Of a DNA stretch of 64,000 bases, positions 1 to 64,000 are shown one piece after another. The translations under genes and the position numbers were made by a program. The notes under the pieces are model-generated. The model made no database searches and had not been told where the DNA came from. It saw only the letters and a program-made list of their open reading frames with translations. Source of the stretch: Candidatus Bathyarchaeota archaeon (GTDB taxonomy: Archaea > Thermoproteota > Bathyarchaeia > Bathyarchaeales > Bathycorpusculaceae); assembly GCA_963811105.1 (NCBI GenBank), contig CAWEPZ010000011.1, positions 1 to 64,000 of the forward strand, written 5' to 3'. Position 1 is the stretch's first letter. Each line of letters starts with the position of its first letter.

Positions 1-1230
1 TATAAGAATAAGTTACACTGTTAGAACCAACCGCACCACCATCCACATACCACTGATAACTCCGAGTAATCCCGAACCACCAATGGAGTAGCTGTAAACT
101 CTTGACTGACCAACATCCATCGTCAACGGACCAGGAGCAACACTCACAGTCGGAGCGGCATTCACTGTAATAGACGGCGTATTAGACTGAACCATAAATG
201 GAGTAGAAGCAAGATCAGTTACCTTACAGTAAATCGTTGGTGAACCAACAGAAGACGCAGAAAACGTATAAGTTGTCCAATTTGTCCAACAACAACAGAC
301 CCACCCAAATACCACTGATAAGACAAAGCACCTGAACCACCAGAAGCAGTAGCAGTAAATATCTTAGACTGACCAACATCCATAGTCCAAGAAGCAGGCG
401 ACACACAAACAGTCGGAGCAACATTCACAGTAACTGAAACAGCGTTGGAAGCAGGAGAAGTAACCGGAGCAGAAGCACTATCAGTCACCTTACAAGTAAC
501 CGAATGCGAACCCAGACGCAGCAGTATAAGAATAGGTTAACTGTTAGAGCCAACCGCAACACCGTCCAACATACCACTGATAACTGAATAGTTCCCGAAC
601 CACCAACAGCAGTAGCAGTAAACACCTGAACCTGACCAACATCCATCGTAAGCGGACCAACAGGAGCGACACTCACAGTCGGCGAAGCAGCAACAGTAAT
701 CGTAACAGCGTTGGAAACAGGAGAAGTAACAGGCACAGAACCACTATCAGTCACCTTACAAGTAACCGAATGAGAACCCAACGCAGCGTATAAGAATAAT
801 TACACTAGTCCGAACCAACCGCAACACCATCCACATACCACTGATAATGAAAGTTCCTGAACCACCAAAGGAGTAGCAGTAAACACTTGAACCTGACCAA
901 CATCCATCGTCAGCGGACCAACAGGAGCAATACTCACAGTCGGCGAAGCAGCCACAGTAACAGACGGCGTATTAGACTGAACCATAAACGAAGTAGACGC
1001 AAACTATCAGTCACCTTACAGTAAATCGAGTGACGAACCCACAGAAGACAGCAGAATAACATATAACGTTGTGCCAATTTGTCCAACAACAACAGAGCCA
1101 TCAAAATACCACTGATAAGACAAAGCACCTGAACCACCAAAGCAGAGCAGTAAACGTCTACTCTGACCAACATCCATAGTCCAAGAAGCAGGCGACACAC
1201 TAACAGTAGGCGCAACATTCACAGTAACAG
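1..1230. repeat. Tandem ~263-bp coding repeats, at least 5 copies
   Basis: The anchor ctgaccaa(a)catccat recurs at about 106, 369, 632, 893 and 1163. Confidence 0.85.
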
Positions 1231-1882
1231 TAACAGCAGAAGAATCCACCACTGCTCCAGCGGTATCAGTAACCTGAAGTTCAAAACTCCAAGATCCCGT
1301 AGCCGTAGAACCAGAAGTAACAAAAGAATAACTCCCGGAAGTTGCGCCACTAATCGCCGAATAAGAACCTGCACTAGGAGCCTTCTGAAGCCACTGATAC
1401 GTATACGGAGAAGTACCCGTAGACACAGCAGAAGATGTCAAACTGCTAATCTGACCCCGATCAACCGTACCAGCAGAAACAGACAAAGATGGAGCAACCA
1501 AAGGAATATTCACTGTCAAAAAAGCCATACCAGTATGACCGCTGTCATCAGTGGCAGAAACAGCAATAAACCCCGCAGTAGTCAAAGTCACCAAGCCACT
1601 CCAAACACCGTTTGACCAGTCAGAAGTCCCTGTTCTATTGGGACTAATAGACCCTGGCGGAGCAGACAAATCCACAGAACCGCTGAAGCTTGTAACCGTG
1701 GTCAAATCCGCATCTTTAGCAGTAACAGTAAGAGTGAAAGGAACATTGGCTGTCACTGAAATAGGTGTCTTAACAACAAATTGAGACAAAGGGAGTGTTT
1801 GAGCTTTGACTTGCGTGCTTGCGATTGCGCAGATTGACAACGAAATTAAAAATGCGATTACAAGTAATTGAAATTTCTTCAT
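1..1882 (-). CDS. Secreted surface protein with tandem Ig-like repeats (runs off the left edge; frameshifted)
   Basis: Signal peptide MKKFQLLVIAFLISLSICAIASTQVKA. A repeated ~88-aa unit (..TMDVGQS..FTATASGGSG.LSYQWY..CKVTDS) is spread over ORFs 1016-1882, 800-985, 485-781, 219-488 and 13-315. Confidence 0.8.
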
Positions 1883-2232
1883 ATTTCTTCATTCTGATAT
1901 TCATGGTTGACTTCGACTTGAATAAATTATTTATTAAAATAATGTTTCTATTTGCTTAAACCTTTCCTATTCTTATACTTTCAGAGTTGTGCATAAACAA
2001 AAAAAAGATAAAGTTGACCAGACTTGATAATTAAGCCTAAGAATATCATATATGTATCCAGATTATGTAAACAAACAAGACTAACCTAGGCGTATTTAAC
2101 TGGATCCTTATTTCTGAAAGGTTCAAAAATATTCACCATTTACTTTGGTTTTGGTTGACTTCGAAGTATTACTTCTGATAAATATGCCGGATTTGCCTAT
2201 CTAAAATTTTGCTATGGGGAAGCTTAATATTT

Positions 2233-2430
2233 TCATAAAAGGCCTATGGCAACAGTTACCACAAACAAGAGACCTAACACTAACGCCAAATTCCGAAGTT
2301 TCTTCATGTCTGAGATTAATGTCTTTTCCCCGAAAACAAAAGGTATAAGTTCAGCTGTAACAAGGAGAAGAATCGCGCTCACAGCTAGGAGAATGCTCAG
2401 ATCTTGAACAGTTAAGGGAGCAAGTAGCAT
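2233..2430 (-). CDS. Small 2-TM membrane protein
   Basis: Intact hydrophobic 65-aa ORF that starts 2 bp after the stop of the upstream gene. Confidence 0.7.
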   Translation of the reverse strand: MLLAPLTVQDLSILLAVSAILLLVTAELIPFVFGEKTLISDMKKLRNLALVLGLLFVVTVAIGLL

Positions 2431-2432
2431 TT

Positions 2433-3220
2433 TTACATTTCTTCCATTCGATACTCTATAATTAGTGTTTTTGTGTCAGGGTTTAACGTATCTTTTTGGA
2501 TTGTTATTGGTTTATCTGAGGCTTTGGCAAATGCACAAGCGAAAGCACTTGCCAAAATGCATCCGACTTGCGCGTGCGTTCGGGGTTGACTATTTCTGGT
2601 TTCGCTGCAAAGCGTGTTGAATACGCTGCCAGTTAGCTCTAAGGTAATGGTTCTATCTTGGATTCGAATTTGAGCATCTTCCGCAAATTTTAGTTTTTGG
2701 AATAGTCTCCCAATTATAATCTGCATTTGAGGTAGAGAAATTTTTCTGAAAGATAATCCGAGTTCACTTTCAAACATCAAGGAAAGAGCAAGTCCCGGAG
2801 GAGTGAGGAACAATCCGGTTCTCTTCTTATTGAACAACTTATCATTTGTTTCATCTGATGTAGGCAGAGTCATCTCAGGCGTTTTCGGTACGAATATTAG
2901 GCTAGATTCAAAGTCTCGAATGTTGTGAGGCGGCAAATATATTCCTTTTTCAAGTAAATCAAACTCGCTGAGGAAACGTTCAATGTTACTTCCGCTTGCA
3001 CTTGTGGAAGCCTTCAACAAGGAGAGAAACGCATGTTTCGTTGGAGTGAAGAAGAGAAGCAACATGCTCCAAAAGGAGATTGAAACGCCCAGAATAGCTA
3101 GAAATGAAGAGTTATTTAGCGCTGAGAGCACTATCATGGCTACGCCTGTTATAAGGGCGATTCCTATTATGACACAGTGATTATATCTTGATTAATTTTC
3201 GTTATATTGGTTTTAAGCAT
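2433..3220 (-). CDS. Hypothetical membrane protein with a Cys-containing C-terminal domain (loosely V4R-like)
   Basis: ORF 2433-3137 has N-terminal TM helices and C..VGCILASAFACAFAK. The probable ATG at 3220 lies across a frameshift. Confidence 0.65.
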
Positions 3221-3477
3221 TCTGTTACCTTTATGGATACTTCAATTAATATCTTATTCTGAAAAACAAGTACTTTCTAGAAATTTGAATCATTTTTCTT
3301 CAGTTGCAACTTAACCCCAAATTGTTCTTTCGTACGTTGCATAGGTTTTTCTACGGGGTTGAACCAAACAGGGACGCGTTCCTTTTCTTTAATCTTCTCT
3401 AAAATGAAGCAATAGCTGACAACGCAGAGTTTTAGCGAAAAGAGAGGAGAATTAAAATGAAGGAATTTTTGGGTTCC

Positions 3478-5910
3478 CTACTTTGCTTTTCTTCTATTCA
3501 GGAATATAAATGTCACCAAAATTCCGACCAATACTATTGCAACAATCGAACCAACCAGATATATGATATTCATGTTGGAATCAGATGAAGACTGCGTTCG
3601 AGAAGGTGAAGGGCTAGTCGACGGTGAAGGCGAAGGAGACAAAGTTGGACTAGGTGAAGGAGACGGAGAGGCACTTGGAGTGGGGGTACGAATAGGAGTG
3701 GGTGTGGGAGTAGCTGCAGGTAATGCTGCAAAGTTGGCTGTTATTTTTCCAGGTCCGTTTATAGTCGCGGTTGCAGAGCCCAAATATGAATTTGCAAGAG
3801 TGATGCTTCCCGAGTCGGTCGTCCATGATGAAAACTGGAAGCCATAAGACGGCGTACCAGATATTGAAATTGAGCCAGCGTCTTGCCACGTATTTGTTCC
3901 GGAAGGACTTGTTGTTCCGTCTCCAGAAGGACCAACAGCGAATGATACCAAGTACTGAGTCTTCCAGTTCCAAGTAATAGTTGAAGGCGCGTTAATCGTT
4001 AGTGTCATTGCTGATGCACTGCCAGAGGCTGAAACACTTCCGGTGCCTGACCAGCCTGTGCAAACATATTGAGTCCCTGAGCCGGCGGAAACTGGAGAAG
4101 CAACAAAAGCGCTTATGCTTGATCCATCATCATACCAGCCGTTTGCTGGCAAGGGGGAATCATAGGCCGAAGTCGTAGTCAAGTAGTACTGGGTCTTGTA
4201 AGATCCAGTTATGGTTGTGGGCTGTGTAACATTGACGGATAAAGAGCTGCTATTTCCGCTCACCCCTGTGAGGATAAGCTGTTTACTGTTTGCGGCGACT
4301 ACTAGTTGAGGCGAATAACTGAAGGTGTAGATGTAACTTGAGTTAGCCCAAATTGTGAAAGCCAGCTCTGTTATAGCTGGTGCCGTTGACGGTAATTACG
4401 TTACCAGAGAAGTCTGAGCCTACGCCGGACTGAGCCAAAGTCAGGTTGTACTGAGTTTGCCAGTTAGCTATGGCTGTCTTAGGTCCGTTCATGGTAATGT
4501 TATTCGAAGGGGAAGTGTTGCCTGAAGCGTTACCGCTCCAATTAGTAAAGACGTATTGAGTTCCTGTAGCTCCGGCAACTGTTAAAGAGTTAAGTGTAGC
4601 AGTTGCGTTTGTGCCAGAGTCGTAACAGCCGTAACCGCCAACAGTTCCATTGACTGAAGACACGTTCAAGTAGTACTGAGTCTTCCAGTTGGCCGTAGCG
4701 ATCTTTGGGCCATTCATAATAATGGGTTTGAAGGCGAAGTACGTCCCTGAAGCATCACCGCTCCAACCAGTAAAGACGTATTGAGTTCCGGAGCTCCAGC
4801 AATGGTTCTGTTGGATTAACCGAAGCAAAGACAGAAGTGCCATTGCTGTACCAGCCTGTACCTGTAGTGGTGCCATAGGTCGAGGAAACAGTTAAGAAGT
4901 AGTCGTGTTCCCAGATGGCTTGCTCGGTTATTGGGCTACCCATCGTTACTGTTGCGGGATTATTCGTTCCAGTGTAGCTTCCAATTCCTGAACCATTCCA
5001 CCCTATCCAAATATAGCGTTCACCAGGATTCGCCACTGGCGCGGTAGCACTAATTTCAACTGTTTGATGGATTGGCGAACAGACCGCTAGTTGGAGTAAC
5101 AGTTCCGTAGTTGGTTGAGGTTGTTAATGTATAGAGAATTGGTCCAATGTAGCTATCGCTAACGACAATGTCGTCAATGTAATAATTCCAACTTTCAGTT
5201 GGATTTGTGACTGTTTGACTTCCACCAAGAACGACGTTCGCTGGTGTTCTGTCAGTGTTAAATGTTGCTGTGGCATTTATGATAGATTCGCCGTTTAAGA
5301 ATAGTTGTTCTTGACCAGTTATAGTCTGCAGTACCAGTTGTGTGTTTTAGCTCGAGACAGTTCCAGCCGATTGTAACTGCATGTGCTGTTGAGGTGGAGT
5401 TGCTTGTACTAATAACGCGTGAAAAACCCATAGGTACTGCGGAAGAGTCACGGTAAAATATTCCCCAGTAGAGTGTTCCACCTACATTGGTAACGATATA
5501 TTTCTCCGTCTCCGAAGTTGCCGCCGTTCAGACGTTGAGAATCCGCCTACCTGGTAATAGTCTCCGTTTGCCGATGGCAGAGTTGTCGAGTTAATGTAGA
5601 CATATTCTCTAACGTATATCGGGTTTGGCAGCGAACTTCCTAAAGGTCGATAATACAAATTCTCATGATTTACGCTGATTCCAGGCAACACGTTTTGAAC
5701 ACTGTAGCCTCCGCTGTTAACAGTTTGATTGTTAATGGAAAGCGCGCCGTAGGTAACGGCCCATGCGTTCAGGTTGCCGCTTTCAAAGCCGTCGCTGAAA
5801 ATAATGGCTGCATTTGCAACCTCGATCAACAAGGGAGCTAGTAGTGCAATACTTAAAAATGCCACAATAATTGAGAAGAATAATTTTTTCTTCATTTTGA
5901 ACACGACCAT
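3478..5910 (-). CDS. Membrane-anchored surface protein: beta-sandwich N-domain, TQYYLTV..GWY repeats, Pro/Ser/Thr linker and C-terminal TM (frameshifted)
   Basis: Signal peptide followed by IIFSDGFESGNL. Repeated WKTQYYL..GWYD.G..TQYVFTGWSG units, then a PTPTPSPSPS linker, a TM helix and an RRKAK tail. Confidence 0.8.
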
Positions 5911-6038
5911 TCTTTAACATTAGTGCATCTTAAGACTCAAACATGTTTTTAAAGTTTATTCCTATTAAGAATAGTTTTCATTGGTGTTTAACACTTTGGC
6001 AACTCTACAGTTTTCCACATTAACTTTGGAAAGTGGTG

Positions 6039-6285
6039 TTATTTTTGAGTTGATCTGAGCATTTCTTTGGATAGCCTCCATATGAGGAACCCGATTGCGG
6101 CGATGATGAAGCTTATGATTGTAAAAGTGTCTACACGAATCCATGGTATAAGATGGGATAGACCAAGAGGTAGCCATTCTGGATGAATAAGTTGCACGAG
6201 CACTCCGTAAACCCATGCTAACAAGCCGAACAAGAAAAGAAATTCTCCAACTACCTTTATGATATAGTTTTAGATATGCAGCCAT
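6039..6285 (-). CDS. Small membrane protein
   Basis: Hydrophobic ORF 6039-6233. The ATG at 6285 is joined to it by an apparent frameshift. Confidence 0.55.
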
Positions 6286-6368
6286 GAGACATAATTCCTA
6301 TGTTCTTGAAATTAAAGTTTGAGTGATCTAATAAAAATTTGCATTAAAAGATGTCAGCTTTAAGCAAC

Positions 6369-7016
6369 TCAATAAGTTTGTTGAATGGTAGTCGATTTTG
6401 CGTGGTATTCTCGAGCCATTGCTGCGGTGGCAAAAACTGCGGTTAAAGCTAGCAAACTCAGGGTTATAGGAGTCAGACCAATGCCAATTGGGGTGTAGTA
6501 TAATATCAAGCCAACCATAGGCGTGAGGGCTATGCTCATTGCGATGCTCAAGACAAAGCGTTCGATATTGTCGAAGCTTTCTGAAGACGTTTTGATCGGA
6601 ACCTTCTTTTGGAAAATAGCTTTTACGAAGGCGTATCCGGGCAAAAACAGCACAAATATCACTCCTAAAACGTTGCGAACATATGCTAGCGGATACCAAT
6701 CTTGTGGAATGGTGAAAACCGTTAATGTGGTTACTAAAGCTACTGCTATTATGGTCCAGTACCATGCTGACTCGAAGCTAAATAGGTAAGTTCCAAACGA
6801 AGTGGATGTTTCTGGTTTTACGTTGAAATGGATTTTGTCTTCGGCTTCGAGTTGATTTAGGAGATTGATAATTTCTTTTTCTGACAGGTTAGTTGTCTTT
6901 TGGACAAATCTTATCAGTTGGCTTGTTGTTTGGGGTTTCTGCTCGTTTATGGTTTTGATTATGATATCTTTTATTGAGTCGTTGGGGTTTTGGTTTTTGG
7001 ACAATTCAAAATGCAC
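6369..7016 (-). CDS. DUF1616-family membrane protein with a winged-helix-like N-terminus
   Basis: Intact 215-aa ORF with motifs FVLFLPGY, IERFVLSIAMS and GLILYYTPIGI, typical of DUF1616. Confidence 0.8.
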   Translation of the reverse strand: MHFELSKNQNPNDSIKDIIIKTINEQKPQTTSQLIRFVQKTTNLSEKEIINLLNQLEAEDKIHFNVKPETSTSFGTYLFSFESAWYWTIIAVALVTTLTVFTIPQDWYPLAYVRNVLGVIFVLFLPGYAFVKAIFQKKVPIKTSSESFDNIERFVLSIAMSIALTPMVGLILYYTPIGIGLTPITLSLLALTAVFATAAMAREYHAKSTTIQQTY

Positions 7017-7206
7017 GCTCGTCGATGCTGTGGTGTTGTGATTTTATTGATAATCCTAATTACTCGATTGCTATTAAATGTATTATTTTTGAGTTTAAAG
7101 AGAAGTTTTTGAGGTTTTGTTTGAAATCTTTTTTGGTTCCCTTGTCCGAAGTAGGGTACCCTAGGTTTATTTGTAACGGTTTTTGTAACATTGTTTGGTA
7201 ACAATT

Positions 7207-7580
7207 ATGAAGATGCAGACAGGTATGCGACTTGAGGCTGAGGTTTGGCGGGCGTATAGGGCGTTTGCAGTCGGGAATGGCTGCGTCCGAGCATGCCCGT
7301 TGAAGAGTTTCTCAGGTTTGCTTTAGAGAATGATTCCGCCTTGGGTTTTCTAACTTTGGTGCGGGGCGCCACTAAGGCGCATGTTGAGGGCTTTGACGCT
7401 TACGCTCGGGTGCTCCTGGATTGGTATATGCATGGAAAACGCTACTTCAATTCTGCAGGGGAGGATCAAGCGTCTGTTGAGGGCTTGCTGCTGGAGGCTT
7501 TGAAAGTTGTTTCGGATTCCGAGTTGCTCCAGCGAATTGAAGAGGCACTTATTACCGCTCAAAGGCAGCGGTTCCTCTGA
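7207..7580 (+). CDS. Small hypothetical protein, possibly a ribbon-helix-helix DNA-binding protein (frameshifted)
   Basis: ATG at 7207 reads MKMQTGMRLEAEVWRAYRA and continues via indels into RPSMPVEEFLR.. (ORF 7293-7580). Visibly GC-richer than its flanks. Confidence 0.55.
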
Positions 7581-7900
7581 AAAGATAAAGGAATAGCCGA
7601 GCGAATTCTTTTGCGGCTTAAGTCTCATAATAACATCAAAATAACCCTGCAGAATGTTCACTGAATGTATTCATAAAAAGGTTATTGGCAAATGTGTACG
7701 CATTTTTTGGTTCCCCCAAGAAAGGGATCGTTGTGGAATCTGTAAATCCCGTTTTTAATTATCTGTAGGGAAAAAGCCATCTTCAGAAGCAACAAGAGTC
7801 AACAACTGCAACCCTCAAACAATCCATTTCCAATCATACGACGGCGCAAGAAAAACCAGAGCATATTGGGGTTTAGGATGGTTAGCCGTCAGGTTTTTGG

Positions 7901-8797
7901 CTATTTAACTTTCGTGCTTGGCACAAGAGCAACTTCACTATATTTTTTACGTCCTCGACTGACCAAATCCAATGCCTTATTTGTCTTTTTTTGAATTTTC
8001 CATAGACAGAAATTGAGAGGTCCCTTGGCTTGTCTGAGTACCTTCTCGAAGTCTTTAGATGAGTGCTTTCTATAGAACCTCTTCTCTGGATCTTCAAAGT
8101 CGTGAACATCATATTCATAGTCTTTTTCAGTGACTGCCTTCCGGGTCTTCATCACTAAATGGACAACAGTACTGCGAATGTTACAAACGACCTTCTTGTC
8201 TGCCTTCCAAGTTCGAAGACAATAGTCAACATCGTCGTAGGCAAAAAAGAAACCTTCATCGAAAAGTCCAACTCTTCCAATAAGATTGCTTTTTAGTACA
8301 AAACATGCGCCACCCACGTAAGTGCAAGGCGTTACTGCGTCCTTTGAAGGCCATATGTTCAAATGTTTTCCATCGGGCGCTATGTATCTAGGACATTGCC
8401 ATTCGTCTCCTCGTGTACTATTCAACAAGTGCTCGCGACAGAGGCGCGGTCCAACAATGCCTATTTTTTCGTCATTCTTAGCACATTCAATTAATATGTT
8501 TAGCCATTCTTCTTGAACAATCAAGATATCATTATTCAAGAGGCACAAGAACTCCCCTTTCGCTACTTCTATTCCCCTATTGATACTGTAAGCGTACGGA
8601 TAGTTCTTGTCCAAACACACCAATCTGACGTCAGACCTTGAACGCAAGTATTTTAATGTACCGTCGGTACTATTAGCATCCACTACTATTAATTCGAAAG
8701 GACTATACCTTGTGATTCTGACAAGGCTCTCAAGACATTGCCTAGTGTACTCGAGATTGTTATGAGTTACAATAATAATGCTACAAAGACTCAACAC
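7901..8797 (-). CDS. Glycosyltransferase family 2
   Basis: Motifs SIIIVTHN, VVDANSTDGT, LLNND and FDEGFFFAYDDVDYC. Confidence 0.9.
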   Translation of the reverse strand: MLSLCSIIIVTHNNLEYTRQCLESLVRITRYSPFELIVVDANSTDGTLKYLRSRSDVRLVCLDKNYPYAYSINRGIEVAKGEFLCLLNNDILIVQEEWLNILIECAKNDEKIGIVGPRLCREHLLNSTRGDEWQCPRYIAPDGKHLNIWPSKDAVTPCTYVGGACFVLKSNLIGRVGLFDEGFFFAYDDVDYCLRTWKADKKVVCNIRSTVVHLVMKTRKAVTEKDYEYDVHDFEDPEKRFYRKHSSKDFEKVLRQAKGPLNFCLWKIQKKTNKALDLVSRGRKKYSEVALVPSTKVK

Positions 8798-9239
8798 AAA
8801 CCCTCAAGAAGAGAACGCAATAACTTTTCTTCATAAATTAATCTCAAACAAAATTTAATAATGGCCTCAAATATAAATCAAATTGATTTTGCTTCATAAT
8901 CTTTCCGATTACAAAGATTTAGTAACCGCCAATGCCAAGTTTTTGCTTCCTTCATGATTTGACCAACTAAAGACTTTAATTTTATATCACAAAATGAGAA
9001 CCATGTAAAACTGACACAATCAACTGCAATATACTCTTGAGTACGAGATTATTTAGAAACGCGCGGTATGATACAGCATTACCTTTGGAAGCCCTTGCAC
9101 ATGCAATCCAGTGGATTTTGCTGAAGATACCGCCTTAGGAAATGGGCAATTACAAAATGTCCCTTTCCGTTGAGAGTATTTTGTATCATAAAAAAAACGG
9201 AGTGACCAGATTTAGTCAAATGTTTTTTTGCGCCTATCT

Positions 9240-10255
9240 TCAAGTTACTTTTGTTGTAAACCACGTTATTGTCTTTTTAAGTCCTTCCTCAAAATCTAAC
9301 GGTTGGTTTCCACTGGACAAGTTTTTCTAGTTTGTCTGTGTCTGGGCAACGTCTTTTTGGGTCATCTTTAGGCAGCGGGTAAAACTCAATGGTTGATTGG
9401 CATTTGGTTACTTCTTTGATTTTTTTCGCAAGTTCAAGAATGGTTATTTCTTGGGTATTCCCAACATTCACAGCTTCGCCTTTAGCTTTTTCGCAGGCTG
9501 CCAGCAGCAACAAACCAGTAACATTATCTGTTACATAACAAAATGACCTTGTCTGTTTTCCATCACCATAAACCGTTATCGGTTCACCTGTCAATGCCTG
9601 CGAAATAAAACGTGACATAGCCCTGCCATACAAACCGTCTTCTCGCAAACGTGGACCGTACGTATTAAAAATCCTTGGAAGCTTCACATCCAATCCATAC
9701 TGCTTATAATAAGCCATAAACAATGCTTCTGCAAACCGTTTCCCCTCATCATAACATGACCGAAGACCAATCGGGTTGACTTTTCCCCAGTAACTCTCAG
9801 GCGTAGGAACAACCTCCGCGTCCCCATAAACCTCCGAAGTTGAAGCAAACAACAACATAGCATCATTTTTTCTAGCTAACTCCGCCATACTAAAGCTACC
9901 TAAAGCACTAGTTTTTAAGGTCTCAATTGGATGCGCTTGATACTCATCAGGAGACGCATGCCCCGCCATATGAAAAATAAAATCAAACTTTTCTTTGCTA
10001 TCAAACGTGCAAACATCAGACTTTACAAACTTGAACAATCGGCTTTTGCTTAAGTGGTCAATGTTTTTAATTCTTCCAGTAGACAAATCATCTACAGCTG
10101 TCACATTAGCACCAAAACCTACGAGCACATCGCAAAGCCAACTGCCAATAAACCCAGCGCCGCCAGTGACCAAGCACATTCTTTCCATCAAAAACGTCTC
10201 CTTTAACGCTATTCTTTATCGTTTCAAGATCTTCGCTGATTATTTTATCAATCAT
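9240..10255 (-). CDS. UDP-glucuronate decarboxylase (UDP-xylose synthase)-like SDR
   Basis: Motifs VTGGAGFIGS, STSEVYG, SCYDEGKRFAE, RIFNTYGPR and DDPKRRCPD. The start overlaps the galU stop (ATGA). Confidence 0.88.
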
Positions 10256-11133
10256 TGAGTTTGCCTCTTGCAAAATTGCTTGTAAGATAATTCTAAAGCA
10301 TCCCAATATCTTTCAGGGCTGCCAATATCTAAATGCGAATAGCTCTTATCCAATTTCACGGCGTATACTTTTAAGTCCCCAGTCGATCAAGCTTCTGGAT
10401 GGCATCTGTTAGTTGGATTTCTCCGTTTTTTCCAGGTTTCGTTGCTTCCAATGCTTTGAAAATGATTGGGTGAAAAACATACATAGCCATGATTGCCAAG
10501 TTAGTGTTGGGTTTTTCTGGTTTTTCAACAACTGACTTAACTTTTATAATTCCTGGTTCTATTTCGTCACCTTCAACAATTCCATATTGCTTAGGGTTTT
10601 CAATTTCCAAGACTAGAAATGCCGCATCAGCATTAAGCCGCTCAAAGGCTTCAGTAGTTTTTTTAGATAATCCATGTCTTTTGAGATTATGCAGCTGTCT
10701 CCCGCGTGCACAGGCAACTTTCATTTTGAACAAACGGTTGAGCCATCAAAACTGCATTTCCAAAACCTTTCGGCTCAGGCTGGTTAACCCACATAATCGT
10801 CGAAGATTCAAGTTTATTATAAAAACCTTCAAGATCAGAAGCTTGCCCATTCTTGCCCATGTTTTTCAAGTTTTCTACACAGTTTGAATCAGGAGTGAAA
10901 TGATCTTCTATTCCTCGTTTGCCTCTGCCTACAACATAACAGAACTCGCGAAGTCCGGCATCATATAATTGTTCAAAAACCATCTGCACAACAGGCTTAC
11001 TGCATATCACCTTGGCTGTTTTTGAGAAAATTGGAAGCATTTCTTTAGGCTGTTCTTTTGTGGCTGGAAACAGACGTGTTCCCAAACCTGCTGCTGGAAT
11101 AATGACTTTGCGAATCATTAATTGTCCTCTCAT
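10252..11133 (-). CDS. galU: UTP--glucose-1-phosphate uridylyltransferase (frameshifted)
   Basis: Motifs KVIIPAAGLGTRLFPATKEQPKEMLP, QPEPKGFGNAV, VEKPE and GEIQLTDAI. Confidence 0.85.
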
Positions 11134-11213
11134 CTTTTCTTTATTACTGTTAAGCCATATATATTTAATATGATAACGTGAATCAAATTAACACTTGATT
11201 TGAGGTGGTAACT
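11134..11213. promoter_or_regulatory. Divergent promoter region between galU and ugd
   Basis: 80-bp gap between head-to-head genes with an AT-rich TATA-like tract (catatatatttaata). GAGGTG at 11202-11207 precedes TTG at 11214. Confidence 0.5.
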
Positions 11214-12560
11214 TTGGGAAAACAATAAAATTTCAGTTATAGGTACAGGTTATGTTGGTTTATGCACGGCAGTGGGGTTTGCAAGCAGAGGTTATAATGT
11301 AATCGCCTGTGGATGTTGATACTGAGAAAATCGATAAAATAATTCAGGGTGTTCCTCCTTTCCATGAGCCGGGTCTCAAGAGAAACTTCGCAAAAAGTGT
11401 AAAGAAAGGAAATTTGAAATGGCTTAGCAAATCAAACTGAAAGGCTGTTACTTGAGACTGATTTGACTTTTGTTGCAGTTGGAACTCCAAGTAAACCGGA
11501 TGGGAGCATAGACCTCAAATATATTGAGACAGTGCACAAGACATTGGCAAGCACTTAAGCAAAAAAAGCGATTACCATGTTATGATCGTCAAGAGTACTG
11601 TTGTTCCCGGGACAACTCAAAATGTTGTTAAGCCGATTCTTGAAGAAGAATCTGGAAAGAAGTGTGGGGAAGATTTTGGTTTGTGCATGAACCCAGAGTT
11701 TCTGCGTCAAGGCTCGGCATTTGAAGATACAGTAAACGCTGACCGAATAGTTATAGGCTCATTTGACAAGAGCTCAGGCGATGCTTTAGAGGACTTATAC
11801 AAAGACTTTTATCGAAGCCCATTTACCTCCAATAATTAGAACCACCCTTTCCACTGCTGAACTTATAAAATACGCCAGCAACTCGATGCTCGCCACTAAA
11901 ATCAGCTTCATAAACACGATAGCAAACATATGTGAAAAAATCCCTGGCGCAGACGTCAAAGTTGTGGCCACAGCTATGGGATTAGACAAACGCATTGGAC
12001 CCACTATTTCTTGGATGCAGGCTTAGGATACGGTGGTTCTTGCTTTCCTAAAGATGTAAAAGCTCTGATCGCTTCGTCAAAGAACTTGGGTTATGACCCT
12101 GAACTTTTAGATATCAGTAGAAAACGTAAACCACACTCAACCTCTCAAAGCAATCCAGTTATGTAAAAAACAGCTCGGAAGTCTAAAAGGCAAACACATT
12201 GCAATTTTGGGCTTAGCCTTCAAACCTGACACGGATGACATGAGGGAAGCCCGAGTCATACCTATAATAGACGGCTTACTAAAGGAAGGCGCCAACGTAA
12301 CTGCCTACGACCCCGTAGCAATACCTGTCGCAAAAAAAATCTTCCGAAACAAAATCCAATACGCACCTCACGGTCAAAGCTGTCTCAAAAACGCAGACGC
12401 TGCCATACTCGTAACCGAATGGGAAGAATTCAAGAAACTCACACCCGAAGACTTCATAAAAAACATGAAACAACCTATACTTATCGACGGCAGAAGAATC
12501 TATAACCCCGAAGACTTCAGCAGAAAACTCAAATTCACTGCCATAGGCTTGGGTAACTAA
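11214..12560 (+). CDS. ugd: UDP-glucose/GDP-mannose dehydrogenase family protein (frameshifted)
   Basis: Motifs [37 protein letters not shown] and [13 protein letters not shown]. Confidence 0.9.
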
Positions 12561-12912
12561 AGTTAAACAGGCAATGATATCAAAAATAACGCCTTCAAAG
12601 TTCTCAACTTTGAAAGAGTAAACCCAACCTATTCATTAGTAGGAGTATTTCACCCAGCGAAATTATTAAACCTAAATCAACCTTTTAAAGAGGACCAACC
12701 AAATCACGCGACCAAAATCTCTTACGCTTAGGGATGTGATAGTCGTATAAGATTATATGTGTCATAGTAGCGGTGTATCGTTGTCCACATTGCAATGGAA
12801 AAGATTAACAATAGGATTGTAATAGAAACCCTGAGAACCTGTGAGAATGTTGTTCAGAAATCGAGGTTTTGCTTACCAGATTTCCTAAGAACTGCATTAT
12901 TTTAAAGCTTCT

Positions 12913-14149
12913 CTATCTATATTTCGCATTTTTAATGGATCTTTTTCTTAACATCAAAGAAACCGCACCAACAATGATGGCAGTAATCACACCGACAATC
13001 GCAATATCGGACCAACCAACCCAGAAGACAAAGCGAAGCTGTGCGCAGAAGTCGAAGTAGGCAAAGAAGTCGGATAAATATAAGTCGGTGTAGGAGTTAG
13101 CTGAGACCGTGGAGCCTGAGTAGAATTCGGGGTTCCATTTAATGCGTCAAGAGGCGAAATATTCAAGTTAGCATAAACATTAGAAGCATAATAGCTAGAT
13201 GAAATTGCCTGTTTGAATGATGATAATGTTGCTGAATTTACAACAGTTAACCCTGGCGGCATTTCCCATATTACAATAGCCTTGATGTTAGGGTTGCTTG
13301 GTATAATATTATTGAGTATGTTAGTCCACCATGTTCCTGGGTTTTTGTCACCGTACCCTATTTCAGCGATCATCTGTGGTTTATTAGGAGAAATATTTCG
13401 TTCTCATAACTAAGCGTTGGCTGAACATACTTACTAAAAGATTGAATTGCATTAATGTAGCATTCTGCTGCTAACCAATCAACATAGTTATCTCCAGGAT
13501 AACAGGAACTCAACCGAGCTTCTGAATCGCCTGTCATAGCTGGACACCAAACCCAACTTATTTGAGTCCCACCAGCAGCTCTAACTACGTTTACTATATG
13601 TTGCCAAGCTTGAACAAATAATTGAGGACTGTTACCAGTACCCCAAGGATAGACACCAGTTTTCGATGGTTCATCAAATGTCCAAGAACCTGTAAATTCC
13701 CACATTAAACGAACAAAGTAAGGATGCCCCCATTTCGCAGAGTCTTGCCCCCATTTAATTAAATATGCATCTTGAGTCCCATCAATAATGCTTTGAAGAT
13801 TGGTAAATGTACTATTACCACCGCTTTCTGGAGCCCAACTTACCATAGGAATAGCACCGTGGTTTCTACAAGTATCCATTAAAGATGTATCAAATTCAGC
13901 TACGTTTTCAACATCGTTTGGACGATTCCAAAGTTGAATCCAATTCCATATTGAAACTCCTTTACCCACCTGTGCTTCGAAATCTGAAAGTAGATTGTAG
14001 TACCCGATATGATGAGAACCTACCCATGCTCCCCAAAAAATCTGATTTGTATTAGCTGAAACAGATTGCGTGCTTAAGGAAAAGAATGGCGTGCAAACTA
14101 CGAGAATAACCAAAACAGTAACGAAAGCCTTTCTCAGCATAATCCTCAA
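12913..14149 (-). CDS. Membrane-anchored glycoside hydrolase family 26 (frameshifted)
   Basis: Signal peptide, VRLMWEFTGSW (acid/base Glu), YPGDNYVDW and MIAEIG (nucleophile Glu). A P/T-rich linker, TM helix and basic tail follow. Confidence 0.8.
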
Positions 14150-14917
14150 AAAACAAATACATCAAACGTAACTATTTGAAGCTTTGACTTGTTTGAGACA
14201 TAATCGACGATGTATAAGAAGAGCATAATGTGGAAGTCCACCGGCGTTTTCTCTGCTATTTAAATTTATTATCAAACGTAACCTAGTTTTTTCGGATATT
14301 TCGTTGCCATATAAAAGTAATTTTAATGAAAAAAATACATCTTTTCTGCTAAATGCTAATAGAGCCAACTACTTTTTCGTCTTTAACGGTTCCTTCTATA
14401 CTCTTCCTTTCCAGAATCCAACGCTACTTATTCCGAAGCCAACAAAACAACATTGAACTGGTATTCAACCTTATTCTAACTTGCTTACCATACTCTTTTA
14501 GAACTATCAATCATGTTGATTATTTAAGAGCCCCAGATCCACTATTTCGTTAAAACCTTCAATATCTTTTTCAAAATGTCATTTTTTCCAATTATTTGAG
14601 CCCTTTCGTCCTAACTTCTCAGATATTTTAATTAGTGCGTGCTAAATGCAGGTAACTTATGTGCCGCTGGAGAAAACTCAATTTGAATTGCTTAGACACT
14701 TTTTCCTAAGTTTTTGTTATAGAGCTTTCAATTGTTCTGCCAAAAAAGTAAAACCCTGCAAGTTCGCGCAGTCTCAAGCCTTTCTTGATTAACCATTTCA
14801 TGATCTTTGACGTGAATTCTTTAAGAGTTGAGAACAAAGTCGTTAAATGATATATTGGTGATATTAGTTGGAAGTAGGCACTAGAAAAACCCAACGAGAT
14901 TATTAGAAATATGAATT

Positions 14918-15403
14918 TCAATTAGTAATTAGCACGGCGCATCCTGCAGTATGGGCAACTTTTTCACTTGTACTACCCAAAAAGATTTCTTTGATTTTAC
15001 GGTCTCCTTTGTGGCCAACAACTATTAAGTCAAATTGGCCGTTGGCAGCAGTTTCAACTATCTGTGACGACGCATCTCCTTCCTTGAGTTCACCGGTGAT
15101 TTTAAGGTCGGGCTTTAGTTTAGTCGCTCTTTCGATAGCTCTGGACAGAACTGCCTCATGTACCTTTCTAAGATCTTTAATAAAAGAAACCACATTTGAC
15201 TGGTTACCCATTTGTTCTTGAGAAGACCCGGACGCAGGAAGCTGCTGACCCATGTTCGGTTGATATTCAAACTCCGGAGGCGGCTGAAAAACATTGAGCA
15301 TTAAAACAGACGCAGAAAACTTGTCCGCGATCTCAAGAGCGTAATCTAAAGCTTTTTCCGAGTATTCAGAATTGTCAACGCCCACAAGAATTTTCTTAAT
15401 CAA
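14918..15403 (-). CDS. Universal stress protein (UspA family)
   Basis: Motifs KILVGVDNSEYSEKAL and DLIVVGHKG..IFLGSTSEKVAHTAGCAVL. Confidence 0.92.
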   Translation of the reverse strand: MIKKILVGVDNSEYSEKALDYALEIADKFSASVLMLNVFQPPPEFEYQPNMGQQLPASGSSQEQMGNQSNVVSFIKDLRKVHEAVLSRAIERATKLKPDLKITGELKEGDASSQIVETAANGQFDLIVVGHKGDRKIKEIFLGSTSEKVAHTAGCAVLITN

Positions 15404-16010
15404 ACATGATGCCTCTGCTCTTAAAGTTAGGATTGAGGCTCATAGACTTTTCGAATCAACGAACTACCTTTTTCAGATATTATCGATTTATGGCCTGTCT
15501 ATTCTAAGCGGGGATTCGGTGGTTCTAGCAGTAAGCGTCATTAATTTAATAACGTTCCCTTTATGGCTAAGTGCTAATGTTGGGTAAACTTAAAGAAAAC
15601 AATGGCTCAAAACTGAACCCGTCATGTTAAGGCAAAACCAACAGAGAGGGAGCCAACAGGCACATTGGATTAAAAAAATTCGAGAAAACGTCGAAACTAT
15701 TATGTTACTTTTCATAATCTTTCTTGGAAAGCTTATTATCTCAGGCAATTTTATATCAAGTTTTTGCTCACATCTCAAAATTGCTTTCGATTCGTTGTTA
15801 GATATTTTAGGTTACTTTCTATTTGCAGTTGCCATGTAGTAAGCTTCTAACATTGAAAAAATAGAAGAACAGCATCTTAAGGAGATATTACTAATGAATT
15901 TTATTAGATGGAATAAATGCTACTAAAGCATGAGCTATTTCAAGCATTTAAGCCCAGTGTTTCAGATTATCAGACTATAATCTTGTTACCCCTATTAGGT
16001 ACGGCATTTT

Positions 16011-17244
16011 TTAAAAAAAAGCTCCGCCTGTTTCGAACATGTAGGACCCAATTATTAACATCCCCGTCATTGATAGCAAATATAACGATTCCAATTGATC
16101 GGTTCTTGGTGTAGATTATTGCTGATACCCAGTAGATTGGTAGCATTGGCACAGCATAACGAATGATACTGAAGACGTTTGACTGGTAATAGTATGACAA
16201 ATATCATTGAAGCGTAAAACGCCCAGTACTTTAATTGTTTTGAATCTTGAATCAAATTGTTTTTAAAAGAACTTAGAAGTTAGGTGGCTAATAAAATAGG
16301 CAGTTGGCAGAAATATTAGCGCTAGACCGATAACATAGAATGTCAATATCTTTAAGCTTGAATTAGAAAGTAAGGTTAGTTGTGTAGTGAGAAGAGGGTA
16401 AATGGCGAAGTTTAAATCGTGTGCTATTACTGTAATAGGAAAGATGCCGCCGGCAACCACGTAACCTATAAGTTGAAAAATCAGAAATGGTGACGCAACT
16501 AACGCTGAGCATGTTAAGAGTTTAATCGTTTTGGACTTGTTTTTTATTGATTGAAGTGCATAGATGAGAAATGGTATGCATATTAAGAAACCGTTGCTTC
16601 TTGTGAAGGATGCTAAGAATCCAAGTAACACTGCAATTGGCAGTTTGTCTTCTTCAAGATAATAAAAAGCTCCTAACGCTAAAGCCATGAATAACGCTTC
16701 ACTATAAATGGCAGAGTAGAATACTGCTCCACCCCAGAACGAGTAAAATGCCGTAGCGACCAGGGCTATTTGTGGTGAATTGAAGATTTTATTTGTTAGT
16801 TTATAAAAGAAATATACGCTTAAGAAGAAGGCTACGTTGCTTACTATAAAGCCTGCCAACTCCACTGCGATTGGTTAACTCCCTTTCGTTGGCACAGAGA
16901 ATGGCATGAACGGTAATGATACTGCTTTCATTGCTGCTGGATATAGTGGAAAGAAAGCCCAATCAGGCATAGCTAACACGGGGTTAAGTACGGAGATGCT
17001 AAAGTTTCTGCCAATCCAGTAGCTGATGTCTGGGTAACCTGTAGGGTAACCGTTCATGGCTATGCTTATGTAGATAACCGGAGTCAAATCGATTGAATAA
17101 GTTTACTATTGGAAGCGGATTGGTTTGATGGGTTGCTGGTTGTTGACTTGAAACAGTGAAAAGAACACTGCAAAGCACAAAAACCGCAATAACTAATATT
17201 CGGGAACTTAAACCGATAAGCAGAGCTTTATGTGTATAATTCAT
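16011..17244 (-). CDS. PIG-V/GT76-like GT-C mannosyltransferase family membrane protein (frameshifted)
   Basis: Motifs NRFDSGY, WAFFPLYP, YSEALF, ASFTRSNG and RYAVPMLPIYW. Multi-TM protein spread over 4-5 ORF fragments. Confidence 0.75.
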
Positions 17245-17481
17245 TGATTTGTGGCACCATGTTCTCTTTTCAGGTTTTGTATTAGCGCTTTTAGCATTGT
17301 TTAATCATGCCTTGATTAACGTCAAATTATCGACTGTTGGACTTAAATCATTTTCTATACTATACAATATAGAACATTAAAATCATGGAAAGAAAGTATT
17401 ACTAACAATCATTATCCCTATAGTAAGTCGCAAAGCACCTTTAAAAGATTAGCGAGATCTTAATTGAATTCATTGATTAAT

Positions 17482-17767
17482 TGGAACTGAATTATATCCA
17501 TTATGAAAAGATTGAAACTTAATTTAACTGGAGGTTTTGTAATTGAGTAAAATAATCTCAAAAAAGGATTGAAAGATGAAGGCGACATCTACAAAACAAG
17601 CTACAACAGTCAAAAAGGTAATCTCAAAACAAGGATTGAAACTCAAGAATAGTAAAGCCATTTCACCAATATTCGCAACGTCCAAAAAGGTAATCCATCA
17701 AAACAAGGATTGAAACTTAACGGAATAACTGGAATGGTTTCTGGATATTTGAGCCCAAAAAAGTAAT
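17482..17767 (+). CRISPR. Orphan degenerate CRISPR mini-array (37-bp repeat ending ATTGAAAC, 3 full-length spacers)
   Basis: Best repeat at 17680-17716: GTCCAAAAAGGTAATCCATCAAAACAAGGATTGAAAC, with an AATCC/GGATT stem. Variants at 17609-17642 and 17539-17575, a very degenerate copy at 17482-17518 and a truncated copy at 17753-17767. Spacers are 33, 37 and 36 bp. Confidence 0.8.
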
Positions 17768-18094
17768 GGAGTCTCCGTAAGAATAGGCAAATACACTAAA
17801 CTCTGCTGGATATTACACGCGGCATTTTCCTCAACAAATTAACAAAAAAAGCTAAAGATGATTTGTTGCACGCATGCATAAAGCATCATCGACCTTTTAT
17901 CTTTATCCTATAAAGGAATCAAGAAAAACTGACCAAATTATACCAAATTTAAGACTATTTTAGAGTTGGTGTATTCCAGTTTTCAAAAACTTTCAAAAAT
18001 GAAGAAACGGAATTTTATGCGTTTATTTTTATTACTTATGTCAAGCGTATATCGATATTCATAGTCGTAAATACTACTGTTAGATTGATCTTTA

Positions 18095-19318
18095 TTATAC
18101 CAATGTACCTTCTAAGGGATAACTATTACTTTTTCTTGACATTATGGATAAATAGTAACCTTTTAATTTATTCATGAGTATTTTTTCTTTTATTTGTATA
18201 TAATATGATAACACAAAAGTTATCGGAATTACTAGGGTGTAAAATAAAATATCATTGACTATTGCAGGTAATTTAAAAAACTCGATCAGCCCTGCTCCAA
18301 CGGTAAAAAATTGGAAATGGAATAAATATACACAATATGAAGACACCGCTAAAAAAGTAATTATTGATTCACATTTTTTTAGTAAGGAAAATATGTGATA
18401 TCTATTAAGCAAAAATAAAAGAAAAATACAACCTGAGACTACTGCAATGTCAAAGACAAGCATTTGACGAATTACAAAATCAATCGCGGGAATATTGAAA
18501 AAATAATATTGCCCTTCTCCCCTAAGATAAATAAAAGAAAAAACAATCGTTATTGCCAAGAATAAGGCTATTTTCTTATAAGAGAAACTATTCCAGTTTT
18601 TAATTAATTTATTTGTTACTATACCCCCTATAAATATCAAGTAATATAAAAAAAGCCTATCATCGATCATGCCAAACTTCAATCTAAGGAACCCAAATAC
18701 TAACAATGGCAAAAAAGACATGATTATTAGATGGATGACATTCTTTGAAAATTTTATCAATATCGGATAGATAAAATAACATATTGCAATAAGACCAACA
18801 AACCAAAGAAATGATCCAAAGTTTTGTATAAGTAGTTGTAATCCGATAAACTGGCTGAAAACCCACAAAATATTGATGCCTACTTTTGGGTAATAGACAG
18901 CGAAATTGGGAAACAATGCTGGAACAAATCAAGAATGTAAAGGACACAAACAGAATTATTGAAATCCAATTTAATGGCAAAATTCTGATAGCTCTCTTCT
19001 TATAAAATGCTAAAATATTTGAAAAACTCTTTATTTTTTCTGAGTAATTTAGATCGATTAATAATCCACTTATAAACATAAAGATTCCTAATCCAATAAA
19101 CATAAAATAGCCCGCTGTAATGTTCCAAAAGACCATTGCTGGGCACAAAAAAGTGCATATGAGCAAAAACAATCGAAATAATTGCTATCGCTCTTAGAAA
19201 ATCAAAAGAAATTAGCCTTTCTGGAATACCAATTCGACCTCTTTGAAGCTCATTAGTATTTCATAGCTTCTATTATAACTTCTGAAGCTCATTGTTTTGA
19301 TGTGGAATCAGTGGTCAT
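18095..19318 (-). CDS. Acyltransferase family 3 (membrane O-acyltransferase; frameshifted)
   Basis: Motifs FDFLRAIAI, FMFISG, FYKKRAIRILPL, LWFV and SYCVYLFH. Confidence 0.85.
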
Positions 19319-19743
19319 TAGTTGATCTGTTATTGATAGTCAATAATATATTGTTCGGTAGTTGCTGTGTAAAATTTACAGCAGAATAACTGGCGATAAG
19401 AAAAATAGGTGTATCTTTTGTCAAAATATTGAAAAAATCTTGAGTGAAGGATCATGTTATTGTGTACTGAGTGATTCTTGTTTTCATTTTTTCCCGATAT
19501 GTGACCTATTTTCCTCACGGTCGAACATCTGGCTTTTCAAGGTCCATTTTGCCATCATAATTACTTTCACGCTTGACCAAAAATAAAGCTTGCTCTCCTG
19601 CAAATCATTTTGTTTTCTTCTGAAGGAAATCCCAGTCTTTACCAATCCTAGCAAGAAAGTTGTTTCCCTATAGGCATGCACGTTGGTAACCTATAAGTTG
19701 ATTTTACATTTTTGTGGATACTGTTAATACATCTTCAATTGAA

Positions 19744-20487
19744 TTAAGATTTTTCAAGAAGTAATCTTGTTGCCTCAAGAAGATCGATACTTGTATTAAC
19801 ATTAATATTGACTCCATTTATGAAAGCACCATATGCTGAATTATCCTTTGCGATTAACTTGATCGTATTAGTGATTTCTTTTTCGTTACGTGGAAGAGAG
19901 GAAGGTGTATTTCCGATGTATTCATAAATCTTTGGATCAAAAATGTAAATGCCACATCCACGCACATTTGAGTTAGGGTTATTCGGCTTCTCTTCGGCAT
20001 TTTGGATTTTTCCATCATTTTCCAGTGCATGCAACAAGCTTGTTTTAGCTTTTCAATGTTTGCCTCATGAACTACGCCTTCAACTCCAATGGCTCTTTTG
20101 GTCCAGAACAAATCAACTATATTCTCAAGGGATTTGGATATTGTAAGATCATCGCCTAAGCTAACTGCGAAAGGTTCATGAATGAGATGCTTTTGTCAAC
20201 CCGATGGCGTGAGCTATTCCAAGTGGATTAGATTGCAAAATATATTTAATATTAATTCCAAAGTCCGACCCATCTTCAAAGTATTCTTGAATCAGATCTT
20301 TCTTAAATCCAACTATCATGTACACGTCCTCAACGCCCATCTTTTTCATATTTTCTATAACGTACTCCAAAATTGGCTTGTTCAATATTGGAAGCAAACA
20401 TTTGGGAAGCACACGGGTTAGAGGAAGACTGATTAAACGACGACCATATCCTGCAGCGGGAATAACACCAACCTTAATTCTTTTCAT
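19744..20487 (-). CDS. Sugar-phosphate nucleotidyltransferase (RmlA/GlmU-like; frameshifted)
   Basis: Motifs GVIPAAGYGRRL..LPKCLLPILNKP, QSNPLGIAHAI, EEKP and NEKEITN. Confidence 0.85.
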
Positions 20488-21244
20488 ATAATTGGATCGC
20501 TCCAATTCATTGAGGGTTAGAGTGTAAAACAAGTCGCTCTGCTTTAAATTGTTTTTTTCAAGAAACAGCCAAAGAAGCCAAGGATTAAAAGGTTTCAAAA
20601 CTCACATTTATTTCATTTATTTTTAGAGTATGCAAATACTTAACCCAAAATTACCCAAAAAACAGTTAACTTTTTAAGATTGGTAGATGCCAAAAACGTC
20701 AACGAAATATTCGAGGCTTCATTCTAAAAGCTGCAGCTTACCTTTCCACTAATTATTAACCAGAAAAGATTTCCAGATTCCGAAAAGAGAGTTGATAGTC
20801 AGAACTTTCGGAATCAGAATAAAAACTCACTTATGTACAATTCAAAGATTATGCTTACTTTGACTTTCACTTTTCCTTCGTCCAATTAGAATTTGCAGTA
20901 TTCATTAAGGATGATTGGAGAAGCGTTTAAGCTCGCTGCTAAAAAGAATGCTGCTGGCAGGTCGGATTCACTATATTGGCTTATAACACAAGAAGATTTT
21001 GAACATTCTTAGATGGAAAAGGCTAATTCTTCCTTTATTTGTATAACAATTCAGAAAAAGAAAAGAGAACAATAAGAGGAAGTAATTCTTTAACTGTCAA
21101 TATGCTACATAATTCATAGAATTCATGTTCTTTGATAAACAATCGTGAACCATTTTCTCATATGTCTCAACAGCCACGCCTCTAACCACGCATACCAGTA
21201 TCTACATTTTATCGCTTAGAGAAACATGCCGACTCTTGTTTTAA

Positions 21245-22150
21245 TTATGGAAAAAACAAAGTTTTAGGTCTTTTCTTATACATTTTCGCGAAGCCTTTGA
21301 TACCGTCAAAGTTACCTTTTAAATAAGGCATAATTAACTCTCGCTCGTTGATGCAATACATGAAGGTATCTAAAGGAATAAAAATTAGTCTTTGAATAAA
21401 GAATTCCAGCAAAATGCCTTTTGGAAGATTCTTCATTCTATAAAAATAATTATTTCTTTGCAATAAGTACGTCCTAAATGGAGAGTTCACTTTTACTGAA
21501 GCCGAACCGATATGATAAACTATTGCAGAGGGAACGTACATACATTTCCAACCAGCCAGCTTTAGTCTTATTGCTACGTCTACATCGTCATATAATACAA
21601 AAAAATCAGAATCGAACATCCCAATCTGATAAAGAGCTCGTCGGAGGTAAAGAACTGATGCAGAACACGCTCCAAGAACTTCTTTGATTTTTTCATACTG
21701 TCCCTTATCTTTGATTTGGCAACCTTCTTGCCAAGTACCACCATCCTTGTCGATTGATAACCCGACTGCATCAATCACTGTCGGGTCTGATTGGGACAAT
21801 ATTTTTGGTTGACATGATCCAATTCGTTGGTCTGATTCCGCAACGGTGACTAATTCTAATAGCCAATTTGGTTCAACCGTTGTATCATTGTTAAGAACCA
21901 CAGCATACTTGGAATTGGATTGTTCTAAGCCAGAATTTATCGCTACACTGTAGCCCATGTTTTTATTCAGTTTAATTATCTTTACCTTAGGAAAGTTTTC
22001 TCGTAAAAACTTAACCGAATTATCCGTTGATCCGTTATCAACCAATAAAACTTCGTAATTGGGATATGTTTGACCTTGAAGAGAAGATAAACAGTTTCTT
22101 AAATATTTCTCTCCATTCCAGTTTGGCATAATTACGCAAACTTTTGGAAA
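21245..22150 (-). CDS. Glycosyltransferase family 2
   Basis: Motifs PNWNG, VDNGSTDNS, VLNND and FDSDFFVLYDDVD. Confidence 0.9.
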   Translation of the reverse strand, partial: FPKVCVIMPNWNGEKYLRNCLSSLQGQTYPNYEVLLVDNGSTDNSVKFLRENFPKVKIIKLNKNMGYSVAINSGLEQSNSKYAVVLNNDTTVEPNWLLELVTVAESDQRIGSCQPKILSQSDPTVIDAVGLSIDKDGGTWQEGCQIKDKGQYEKIKEVLGACSASVLYLRRALYQIGMFDSDFFVLYDDVDVAIRLKLAGWKCMYVPSAIVYHIGSASVKVNSPFRTYLLQRNNYFYRMKNLPKGILLEFFIQRLIFIPLDTFMYCINERELIMPYLKGNFDGIKGFAKMYKKRPKTLFFP

Positions 22151-22269
22151 CCTGCATGAATAATTTTTTGAGCCTTCCAGTGACCGCCACCTTTAAGATG
22201 TGATTAGGAAAGCCTCCAGTTTAAGAGTTGTGTAAAATTTTTTACCTGAGAGACTACAATTAGAGAGAC

Positions 22270-22478
22270 CTACGTTCACCTCCAACGACAGCTGCAATCG
22301 GAGTTTTAGTAACAGAGTTTTTTCAACTTCATCTCTTCCATATACAACTCGTGAACTTCCTCAATATTCCTCTGAGCATTTTCGAAATCTCATCCTGACT
22401 TCCATCATCTCATTCACGAGACGAAGCAACCTATAACCTACCTTACTTCCCAATAAACCGCTGAAAACTCCAGGGCAT
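22270..22478 (-). pseudogene. Degraded HicB/UPF0150-family antitoxin
   Basis: The minus strand reads LEFSAVYWE..VASS..SQDE..FENAQRNIEEVHELYMEE across shifts and stops, resembling the HicB pattern SQGxTxEEAxxNxxEAxxLYLE. Confidence 0.5.
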
Positions 22479-22700
22479 AAGCACTAACTTGTATAACTTT
22501 CTTTACATCCATTACAAATTATATACTTTAAAATAGATCTTCTTTGATTCATGGCATGGAACCTTGTATATGGCTTAAGGAGTTTGGTTGGTGTTTTTGA
22601 AATATGGTAGAATGAGATATTAGAAGAAATGTTAAGGTATATGGGAATACAAAGCGGAAATTTGGTCAACCATATAAGAGAAAGAAATGCGAAACTCGTG

Positions 22701-24305
22701 CTATTGGTTTTTAGTCTTGACTTGTGAGTTGCGTTTTTTTAATATTTTTTCTATTATCTTTAAGGGTATTTCTAATAGTCTTGATATTATGCCTAAGCCG
22801 GAAAACATTGTTCTAAGGTTGTTGACGTCTGATTGGTTGATTGCGCCAACTAATGGAGCAGAAATTAGATAAACAGCCAGAAAAAGGATTGACCCCGCAA
22901 CTAATAAGACCCAATAGGCAGCAGTGAAAAAGATAAGGAACAGATAAACGGTTACTGTGGCAAGAGCAGATGCAAGAAGGATTTTTGCTGAAGCACCAAA
23001 GTCGGCTTTGGCCCCATAGTGCTTCCATATTAGATATAGTCCGATGAACGTGCTGGGCAAAGCTGCGACTGGGAGACCGATTATAATTCCAATTATTCCT
23101 AGCGAAGGAACCAGGAGAAAAGCCACAGGAATCGATATGATAAGACTCAGCACAGCCTATTTTCAACAAAAGTTTCGTTTCTCCCATAGCAGATAAGAGG
23201 CTTCCCATGCTTCGCAAACCGAAAAGCGAGAGCAAGTAAAATACTACGCTTAAAGCGAGAAAAGGCGGAGCATAGGACCATTTGTTTCCGTAAAGTGTGC
23301 CGATAAGTGGTGTTGCAAGAACAATCATAGCCATAGTGGCGGGAACCAAAAAGAGATTTGTATACTTGACAGATGAGGCGAATACTGTTTTGAGAAGATT
23401 ATTCTCGTTTCGTGGATCCAACTTGGAGAATGCAGGAAACAAAACGTTAGCTGATAGGAATTGTAATAAAACTTAAAAGAACTATGAAATTAGTTGCAAT
23501 TTTGTAATTTCCTATCATCACATCGCTGACGTATGAAGCCATAAGAAAAGAGAAAAATGGACTCCCTAAATTGCCCACGATGCTGCCTATGCCTAAAGGG
23601 ACTCCATAGCTTAGTAGTGATTTTAGTGTTCGAACTATCTCAGACTTGTTTATTTTAGAGCGAGGAAGTTTTCTGAATATGAAGAAATAGAGGAAGACAA
23701 TTGAGATTACTCCTTGAACCACTGAAGACGAAGTAAAACCAATTATAGCGCCCGTGGCGCCATACCCAAAATACACCAGCAACGGAGCCAATAAACTGTA
23801 CACAATTGCTGAGATGACTGACAAGTAACTGTTGAGCTTCATTTGCTCAAAACCCGTAAACACGCTTGCCACTCCCGATGATATTGCTCCCGAAAGCATT
23901 GTGACTGAAACGAGAGTGATCAAGAATGCCGATTCTGGTTTGTGATAGATTGTTGATGCAAAGAAATTAGCCAATAACAGTGAAACAATTGTTAAAACCA
24001 AGCCTGTTGCGGCTCCAAAGATTAAGCCAGCAATTATTACTTTCCGCTGTTCTGCTTCTTCATTTGTCGCTCTGTATTTAGCACAGTATCTTAGTCAAAG
24101 CGGAACCGATACCCCAATCCTGAAACAGAGAAAGGGTTGCTGCCGGGATCAAGGCAACGGCATATAGTCCATAGTCTCCTGGAAGAATGAATAGACCAAG
24201 TATTATTGCTCCGACAGCTCTTATGACCGTAGAAATCGATGTGCCAAGGAACAATTGCACACTACCAACAGTTGAAGTCTTACCCATTTCCGTTGCTTTG
24301 TCCAT
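22701..24305 (-). CDS. Oligosaccharide flippase (MOP/Wzx family; frameshifted)
   Basis: Multi-TM protein with motifs YGLYAVAL, IGNYKIA, FPAFSKL and LVPSLGIIG. Confidence 0.88.
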
Positions 24306-24659
24306 GATTTTCCCCTCATACCTACAAGTTAAACTGGCGACTTTTGCTTTTGACTCGATTGTTTCTGATTTCATAACTCCAAATAGAAACATTCAATAAA
24401 AACATTATTCCAATTCTTTTCTCTTCTAATGTCATTCTAAGAGACAAGCGCACTTATATGAAAAAGCATAGATCAGCTCTTGAATGCAGCTCTCATCTGT
24501 TTTGCTTAAATGATCTGAAAAGTGAACAGATTAAATATTTATTGTATAGATTGTTTGAAGGCATTTTCTACTTAACAAAAGTCTCAGAGTTAATGTTAAA
24601 ATTTGGTTCTTAAAAAGTGGTGTTGATAAAGCAAGTTCGTTCGCTTTTTTATCTCAACA

Positions 24660-25716
24660 AACTTATCGTCAACTTTTTCTATCAGCAATCGTGCGAATAT
24701 TTCTAGGTTTCAAGTCTAACGATAGGGCACTTCAAAGCTTGTGCACCAAATCCTTCTTTAAAAGCTTTTACGCCTTTAAGCCCAGCACTTGGATTGAAGT
24801 CAAACCAAGTATAGCTTTTTTCGCATGCGTTCTTGATGACTTCGTACAATAGAAGATTTACTCGGTTTAAGATTGAAGTAGGTTTCTAATAGATGCACCA
24901 TGCCAATCAACAAAATGTTTTTTTGAGTGAAAACAAAGTGCCCCTGAAATAACTTTATCTTGATAAATAGCCAACCAGAGTTCGACATTGGGTGAATTCC
25001 TTCTGAAGATATCATGAAAGAGTTCCCACGAATACTTATTCGCCAAGTAATCGATTTCCCCATCTATTTACAGTATTTCGTAAACCTGATAATAGTCTAG
25101 CCAATCTTCAATCGAGGAGGAGATTCTTACTGAAACTCCATTTTGAATTGCCTTTTTCACAGCACGCCTATGGTCCCTAGACATGTTTGATGCAATTACA
25201 TCAAATCCTTTTTCCAGATTAATTGCGTGAGTTTCACCCTCATCACTAATACTAACGCCAGATTTTAAGGCAATATCATCATAAGGATTCAACCTCCAAA
25301 ATAAATTGTTAAATTTCTTTTTTATTAGATTTAATAACAAGATCGCATGATTATTATCTAGTTTATCTGCTGAGATCCAGCCGCCATAAGTACATTCAGG
25401 GGATGAGACATATAGTCTTCTTGTGCCCATTAAAATTGGCATTATACCTTCTTCCGTTAAGCATGAAAATGGTAATAAAGCTCTTTTGCCATCGGAGAAC
25501 ATGACAAGAAAAGGGGTTAAGGACATTTTTCTTTTGGTGTAACAACTCCATATTTCAGCCCATTCTCTAGAGTGAAAATATGTTGAGTAGTCACATTCAT
25601 GCCAAATCTTGTCCCATTCAGAAAGTGAAGCTGGACGGACATTTGCGATTGAAATACTAGTTTTCCGTTGAGGTTTGGGTTTCTATGTCGGAGGCTGTAA
25701 AGAAGTTTCTCGTCAT
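24660..25716 (-). CDS. GNAT-fold FemAB-like acyltransferase (frameshifted)
   Basis: Motifs STYFHSREW, YGGWIS, RDHRRAVKKAIQNGV and WFDFNPS..GVKAFKEGFGA. The 3' end is approximate. Confidence 0.75.
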
Positions 25717-25822
25717 CTCAATCACTTTTCTAAACATTCAGAATAAGATCTAATTGCTTAAATAGTTATTTTCGCAGACTTTTGAGTCGAATGTGAGACA
25801 AACTTGAAAACACGTAGGTTTT

Positions 25823-26680
25823 TCAGGATGTTTGGGATAGGTAATATATCCAATGATCCATAGTGTTATTCGGATTTTTGATTACTCGTCCATTTGTTAA
25901 ACTATACATTTTGGTACTTGAATAGCCTAATTCGCTTAGCTGTTTGAGTTGCTCGTTAGGTGTAATGTAGTAAGTTTTCAACCTGAAATTCAAAAGCGTC
26001 ATCTTTGACCATTCTATGTTTTGAGTTTCTTAAAGGGTTTCTAATTGCCTTCCATGCTTCCCTTGTATTAAAAATACGCATTTGCAATAGCTCAAAAATT
26101 CTCAAGGCAAGGATAGAAGGGTGTTTTGAAAGCTTGAAGTGAGCACTTTTTCAATTAGAAAATTCAAGTTATGTGTTGAAAAGCAGAAATAACCTCCCGC
26201 CTTTAGGATTCGCCGTATTTCCACTAGAGTCCTAATTCTCTCTTCATGGTTCGACATAATCAATTCCATTAAAACTAAATAATATAAAGTCGAATGTGTT
26301 ATCATGAAAAAGCTTCATGGTTCTTGCATCAGCAAGTGTTGAAAAGAAGCTTTTGCTGGAAAAATGCTGAATTTTTGTCGGCAAGCGTTTATCATTTTAC
26401 TGGAGTAATCTATGCCAAGATATTCTTTAGCTAAAACTGCAAAATGTACGGTAGTACGACCTGCACCTACGCCAATATCAAGCATTTTCATTTGAGGTAG
26501 TCTTTCTCTAAATTCATTTAGTATTGTCTCTTCTGGTTTTTGCAGTAATGCCTGTTCAACATAAAACGAAACAACGTCATTCGATTCGTAGACCTGCAGA
26601 TTGTTTTTTTGTAAGATTCCAATGCTAATTATCTTGATAAATTTTGTAAAGTTTGTAATAAAAGATGGCGCTTGCAGCAA
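25823..26680 (-). CDS. Class I SAM-dependent methyltransferase (frameshifted)
   Basis: Motifs MLDIGVGAGRTT, GIDYS and EIRRILKAGGYFCFST. Confidence 0.85.
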
Positions 26681-26740
26681 TCACATTATCTCCAATTGGT
26701 AGTCTATGTAATAATTGCTAACTTTAATTAGAAAACCTTT

Positions 26741-27599
26741 TTGGGCAATGAAGGCAAATATCTATGCTATGTGGTAATAATGATCATTGATACGATCAGA
26801 TTGTTTCTTGGATACGACAGAGCAGTCGCTCGACAGTTTTTAAGGTTAAAGGACCTTGGAAACTTCCAAGTAAAATGTATGTATGAAGCTAAGGGATTCG
26901 TAGATCATTACATTCCCGAGTTTGAACTTCAACCACCTGAAACGCAGATCTTTCAGGAACTAAGAAAGGACCTGCCAAACTTTAGAATGCTCGACATTGG
27001 AGTTGGTGCAGGACGAACTACAAAACATTTCGCTTCCATCTCCAAAGAGTATGTGGGTATTGATTATTCGACTGCAATGGTAGGGGCCTGCAAGAAGAAA
27101 TTTCCACAATTTAGGATCGAAGTCGCGGATGCCAGGAATCTAAGCAAGTTTGAAGATCATTATTTTGATTTTGTTTTGTTTAGCTTTAACGGCATAGATG
27201 CCGTTGAACACGAAGACCGTTTAGCAATTCTACGTGAGATCCGAAGGGTCTTGAAAAAAGAAGGCTACTTTTGCTTTTCAACGCTAAACTTGAATTCCAG
27301 GTTAGCAAGACCCCCATTTAAGTTTTACAAGGACCCATTGTTGCTGTCAATTGGCATTTACAATTTCATACTTAACACAAATCTTCGGAAGGCAAAATGC
27401 ATGCATGAAATGATTTATTTGAAATATAGAGAATTTCTTGCTCGACTTTATTTTATTTTACCAGGAGAACAACTTAGACAACTTTCAGATGTTGGATTCT
27501 CAAGATACTAAGGCTTATGATCTTAAAAATGGAAATGTAGTTAATGACCCAACGAAGATGTTCGATTTCTATGTTTACTTTCTGACTAGAGCTAACTAA
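26741..27599 (+). CDS. Class I SAM-dependent methyltransferase, paralog of the divergent neighbour
   Basis: Motifs MLDIGVGAGRTT, FDFVLFSFNGID and EIRRVLKKEGYFCFST. The C-terminus extends to 27599 via an indel. Confidence 0.88.
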
Positions 27600-27635
27600 G
27601 AATTAAGAATAAAGGTAAGAAAGAAACATAGTTTG

Positions 27636-28755
27636 TTAAAAAAATCGGTGCATCTCATTTTTGATGAGTACAAAGTTATTGATCTGGGAATTCAGAAGTC
27701 TATTTTGAGATTTCACGAAGGAATATATTTTCTCCGGTTTACAGCCTCTTTTATACTTAGCGTCTTCTGAACCCCATCGATAGTAGATCTTTTGTATCCC
27801 TTGTTCGATTGCCCATTTAATCGGCGCGTAGTAAGCGAGATTGAAGTAAGTAAAGTCAGATTTTTTTTGCAATGAATAATCGAAACCTGCTATGAATCCA
27901 TCTGCAGAATTATCTTTGCGAATGAACAAAGTAAAGCCAATTATTTCTTCAAGCCTTTTTGCAAGAAAAATGACAACATTATCTTTTGCGCAATCATACA
28001 AAGTCTCATAGAAAAATGGTTGAAGTCTTTGTGCCCATTTATTGTATTTTGTGGTTTGCTCGTATGACAAGTCAGAGAATATACGTGACAATTTCTTGAA
28101 ATCGGTCACCACTTCAATAGAAATTCCATTTTCAAGGCAGCTTCTTATTTCCTTTCTTACTTTATGTCTAAATTCAGTTCTTAAGAGAGTTAATATATTC
28201 ATCCAGATTTTTCCAGTCCACTTTTACATATAAGGTATTTTTCCAAAAGAATTTATGATATCCTAATTTCTCAAGGGTGACCATTAAATCTTTATCAAAC
28301 TCTGAGACAAACAAAAAAGAGCTAAACCATATTCGCTCCCTTTTGCATATTTTATCGATTGAAGCAGAGAGACTACGAATGATTTGCTCATTTTGTTCCT
28401 TAGCGGAAAATACTTTGGTGCGGAAACACCAAGGAGAATAACATAATAAAACGTGGTTTTGGCCAATACGTAACCGATTGCTTAAGGCTAAACTCTTTTT
28501 CATAAGAGGGATAACTCGGGGACCATATTGAAAATATTGACCGGCGAGATCCCTAAAACAAGGAGTAAATCCTGCTAACTTTCCACCATTATAGGCTGTA
28601 ATATAAAAAGGATCGAGCTTGATTGGAGGATTGGACTTTTCAAGTGTTCTCAGCCACCCATAAGTAAAAAAAGGATCGTCAACTAATGAATCAATCGCGT
28701 CTTTTCCTATTTCGTCGATAGTTTTGAAGACTCTCGTTTCTACGTCCATTGTCAC
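27636..28755 (-). CDS. GNAT-fold FemAB-like protein (frameshifted)
   Basis: Motifs DPFFTYGWLRTLE, LCYSPWCFRT and YFNLAYYAPIKWAIE..KYKRGCKP. Confidence 0.8.
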
Positions 28756-29305
28756 CCGATTATCACCATTTTCTCTCTTTTAACATGTTCTGAACTACTT
28801 AAGATCAGCTAAATTTTTCTTTTTCTTCTTCATTTGAAGGAATTTGGTAAATCTTGATAAGTATAAACTATTAACAGATCTATCAATGGAAATGCAAATA
28901 GTCAAAAAGGCAAATTTAACAGTATCTTGATGGCCTCACTTTCCAAAAAAACGTTGCAAAAAATTTTCATTCTTCAATATTTTTTCATGAAAAAATGAAA
29001 GGACCTCAATTGATAAAACGAGTAATCTTTAAACTTATTAGTAAACGTAGAATGAAGACGGTCTTTTTCTGAATTTTAGCCGTATCTAAAACCCCAATCT
29101 GATGGAATTATAAACTAGAAAAATGCTTAGGCTTAGTTCTGAAGATTCAGCGACAAATTCTTTTACTTGACATCTAATTGAGACATTTTTTAAAATTAGT
29201 AGTTGGGATAAAGAAGTATAAGACATTTATAAAATCTAATGATAAGATTATCAAATCAATAAAATCCATCGATTTGAATTATCTTTTCGCTACAAAATCA
29301 TAAAA

Positions 29306-30475
29306 CTAGAGATTTTTAAAATAATCCATAAAAACATGTGACTTCACATTGTAATAAAATCTGTTTTTCAATAGATTGTTCATGACAGGACCAAGAACAA
29401 TGTTGTGGCATTTGATGAAGGAATAGGTTTGTTCAGGTTTGCATCCTCGAGCTACCTTGGCTTTTTCATTAAGATATCTAAAATATATTTTCTTTATCTT
29501 CTCATCGATTGCCAATTTAATGGGTTCATAATAACCAAGATTGAAATAGATAAACGATGTATTTGTCTGAGAAGCATAATCACACCCGTACATGTACATA
29601 TCAAGTACGTCTTCGTGTTGCAACCCAAGGGAAAAACCGACGACTTTGTCGTTCTTTCTAGCTACAAACAACTTTACTTTATCTGTTGCATATTTTTGCA
29701 GTATTTTGAAGAAGGAAGGGTCGAGTCTGGTCTGCTCTGTGGGATTGTATTTTGAAGAAACATTTGCTCCAAGATCTGAAAGTTTTTCTGCAATATTTTC
29801 AGTTATTGATTCTTCTTTAATAGTCACTCCGTTTTCCGAGCATTTTTTGATCTCATGTCTAACGGTCCTTCGTCTTCCCAGTTTTAGGCTTTTCAACATA
29901 GTCCTCGAAATTTGACCAGTTGACATCAAGATAGAAAGTAACGATATTAGGAAATTTCGCGTAATTTAGACTCTCAAGATTTTTCATAAGTAGATTCGTC
30001 GAATTCTGAAACAAAAAGAAATGAGCTAAAAAGTATTCTTTGTTTTTTACAAATATCATCGATTTTATTCGAAAACAAACTTAGAATTGTCTTGTCGACT
30101 GTATTCGTTGGCAAAAAAAACTTTCGTACGGCAACAAGCAGGCGAATAACACAACAAAACGTTTCCCTTGAACAAACCTAAGTATTTGACCAACATTCAA
30201 AACTTTTTGAGAAAAGGTAGTATGTTTGGTCCCCAATCAAAGAAGTCATTAACCTTATCTATAAAGCAAGGTGCAATTCCTATTGTTTTCGCTTTGTTAT
30301 TTATAGATAGGTAAATTGGTTCAGGAAGCCTTCCAAAGGATTCCATAGTTTTAAACCAGCCATATGTAAAAAAACTGTCATCCGAAATCTGATCAATGGA
30401 TTCTTTGATTTCATCTACTGTATGGTAGACTTTGACCTCATTTTGCTGAACCATTAGGAACCATACCGTTGGCAA
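29306..30475 (-). CDS. GNAT-fold FemAB-like protein, tandem paralog (frameshifted)
   Basis: Motifs DSFFTYGWFKTME, LCYSPACCRT and YFNLGYYEPIKLAID..KVARGCKP. Confidence 0.8.
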
Positions 30476-30610
30476 TTAATATGAATCTTTTAATAAAAAG
30501 CTTTGAATAAATTCGATTCTGAAAAGAAATGGAATCCTCAGTTCAAAGAATGATTTTATAAAATACTTCTCAACGTTGCCAAAGTCTTTAAAACTTCAAC
30601 GCTGGTTGAT

Positions 30611-31724
30611 TTATCGTCTCAAAGTTGTTTTAATAAAATCTCTGGCAGTATTGTAAATAAGAGACTAAGAAATCTTCATTTAGCCACCTCTTCGCTAGAA
30701 AATTTGAGCGAAGAAAGGGAAATGCAAGCGCACGTGCCAAGGCTTCGTTCCCAAAACGCCTGTAAACCGCTAATGGATCAGATATCCATGAACTAACTGC
30801 AATAGCGACCCCTAAGAGAGCGACTATCTTATAGAATTCAAGCCTCTGATTAACATCTCCCTGGAATTTTTTGGCGTATTCTGAAACAAAGGTTTCAGCA
30901 GTCTCTTCACCTATCTTAGATTTTTTGTCATTATACATGAGTTTAACCATGTGATATGCGTAACCGACGTCGAAAGCAGGATCACCGATCGTTACACTTT
31001 CCCAATCAATTACTGTTAGTCTATTGATGTTCGTTAGTAAGGTATGGCCCGGATGATATTCACCATGAATTAAACAATATTTAGGGCAATTATTGTATGC
31101 AGCATTTGACTCAAGCCAACTTATCGCATAATCGAAATCTTTCTTCAGAAATCTATAATGTCTAGTTTCCTTTACAAATTGTTTCAAGCAAATAAGCCGC
31201 TCCCTCGCGAATTCAGAGTCATCTTTGGGCAATCTAAGGCTCTTAATTCCCAGATTATCCACCTTCAAATTATGGAGATCGGCGAGAGTAGTTAGCGAAA
31301 GAATTAAGCTTGCTAACGCTTTCCTGCACAATTGCTTCTTGTCTGCATTATCAAAAAAGGATAACCGAGAAAAAAAGAATCACTCTCGTAAAGATAGACC
31401 TGCGGCACAGGAAAACCTACGAGAGCGAGGGCTTTCAGAGTGTCATATTCTCTTACGTATGGTCTTACTTCTTCGTCTGGATGATAAATCTTGAACCAGA
31501 GGCGAACATTTTCGTTATAACCTTTTAAGAACAAGATTAAGACCTTGCTCAGAATCTTCCTTGTTGAATTTTAAAAAGAAGGAATAAACATTATTCGCCA
31601 TTCCTCCTGAAAGTTTCTTTATGTTTAGAACCCGAATATCGCTGGCATCTTTAGGTAAAAGACTAGAATTACCATAATGTGCTAGCAAACGTAGGTAATA
31701 TTCAAGTTTTTTTGGATCTAACAT
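30611..31724 (-). CDS. APH/phosphotransferase-family protein, paralog 1 (frameshifted)
   Basis: Motifs LSGGMANNVY, GFPVPQV, FLGYPFLIM, HGEYHPGH and IDWE..IGDPAFDV. Confidence 0.8.
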
Positions 31725-31945
31725 TTTTCCAGATCACAAAACTCTTTGACAGTTAACATCATAAGTCTTATTTTCCAAATGCATTATAATTATTCTTATC
31801 CTAAATCGTAAGAATAGTTTTTTTAGGCTAAAAATTAACAGACAATATCCAAGCCTTAAAGGATTACTCGAAATTCCTTTTACATAAGTTCTTCATGAAT
31901 TCACATTTCAATTGTCAATGATGATTTCAATTGTAATTAGCATGA

Positions 31946-33123
31946 TTAAGCATGTTTAGTTTCTTTTAGAAGGTTCAGGTAATCGTTTGTCATGCGTTCA
32001 AGCTGAACATTTCTTCTGCTCGCTTTCTAGCATTTTGACCCATCTGAAGCAAGTCTCTTCGTCGAGTAATAGCGCCCTAACATGAGATGTAAGTTGATCA
32101 ATGTTTCCCCATTCGGCAAGAAACCAGTTTTACCGTGAACTATCGCTTCACTATTTGCCCCAACATCGTAAGCAACAACTGGTTTTCCAGTGAGCCATTG
32201 CTTGTATAACCGAGTAACTCATAGCTTCTGGCCACAAAGACGGCAAAAGAAGCAAATAACTTGATCTAAATATCTCCTGCAATTCCTCCTTATTCCAAAC
32301 ATAACCTTGAGTTTCAAAAGTTTCCTCGCAGTTCTGTTTGACCAACCCAAAGAAAGCGGACATCAGGAAACTCTGGCTTAAGATTTTTTGAAACTTGCAC
32401 AAAATGGTGAATCCCTTTTTGCCTGTTGATATTGTATAGAGAGAAAAAGCACAGTTTTTGGTTTATTAAAAGAATGTAGGGGTTTGATAACGTTCAAATC
32501 AACCCCATTATATATCACATGAACCTTACAAATATCGAAAAATCTTCGCCATCATTTTCTTTAAAAACAGATTATCGCTTACTACAGCTGAAGCATGATT
32601 GAGTTTCGTCCTGATATTATTTATCTTAAGCATAGAAAGTTGCGTAAAAGGTAAATAAGCGATAGAAGGTATGAAAGAAGGTATTTCTCCGACAAACTTT
32701 GCACGTTTTGCCAAGCAAAGACCACAACTCTTGCTTGGTCCATCACAAGGAGACTCGGTTATCTCATTAAAGAGACAACTTAACGGACAAACAGGCCAAA
32801 GAATCTGAGCCTGAGCAATCGTTGGTATCCTTGAAAGCACACCTGCCCAAAAAGCGGAAAAATCAAAATCATACCAATTCATTATCAGGTCTGGTCGAAT
32901 TTTTTCAATCTGCCGCTTATATGCACTAACAACTTTGGGGGCCAATACCGACTGCGAAACCCATGGATTCAAAAGACTCCACTTACGTGGGCGGTCACGT
33001 TGTACAAACATTTAGTTACAAGAATACCTTTATCTGAAAAAAAATGGTCTACTAATCGTGCAATTTTAGGTTCTCCACCAGGCCAAGATGGTCAAGTACA
33101 ACACCTGTAAAGAGAATTTTCAT
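31946..33123 (-). CDS. Glycosyltransferase family 4 (frameshifted)
   Basis: Motifs VIYNGVD, LPSLWPEAMSYSVIQAMA and MFSLERM. Confidence 0.78.
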
Positions 33124-33449
33124 CCTTGAACCCATCCCCTTCATGGCAAAAAACCCATCGTTATCACTTCTCGAGGTTTAATATTTGAGCTTATATCTAT
33201 CAACTACAAAAATCTTTAATTAATGTACTTCATTAGAAAGAACGCAATCATGGTACACCATTCTGATAGAGATTATAAACAGACTTACCCAAATCCTCGA
33301 AAGAATTCAATACTCTTGCCATTTTATGACCTTCGAAATTTAATACTGAAGATATACTATTTAGATTCTTGCTCGGAAAGAAACGCATAAAAGTTAAGAG
33401 GGAATTTTAACCGATTAATTATCGCTAAATAATTCGCGAGTGATAAATA

Positions 33450-34447
33450 TTATTTTTCTAAATGCAACTTTCTTCGAGAATATTTATATGTCTGTTCAAT
33501 TTTCCATTTCAATGACGATCTTTCCATCGTAAGGAAAGGGGGGCTGAATTTTTTGTAGGCTCTTTGGTTTTGTGTCCAGTCATCTTTCAGCAGCTCTTTT
33601 AGAATTTTATTACATTTGGGATCTTCACTTTTAAGTGGGGGGATATATGCATCGGGAAAATACGGAATATCGACAAAAAGCTTTGAAGCAGCTATTCTAT
33701 ATGCTTCTAGTTTTGGATTTAATACTTTTGCAAATCCGGATAACGCAGACTGGTTCTTGATAAGATACTTGCATCTTGACAATAATAAACAATCAAGGAC
33801 AGCATGATCTCCTTTTGAATATGAATCCGTTTTCTCAAGGTTTCTCCAAAACCCTACTTCACCTGTTTCGATAACTCTTTTGTCTGTATAATTCTCTTTA
33901 ATTGCCTGCTTTATGCCTAATTCATCAGACGCAATAAAAATTGTGTCAATATCCCGATGGTTATCGACGAAGTCATTAATTAAGCTTAGAAAATCGTCAT
34001 GGGAAACAGGATTAGTTTGCTTATAGTCTTTGTTCTTATCGGTTCCTCTATAATGTAAACCAAGTGCCCGATTCATATCGCCAAATGATTCCGCATGTTT
34101 CAGGATTCGAGGGGGATACAAAAATACGCATTCCATATCTTGTTGAGATCAGCCCACTGATTACCCAAAACACTCGCAAAATGGTATCTCAGATCTCTCA
34201 AATCGATATCTTTTTTTGTTTGATTATTTTTTGTTTTATAACTTAGATCAAATATCCCAGGTATAACATTGAAATCTGGTTCGATCCCGTAAACCAAGGA
34301 AGTTATCTTCCAATCTGGAAAAATTTGATCTTGATAGAGTTTGGGGAGAACTTCAAATACGCCTAAGACAATTTGCCCAAAAATACCTTCTGTTAAAAGG
34401 TGTGGCGGAGTAAAAATGATCCAATTTTCGGTTGCCATTTCAAACAA
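33450..34447 (-). CDS. NodZ/GT23-like (fucosyltransferase-superfamily) glycosyltransferase (frameshifted)
   Basis: Three motifs typical of the alpha-1,2/1,6/O-fucosyltransferase superfamily: LGLHYRGTDK, IFIASDE and DCLLLSRCKYLI..S. Confidence 0.72.
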
Positions 34448-34628
34448 ACCTTAACAAATCTTTTTTTACCATGTTTGAACCCGAAGTCTTTAAAATTTTA
34501 GTCCACCGGGGTGGTCGAGAAAAAGTGGAAAATGTTTCCAACTTATTTATCCAACATTGATCATTTCGAAAAAAATGAAAATTGATTTGACACATGCTTC
34601 ATATTGAAAATTACTGGATAAATAAGTT

Positions 34629-35792
34629 CTATCTTGCTCGGCCGCCTTTCTTTAATGAGGTAATTATTTTCTCGAATTCTTGTTCGGTCATGAACGGAAA
34701 CATTGGAAGTGAAAGAATCTTGGAATACAATGCTTCTGCTTGCGGAAAATCTCCTTTTCGGTATTTTGTAGTTTTTTTGTAGTAGGAAAAAATGTGTAGA
34801 GGGGGATAGTGAACTCCTGTTGTTATGCCCTCTTTTTTCAGAAAATCATAAAGTTTGTCTCTTTTCAAAGGGTACTGTTTTTCAACTTTGACTTCTAACA
34901 GATGGAAAACGCCTTGTCGATAGATGTCAGATTCTGGATCATGGAGCATTTCAATGCCGTCGATTTTTTCTAACTCTTCTTTATACCTTTTTGCTATTTT
35001 CCGTCTAGATTCAATGATAAGGTCAAGTTTTTCCATTTGTTTAAGTCCGATTACAGCCTCAATTTCGCTCATCCTAAAATTGAAGCCTAAATCAGTAACG
35101 TCGTAACGCCAATGAGCGAACTTTTCCTTTGGAGTCTTGCTTTGACCATGATTTCTTATTAAGAGAGCTCTGTCTTTAACTTTTTCACTACTTGTGACAA
35201 GCATCCCTCCTTCTCCCGTCGTCATATTTTTTGTAGCATAAAAACTAAAACAACCTGCATCTCCAAAACTGCCAACTTTCTTATCTCCAAATTTTGCACC
35301 GACAGACTGAGCGCAGTCCTCCACCATTCTTAAGTCTATGTTTCTTGACCAATGGACCGATCTGTTTCATGTTGCATGGAAAACCATACAGGTGAACGGG
35401 TATGACACATTTGATTTTGTCATTTTCTTCGAGTTGGGTTGCTAACTTTGCCGCATCAAGTTCGCCGTCTTCTCCTACGTCGCAGAACAAGACTTCAGCC
35501 CCTAGCCATCTAACAACATTCGCGGTTGCGACGAAAGTATTTACTGGAACCACAACCGAGTCGCCATTTTTTATTCCTAATCCATCCAAAGCTAAGTACA
35601 AAGCGGAGGTACAAGAATCAGTAGCTACACCATATTTAGACGATATATAATTTGCAAAGGCTTCTTCAAACTTTATCGTTTTTGGACCCATGGTCAGCCA
35701 ACCAGATTCAAGAACTTCTCGAATTGAATCTAATACCTCAGCGCCTATAGTATTTTGAGGCTTGTACAATGGAATATGGTCTACAATATTCA
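34629..35792 (-). CDS. DegT/DnrJ/EryC1/StrS PLP-dependent sugar aminotransferase (frameshifted)
   Basis: Motifs SGWLTMGP, IPVHLYG, EDCAQS, FSFYATKNMTTGEGG, GFNFRMSE and LSLPMFP. Confidence 0.9.
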
Positions 35793-36723
35793 ATACCTCC
35801 AATGATAGATTTATTATCTTTTTAACTTTTACTAAGTTTTCTTGTACAAAGGTGTCGGTTTTCGGAGCATAAGTTAGGCTTCGCTCGGGCCAATTCTCCC
35901 GAAGACCATTGACAGTCGGAGAAGTTTTGAGCTCACAGATTTCGCCCTTGATAGCAACGAAAGTAAGATGATCCGGATGATGAATTCCAGGCTTTCCAAA
36001 ATTCATATGTGCTGGATTAAAGCATTCGTAAATAGAAGAAAAACCTGCTTTGCTGAGTAAGTTGATTAAGGATGGCCGGGTGAACCAGAAACTAGTCATA
36101 TTATCTATTGAGTAAAAGAGACGTTTCGCTTTCTCCTCTGCTGTGGCATTTTCAGGGTGTTCCCGGAATATGGTGCCCCAGTATTCGTCATTGTTATACT
36201 CTACCCGCTCGATTGGCTCAAGAGCTACCCGGACATCAAGTACTATAAGTCTATTTACCATCTCATACATAGTTTTGATAAGGTTAATTGCATCAATAGC
36301 GGGCAAATGATAGAAAACGCCACTGCAAATAATTGCATCAAATTTTCCATAAGACGCAACAGATATTTTTCTAATATCATCTTGTCGAAACTCTAAGTTT
36401 TTTAGGTTTAGAACTTCTTTGCTGAATATGGCTTTCTTAATATTGGCTTCTCTTGCTTCCACGCCAATTGTGTCTGCCCCATGTAATGCAAATTCGATGG
36501 AGAACATCCCATCCGAACATCCTAAATCGAGAATGCGGGATTCAGAAATTGGCTTCTGAGATAGATCGTTCACAATTTGGACTATTTTCCTAAGTCTTGT
36601 CTGGGGTATCCCCTGATTTCCTTTAGTCCAGATGCCAAAAGGAAGAGGAATGTCAAAGTTCCATTCGCCATATTTAAGTTTAAGTTCATCAAGTTCTTGC
36701 TGAATCTGTTCTTTGGTGTACAT
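35793..36723 (-). CDS. Class I SAM-dependent methyltransferase (in frame with the downstream DegT)
   Basis: Motifs ILDLGCSDGMFS, GVEAREANI and FDAIICSGVFYHL. There is no stop before the DegT domain in this assembly. Confidence 0.8.
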
Positions 36724-36803
36724 TATTCTGGGCTCTCCTAACTTTATCCGTTTAGGTAATTATTTTAATCTTTCTTCCATAAGAATAATATGTCGAAAAC
36801 TTA

Positions 36804-37978
36804 TCATCTTAAGTTTTCTTTGACAAAGTCTTCGAATTTTCGACCCAAGTAATATCCAAATCGGCGCCTGTCTTTTTGGCGAAAAATGGAAACTTAGAAA
36901 TGGAAACGAAAGAAAAGCTTTCACACCACGAATCTCATAGGCCCTAAGTGGATTTGACAAAACTGAACAGTGAGAAATAGCCAAGCGCAGATGCCCATCA
37001 GTTTATAGAAGAATAATCGCTCGGAAATGTTTCCATCAAAATACTTTAGGTATTCTTGAATAAATCGATCAGCGGTTTTTTCACCAAAGTCTGCTCGCGC
37101 GCGAGTATATGCCATTGCAACATCATATGCTGGATCCCCTATTTCGGCATCTTCCCAATCCATCACAACCATTTTTGAGTTTTTAGTCATGACTATATTG
37201 AAGTGTGCACGGTAATCGCCATGAAGAAGACAGTATTTAGTCACAAGAATTATTGGAGATATTTGACTCAAGCCAACGAATCGCCAATTCAAAATCTTTC
37301 TTTAATCTTTTGTTATGACTAGGATAGAGATTCAGAAATCTCTTAAGGTAAAGAAGACACCGCTTTGCAAATCCAAACGGCCTTCAGGGGATTTGAGAGT
37401 GCCAATACTTAAGGTGTTTATATCCAATCTATGAAGCCAAACAAGATTTTTTGCAAATTGATCCATATTATTTGAAAAGTTTTGACTCAATTCCTCTTTT
37501 TCCATTACTATGAAAGGAGAACCAAAAAAATTTAAATCACTTTCGTAAAAAAAAGCTTTCGGAACTGGAAACCCAACACGTTTAAGACTAGTCAAAATCT
37601 GAAATTCTTTTAAGCATCTTTCGAGATTTTCATTAGTGGTATATCTTCTTAGAATTGGATCTAAAGACTCTGCCGTAAGCTTTAAAAATAAGGGAACTTT
37701 GTTGCTGAAAATCCCCATCCTGATATGATAAGCAAAAAGGAATAAACATGATTACCCTTATCACGTTTACTTAATTTTCTTACATCTGATATCTTAATGG
37801 AAGTGGCTCCATCTGGAAGAAAGCCTAATTTATCATGAGGCACAATTGCAGAAAAGTATTCTGCAAGTTTCTTTGAAAAATAAACCTCGCTCAATAGTAT
37901 TCTCTTCTCAAAATTAGTTAGATTTGCAAGAATTGTCTTATTTTTATTAAGTATCATTTTAAGAAAGGAAAATTCCAT
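36804..37978 (-). CDS. APH/phosphotransferase-family protein, paralog 2 (frameshifted)
   Basis: Motifs GFPVPKA, GSPFIVM, HGDYRAHFN and MDWEDAEIGDPAYDV. Confidence 0.8.
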
Positions 37979-38311
37979 AAGGATCGAAAATGGAACCTAA
38001 AGCCCCAAAAAATAGCACTTCAGAATCAAATCTCCAATCATTTCAATTGTTACGTTTCGTCAATCGTTAATAGACTAAAACGTGAAAACTAATACATTAT
38101 GGAGAGTTGGATTGTTGAATATGAATTTTGCTTACGACCATACGTTTCACGAGTCGAAAGATATCGACTCGCAATGGATTTTACGAAATGCCAAAAAACC
38201 ATCTTCAAAGGTAAAGCTTTCTTAGACAGAATTTCAATTCAATAATTTCTATTTCAAACAAAGATTTTTCTTAACCAGTCACAGTACCGTGTGAATTTAA
38301 TAATAAATCCG

Positions 38312-39144
38312 CTACACAAGTCGTCCTAAATTAAAAATCAAATTTGCAATTTGTTTGATCCTTGCTGATTTGTTCAACACTATGAAAGGATTAAGCATAT
38401 TCTTTACCGTCATAATAATGTCATAAGTTGTTCTGATAGTGTTTCGACCATCCAGTACCCTCTTACTTTTCCCTGCATAGTAGCTCCAATTTATTAAATA
38501 GCTCAAAGTCATTCGCTTTGATGGAACAATGTGCATAACCTCTGCATCAGGCAAAAACAAATAATGACAGCAAGATCTTACTCTCCTAATCACCTGGTCC
38601 TCGTCACTTGAATAGAGCTTTCCTTTCATTCGTCCCAGTTTTGGATCGAAAAAGCCTATTTTGTTAAATACGTCTTTTTTAAAAATCATGTTTGCGCCCC
38701 AAATACGCTGGCCATAAATATTTCCCACTCCAGCATAAAACCCAAAATCTTTTAGGTTCCACCAACTTGGCGGTGTTGCCTTATAAAGGGTATTAGGGGA
38801 CCACCCATTAAGTCGGCTCCAGAAACAGTTCCCTTTTGAACGGCTTCGTACCAATGTTGACTCGGCACAGCGTCATCATCTACGAAAGCAACATACTCTC
38901 CTTTTGACTCATTTATCCCAAAATTTCTAGCATAAGCACATCCGCTCTCTTTATCGAATCTTGTAAGTTTTAAGATCGGAGAATCACCCTTAACTCTCAG
39001 AGGAGGATCAGATCCATTATCTATAAGCAATATTTCAAAAGGTGTGACAGACTGATTAAGCAGGCTACGCACCGTTTCCTGAGTGTATAATTGTCTGTTG
39101 TAAGCAACGATTACTACGCTAATTCTGGTTTCCATTTGTAACAC
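38312..39144 (-). CDS. Glycosyltransferase family 2 (frameshifted)
   Basis: Motifs ISVVIVAYNR, IDNGSD, ARNFGI, FVDDD and GANM. Confidence 0.85.
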
Positions 39145-39509
39145 ATTAGTTTAATGATTCGTAACACATACTTTTAATGATTTAGTAAAAAAAACATCAC
39201 TCTAAATTATGAACTTTCAAAAAATTAACTTCTTTCAATTCATGTTTTTTCTCGCGACCAATGTGCGGCTAATCGAATATTTTGAAACTCACCATATCCG
39301 GATAAACAACCCGAAAAATCTGTTCCTAAAGCAGTATCTGTTATGTCTGCGACAACTCAAAAGTCTACCGGTTGTATAGAACATTTCTGAAGTCTTTATT
39401 AGGCGTACTCTGAAATTCTGCCTTTTTGTGTTCTTCTTATTGTCGACTTGTATTACACGTTTTTTAACGCACTGGCTGATCTTTGATGCTTTGAGATTTT
39501 TTATCCTCT

Positions 39510-40235
39510 TTAAAAAGGATAACAAGATTCTTTTCGTTCTTTTCTATTAAATTTGTAGGATTTTGTAGCATTATTTAATTCTTCAGCACACCCAACTCTG
39601 AAATTATCGTGTAACTCAATAACGATGACCTTTGTTTTTTTGAGCCACTTTTCATAGTTAGCACTAAACAATTCTTTTTCAGCTCCTTCTACATCTATTT
39701 TGAAGATGTCAATAGTGTCTATTTTGCCCAGATCGACTAATCTGTCGACAGTTAAGGCAGAAACGCATTCAGGATTCTTATCTTTTGAAGATTTCACAGT
39801 TTGGAATGCCCATTTTTCAGCGGTCGCATCAAGAATTTGCAAATCTTCTTCTCTGTGCCATAAAGCAGCCCGGATAGGAATGATATTTCGATAATATCTT
39901 ACGTTTCTAAGTAGCATTTCAAAATTGCTTTCTTCAGGTTCTACTGCGAAAATTCTGGCCAGGGGGTAAGTAATGGCGAAGAAAATGCTGGCATATCCAA
40001 CATTTGCCCCACCATCGATTATTGTGCTTGGATGTAGATTCAGAAAGCCCAATCTATAATTTTTTCGAATAAAAACTTGGGCAAAAACTTCTTTATCAGT
40101 TGTGTTTATTCTAATTCGTAAAATATGAGTGCAAAGCTTCCAAAATAGGGAGATGCTAGAAAGCAACCCAAATAAACGCCTGTGCATAAGGAAAAAAGAA
40201 AACCACAATGAAATTGAACCACGAACGCGCATCAA
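39510..40235 (-). CDS. FkbM-family methyltransferase
   Basis: Motifs IIDGGANVGYAS, AVEPEESN, KIDVEGAE and IELHD. Confidence 0.9.
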   Translation of the reverse strand: MMRVRGSISLWFSFFLMHRRLFGLLSSISLFWKLCTHILRIRINTTDKEVFAQVFIRKNYRLGFLNLHPSTIIDGGANVGYASIFFAITYPLARIFAVEPEESNFEMLLRNVRYYRNIIPIRAALWHREEDLQILDATAEKWAFQTVKSSKDKNPECVSALTVDRLVDLGKIDTIDIFKIDVEGAEKELFSANYEKWLKKTKVIVIELHDNFRVGCAEELNNATKSYKFNRKERKESCYPF

Positions 40236-40272
40236 CGTGATATAATACGTTTGGGTTTCTGCCTTTTACATT

Positions 40273-40356
40273 TTAACGTTTAACTGTTGTTTCGAGGAAG
40301 TTTTCGAAATATTTTAGACAAAGGACGTCGCCTTCGGCTGACTTTTTCCTGATCAT
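40273..40356 (-). pseudogene. Orphan 3' tail of an APH-family kinase gene
   Basis: Reads AEGDVLCLKYFENFLETTVKR*, versus AEGDLLWLKYFENFLKETLKR* at the end of the 41976-43176 gene. Confidence 0.65.
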
Positions 40357-40487
40357 TTTTGTCGAAATCGCCTCGAACGATTTTTTAATGCAATAGCTGA
40401 TTCTGATTGACTAAATTCTGTTCTATTAATGTCAATAAATGAAAACTAGTAAGCACAGATTTGAAACAAACCAATTGTTCAAAAATA

Positions 40488-41432
40488 CTACCAAAGGAAC
40501 CTTCCACTACGGCGCAATGAGCCTCTTACTGACGGATCCCATAGCGGTCCAATGTCTCTATCCTTGATTCTTCGCGCCTCTTGTATTGAGTATCTCTTTT
40601 GAAGCAATTTGCGCAGATTCTTGAGAATCCAGACGGCAATTCGTACACTATCAATCTGTGAATTTCTAAAGTCAGCGTAGCAAAAACCAATTATCGCTAC
40701 GGTAATTCTTGGTGTTTCTTCCAATAGAGTAGATATTTCAAAATTCTTTATGAAAGAACTGAGGCGATTCTTGAAATCATGAAATCTGAAGAGCCTCGCT
40801 CCTTTGCCTTTACGTAGAAGACCTGGGCAGTGATAGACTGTTGCATCCGAATCCGATATACCCACAACCTTGTAACCCAATAACCAAGTCCTCCAACCCA
40901 GATCTTGGTCATCATAACCAACAAAATAGTCATCGTCGAACCCACCTAATTGGTGCCACACCTTGTTTCTCACAATAAATGATGCACCAAGAGCATATAG
41001 CTTCACTCTTTCCATAGAAGACGATCCCCAAGCGATTTGTGAGATGATATTAGCCTCTGCAATTCCTACATTGGAATCAGACTCCATTGCATCAACAAGT
41101 CTCTGAAGCCAGAGTGAGGTAACTTTCACATCTGGATCGAGAAATGCAAAGTAGTTACTTTCTTTATAGCTGGCGCCCAGGTTTCTTGCTTTGCATAAAC
41201 CTAAATTCTCAGATAAAAAAACCTTGGTAAGCCGATGATCATCAAAAGCGTTCATAAGGGCTCTGCTTTTATCCGTCGACGAATTGTCAATGAATATCAC
41301 TTGAAAATTCGAATATTTCGTTGCAAGAACTGAAGCCATAAGATCTTCAAGATATTTCTCATGATTGTAATTAACAATAACAATTGAGACTGATGGTACT
41401 CTCGGCATAAGAACCTCAACCTTGGTAAACAC
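40488..41432 (-). CDS. Glycosyltransferase family 2
   Basis: Motifs SIVIVNYN, IDNSSTD, FLDPD and GGFDDDYFVGYDDQD. Confidence 0.9.
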   Translation of the reverse strand: MFTKVEVLMPRVPSVSIVIVNYNHEKYLEDLMASVLATKYSNFQVIFIDNSSTDKSRALMNAFDDHRLTKVFLSENLGLCKARNLGASYKESNYFAFLDPDVKVTSLWLQRLVDAMESDSNVGIAEANIISQIAWGSSSMERVKLYALGASFIVRNKVWHQLGGFDDDYFVGYDDQDLGWRTWLLGYKVVGISDSDATVYHCPGLLRKGKGARLFRFHDFKNRLSSFIKNFEISTLLEETPRITVAIIGFCYADFRNSQIDSVRIAVWILKNLRKLLQKRYSIQEARRIKDRDIGPLWDPSVRGSLRRSGRFLW

Positions 41433-41975
41433 TGTAAATTACTCTTAGTTAAAGTGCGCCAGAATGCCCCGTCCTTTATGTTATGTGGTAGATGGCCTAT
41501 AATTGTTGATAATATCATTTTGCAGGACCGTCACGCAGAGTAACTAAAAGGGTAGTCAATGCGCCTATTAATTGCAGTATCTAGCAAATTTTTATTTGAT
41601 AAATTGGTGAATGTTATCCGACAAGCGTTATATTCGAAAAAAATAACTCGGGTCTATATTTAATACCTCCTTGCTCGCGAAGTATTATATTGGGCTTCGT
41701 ATGCTGCTCAAGAGTTACGAATTAACCTAAAATGAAAAAGCGGTAAGAATGCCAAGTGCATTAACTGCTTTGTTTTGAAAAGCAATTCAGACGTTAGCAT
41801 ACCTAATTATGCGCTGTCTGGTGTACAAGCTATGGTCGTTAGGCAATATTCATTGGGAAGAATAACTTCAATAAAAAACAAGACACGAAAATGAACTCTG
41901 GTACAAAGGCGACAAATCGCGCTATATTGTCCCAATATTACTTGTCGAAGAATGTTGGCAAGATTGTAGACTAAT

Positions 41976-43176
41976 CTAGCGTTTTAAGGTTTCTTTGAGA
42001 AAGTTTTCAAAATATTTTAGCCAAAGGAGGTCGCCTTCAGCTGCCAACTGTCGAGCGACAAGGGGCCATCGAATAAATGGAAATCCAAGCAGAATAAAGG
42101 GTCCGCTAAGAAACGGAAATGTAGGTAAAATTTTGCGTCGGTGATATTTGTAGGCGTAAATGGGATTTGATAAGCCCGAGCTGTAGTAAATGGATGTTCC
42201 TAAGATTCCAACCATCTTGTAGAATTCAAGTCTCCGACTAATATCTCCATGGAAGTTCCTCTTGTATTCTGAGACAAATCGTTCGGCAGTTTTCTCAGCT
42301 GAATTTGGATTTTTCGGGTTACTGAAAAATTTAACAAAGTGATATGCATAACCAACATCATATGCTGGATCGCCTATTTCAATCGAATCCCAATCTAACA
42401 CAATCATTCTAGAATCTTTAGTTACACAGACATTACCTGGGTGGTAATCCCCATGAGCTAGACAGTATTGTGGGCAAGAGTTGTTTGAAACATTTGAATT
42501 AAGCCACTGTATAGCGAGATCAAAATCTTTTTTGAGTTTTTTGTCATGTTTGGTTTCAAGATTCAGATAGTGCTTGAAATGAATAGGCCAACGTCTGGCG
42601 AACGCATATTCATTCTTGGGAGGTCTAAGAACTGATATTCCTAGCTCGGCCAATTTGAGATTATGAAGATTCGCGAGGGTTGAGGCAAAACAATCTACTA
42701 TCTCATTAATGCTTTTTTGAACCACTTCTTCTTTCTGCATTATTACAAAAGGGTAACCAAGAAACCGAGAATCACACTCACAAAGAAATACTTCTGGGAC
42801 AGGAAAACCAATACGCCCAAGACTTCTTAGAAGCCTGAAATTCTCTAACGCATTTCCTAAGGTCTTCATCATGAATATACGCTTTCAAAACAGGATCGAT
42901 ATTCTCAAGGTAAGTTTTCAAGACAAGATTGCGTTGTTGCGGGGTTCCTCCGTCCACATAAGTAAGAGATATAGAGAATACGTCACTCCAAAACCCTCCA
43001 CCTATCTTTAGGACATTCGAAACCCTAATTGTATGCGCACCTTTGGGTATCAGGTTCGAATTACCGTTACGTGAAGTGGCACGAAGATAGTCCTCGAGTC
43101 TTGAGCCAAGTGCTCTTCCTGAACGGACACGCGCGTTGTAACGAAGTGAGTTGACAATTGTTTTCCTGAACAACAA
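41976..43176 (-). CDS. APH/phosphotransferase-family protein, paralog 3 (frameshifted)
   Basis: Motifs IGGGFWSDVF, GFPVPEV, FLGYPFVIM, HGDYHPGN and LDWD..IGDPAYDV. Confidence 0.85.
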
Positions 43177-43261
43177 AGAATCACACCAAGAATGGAAGAT
43201 GACTGAGTATAGTACTAATAAAATTAAAAATAGATTGTATAATGTTCTATTCTGTCATAAT

Positions 43262-44276
43262 TTAGACAAGTGAGGAACTGCTTGTTGCTTCATTCAACGA
43301 ATTAATCTCGAAAAATCGGATAAAGTGATCATAAAGAAATTTTGGCTTATATTCAAAACCTTCTGCCCATTTAATACTCATTTTATAACATTTCGTCTAC
43401 ATCTATTGAGGTCGGACATAGAGTCTTATTTGTTGTTTTAAGTTCAGGTGTGACTTTCAAAAGATGAAACTTCTGAAGAGTTGATAGATGTCTTAATAGC
43501 AAATCAAATCTATGATATATAGATGCTATTTCAGAGGACTTCTTGCAGGAGGCTGAGCAAGATTTGCAGGATTGAGTTTAAAGTTGTTATGTTTAGGGTA
43601 GTAAATTAAATCCCAATCGAGTTGGTTTACCATTGTACTAGGATGAATTGTCAAAACAGAAATCTTACGCTTCAGTGTAAGTCGTTGAAGGTGAGAGTGC
43701 TCACGTATTCCACCTTGCCAATTAGCAAGCAGTATTGTAAAGGGATAAAACGTAATTCCGCGATAGCTGATCGGCTCGATGGAGATGTTTGTTGAGAAAT
43801 CATAAGTTATGCCGAGAGTTTTCATAGCTTCAAGATGAGGTGGAGTCCAGCAGTACCCAGGCGCCCGAAATGCAACTATTTGTTTTTTGGGGAAAAGAGC
43901 TCTGGAGTGCATGAATTCCACCGGAGCCTTCAATTTCACCAGTTAACGGATTGATATGAGCGGTTTCTCGAATAAGGGAAGTTTGATAGGCTTCCTCGTA
44001 ACTTTCAACGTCGGTGAATTCAAAAAGGGTAGGGTGAATAGAATGACTGGAAGAGTGATAGCCAATTTGATGCTCGTTTAGCAAGTCTACGGTCGCTGGA
44101 AAGTTGGATAGTTTTTCAGCCATGTTTCCAGTTATGAAGAATAAACCGGTCAGCTCATGTTTTTTCAAGAGCTCCAAGATATTATGCAAGCCTGGAACCG
44201 AGTTTTCACTTATGAAGTCTTCAGTATCGAAGGTCAAGAAAAAACTATGCAGAAGCTTTACACCTCCAAAGTACAA
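43262..44276 (-). CDS. Polysaccharide deacetylase (CE4/NodB-like) family protein (frameshifted)
   Basis: Motifs LTFDTED, GLFFITG, IGYHSSSH, FRAPG, YDFS and LTIHP. Confidence 0.8.
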
Positions 44277-44325
44277 ACATTCAAACAGTCTATAGCATGC
44301 GATTTTTTACGATTGCAATTTCAGA

Positions 44326-45409
44326 TCAATCGCGAATCAACATATTTTCGTATTTCAAGCATTGATTATGATAGAATGAATATGCCAGTTTAGAATGTGT
44401 AACACAAAGTGGAAATTGGAGTCTTATTCGTATGAATTTTGCAACTAACATTTCAGGCGAGATTTTCGGGTTGCTCCAATGTTCCAGCCGATTCTTCCAT
44501 ACATGTTTAAAATTTTTCAGTATCCACGTCGAGGCGCGAATGTTTCCTAAAATTTCTGACAGATTTTTCTTTCTCACTGAAAACACTGATTCAACCGCAA
44601 TTGAAAAATAAAGAATGAACAAAGCTTTTAACAAATCTCTTAAATTGAAATATACATCAAACAGCAAACACATTTTGGCTCTAAGAAGAGAGAAAGTCAC
44701 AGATTGGTTATTCCAAAATTTCTTTGTAGTGGCTCCGCCAATATGGCGTATTCTTGAACTTGATACTGATACCACTCGTTTTCCCGCGAGCCACGTTTTC
44801 AGAGACAGCAAAGTATCGTCATAATTGTAAGGTATTTCAGGATCAAATAATCCTATTTCATCAAGAAATTCTTTTCTGGCAATCATTGAGCACCCTGTTG
44901 CAAACGACACTTCAAACGTAGGAATAAACTCAAAATCGCCTTTTTTTCCAGCGCCTATTGGGTACAAGAAAAGGAGATAATCGCTCCAAAGTCCGCCTGC
45001 TCCCCGAAGTTTCTTCCCATCGATTGAAAGTATAGTACTTCCCGCCAATCCAATGGTTTTGTCTTTTTCCATAGTACTCGACCAAAGCAGCAAGCCAATA
45101 TGGATCCGCAATTGTATCATTGTTTAGAAAAACGATATAGTCTCCTCTTGCATGACTAAAACCAAAATTATTGCCACCACTAAACCCTAAGTTTTTGGTG
45201 CTTCTGAAAATTCTTAATCGTTTGTCATTTCCAAAGGTTTTTTCGACTATTTTCAAGCTTGAATCAGTGGATGCGTTGTCTACGAAGATTACCTCAAAAT
45301 TTGGGTATTTTGTGCCTAAAACAGAAGAAAGACATCGCTCCAAATAGTTTTCTCCATTGAAATTCAAAATAATAACTGAAACAAGAGGGGTATTTTTCTG
45401 AACAAGCAA
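44326..45409 (-). CDS. Glycosyltransferase family 2 (frameshifted)
   Basis: Motifs VSVIILNFNG, VDNASTDSS, FLNND and GLFDP..YDD. Confidence 0.88.
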
Positions 45410-45618
45410 ATTTTTAGCCTCCGTTAGGTTTAGTCAAGTTAGCAATCTTAAGTTCTGTCAAGATTTCCAGTTAATTTCATGATTTCCAATCTCAGAAATG
45501 AAGATAAAGATCTAATCACAGATATTAATCACAAGATACATGTTATCGAAAAACTGAGTTTCATGACTTCCAATAATCAATAAATAGTCTCGAAATGCGC
45601 TTTTGCATTGAAATTAGT

Positions 45619-46785
45619 TTACAGCACTGATTTGTAAATATCAGCTATAGAGGTGCAACATTTTGAATATCATGTTTTTCCACGGCTTCAATACCATTTG
45701 CTGCAATCATCTTTCGAAGATCTTTGTTTTTTATTAAACTTATCAATCTGAGGCTAATTGATCGGCATCGCCAGGTGGCGTAAGCAAACCATTTTCGCCA
45801 TTAGAAATTATTTCTTTCATAATTCCAAATCTGGAGCAACTAACTGGAGTCCAGCTGCCCAAGCTTCAAGAGTAGTTATATAGCTACCCCTTGTTCCAAT
45901 AGAGATATCACTATCCCACAAAAACTTTCTCACATCTGACTTCATGCCAACCAAAGTAACTGACTCTTCAAGATTCAGATCTTGAACTAAGCGATTTGCA
46001 TATTCATAAAGTGGACCGTATCCTACAATTTTGAAAGTTGCTTCAGGCACTTCTTTATAACTTTGGCAAAGGCTCTAATCGGAGTCATTGGATCCTTGGG
46101 TTTACTTAGTCTAGACACCATCACTATTCTAGTTCCAGAACCATTTCCATTTGAGGTTGGACGTTTGAATAATCTTGTATCAACAAAATTAGGTATTAAT
46201 CGACTTTTTTCACCCAGTCTAATTCTCTGCAATACATTCAGAGTCTCTTTGGAAAACGTAGTAATAACATTGGCTTGCCTAAGCACATTAAGCGTTGCTG
46301 GAGCTCTCATAGGCATTGAAAACGGATCATTAGGATTCACTGAATCACCATGAAGGGTAACCACGAAGGGGCGATGAAAATGTTGGCTCAAAAGAAGCCC
46401 AATAGTTGGATAAAGTGGCTGCCAAAATCCATGAACATGAAAAACATCAACCTTATCGATTCCTCGAATACTTGCAGCTTCTCTGTATAAGTTCACAGTC
46501 AACAAGTTATCCAAGAGTTTGAATCTCCGATTAAACAGCTTGTAAGATGCGTTTCTGAGAAAACTAGGAAAGGTTCCCCTAGACTATGTACTTCCAAGCT
46601 GTTAATTTTCTCAAAATTCTGTGTTCGAAGGCGCGCAAGAAAGGGACATGCGCTTTATCGGTAATCATAAGAAAATGCATATTTTGATCTTGTTGAGACA
46701 GAAAGTCCGACAAACTCAGTATATAACGCTCTACTCCTCCAGACTCAATGGGAAAGAAGTTTTGCCAAATGTGACAGACACGCAC
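45619..46785 (-). CDS. Glycosyltransferase family 4 (frameshifted)
   Basis: Motifs FPIESGGVE, FHVHG, IPNFVD, VSRLSKPK, VGYGP and LEAWAAG. Confidence 0.85.
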
Positions 46786-46857
46786 TTTGATATCCCCCTT
46801 TCAAGAACCTCTTTGATAAACCGATGCTCGCGGGAGAACTCACATTATTAATTGCGC

Positions 46858-48034
46858 TCAAAACTTTTCCCGTTGTTTCTCAGCTAACGAAATAGCTTGT
46901 TTTCGGTTTTCTATTCCCATTTCAATAATCTTTTTTTGCCAAATTCCATTAGTTGCTCTAATTTAGCTGCTAAATCATTACTATCAAGATAAGTGTATTC
47001 ATGAGGAAGCAGATCTCCTCGACAACCAAGAATGTCGGAGAAGACGACAAGGCCAGCCATCGCATAGTCGTACTTTCTCTCGTTGGAGCCTCCTTTATGA
47101 ATCCCAATGTTTATGCCAATCCAAGATTTGCTGAGAATTCTCATATAATCCAATTTACTGGGAATATATTTATAATGTTCCAACTCTGATGTTTCTAGGA
47201 ACTCGTTGCGGTTTCATGCCAATAACGTAGACCTTGATTTTATTGTCCAGTTTTGACAAGGCATTGAAAATTGCGTTAAAACTTATGGCACTTTTTGTTC
47301 CCCAACGGTTTCGGAAGACTATACATATACTAGGGTTTTTGTCTTTAAGCTCGGCTCAAATTCTTTGATTGGGTAAATATTTGGATAAAAAATGACGTTC
47401 TTTGGCACCCATTTCCACGTATCTAAGTCGATCCCTTTCGCTGCAGGCTATAACCAAATCTGCGATTTGAAGAATTTCGCGTTCTAACTTGTACATTAAC
47501 CTCCTTGCTATAAAGTTATCTCCAAAGCCATAATGCTCACTGGCAATATCTTGAGAAACATAGATAATTGTGCCTATTTGTTTGAGCAACTTCAGGTCCA
47601 GGGTTCTTATGCTCATAAATTCATCAATTAAGAAGATTTTTGGCGAGTTCATATTTCTCAAGAAAGGCATTATATTATCTGATCGAGCAGTTGAGGCAAA
47701 ATACTGGTCTAAGGTTTCGGAAAGCACTGAGATGAAGCCTTCGGTAACAAGTGCATCCCCCAATTCCCTTTTAAATAGTCGTCTTAAAACTCTATCATGC
47801 AAGTCTTTAGGGCTTTTCAACATCATAAGCAAATAGTTAAATAAAACTCCGGAAATGGAAGTCGCCAATTCCACTTTGTCATGACTCCATTTTTCAGTAA
47901 ACCTTTTTCTCTCGTTTCTTATAATGTAAAAAATATTGATTTTTGAATTGGCTCTAAAAATCTGAGACAACAAACCTTGCCTTTGGCGAAATCTCCTTCC
48001 ATCTATCTCGAATAATAACCAAAGTATGGGACAT
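46858..48034 (-). CDS. GT-B fold (GT4-like) glycosyltransferase (frameshifted)
   Basis: Motifs ADLVIACSERD and GGSNERKYDYAMAGLVVFS. Confidence 0.65.
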
Positions 48035-48149
48035 ACGCAAAACCTTTTATCTAGTTTTAATCAGAGCCAATTGGCTCTTATCAGGTGTAAAAGAGAAATG
48101 TTGATTTTGAGAAATTCTGGATTTCGCGGTGTTCAAAATAGCTTCCAAT

Positions 48150-48415
48150 TTGATCAATGAGTAAGGAGTTGACGTTTACATCTAAGCCTTAGATCAATTG
48201 AAAACGCGGTAACATTTTCTGGGAGCCACAAGATTCTTTTTGTTACGATAGCATGAGTGGCTTATTCTTGACTGAGGACTAGGCAAGTTGGTTTATTGTA
48301 GACTGTAGACCAATTATCTAAAGATGATTAGCTCAAAATCTCGGTACGTCTGAGCGAGAATAGCGTCTAATATCTCTTGGAGGCATTTATCACCATTTTA
48401 TACAGGGTTTACTTC
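48150..48415 (-). pseudogene. GT2 N-terminal remnant
   Basis: Reads PV*NGDKCLQEILDAILAQTYRDFELII..DNWST, with an in-frame TAA where Tyr is expected. There is no room for a full gene. Confidence 0.5.
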
Positions 48416-48498
48416 TGCATCTGCACCGCCTGTGGCTAGTTAACTTGTGATGCTTCTTGGTGTAGATTTTATTCGAACGAGTTTTCAGTTGTCTATCA

Positions 48499-49407
48499 CT
48501 AAATCAAGAAAACTCTTTCTCTTATGCACATGTCCCAGAAGTTGAGACGTTCATATAAAGATCTAACGTAGATAAATGGTAACAGTGCGAAGTCTTCCTT
48601 CGTTTTGTACACATTGCGGAATAAATTTGCAAAGGTTATTGGGGGAAAAATTATTTTACACAGATCTAATGGATAAAAGATCCTCCACATGAAGAGAGGT
48701 TTATCTTTGAATTTCTTGTAAAGTAGGACTCGGTCTCTAATCCTTTTGGACTGTTGAACAAATTGTGCTGGCTTAAGAGTTATTTTCTGATGATACACGA
48801 TCATTTCGGGGTCGAAACATATTCGACCAAACTTCTGTGCTCGCATAGCAAGATCTCTGTCGTCAAAATAAACGAACCTCTCATCAAATCCTTTAATTTT
48901 TTCAAGAATGTTTTTCTTGTAGGCAATGTTGCAAGTCATGAATTCTCCTCCTTTCTTATTCTCCGTAACTCCATCAGAACGGGTTGGCTTGTATTCCTCG
49001 GAAACGTAGTAAGTCTTACCCTCTACGCCGACGCAGTTTCCTACTTCAAATCTTCTTAAACCAATTTCGATCCAGTTTCTAGAAAGCATGCAATCGCCAT
49101 CTGTGAAGAAAACATACTTTCCTGTTGCCTGATCTAAGCCTCTATTCCTGCTCTTGGCAATTCCAAGCCATTTTTCGTTTCTACAATATTTTATACGTTT
49201 ATCATCGAATCTTTTAATTTTTTGTCTAGTTTCATCATTGCTTAAGTCATCAATAACTAAAAGCTCGAAATCATTGAATGTCTGATTCAAAATAGATCCT
49301 ATACAATCGTCAATATACTTCTCTACGTTTCTAACACACATTACTATGCTAACAGCTGTTTTCAGTTCTCTCAAGTGTAAACTTCCCCACAGTTGCAAAT
49401 TGCGCAA
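48499..49407 (-). CDS. Glycosyltransferase family 2
   Basis: Motifs VSIVMCVRN, IDDLSND, FTDGD and GFDERF..DDRD. Confidence 0.9.
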   Translation of the reverse strand: MRNLQLWGSLHLRELKTAVSIVMCVRNVEKYIDDCIGSILNQTFNDFELLVIDDLSNDETRQKIKRFDDKRIKYCRNEKWLGIAKSRNRGLDQATGKYVFFTDGDCMLSRNWIEIGLRRFEVGNCVGVEGKTYYVSEEYKPTRSDGVTENKKGGEFMTCNIAYKKNILEKIKGFDERFVYFDDRDLAMRAQKFGRICFDPEMIVYHQKITLKPAQFVQQSKRIRDRVLLYKKFKDKPLFMWRIFYPLDLCKIIFPPITFANLFRNVYKTKEDFALLPFIYVRSLYERLNFWDMCIRERVFLI

Positions 49408-50093
49408 ATTACATTAATAAACTCACTTGACACATAAATCAAGTAAGTTAGTCGGCCAACCTGTATTTTGTTTTATTCGAAGGAGATTCCCTTTTGAGAA
49501 CCCTTCAAGTTTTTCAAAGTAATTTTACGAAAAATAGCGCTCTATTAACAATCCCATGGTCTCAAGCGACCTAACAATGTTACATCAGATAGTAATAATA
49601 CCAACAGAGAAATTTCTATCATTACAAAAAGACCATTATGTACAAATCTTTAGTCAATAAAACTTGATAATTACGTTTAGCTGTTGATTAAACGATTTTG
49701 AGAACCATCTTTTAGTCTATAGCGTATCTGAATTTCTAACCAGGTCTGCATTTGCCTGCACCGGGAGCGGAGACTGCGAATAGCGGCTATATCTGAGTGT
49801 TTGTATTCCATGGTGCCAAAATAGTTAGTAAAGCGCTAATCATTCAGTTAGAGGAGGTTAACAGGTCAAATTTGCTCAAAATCAGAAAAATATCTTATCT
49901 AGGGAGATTTTAGGCAATGCGCACCGTTCTCTTCCCATTCCTAAAGGTAATTAAGATACTAACATTTTTCCGATTTCTTTAAGCTTCCAAAAAACGTATT
50001 CTCTACGTGAAAATGCCAATCATTTGAGTCTGCCAGCAATTTGATTAAAACGGAAGGCTTCTTTCTTGGGGAATCTTAAATTGTAAATTAGAG

Positions 50094-51158
50094 TTATTCT
50101 CGTAGGCATTTGTATAATGAAATATATTTGTCGGCAATGTTTTCCCAGCTATACATTGTCGCTTTTTGAAATCCATTACGTGATAATTCTTTTCTTAGGT
50201 GAGGATCTTGATATAGAGCAATAACTTCCTTTGATAATGCGTCAGCATCTTCAGATTTGAAAAGCCGACCATCAATCCCATCAGAAATGATTTCTTGAAA
50301 AGCTTGGAATATTGGAGGCTATTACGGGAATTCCTGAAGCCATGGCTTCAAGGATAACTATGCCAAAACCTTCATGCCTGGAAGGAAAAACGCAAATATC
50401 TGCAGACTTGTAATAACTGGGAAGCATCGAGTGCTCAGCCCAACCATGGAAAACCACATGTTTTTCAATCCCTTCTTTCTTTGCCAGAAGAGCAAAATGA
50501 CTAACATCGCCTCTCCCTACAAGATGTAATTTGATGTTTGGAAGTTCAATCCTAAGTTTGGCTATTGCTTGAATTAAGATATCAACGCCTTTTAATCTCG
50601 CGAAGTGGCCAACATACAAGATGGAAGGATCACCTTCCAAAAGTATTCTGTCATTATTGCCGGTGAACATTTTCAGGTCTACTCCATTAGGGATAACTGC
50701 AACTTTGTCACGATTTAATCTGTACCAAACGACGACATTATTACGCATAAATTCTGAGTTTACGACTATTCGATCTGCCAAGTTGCAGTAGCTTAAATGT
50801 ACTCATCCAATCAATAAAGAAACAGGTTCATGCCATTGTTCTGCTATCCGTTCCAGTTAAGGAATACCATGAATATTAAGAACTGTGCGAGTTTGCCTTA
50901 ACTTCGCAAATCTCAGCAACATAGAACTCCCATTGATACCAAGCAGGATTTGCATTGAAATGAATAATATCAAATTCCTTTTTAACAAATTGACTGAACA
51001 CATTGAAGTAAATTATGGAAAATCCTTATTTGAACTTTATTCCACGTAAGTAAGTTAACACCCACCTTTTTCTTCAAAGCCTTGGGTAGGTAATAAGCGA
51101 CTTTGCCTACGCCTCCTCCTCGGATTATATCCGGTTCACCATAATATAAGATGTTCAA
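50094..51158 (-). CDS. Glycosyltransferase family 4 (frameshifted)
   Basis: Motifs IPNGVD, LYVGHFARLKG, FPSRHEGFGIVILEAMASG and YSWENIA. Confidence 0.88.
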
Positions 51159-51254
51159 ATGTAATCAACCAAACAGTGAATAATCTTGTATTCAGATTCA
51201 ACGATGAAGTTTGTATGCAAATCAGAGATTAATCAGATTTGCGTTATCCATAAG

Positions 51255-52830
51255 TTTACCTGCTTTTTGTTGCTATATAAGAGAACCTGAATTATAAACT
51301 ACATCAAATTTGTCCAGTATCTGTTGGGATGTTGTTTCAACAGAAATATTGCTTATATTGAGAGTCTTGCTAAACCGATCGAAAATAATATGGAATCATA
51401 CATCGTAATATTTGATAGTCTAAAACGCGGTGCAGATTCGTGTCGATTTCGGTATTTCCTTGGATTTGCGGAGACAATATACCATTTGTAGCCAAGATCG
51501 GCGATTACTATGCTTTTTGAATTCCAATCGTATTTCTCGATCATGAAGTTTGCTGTCGCAAGGTCCTCTTTTGTTTGAAACGTTATTGGAAAACTATCAA
51601 ACGAATAGTGAATTGGAACGAAAACAACAAAAATCAACAGAACCACAACCAAGTATTTCAGGTATTTTCTAAACTTGCTTTCAAACAGATAAGCAATTCC
51701 TAATGAGATAGGAACAAAGAATAGCGGTATTGCACGTGAACCTAGAATGAAAAGTGCAACCCCCAAACCTGAATAAATAGCTCCAGTTAAGAAAATAGCT
51801 TTGTCTATTTCTCTAAGTTTTCTTCTAATTACTAGGAAAACGAAACCTGCAATACATAAGATACCAAATGCGATTGTTACCGCTCTAGAAAACAATGAGG
51901 AATAGCATCAGTTGGGACAGAAGTGGTCGTAAGTGTAAGCTCCAACAAACTAGAATATTCGCTTGGAAGCAATAAAACACTAATAATACTATTCCTAAAA
52001 GAAAATACAGCAAAAGTAATTTGCACTAACAAATAGATGACCAATGTCAATATGAAGAATTCAAAATATTGTTTACTTCTGCCAATAATGCTCCGAATTA
52101 GCAAATAGATTACAAAAAAAAGGGGAACAAACGCATGAGTAAATACTATACTTGTAAACAAGATGAGCATAATACAGGATAGTACCAGCACTCTTTTCTT
52201 GTGTCTCCAACATGAACAAGATGAAGAGAAGCGCAAATGCGAGTGAGAAGGGAACAGCTTGATAATTCAAGAAATAAAACATTACAACAAAGAAGGCTGC
52301 CACTGCAAGAAAACCGCTGCGATTATACATCTTTGAAGCATAAACATACAAACCTGTGATATTAGAAATCCTATGATCGTGAAAAGCAGAAATTCATAGA
52401 TTGTCAACGTTGAGTCCGCTCACTGACGTTGTAATGCTTGCCAAAAGAAAAAAAGAGGGCCACTGGTAATAGCTGTGGATAAATTGTGAAGTGTTCAAAT
52501 TATTTGTTCTAATGAAATTTTCTGTCAGCGACCTCTAAAACAAGTTGAATCGCTAGTTGGCATAGTGTAGTAGAAATAAAATAATGAATACAGGACTATG
52601 ACAAAGCCTATAGCCATTATCCATTTCAAATACTTGTTTTTGAAGCTAATAGCCATCAGAAACATTGATGTTAACAATAAAGGAATACTAAACCAGTACA
52701 AAATTGAAACATGGTTAAAAATTGAGTCGCTCACAGAGTTAAGTGATAAAGGGAAGCTCAGTACCATGAATAGAGCCATTAATGATAGACCAATAAGAAA
52801 AGGAAGAATTAGTAGTTTGTTCTTTTCCAT
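51255..52830 (-). CDS. Multi-pass membrane protein (GT-C/Wzy-like; frameshifted)
   Basis: Hydrophobic fragments at 52525-52830, 52073-52351, 51877-52236 and 51353-51895, with a soluble C-terminal domain. Function is inferred from context only. Confidence 0.6.
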
Positions 52831-53338
52831 CTCTTTCACGGCATCAATTTTGCGATTTATAATATTTGTATTTAAGTTCCATCTTGGGACAAATTTCTCA
52901 GCTAAGCACAACTTACAGTTCACTGTTCTCGAAGACTTCAACTGCTTCTTTTTGATTTTGTTTCAATATTTCCCGTCTGGAAATAGCCTTTGAGTTTCTG
53001 CAGCAGTCAAAAGAAGGAAGCCATCAGTATTCAAGACTTCTGTTTGTTTGTTACTAACAATTTGTATAATGCTTTAGCGTCGTAGCCATCAATACACAGC
53101 CATAAGCTTGTGTTCTTAGTAACAATTGAACAAATAGAAGTAAGCTTCGAAAACACAAAAGTAATTCGGATTTGAATCATGAGTCTTATAAAGGGTTATA
53201 TCCAAAGGGGATCTATGACATTTTGGTTAATTCAAACTCTACAGACTAAGGATCTTTTCCCACAATCACAAGAGTTCTATTACTATAACGCGTACATTCA
53301 TACAACGACAGGTGGAACAGGAAAATGCTAGTTTTTAC

Positions 53339-54550
53339 TCATCTTGGCTTATTATGAAGATATATGGCGTACAACTCAATGTATTTGGTGGTTACTTTGT
53401 CCATGTTGTAGACATTTCGAGCAAACATTCGAATACTGGCACTTAATTGATCCAAGGAATTAGTATTCTTCAGCGTTATTAGTTTATCTGTTAGGCTTTT
53501 GAACCCGTCTGCAAGTATGCCGTATTTTCCATCTTCAGTAAGTTCGGAGGAGAACGGGAGTTTTAGCATTAGAGGAATTTTGCCCAGACACATACTCTCA
53601 AGAAGTGTCATTGGACAAGCTTCGTACATGCTTGGAATTGCAACAAATTTACACAATCGAAAGCTCTTCATCAATTCTGGTTTTGTGGTAAAACCCTTAA
53701 ACTCTATATTTCTCAATCTAAGTGAACTTATGTATTCCTGCATCTTATGAAAAAGGGGACCGTCTCCGTGGACAATTATTTTGAATTTTGTGTTGTTCTT
53801 TTGAAGGAAGTATGCCATTTTTATTAAATTCAAGGCACCTTTTCGCCAGAAAAGACGGCCCGCGAAGAGTATTGTATTACTTGACTCCTCTAAACCTGGT
53901 TCACTTTCATACTCCTTTTTAAGGGTTTCAAGATCAACACCATTATGTATGCAAAGGATCTTTTTGTCATAGGCTTCTCCCATCTCGTTTAAGAGATCTG
54001 ATTTTAACGACTTGGAAACAGCTACGGCAGTAGTTGAATGATCAAGCTCTTTTCTGAAAGTAAATGACCATGCAGGATAGCCCAGTAAATACGTTAAGAA
54101 GTCGCTTCTGCTCCCACCTCTAAGCAAAGAATAAGCAACAAGGTTCTTCTCGACTTCCGGACTTGTGTGAAAAGTTACTGCTAACGGTGCTAAGTCTTTG
54201 AGGACATAAGATAAAGGATATGTTGAACCGCTTTGACCATGAATTACATCAGGATTTATCTCTTCAATGGTTTTTCGAAGCCTTTTCAAATTGGCTAGTT
54301 GAAACATGGTATGTCTGGGAGGCAGATCTGGATACGGAAATCTTATAACGGTCACCCCATCTTCGTCTTTCCTAAAAGAATGTTTTTCCTTTGTGCCATT
54401 TGAACGCAAAATATTTGTTGTAGGATAACCGGTAATTACAGTTACCTTTACGCCAGTTTTGGAAAGTCCCTGAGCAAGACCTTTCATGAAGGTACCTATT
54501 CCTCCAATAATAAATGGGGGATACTCATTAGACAACAAAAGGATATGCAT
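53339..54550 (-). CDS. Glycosyltransferase family 4
   Basis: Intact 403-aa ORF with motifs EYPPFIIGGIG, IHNGVD, FAGRLFWRKG and PSMYEACPMTLLES. Confidence 0.93.
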   Translation of the reverse strand: MHILLLSNEYPPFIIGGIGTFMKGLAQGLSKTGVKVTVITGYPTTNILRSNGTKEKHSFRKDEDGVTVIRFPYPDLPPRHTMFQLANLKRLRKTIEEINPDVIHGQSGSTYPLSYVLKDLAPLAVTFHTSPEVEKNLVAYSLLRGGSRSDFLTYLLGYPAWSFTFRKELDHSTTAVAVSKSLKSDLLNEMGEAYDKKILCIHNGVDLETLKKEYESEPGLEESSNTILFAGRLFWRKGALNLIKMAYFLQKNNTKFKIIVHGDGPLFHKMQEYISSLRLRNIEFKGFTTKPELMKSFRLCKFVAIPSMYEACPMTLLESMCLGKIPLMLKLPFSSELTEDGKYGILADGFKSLTDKLITLKNTNSLDQLSASIRMFARNVYNMDKVTTKYIELYAIYLHNKPR

Positions 54551-54769
54551 GTTAGGTAATTACCTTGTTTCGATTCATTCTGTATCTGCAAAGAACCAAA
54601 TTCATAATATTTGGAAAATTGCGACTATTAGTACGAAGATAATAAGACACTTTTCTAACCTGCGTAACGCACCAAGTCATTTTTTGCGGAGAATTCATTT
54701 GATTTTTTTAAGCTTATTTCTGTGAAACAAAGACGATTAAAATTACGAAGTACTCTGGTGCATCAAAAT

Positions 54770-55870
54770 TCTGTGGATTTCCATCGATCTCTTTGACTGG
54801 CCTGCTTCTGGCATTTCTCTTATGACGGTCTCACGGAAGACAACTGTTCAAACTTCTGTTTGTCAATACCATGCAATACTCTGAACACTGACAAAGAACA
54901 AAACTAATTGAACTTTAGCAAAAGCTTGAACCATCCGTGAAAAAACCAGTCCTAGAAGCCCACAATAATTGCCCCGATCAAAAGATAATTAAGTGGAGCA
55001 AACGCAGTCAAGAGGAAGATGCCAATTATAGAAATAAAGAAGAAAAATGGCAAAACAATAAGCATCAGGAAATGGGCGGGCATTATGACTAATCCGAACT
55101 TGCCATACTTCCGACTTAATATCATATTCTTTGTAGGAAAGCATATTTTCGATTAACGTTGCACCTCTCCTGATCTGTTGTTTAAATGAATCACGCATTG
55201 TCTCGGGTGCAGGTTCGAAATACACGGCACGCGGTTCATAAACAGTTCTGTAACCTTCCTCTGCAGCTTGAAATGAAAAACAAGCAGTCTATGCAACCTT
55301 TTTTCAAGATTCCTTCTTTTTCACTATATGCTGGCATATACTCCTTCTTGTGGCAGCAATTTCGCCTTTAATGTCAAATGGAGAATCGATTTTACCTTCC
55401 GCCTCTCGGACGAAATCATAAAAACTACGGTAGGATGCTTCAATTTTGGGTCGATGACCCTGCATCGACATTATTTATTTTCATGGTTCCATTAACGGCG
55501 CCGACCTTAGGATTTGCGAAATGGTCAACAATCAATCTAACAGCGTTCGGTGCATATTCGGTCTCTGCTCCCGTAATGAGTATTATTTCACCGGTTGTTT
55601 GAAGAAACCCTTCAACGACGGCCGAGTTAAACCTTTTCTACTTCCCTGCTTGACAATTTTTTGAGAATAGGAAACAGTTTTAGACAAAGCCTCTATTTGT
55701 TCAACTGTCCCGTCTTTTGAACCCCCATCCACAAAAACAACTTCAAGCTTCTTGGAAGGATAAATTATTTCTTGTAGATTTTCAATTTTTTGCTGAATGA
55801 TTTTTGACTCATTATAAACTGGCACAATAATAGAAACGGTCGGTAGATTCTGCTTCTTGAAAGTGAGCAA
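54770..55870 (-). CDS. Glycosyltransferase family 2 with C-terminal TM segments (frameshifted)
   Basis: Motifs VSIIVPVYNE, VDGGSKDGT, HFANPKVGAV and KQQIRR. The 3' end is approximate. Confidence 0.78.
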
Positions 55871-55892
55871 TTATCAATATTAGTTTTCTTCT

Positions 55893-56081
55893 CTAACGTA
55901 AACCAAACAGAGTAGGTAGTAAGAAACGTAGAAACCAAGGAAAATGAGCAATACTAGCGAAAGTTACAATTTCAAGGATTATCATACTCAAAACTATCAC
56001 CTGTATAATAACAAATGTTGAAAACACTTTCGGCAATCTGATCATTTGTCGAATAATCCACGCATTCTCCATAATCAGCAT
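55893..56081 (-). CDS. Small membrane protein
   Basis: Hydrophobic 62-aa ORF, co-directional with the epimerase and GT2 that flank it. Confidence 0.35.
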   Translation of the reverse strand: MLIMENAWIIRQMIRLPKVFSTFVIIQVIVLSMIILEIVTFASIAHFPWFLRFLLPTLFGLR

Positions 56082-56172
56082 TCAGAATAACATATATAGT
56101 TAATTTAAAAGAAAATGAAATAATGTTAATTTTATTGCTTCACTTTAATATGGACAATATCAAAGTCACTTT

Positions 56173-57227
56173 TTATCGTTCAGTAAGAAGCTTCTCTATG
56201 TTTTGTTTAACTTCTTGTTCATTCTTCTCAGAGAAATACCAGTCGGTAGTCTTTTTGAATCCTTCTTCATAAGATACTTGTGGGTTGCCAACCGAGTATT
56301 TTTCTAGTTCGTGTTAGATCTGCTGCTCTTGATGCGACACCTTGTGGTTTTGAGGTATCATGTATTATTTTGGTTGGGTGCCAGTTAATTAATCTTAAAG
56401 ACCAAGTCTGGCTGCTTGCGTTAAGCGTAATTCTGTCATCTCTGCCCGCGTTAATTGGAGAACCATCATCTATTTTTCTCTGAGGCCAACACCAAGGCGT
56501 CAACAATATCTTGGACATAAGTGAAAGTTTCTGTCTTGTTCCCCAGTTCCCCATATCAGATAAGGATCCATTCTATGAAAGCTTTAGCGATTAAAGCAAT
56601 AATCGCATGGGTTTCATTTTCCCGTGGACCATATGCAGTAAATATTCTAACTGCTGACGTTTTGATTCCATATTCCTCATGGTATGCCTTTAACGCCATT
56701 TCACCCATGAGCTTTGGCCCAACCATATTCTATATCTGCAAAAGCTTTGTCTCTAACGAATGGATTAGCTTCATCTTCTTTTAAAAGATGGGAGGAACCT
56801 GCTTCTTCTTGAAGGAATGTAGGATAAACACAAGCTGAACTTGCAAAGCACACCTTTTGTACGCCTGCTTTATTTGCTTCCTCAAATACGAGTTGGTCTA
56901 ATATCATGTTGCTGCAGCATTCTGCAGGATGAGTGTCGATATATCCTCTTCCACCATGCAATGCAGCCAGATGAAAAACCATTCAACGTCTTGCATCATT
57001 GATTTAACAAAAGTCTTGTCTTTAAGGTCCCCTTGAAAAACAGACAAGTTGCCAGAATGCCAAGTCTTTGATCCGGCTTTTTAAATGGATAACATAAATT
57101 AGTTAGTTTTCCACTCGAAAAGTCATCTGCAACCTTAACAGCAGCCCCTTTTTTTAAGAAGAGAATCAACTAGATGGCTCCCAATAAAAGAAGCGCCGCC
57201 AGTTACTAAGACACTCTGTTTCACCAT
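56173..57227 (-). CDS. NAD-dependent epimerase/dehydratase, GDP-mannose 3,5-epimerase-like (frameshifted)
   Basis: Motifs VLVTGGASFIGSHL, FHLAALHGGRGYI, FASSACVYP, YGWAK and RIFTAYGPRE. Confidence 0.85.
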
Positions 57228-57558
57228 AACTCGCCAACCTTACGATCTTTTAAGCTCTGTGATTTCATGAGATATCGTATATTTAAATAATACTGCAATT
57301 TTACAAATATTCTGCTCTCGCAATAGCACGAATCCAAGTATCTTCGGCACTTAGCCAAGCATCTTTCAGCGCACACATTGGAACATTATTGCAGATTTGA
57401 GAAATATCATTCAATATAGCCTATTTCTTTTTTAACACTTGCCAGCATTTTTCTTTTTCGTTCTTGAGTAATTCCTCTTCTTCAGAGTCCAGCCTTTTTT
57501 TGGGTAATGTGGACTTGAGCAAAGATCGTGAAGAGTGAAAATTCACGAGTTACTAGGT

Positions 57559-58000
57559 CTAGATATTTATCACTTTGGCTGGATTTCCAGCGACAACGGA
57601 ATTACTAGATATATCTTTAGTAACTACGCTTCCAGCACCAATAATCACATTGTCTCCAACATGTACATTTGGCAGAATTATATTTTCTCCTCTGCCCCAA
57701 CAAAACAATTATTTCCAATCGTTACTACTCCAATTTTTGTGTAGTCTATATGATTTTTAGTACTGGCATCATGTGCAAGGATTATTACATTGAAGGTTAG
57801 ATAACAATTGTCTCCAATAGAGATACCGAGGAAAAGCTAGATATCTCAAACTGAAGGTCCGATGTAGCAGTTGATACCTAATCTCAAACCATTCTTAATG
57901 AGCCATTTAATGCGCAACTTTTGAGGAAGAGCAAGCAACGTGCTAATGACCAAACTATTCTCCTGCCTGCCACAAATACTAATTCCATTTTGCTATTTAA
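57559..58000 (-). CDS. Hexapeptide-repeat (LbH) acyltransferase (frameshifted; missed by the ORF track)
   Basis: The minus strand reads IGDNCYL..ILAHDAST..VTIGNNCFVGA..ILPNVHVGDNVIIGAGSVVTKDISSNSVVAGNPAKVI. The start is approximate. Confidence 0.75.
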
Positions 58001-58743
58001 GATTTCGAGGAGCACAAAAAAAATCGTTACCTTGGTTTCTTCTAATTTTGAATTGTCCATCTGCATTTCTTTTTGCCTCCTACCTTAGTTGCGTGGATCC
58101 ATTGAATGTTCACGAATTCAAAGACAAAAGATATTTTTGAGTTGTATTGACCTATTTACTTCAGCATTTTCTTGAGGGATTCAACAAAGAGTCACGATAC
58201 TTTTTGACCCGAAAGAAGAAACTAAGTACAATTTAAGGCAACGATCTTCACTGTCTTTAACGAGATTTAGAAACCTACATAGAAAGATCCTGAAACATGC
58301 CATGATAGTTAAGGAAAAGGAAACTTTGCTTCTTAAAGTCCAAGTTGCAGGCAACCCTAAAAGATCCTTCAATTATTCGCACTTTTTCCTTAAGGATCTT
58401 TCAGGGTCCCAGGTTGCTCAACAAAATTCAGCCTGCTTTAACTCCAATGCGGCAAAACTTTCAACGATCCTTATTCAGGCTAATTATCGATTATTCTTTT
58501 TTCGAGATAGCAGGAGTACTTCTCCTGTAACAATAATCAACATGGATTTTTTTCCTCAGGCTAAGTAAAGAATTCTATAAGTTTCTCTTTCAAGGCTGGA
58601 TAATCGCAATTAACAATATTTAACAACTATTCATAAGGGCTATATCAAACGGCGCATTATTACTTATCAAGTCTTAATTGTTAAGACTTAATGTCTCGTA
58701 TTAATAACTTATGGAAAAACAAAAAAATTAAGGTGTAAACTAA

Positions 58744-60803
58744 ATGAAAAATATTAAAATAAACAAAATTAAAATCAACAAAATTAAAACGTCTGGTTTT
58801 TAACCATATTCGTATTATATTCTCTCCACTTGGCATTTGCGGCCATCGTAAAGGGAGTAGCTCGTCTATCTTCGGAAATACAGTAATAGGCACCTACATT
58901 GACCAAAACGACCCTAACGCCCAATCCATCTCATACTTCAAATCCACAACCACCGGACAAATAACCAACATCAAAGCCTACATCAGTGGAGCATCATCAG
59001 GAAAAGCCACAGCAGCACTATACGCAGTCAACGGAAACACACCAGGCACATTACTAGCACAATCCAACTCGATAAATATAGGCACAACATTCTCATGGGT
59101 TGACTTCCAACTAACCACACCATACACAGTAACCTCAGGCACAACCTACGGACTCGCAATAATGGGCAACGTCCCAGTAAACATTCAAATAGTTAGTGGA
59201 ACAGGCCAACGTACCGGCGGGCCAGGAGATAGTTCTTACGCAAATGGCTTCACCAATCCCTTTGGAACCATATGGTTCAACGACCTAACCGGCGCTATGA
59301 CCATCTACGCAACAATCACAACAACACCAACAACCCACACCAACACCCACCCCATCACCTTCTCCAAACCCAACAGAAATTAATTTCATCGTTATGAATG
59401 GCGGTTCAGGATATACAACTCCACATATCACGCTCACGGGTGGCGGCGGTATTGGCGCAACAGCAATTGCAAGAGTCTCACAAGGAAAAATAATCCAAGT
59501 CGCATTATTAAATCCAGGTTCAGGATACACCTCTGCACCAACAGTATCCATAAAAGACCCTAAGCCACAAGCTCACGGAGCCATTGTAATCGGAACCTTC
59601 AACGGAGCACCAAATCCAACCCCCACAAACACCCCAAATCCGACAATCACTCCTACACCAACACCCACTTATCTACTTTTGGAAACACAGCAATCGGCAC
59701 CTCCACAGACCAAAACGACGCCAACGCCCAATCCATCTCATATTTCACATGCACAACATCCGGGTCAGTAACCGACATCATAGCATACATCAGCGGAACA
59801 TCCACAGGAAAATCCATAGCGGCACTATACGCCGTCAACGGAAACTCAGCCAGGCACCTTACTAGAGCAATCCAACTCTGCAAACATAGACACAATTTCT
59901 CATGGGTAGACTTCCAACTGCCAACACCATACACAGTAACTTCAGGCACAACCTACGGACTCGCAATAATGGGCAACGTCCCCGTAAACTTAGTGATAGT
60001 CAGCGGAACAGGCCAACGCACAGGCGGCCCAGGATACGGCTCCTACACAAAAGGCTTCACAAACCCATTCGGAACCATATGGTTTAACGATCCAACAGGC
60101 GCCATGTCCATCTACGCAACAAGCACAAGCTCATCAACCAACACCCACACCAACGCCCGCACCACTACCGCCTCCAGCTACTACTAACTTAGCTCCTCTT
60201 CCTGATTTTTGGGACACTGGTGGGGCTATGGCATTAATAACCGATACACTGTCTATCCCGTAACTAAAGATGGAAAAGTAGCGGTAGGAAATGCACCGAA
60301 ATCCAGATACTTCTGTCTGGGCTAGTAGTGACGATAGAGAAAACGATGGCTCTGCCTTCGGTATTCATGTTGGCGACCAGATTTTCATATAGAAGTTTGG
60401 TTTTGGACGACAGCCAGCAGCGTCGGTGATACAATTAATACTCATGGCGGCTGCATAGATTTAGATGTTTATGGAACAAACGAAGCTATACGGCATATAT
60501 GGTAGACGTGTCACTGGGTACTATGGATCCCAACGGCGTTAAACCAATATTACACTGGCTGAGGCCAAGATAACCCAATGTTGTTTCCGTGGGGAACAGG
60601 CACCTGGACCAAAGTTTCGATAACTTACGTTGTTCCCGCATTGAGAGCCTTACGATGGATATAGTTACTTTCCGATGTCCAGCAGGAACCATGTTCACTC
60701 CATAATTTGCTATTCTAGTAATCTATGGAGGAGCTGGTCTTGGGCAGGTCAATTGGAAAATGGCATAATTTACTTCGCTGATCCGGTGATATACGTTAGT
60801 TAA
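58744..60803 (+). CDS. Secreted surface protein with two duplicated DUF4082-like domains, a GSGYT module and P/T linkers (frameshifted)
   Basis: ATG at 58744 with a hydrophobic leader. Two copies of FGNT.IGT..DQND.NAQSISYF..WVDFQL.TPYTVTSGTTYGLAIMGNVPVN..NPFGTIWFND flank NGGSGYT..NPGSGYTSAPTV. Confidence 0.7.
58865..60120 (+). repeat. Intragenic direct duplication of ~450 bp (about 58865-59315 and 59670-60120)
   Basis: Shared long strings, e.g. caccatacacagtaac.tcaggcacaacctacggactcgcaataatgggcaacgtccc, in both copies. Confidence 0.85.
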
Positions 60804-61001
60804 GTTCTTAACTTAACTCTCGTCGTAATTAGTCGTTGGGTTGATTTTTTTTATGCGCTATATCTTTTTTTCTTTTGAAAGAAGACCAAAACCTTTTTTG
60901 CTTCAAGTTGGCTTTTTGAGTTTTGGAGATGCCGGGAGCAGCATCAACCTAATTTTGTGGGTTTTTTGAAACCTTGATCCCTAAAGCGGTTTTATTTGTA
61001 G

Positions 61002-61905
61002 TTAATAAAAAGTTGTAGCTTGAGGCGTTGACGAGTCTCTCAGCGATGAATGCGAAAGCGCCTGCGGCTTCGTATTGAATTGTTGATCAAGTTGCGCGCG
61101 CGGGGATAGAAAGATGAACCGATTCTCCACCAAATCGACTGAGCGGCTCGAAGAGGAGCCAACATAGTCTGAATGAGTATAAACGGCATTTTTGGAAAGA
61201 ATGCCATGGAAGCTTGCGCAGTTAATACATCCCATTTTGGGGTAGATGCTCACTTGTTCAATTCTGAATTGTGCATATTGCTGACAGTTGATGAGGCCCA
61301 AATGAGTAAAATGGTAAAAACTGTCTTGTGATAAGGTTCTAGAAAGGCTACAGTACCTAACATTTGCCTTGTTTTTCAATACGCGATGAACTTCTGAAAG
61401 CGGGATCAATGGATAACGCAAATGCTCTTAATACTGCTGTTGATAGCACAAAAATCTAGGCTTTCGTCTTCAAATGGCAATGAATGTGCATACCGCCTCG
61501 TCTTTGTACTTCGGGAGAATTGATCTAGACCTATGTACTTGAACCCAGCTTTTTTCATTGAGGTCTATAAAAAGTAGCCCACAACCCAAGTCGAGCATAA
61601 AACTTTATTTTCTCTCATTAGCTATTGGAAAATAGCTTCCTAGCCCCGCGGAAAGGCGGATATATTTTCAGGTCTGATACAGAAGAGCAAGTTGGCATGA
61701 ATTCGACAGTCGAAATCAACTCTAACTGAACACGTCTTTTTTCGTCTAATTTGCGGTCGAGTTCAGCCGGTTGTTCAAAATTCGGATATTCGATATGGCA
61801 CTGCGAGCATTTAGCACACTTGGCTTGATCGAGTTAGCCTGCCCTTCCAGTTTCGGACACGCTTAGAAGTTGCCATGAATCCGCTGTACCAAGCAAAAAC
61901 TCCTC
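61002..61905 (-). CDS. Class I SAM-dependent methyltransferase with a Cys-rich N-terminus (heavily frameshifted)
   Basis: Fragments MLDLGCG, KYIGLD, AHSLPFEDESLD, EHLRYP..EVHRVLK and GTVAFLEPY..SFYHFTHLGL. Confidence 0.65.
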
Positions 61906-62008
61906 TCAAAGCCTTCTTAATTAGTCAAAGCATCACTAAATACTTACAATGACAAACTTGTAAAACCAAGTATATAGTTTCTTTTCGAATTACCTTTTGA
62001 TCTACTTC

Positions 62009-63200
62009 TTATTCAACAGATATTAGGAAATTCTCCAAATCCTTCAGCAACTTTTTGCCATGTATATTTTTCTTTAACAATTTGCCGCCCGATTTTTCCC
62101 CACTCCTCAAGATTTTCCTTCTAATGTACGCATATTCTATTCCTTTCGCAATTTCAGTCGGATTAACCGAAGAGACATAAATGCCACATTTCGCTTCCCC
62201 CACAACCGATCTATGGGCTGGAATATCTGTTAAGATAATAACCTTTCCCATAGCCAAGCATTCCAGTAATTTCAGAGGACTTTGATGTCTCCAATACGGA
62301 TGATTTGGCAATGGAACTATACTCACATCACACATGCTAATAAACTTCGGGACTTCTGATTGGTCGACTGGATCATGGATAATAACGTTTTCTGAGAGAC
62401 CTTCATTTAAGAATTAACGCTTCTCAGCTGAGCAACAATGGTCCTGTTCCAAGGAGAAAAAAGACTATAGCAGGGTATTCTTCTGTATTAGTATTCTAAT
62501 GGCCTCAATAGTTTCAGCTAATCCACGAGTAGCAGTAAAAACTCCGTGATAAAAAATGACAAATTTTCCAGTTAATCCAATTTTTTCTCTCAGTTTTTTT
62601 TTTCAAAAATTAGATTTTCAGGAATTAAATGAACTATCTGAAACTCCAGAAGTCCACACTCCTATTTTGCAAGGATTTTCCGACCAAATTCGTTGCAAAT
62701 CTCCCTTCTTCATCGATGAAGTAATGATCGTTATACCATTAAACGTTTTTTTACACTAATAGAACAGAAAGCGAGAACTTAAATTGTGTGTAAACCCTGA
62801 AATCCCACTATAAGCTCAACTGGAGTAGTTCGTATATCCAGAACAAACTTAACCTTCCCTAAACTTGGAAATAAGAAGTGCTGGTAGCGCTCCAAGAATA
62901 TGAACACCAGGATCAAGAATAACAAAATCCGTCTTTGAAGTAATGATGTATACAGCAGGAAAAATGAATACAATGGCAAACATAATAGGTGAAATTAATG
63001 GCACAGATCTTATTGGAATCGAGACTATGTGAATACGTGGCTCTATGTGATACCCGTTCTTTGATCGAACCGCTACTAAAGTTCGATTGGTTCCAAGTTC
63101 TCAAAGCTCTCTTAAGATATTCAAGAGCGCCATTTTATGAAGATAGGCATCCAAAATTGTAAAGCTCACCCAAAGGGTCGACACTTTTTGTGAATTCACA
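62009..63200 (-). CDS. Glycosyltransferase family 4 (frameshifted)
   Basis: Motifs FYHGVFTATRGL, CDVSIVPLP and QSPLKLLECLAMGK. The start is approximate. Confidence 0.78.
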
Positions 63201-64000
63201 ATCTTTCACCTTTTTTATAGCCCATCCAACTACTTCGCCCACACCAAATCGCTTGACAGATTGGCCGCATCTTCGAAATGATTCTTATCTTCACGGAAAA
63301 TGGCGTAAATCAGATAAGAATTAACGTAATTTTATAAATTCAAGGTTTAGCTATTCGAATAAATCTTCCCATGTTATAGCTTCAATTAGGAAATCCCTCC
63401 ATGATAGGAGCGGATGCGAATAATGAGAGGTGTATTTCAGACCTAATGTTTGCTAAGGCTTTGTCTCTTATCCAGAACCCAGTATTTAAACCGAGCAGAA
63501 TGAAACAAACTTACAGACAGTTTCAGGAATATCATATAACCTTTTCTTTAAGAATCCAAGTTAATTCGAAGTAAAGGATCCACAAAGAAAATTTGGCAAG
63601 TTATGTTGCATGTTCAGAGCGTTTTATTAAGTAGCATATACCTAACCAAGAAAATGCAGGTTTCTCAGCGGTTCTTTGACACTCAATAGCTCACAAATTG
63701 ATAAAGACAAACTAAGTCAAATTAGCCGAAGAGTACCTGCATTAATTCCCTCACATGGAAATGCTAAACAGCAAGTTAAATTTTGCAAATCTTGCGAGGT
63801 TGGCTTTGCAAGACATGTAATAAAGCTTGGCAATCAACACAAATAGTCTTCTCAAGAAGCTATAAAATAGATTAAGCCCAAAGGGATTCTAAAATTCAGG
63901 AAGAGAAGAAAAAAAATGAAAACAGACAAATTAAAGAAAACATCGCATTCGTAAACTTCAGGAAACTCAGAAAGCCAACGACTCTATGCGTCATCGCACT

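Follow-up and report, generated by a model that had tools for sequence, protein, structure and literature searches.

An orphan and eroded CRISPR mini-array of a Bathyarchaeia archaeon, with a spacer that matches a broken pilin-like gene

Does a small CRISPR array that lies among the glycosylation genes of a Bathyarchaeota archaeon, and that carries a spacer reading like the beginning of a pilin, control the surface filaments of its host, or is it what remains of a system that no longer works? The initial annotation of this DNA favored the first answer. We will see that the part of it that connects the spacer to a pilin gene stands, while the present-day, CRISPR-guided repression of the pilus is not supported. 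Here, the window designates the whole stretch of DNA analysed, which is 64,000 nucleotides long. The array occupies positions 17482-17789 of this window, on a 1.5-Mb chromosomal contig (C11), and is composed of five repeat remnants and four spacers:

R0, 17482..17518, plus strand: strongly decayed repeat remnant, of which the 3' end GATTGAAAC alone is clearly kept
Spacer 0, 17519..17546, plus strand: 28 nt, below the normal length
R1, 17547..17575, plus strand: decayed repeat of 29 nt, ending in GATTGAAAG
Spacer 1, 17576..17608, plus strand: 33 nt
R2, 17609..17642, plus strand: repeat of 34 nt, with 3 nt deleted and 34/34 remaining bases equal to R3
Spacer 2, 17643..17679, plus strand: 37 nt, equal to nt 20-56 of a pilin-like pseudogene on contig C7 of the same genome (G000)
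R3, 17680..17716, plus strand: intact 37-nt CRISPR repeat, GTCC...GGATTGAAAC
Spacer 3, 17717..17752, plus strand: 36 nt
R4, 17753..17789, plus strand: terminal degenerate repeat, with a recognisable 5' half and a diverged 3' half

This is a real CRISPR array, with a repeat of the DR7 class, which is associated with type I-B systems. R3 matches the Rfam family RF01320 (CRISPR-DR7) over model positions 1-37 of 37, with 46.3 bits for a gathering score of 37 (E 8.8e-8), and R2 matches the same family with 25.9 bits, under the gathering score. The other repeats have drifted further from R3: R1 retains 28 identical positions, with 8 nt deleted and 1 substitution, R0 is identical at 25/37 positions in a global alignment (with AAAGATTGAAAC present at 17507-17518 within it), and R4 at 23/37. 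The repeats and spacers follow a regular period, and the spacers are unique and of normal length (28, 33, 37 and 36 nt; the 279 spacers examined in relatives measure 31-50 nt, and most of them 33-41 nt). The orientation is given by the 3' end of the repeat, ATTGAAAC, and by the order of cas genes, leader and array in the relative G135. These 8 nt are kept at the 3' end of R2, where they would provide the 5' handle of the crRNA of spacer 2.

The same repeat, with at most three mismatches, forms arrays of 21-51 copies in three relatives (G191, G110 and G135), and related repeats are found in three more (G133, G214 and G225). The repeats in the arrays of G135, G191 and G110 show 2-3 mismatches to R3, and a solitary repeat in G192, which belongs to another genus, is identical to it; R3 is closer to that genus than to the arrays of its own. 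In G191 and G135, the arrays adjoin genes for Cas8-like, Cas7/Csh2, Cas5b and Cas3 proteins, a 231-aa protein, Cas1, a protein of Cas2 size and Cas4; the order of these genes is alike in both genomes, and the operons are type I-B-like. CRISPR is nonetheless patchy within the genus, with arrays in 5/30 other genomes.

We now come to the spacer itself. Spacer 2, which sits between the two best repeats and reads KNSKAISPIFA(T) from 17645, just as initially annotated, finds a 37/37 match at C7:2436-2472, on the minus strand, and this is its sole other perfect match in the 3.49-Mb genome. Such a match is far beyond chance, since 100 shuffles of the window gave 0 matches at up to three mismatches. 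The identity stops exactly at the borders of the spacer (on the left, A on C7 for C in the array; on the right, T for G) and the flanks on C7 are unlike the repeats, which means that the perfect protospacer lies outside any array, as is the case for self-targeting relics. On the strand identical to the spacer, the 5' flank of this candidate protospacer is TTA. It had been predicted that the protospacer would come from the very beginning of a pilin gene, with a hit within the first ~20 codons to be taken as support; this proved right, and more precisely the protospacer covers nt 20-56 of a pilin-like coding sequence, that is, codons 7-19. With the orientation given above, the spacer reads in the same sense as the mRNA, and so would its crRNA, as also proposed. 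The statement that the window holds no target was borne out as well, since a search of the window gave no second one. No exact match of spacer 2 was found in viral_contigs or metagenome_contigs. As for the other spacers, spacer 0 (queried as 17519-17547) has only chance matches of 13-17 nt elsewhere in the genome, and for spacers 1 and 3 nothing was found in the genome, nor any exact match in viral_contigs. Against plasmids, the complete mini-array remained without a match, and against a phage collection it gave only 27-nt chance matches (E 0.3) to Flavobacterium phages.

The open reading frame targeted on C7 begins with MNFKKFIKNSKAISPIFATL... and is recognised by the NCBIfam model TIGR02537 with 32.1 bits (cut-off 20, E 5.8e-8), as is its orthologue in G016 with 34 bits; Pfam Pilin_N is not significant for either of them. 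A profile built from 13 relatives, all of them intact, matches the PDB chain 8fk7_A at E 6.4e-12 over profile positions 10-144, nearly its full length, then Iho670 (5kyh_A) at E 9.8e-5 and the Pilin_N protein 8fjs_A at E 0.0014. Judging from these profile matches, the target is an archaeal type IV pilin-like gene. This copy is nevertheless broken. It runs for 63 codons and then meets a TGA in the conserved reading frame, a nonsense codon that stems from a base substitution and not from an indel; it also carries a 1-nt deletion where four relatives read codons of the GGCATG/AGCCTA type, and a further shift near its 3' end.

The C7 copy is an ectopic pseudogene outside a pilus operon. It lies away from the canonical pilin loci, and no match to the T2SSE assembly ATPase above the cut-off was found on C7, unlike the clusters of intact pilins on C13 and C5, near which T2SSE ATPases are encoded (C13:112622 and C5:9045); a prepilin peptidase (Peptidase_A24) is found at C3:81431. 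The closest relative of its 5' part and promoter is the C13 gene of the same genome (87.5% over 281 nt), and both promoters share a TATA-like box, TTTATAAGC, which on C7 lies ~90 nt upstream of the target. The intact pilins that sit beside the ATPases on C13 and C5 differ from spacer 2 at 6/37 positions each, including position 2. In related species, pilins differ from it by 1-3 bases.

What could make use of this spacer in the cell? Seven Cas proteins of G191, which belongs to the same genus, were searched with tblastn against the whole genome, and the sole match, at 30.7% identity, is a 195-aa C-terminal remnant of Cas1. The models Cas6_C, RAMPs, Cas2, Cas5d and DevR gave no matches at E <= 0.001, and Cas3 no match above the cut-off. 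Hence, no gene for Cas6, Cas7, Cas5, Cas8, Cas3, Cas4, Cas2 or RAMP proteins is detectable in this 96.65%-complete genome. Given this completeness and a contamination of 4.3%, a cas operon may still lie on unassembled or unbinned DNA. A scan for k-mer chains found no other CRISPR array in the genome; the three other chains that it returned proved to be ordinary tandem repeats, of which two are coding.

The spacers of the relatives were considered as well. A set of 279 spacers (277 unique), drawn from 8 array segments in 6 genomes, was run against the genome and the loci compared. No protospacer was found for any of the 277, whose only matches of at least 24 nt were 22 matches to their own arrays, and for this reason no PAM could be derived for this repeat family. 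None of them (0/277) matched the pilin loci compared. With 109 spacers of relatives, the genome gave one 17-nt match; together with five queries from the mini-array, they gave three matches of 15-19 nt in 80 viral loci. The G135 array, compared with 5 related genomes, gave array-to-array matches and one weak match of 43 nt at 82%. Finally, spacer 2 itself, allowing three mismatches, is in the arrays of none of the 200 other genomes of the family nor of the 30 of the genus, and there is thus no sign of the conservation expected of a regulator. A look for similar spacers in related islands had been suggested in the initial annotation, and the arrays of these genomes gave none. Metagenomes were also scanned, in the sense orientation only, for the end of the repeat followed within 25 nt by a degenerate pilin motif; the single match is a coding tandem repeat and not a CRISPR array.

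Taken together, the mini-array is probably a decaying orphan relic of self-targeting or of the targeting of close kin, of type I-B type, that has lost its cas genes and is now inert. We infer the following history. The lineage would once have possessed Cas1-Cas2(-Cas4), and spacer 2 would have been excised within the first 60 bases of a type IV pilin gene copy; this may have been the ectopic copy of the cell itself, which is now on C7, or else almost identical DNA that came from close kin or a mobile element. The cas genes would then have been lost from the lineage, and the erosion of the array would have begun. The order of acquisition, cas loss and erosion can be imagined in two ways: self-targeting may have selected against the cas genes, or these may have been lost first, which would have let formerly targeted DNA settle in the genome. 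Today, spacer 2 and its perfect target would exist side by side without harm, as the cell would have no means of processing the crRNA or of making use of it. The place of C7 in the chromosome, and its presence in the same cells as C11, are presumed here from the shared assembly.

Such a relic would be an event of a kind already known, and no new mechanism comes with it. Self-targeting spacers are reported in ~18% of CRISPR-bearing genomes, according to PMC6990116, which cites Stern et al. 2010. The cases outlined in that source share with ours a 100% match outside the array, missing cas genes, eroded repeats and a spacer that is not conserved in relatives. What differs is that the target here is the region of the signal peptide of a pseudogene paralogous to type IV pilins, and that the setting is archaeal (Bathyarchaeia), with a repeat of type I-B type.

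The second reading to consider is that of a usable memory of immunity against foreign DNA. In that case, C7 would be a contig of a related strain that was binned along, or a mobile element (integrated or episomal), or an island of viral origin that carries a captured pilin gene copy, and the Cas proteins would come from DNA missing in the bin. This is unlikely. It is close to the alternative named in the initial annotation, a pilin of a mobile element or of a related archaeon as the target, to which the content of C7 and the 1-3 differing bases in pilins of related species leave some room. C7, which measures 13.4 kb, has repeated sequence at its borders, and a virus-type terminase module lies 5.6 kb from the pilin copy. 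Its large terminase subunit matches phrog_2 (E 8.4e-37) and Pfam Terminase_6N (E 8.7e-15), and of 168 candidate stretches from the viral contigs of IMG/VR, 158 proved to be its relatives, at up to 83% identity and on contigs of 30-44 kb. On the pilin side (C7:1-3300), the ORFs are small and without family, and, as we have seen, the pilin copy stands apart from the canonical loci. The patchiness of CRISPR in the genus and the completeness and contamination of the assembly also speak for this reading. However, the virus-like module is limited to C7:8156-12573, and the pilin ORF and all the ORFs at C7:1-3300 have matches in 0/80 related viral loci. In viral_contigs, the pilin fragment gave 60 pattern matches, none of which was confirmed as a relative, and the spacer has no exact match there or in metagenome_contigs. 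Moreover, the terminase module is present in several decaying copies on the large contigs of the same genome, including a 93% copy with split genes on C6, and it therefore does not mark C7 as foreign. The kinship of the 5' part of the pilin copy with the C13 gene and the erosion of the array likewise weigh against a memory in use. In public sequencing data, 20 runs, all of them in the form of Logan contigs and with no RNA run listed among them, contain no more than 14% of the words sampled from C7:1-7600. In four of these runs compared with C7, pieces from relatives were found at 90-99% identity, mainly over C7:3300-7600 and with almost nothing over the pilin copy.

It is considerably less probable that the mini-array was borne by a mobile element, which would have left it in the chromosome after integration and whose competitor would be represented by C7. 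Its size, with 4-5 repeats and 3-4 spacers, would fit. Indeed, virus-borne mini-CRISPRs are used in conflicts between elements (Medvedeva et al. 2019, as cited in PMC10541130), and the account in PMC10541130 describes, in viruses of Bathyarchaeia (Chiyouvirus), mini-arrays in which 4 repeats of host type enclose 3 spacers, some of them even self-matching at 100%. Size, host-type repeat and perfect self-match are common to both, and the identity of R3 with a repeat of another genus (G192) hints at a horizontal origin. Our array differs from those described there by its decayed repeats and its place on a 1.5-Mb chromosomal contig among genes for glycosylation. Its neighbors are an epimerase, a GT2, an acyltransferase, a fragment of a mannosyltransferase and a universal stress protein, and not viral or plasmid genes, which agrees with the earlier description of an orphan array in a glycosylation island. 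Among 10 ORFs scanned within 9-23 kb of the window, 8 have functions in glycosylation, stress or polysaccharides, 2 have no family and 0 are viral, so these neighbors do not place the array in a viral or proviral genome. There is also no host array or Cas detected in the genome for such an element to borrow. Around the array, the window shows no match to the sequences that flank the CRISPR-cas loci of G191, G135 and G192. Elsewhere on the contig, what looked like another remnant of the repeat, at C11:111683, is in fact homologous flank sequence next to a 121-aa gene, which is conserved and is not Cas2.

The reading initially favored, in which the crRNA would guide a Cascade-like complex to the 5' end of the pilin gene and repress it, for surface remodelling or for the control of a virus receptor, is very improbable, and we expect no present function of the mini-array in pilus control. 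It rests on an analogy with CreA/CreR (bioRxiv 10.1101/2023.03.10.532045, and CreTA, Li et al. 2021, cited there), with which our locus shares a small degenerate array in a type I-B background. In the CreR layout described in that preprint, psi-R1 keeps the 5' handle and psi-R2 the 3' part, and spacer 2 likewise lies between R2, which bears the handle, and R3, which is intact and includes the 3' part. The short distance from the TATA-like box to the target and the perfectly preserved match would also suit repression. On the other hand, CreA/CreR are described there as located in cas intergenic regions, with a partial, PAM-proximal complementarity to promoters (15 nt, for example), thanks to which cleavage by Cas3 is avoided. 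Here, the array lies far from any cas gene, among glycosylation genes, and the match is 37/37 at nt 20-56 of the coding sequence. CreA/CreR also need Cascade, and no gene for Cascade, nor for Cas6 or Cas3, is detectable in this genome. Moreover, the only perfect target is a broken, ectopic copy, and the functional pilins on C13 and C5 carry the six mismatches mentioned above, with position 2 among them, to which is added the lack of conservation of the spacer in relatives.

We give as little credit to a variant in which the mini-array has been kept and is used by a Cascade coming from a mobile element or from an unassembled locus, to silence or to eliminate the 63-codon pilin fragment, which bears a promoter; in a wider sense, pilin genes arriving from close kin, with their 1-3 mismatches, could be acted upon as well. 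This variant builds on the fact that the only spacer with a target is also the one set between a repeat with the handle and an intact repeat. The fragment encodes a signal peptide and the hydrophobic helix, and its product could jam the prepilin peptidase or the assembly of the pilus. If this variant were true, we would be facing the CRISPR-guided control of a gene for surface filaments in Bathyarchaeia. A regulatory role would matter greatly, and nothing measured supports regulation. Least probable of all is an assembly artefact, in which the array or the C7 copy would be chimeric or mis-polished and their coexistence, or the pseudogene state, unreal: indels of 1-3 nt make up the changes in R1 and R2 as well as several of the lesions in C7 genes, and contigs of relatives in the four public runs show indels of 1-2 nt relative to the gene for a large surface protein of C7, but spacer 2 and R3 (74 nt) are error-free against two independent sequences, C7 and G192, the nonsense codon of the pilin copy is a base substitution, and elsewhere in the genome long genes are intact, with open frames of 905-966 aa without internal stops.

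Returning to the relic of self- or kin targeting, it offers a clean archaeal example of a perfect self-match beside a CRISPR system that appears dead, and it fits the view that spacers against self or kin and the loss of CRISPR-Cas go together. If the spacer came from the DNA of kin, it would add a data point to CRISPR as a record of DNA exchange between related uncultured archaea, and this point would concern the most conserved stretch of a major pilin gene. In this respect, the locus can be compared with the spacers against chromosomal genes of related species that are reported to be acquired by Haloferax during mating: here, the spacer falls in the most conserved stretch of a surface gene of the housekeeping type, and pilins of other species of the group match spacer 2 with 1-3 mismatches. 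The difference is that the only perfect match of spacer 2 is in the same assembly, and mating or DNA exchange in this lineage is a conjecture.

It can be added that 12 codons, read without tools, were enough to predict correctly the class of the target. Two features of the array itself are also worth recording. Spacer 2 and its target are perfectly preserved, and the repeats on both sides of the spacer are the best kept ones of an otherwise eroded array; over 37 nt, this could be due to chance, and selection would also produce such a pattern. In the decay of R1 and R2, 11 deleted nt stand against 1 substitution, so that small deletions dominate, which is unusual for neutral decay.

Spacer 2 of the window mini-array (TCAAG...GCAAC, 17643-17679) lies within a short run of repeat-like units, whose 3' ends read GATTGAAAC or GATTGAAAG and fall at 17518, 17575, 17642 and 17716. 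All units were aligned to R3 as the reference.

Repeat units of the window mini-array
17482-17518, R0: 25 of 37 positions the same as R3
17547-17575, R1: 29 nt, 28 of them identical to R3, with 8 nt deleted and 1 substitution
17609-17642, R2: 34 nt, all identical to R3, with 3 nt deleted; CRISPR-DR7, 25.9 bits
17680-17716, R3: 37 nt; matches Rfam CRISPR-DR7 along its whole length (46.3 bits against a gathering score of 37, E 8.8e-8)
17753-17789, R4: 23 of 37 positions the same as R3

The spacers between these units measure 28, 33, 37 and 36 nt, and the run is a CRISPR array. In R4 the divergence is in the 3' half, as is common in terminal CRISPR repeats. Compared with an intact repeat, R1 and R2 (window 17547-17642) together have lost 11 nt and carry one substitution, that is, their erosion consists almost purely of small deletions; this may reflect a real deletion bias, slippage or a local assembly error. 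Spacers 0 and 1 are short as well.

Elsewhere in the source genome (3.49 Mb, 15 contigs), spacer 2 has exactly one match, of 37/37 nt, on the minus strand of contig C7 (C7:2436-2472). The identity breaks off at the spacer borders, a pattern that marks a spacer and its protospacer, not a duplicated segment. An ORF starting MNFKKFIKNSKAISPIFATLILIAIAVIAGVVVYMF contains the protospacer at its nt 20-56 (codons 7-19). The initial annotation had recognized the 5' end of an archaeal pilin gene from 12 codons, and it was right: the ORF reaches 32.1 bits (cut-off 20) with TIGR02537, the NCBIfam model for the N-terminal domain of archaellins and type IV pilins; solved subunits of archaeal pili and filaments are hit, over nearly the full length, by a profile built from 13 intact relatives; and the genome encodes a prepilin peptidase and four T2SSE assembly ATPases, two of which are found about 7 kb from pilin clusters on contigs C13 and C5. 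The likeness of the ORF to the UpsA pilin is weak and under threshold.

Solved subunits matched by the pilin profile
8fk7_A: E 6.4e-12
5kyh_A (Iho670): E 9.8e-5
8fjs_A (Pilin_N protein): E 0.0014

The genome carries three related pilin genes, on C13, C5 and C7.

Intact pilin genes of the source genome
C13:120550-121020: 156 aa
C5:18652-19107: 151 aa

The C7 copy was aligned at the nucleotide level with these two genes and with two genes of a same-genus genome, G016. Its TATA-like box, its ribosome-binding site (GGAGGT), its ATG and 63 codons are retained; after these, the conserved frame is interrupted by a TGA, one nucleotide is missing immediately ahead of the conserved IIKD motif, and there is a further shift near the end. 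The TGA is a substitution, and therefore not a typical long-read indel error. The copy is outside any pilus operon, and the rest of C7:1-8000 matches none of the flanks of the pilin loci compared. The nearest sequence to its 5' part and promoter is the genome's own C13 gene (87.5% over 281 nt). The C7 pilin copy shares a promoter-like segment, about 48 nt long and including a TATA-like box (L004 2543-2591 and 3108-3155, L004 being C7, and C13:121071-121118), with the C13 pilin gene and with a 108-aa repeated ORF next to the C7 copy (C7:2687-3013; further copies on C3 and C9). The intact C13 and C5 pilins each have 6/37 mismatches to spacer 2, position 2 among them, and under type I seed rules a mismatch at that position should block interference. 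Other Bathyarchaeota pilins show one mismatch (locus L111, of genome G220), two (L106) or three (G016 and L114), the first 50 residues being almost invariant across this family. The G220 pilin gene is the sole match of spacer 2 among 30 other genomes of the genus.

The initial annotation had also considered a pilin of a mobile element as the target. C7 is of mobile-element kind in part, at its terminase module, and its pilin end may or may not belong to an element. The large terminase subunit of C7 (C7:9351-10709; phrog_2, E 8.4e-37; Terminase_6N, E 8.7e-15) has 158 relatives among 168 candidate IMG/VR stretches, at up to 83% identity and on contigs of 30-44 kb. The module common to C7 and the viral contigs is limited to C7:8156-12573. 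When the C7 proteins were compared with the 80 IMG/VR viral loci kept, the terminase was matched in 80/80, a 354-aa ATPase in 66/80 and a 203-aa ORF in 71/80, while 0/80 had a match to the pilin ORF or to any ORF of C7:1-3300; nor was a relative of the pilin fragment found in the viral contigs. The module is multi-copy in the genome, with a 93% copy on C6 whose genes are split and fragments on ten contigs in all, which explains the shortness of C7 but is no sign of a viral origin of the pilin end. Measured as a 4.6-kb unit (L004 8049-12624; copy at C6:24609-29185; fragments mostly of its 5' part), it contains the 203-aa ORF, the large terminase subunit, a 116-aa ORF, the 354-aa ATPase, whose tail is GNAT-like, and a 145-aa ORF. 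As many as 80 IMG/VR contigs contain it, and many of them stop shortly past it. No capsid genes were seen to adjoin it on C7 or C6, and its behaviour is closer to that of a small mobile or repeat element than to that of a complete provirus. Between the pilin copy and this unit, on the minus strand (L004 3335-7570), a gene for a large surface protein that has an Ig-like domain (Big_3_5) is broken into some eight successive ORFs; against it, contigs of relatives from four soil runs show indels of 1-2 nt, such as two extra bases after 6469 in 4/4 runs.

The R3 repeat was sought, with up to three mismatches, in 201 genomes of the family, the source genome among them, and is present in five: one copy in the source genome, 30 and 21 in G110 and G191 of the same genus, 51 in G135 of another genus and one in G192. 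BLAST of the region found related arrays in five of 30 other genus genomes (G110, G133, G191, G214 and G225). The G192 copy (G192:C6:15386-15422, minus strand; 1501-1537 of stretch L009) is an exact, solitary 37-nt repeat, preceded by an AT-rich, leader-like stretch in which a TATA-like box lies some 100 nt before the repeat; no second repeat accompanies it, and it is an array cut down to one repeat, in another genus. The G191 and G135 arrays adjoin an operon encoding a 570-aa Cas8-like protein, Cas7/Csh2, Cas5b, Cas3 (HD + helicase), a 231-aa protein in the Cas6 position, Cas1, a 98-aa ORF of Cas2 size and Cas4. We call this layout type I-B-like and do not assign it to I-B proper, because several subtype models score under their cut-offs. 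In G135 the cas operon is followed by the leader and then by the array, which reads GTCC...ATTGAAAC; the window's forward strand is therefore the crRNA strand, and spacer 2 has the mRNA sense initially proposed. Beside cas4 in G191 (about 600-1400 of L017, G191:C13:295000-309100), some eight leader-end units have a shifted constant part, with CACCTAAT added before the repeat, the last nine bases GATTGAAAC missing and the period of about 74 nt unchanged; such units could not yield a normal 5' handle.

No means for the array to act was found in the source genome. A tblastn search of the whole genome with seven G191 Cas proteins matched only a Cas1 remnant (30.7% identity to the Cas1 of that same-genus I-B-like locus; C2:550389-550976, 195-aa C-terminal part, PF01867 87.9 bits, model positions 145-282), which has no cas neighbours or adjoining array and may come from a different system or a casposon-like element. 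Family searches gave no Cas6_C, RAMP, Cas2, Cas5d or DevR match, and all Cas3-core matches were under the cut-off, in a model that also gives signal in 14/14 control genomes. A repeat-chain scan found no further array. Because the genome is 96.65% complete, the absence of cas is not proven. The array-guided repression of the host pilin once suggested finds no cas effector genes in it.

The simplest account of the mini-array, and the probable one, is an inert relic. A type I-B-type system would once have taken up the beginning of a pilin gene as a spacer, from the genome's own copy or from close kin or an element; loss of the cas genes would have followed, the array would now be eroding, and spacer 2 and its perfect target would coexist without consequence today. 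Self-targeting spacers are associated with degenerated CRISPR systems, and the array fits this known pattern (PMC6990116). Since spacer 2 sits between the two best repeats (R2 and R3), both it and the C7 protospacer are perfectly preserved and the erosion is of the deletion type, bolder readings stay alive. Still-usable immunity against a foreign or other-strain C7 is unlikely, and each further reading is very improbable. The closest functional analogue is the CreA/CreR regulatory mini-CRISPR (bioRxiv 10.1101/2023.03.10.532045); of the four defining features compared, three are lacking here. Virus-borne mini-arrays, reported from Bathyarchaeia viruses as well (PMC10541130), fit the window array in size but not in genomic context. 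No pilin-targeting spacer in archaea is described in the titles and abstracts of the papers matched by full-text search.

The arrangement is not conserved: spacer 2 (up to three mismatches) is in no array of 200 other family genomes, and 277 unique spacers of six relatives match neither the source genome nor the compared pilin and viral loci. No synteny links the array flanks to CRISPR loci in relatives. The array is surrounded by glycosylation genes, several of which are fragmentary. Pfam coverage is partial at window 16263-16865, 18095-18916, 20176-20598 and 22813-23442 (for example Mannosyl_trans2 positions 111-256 of 443, NTP_transferase 2-92 of 245 and Polysacc_synt_3 236-289 of 293), and gene fragments seem to abound in the glycosylation island. 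A 78% paralogue of window 16021-17249 lies at C13:186367-187591.
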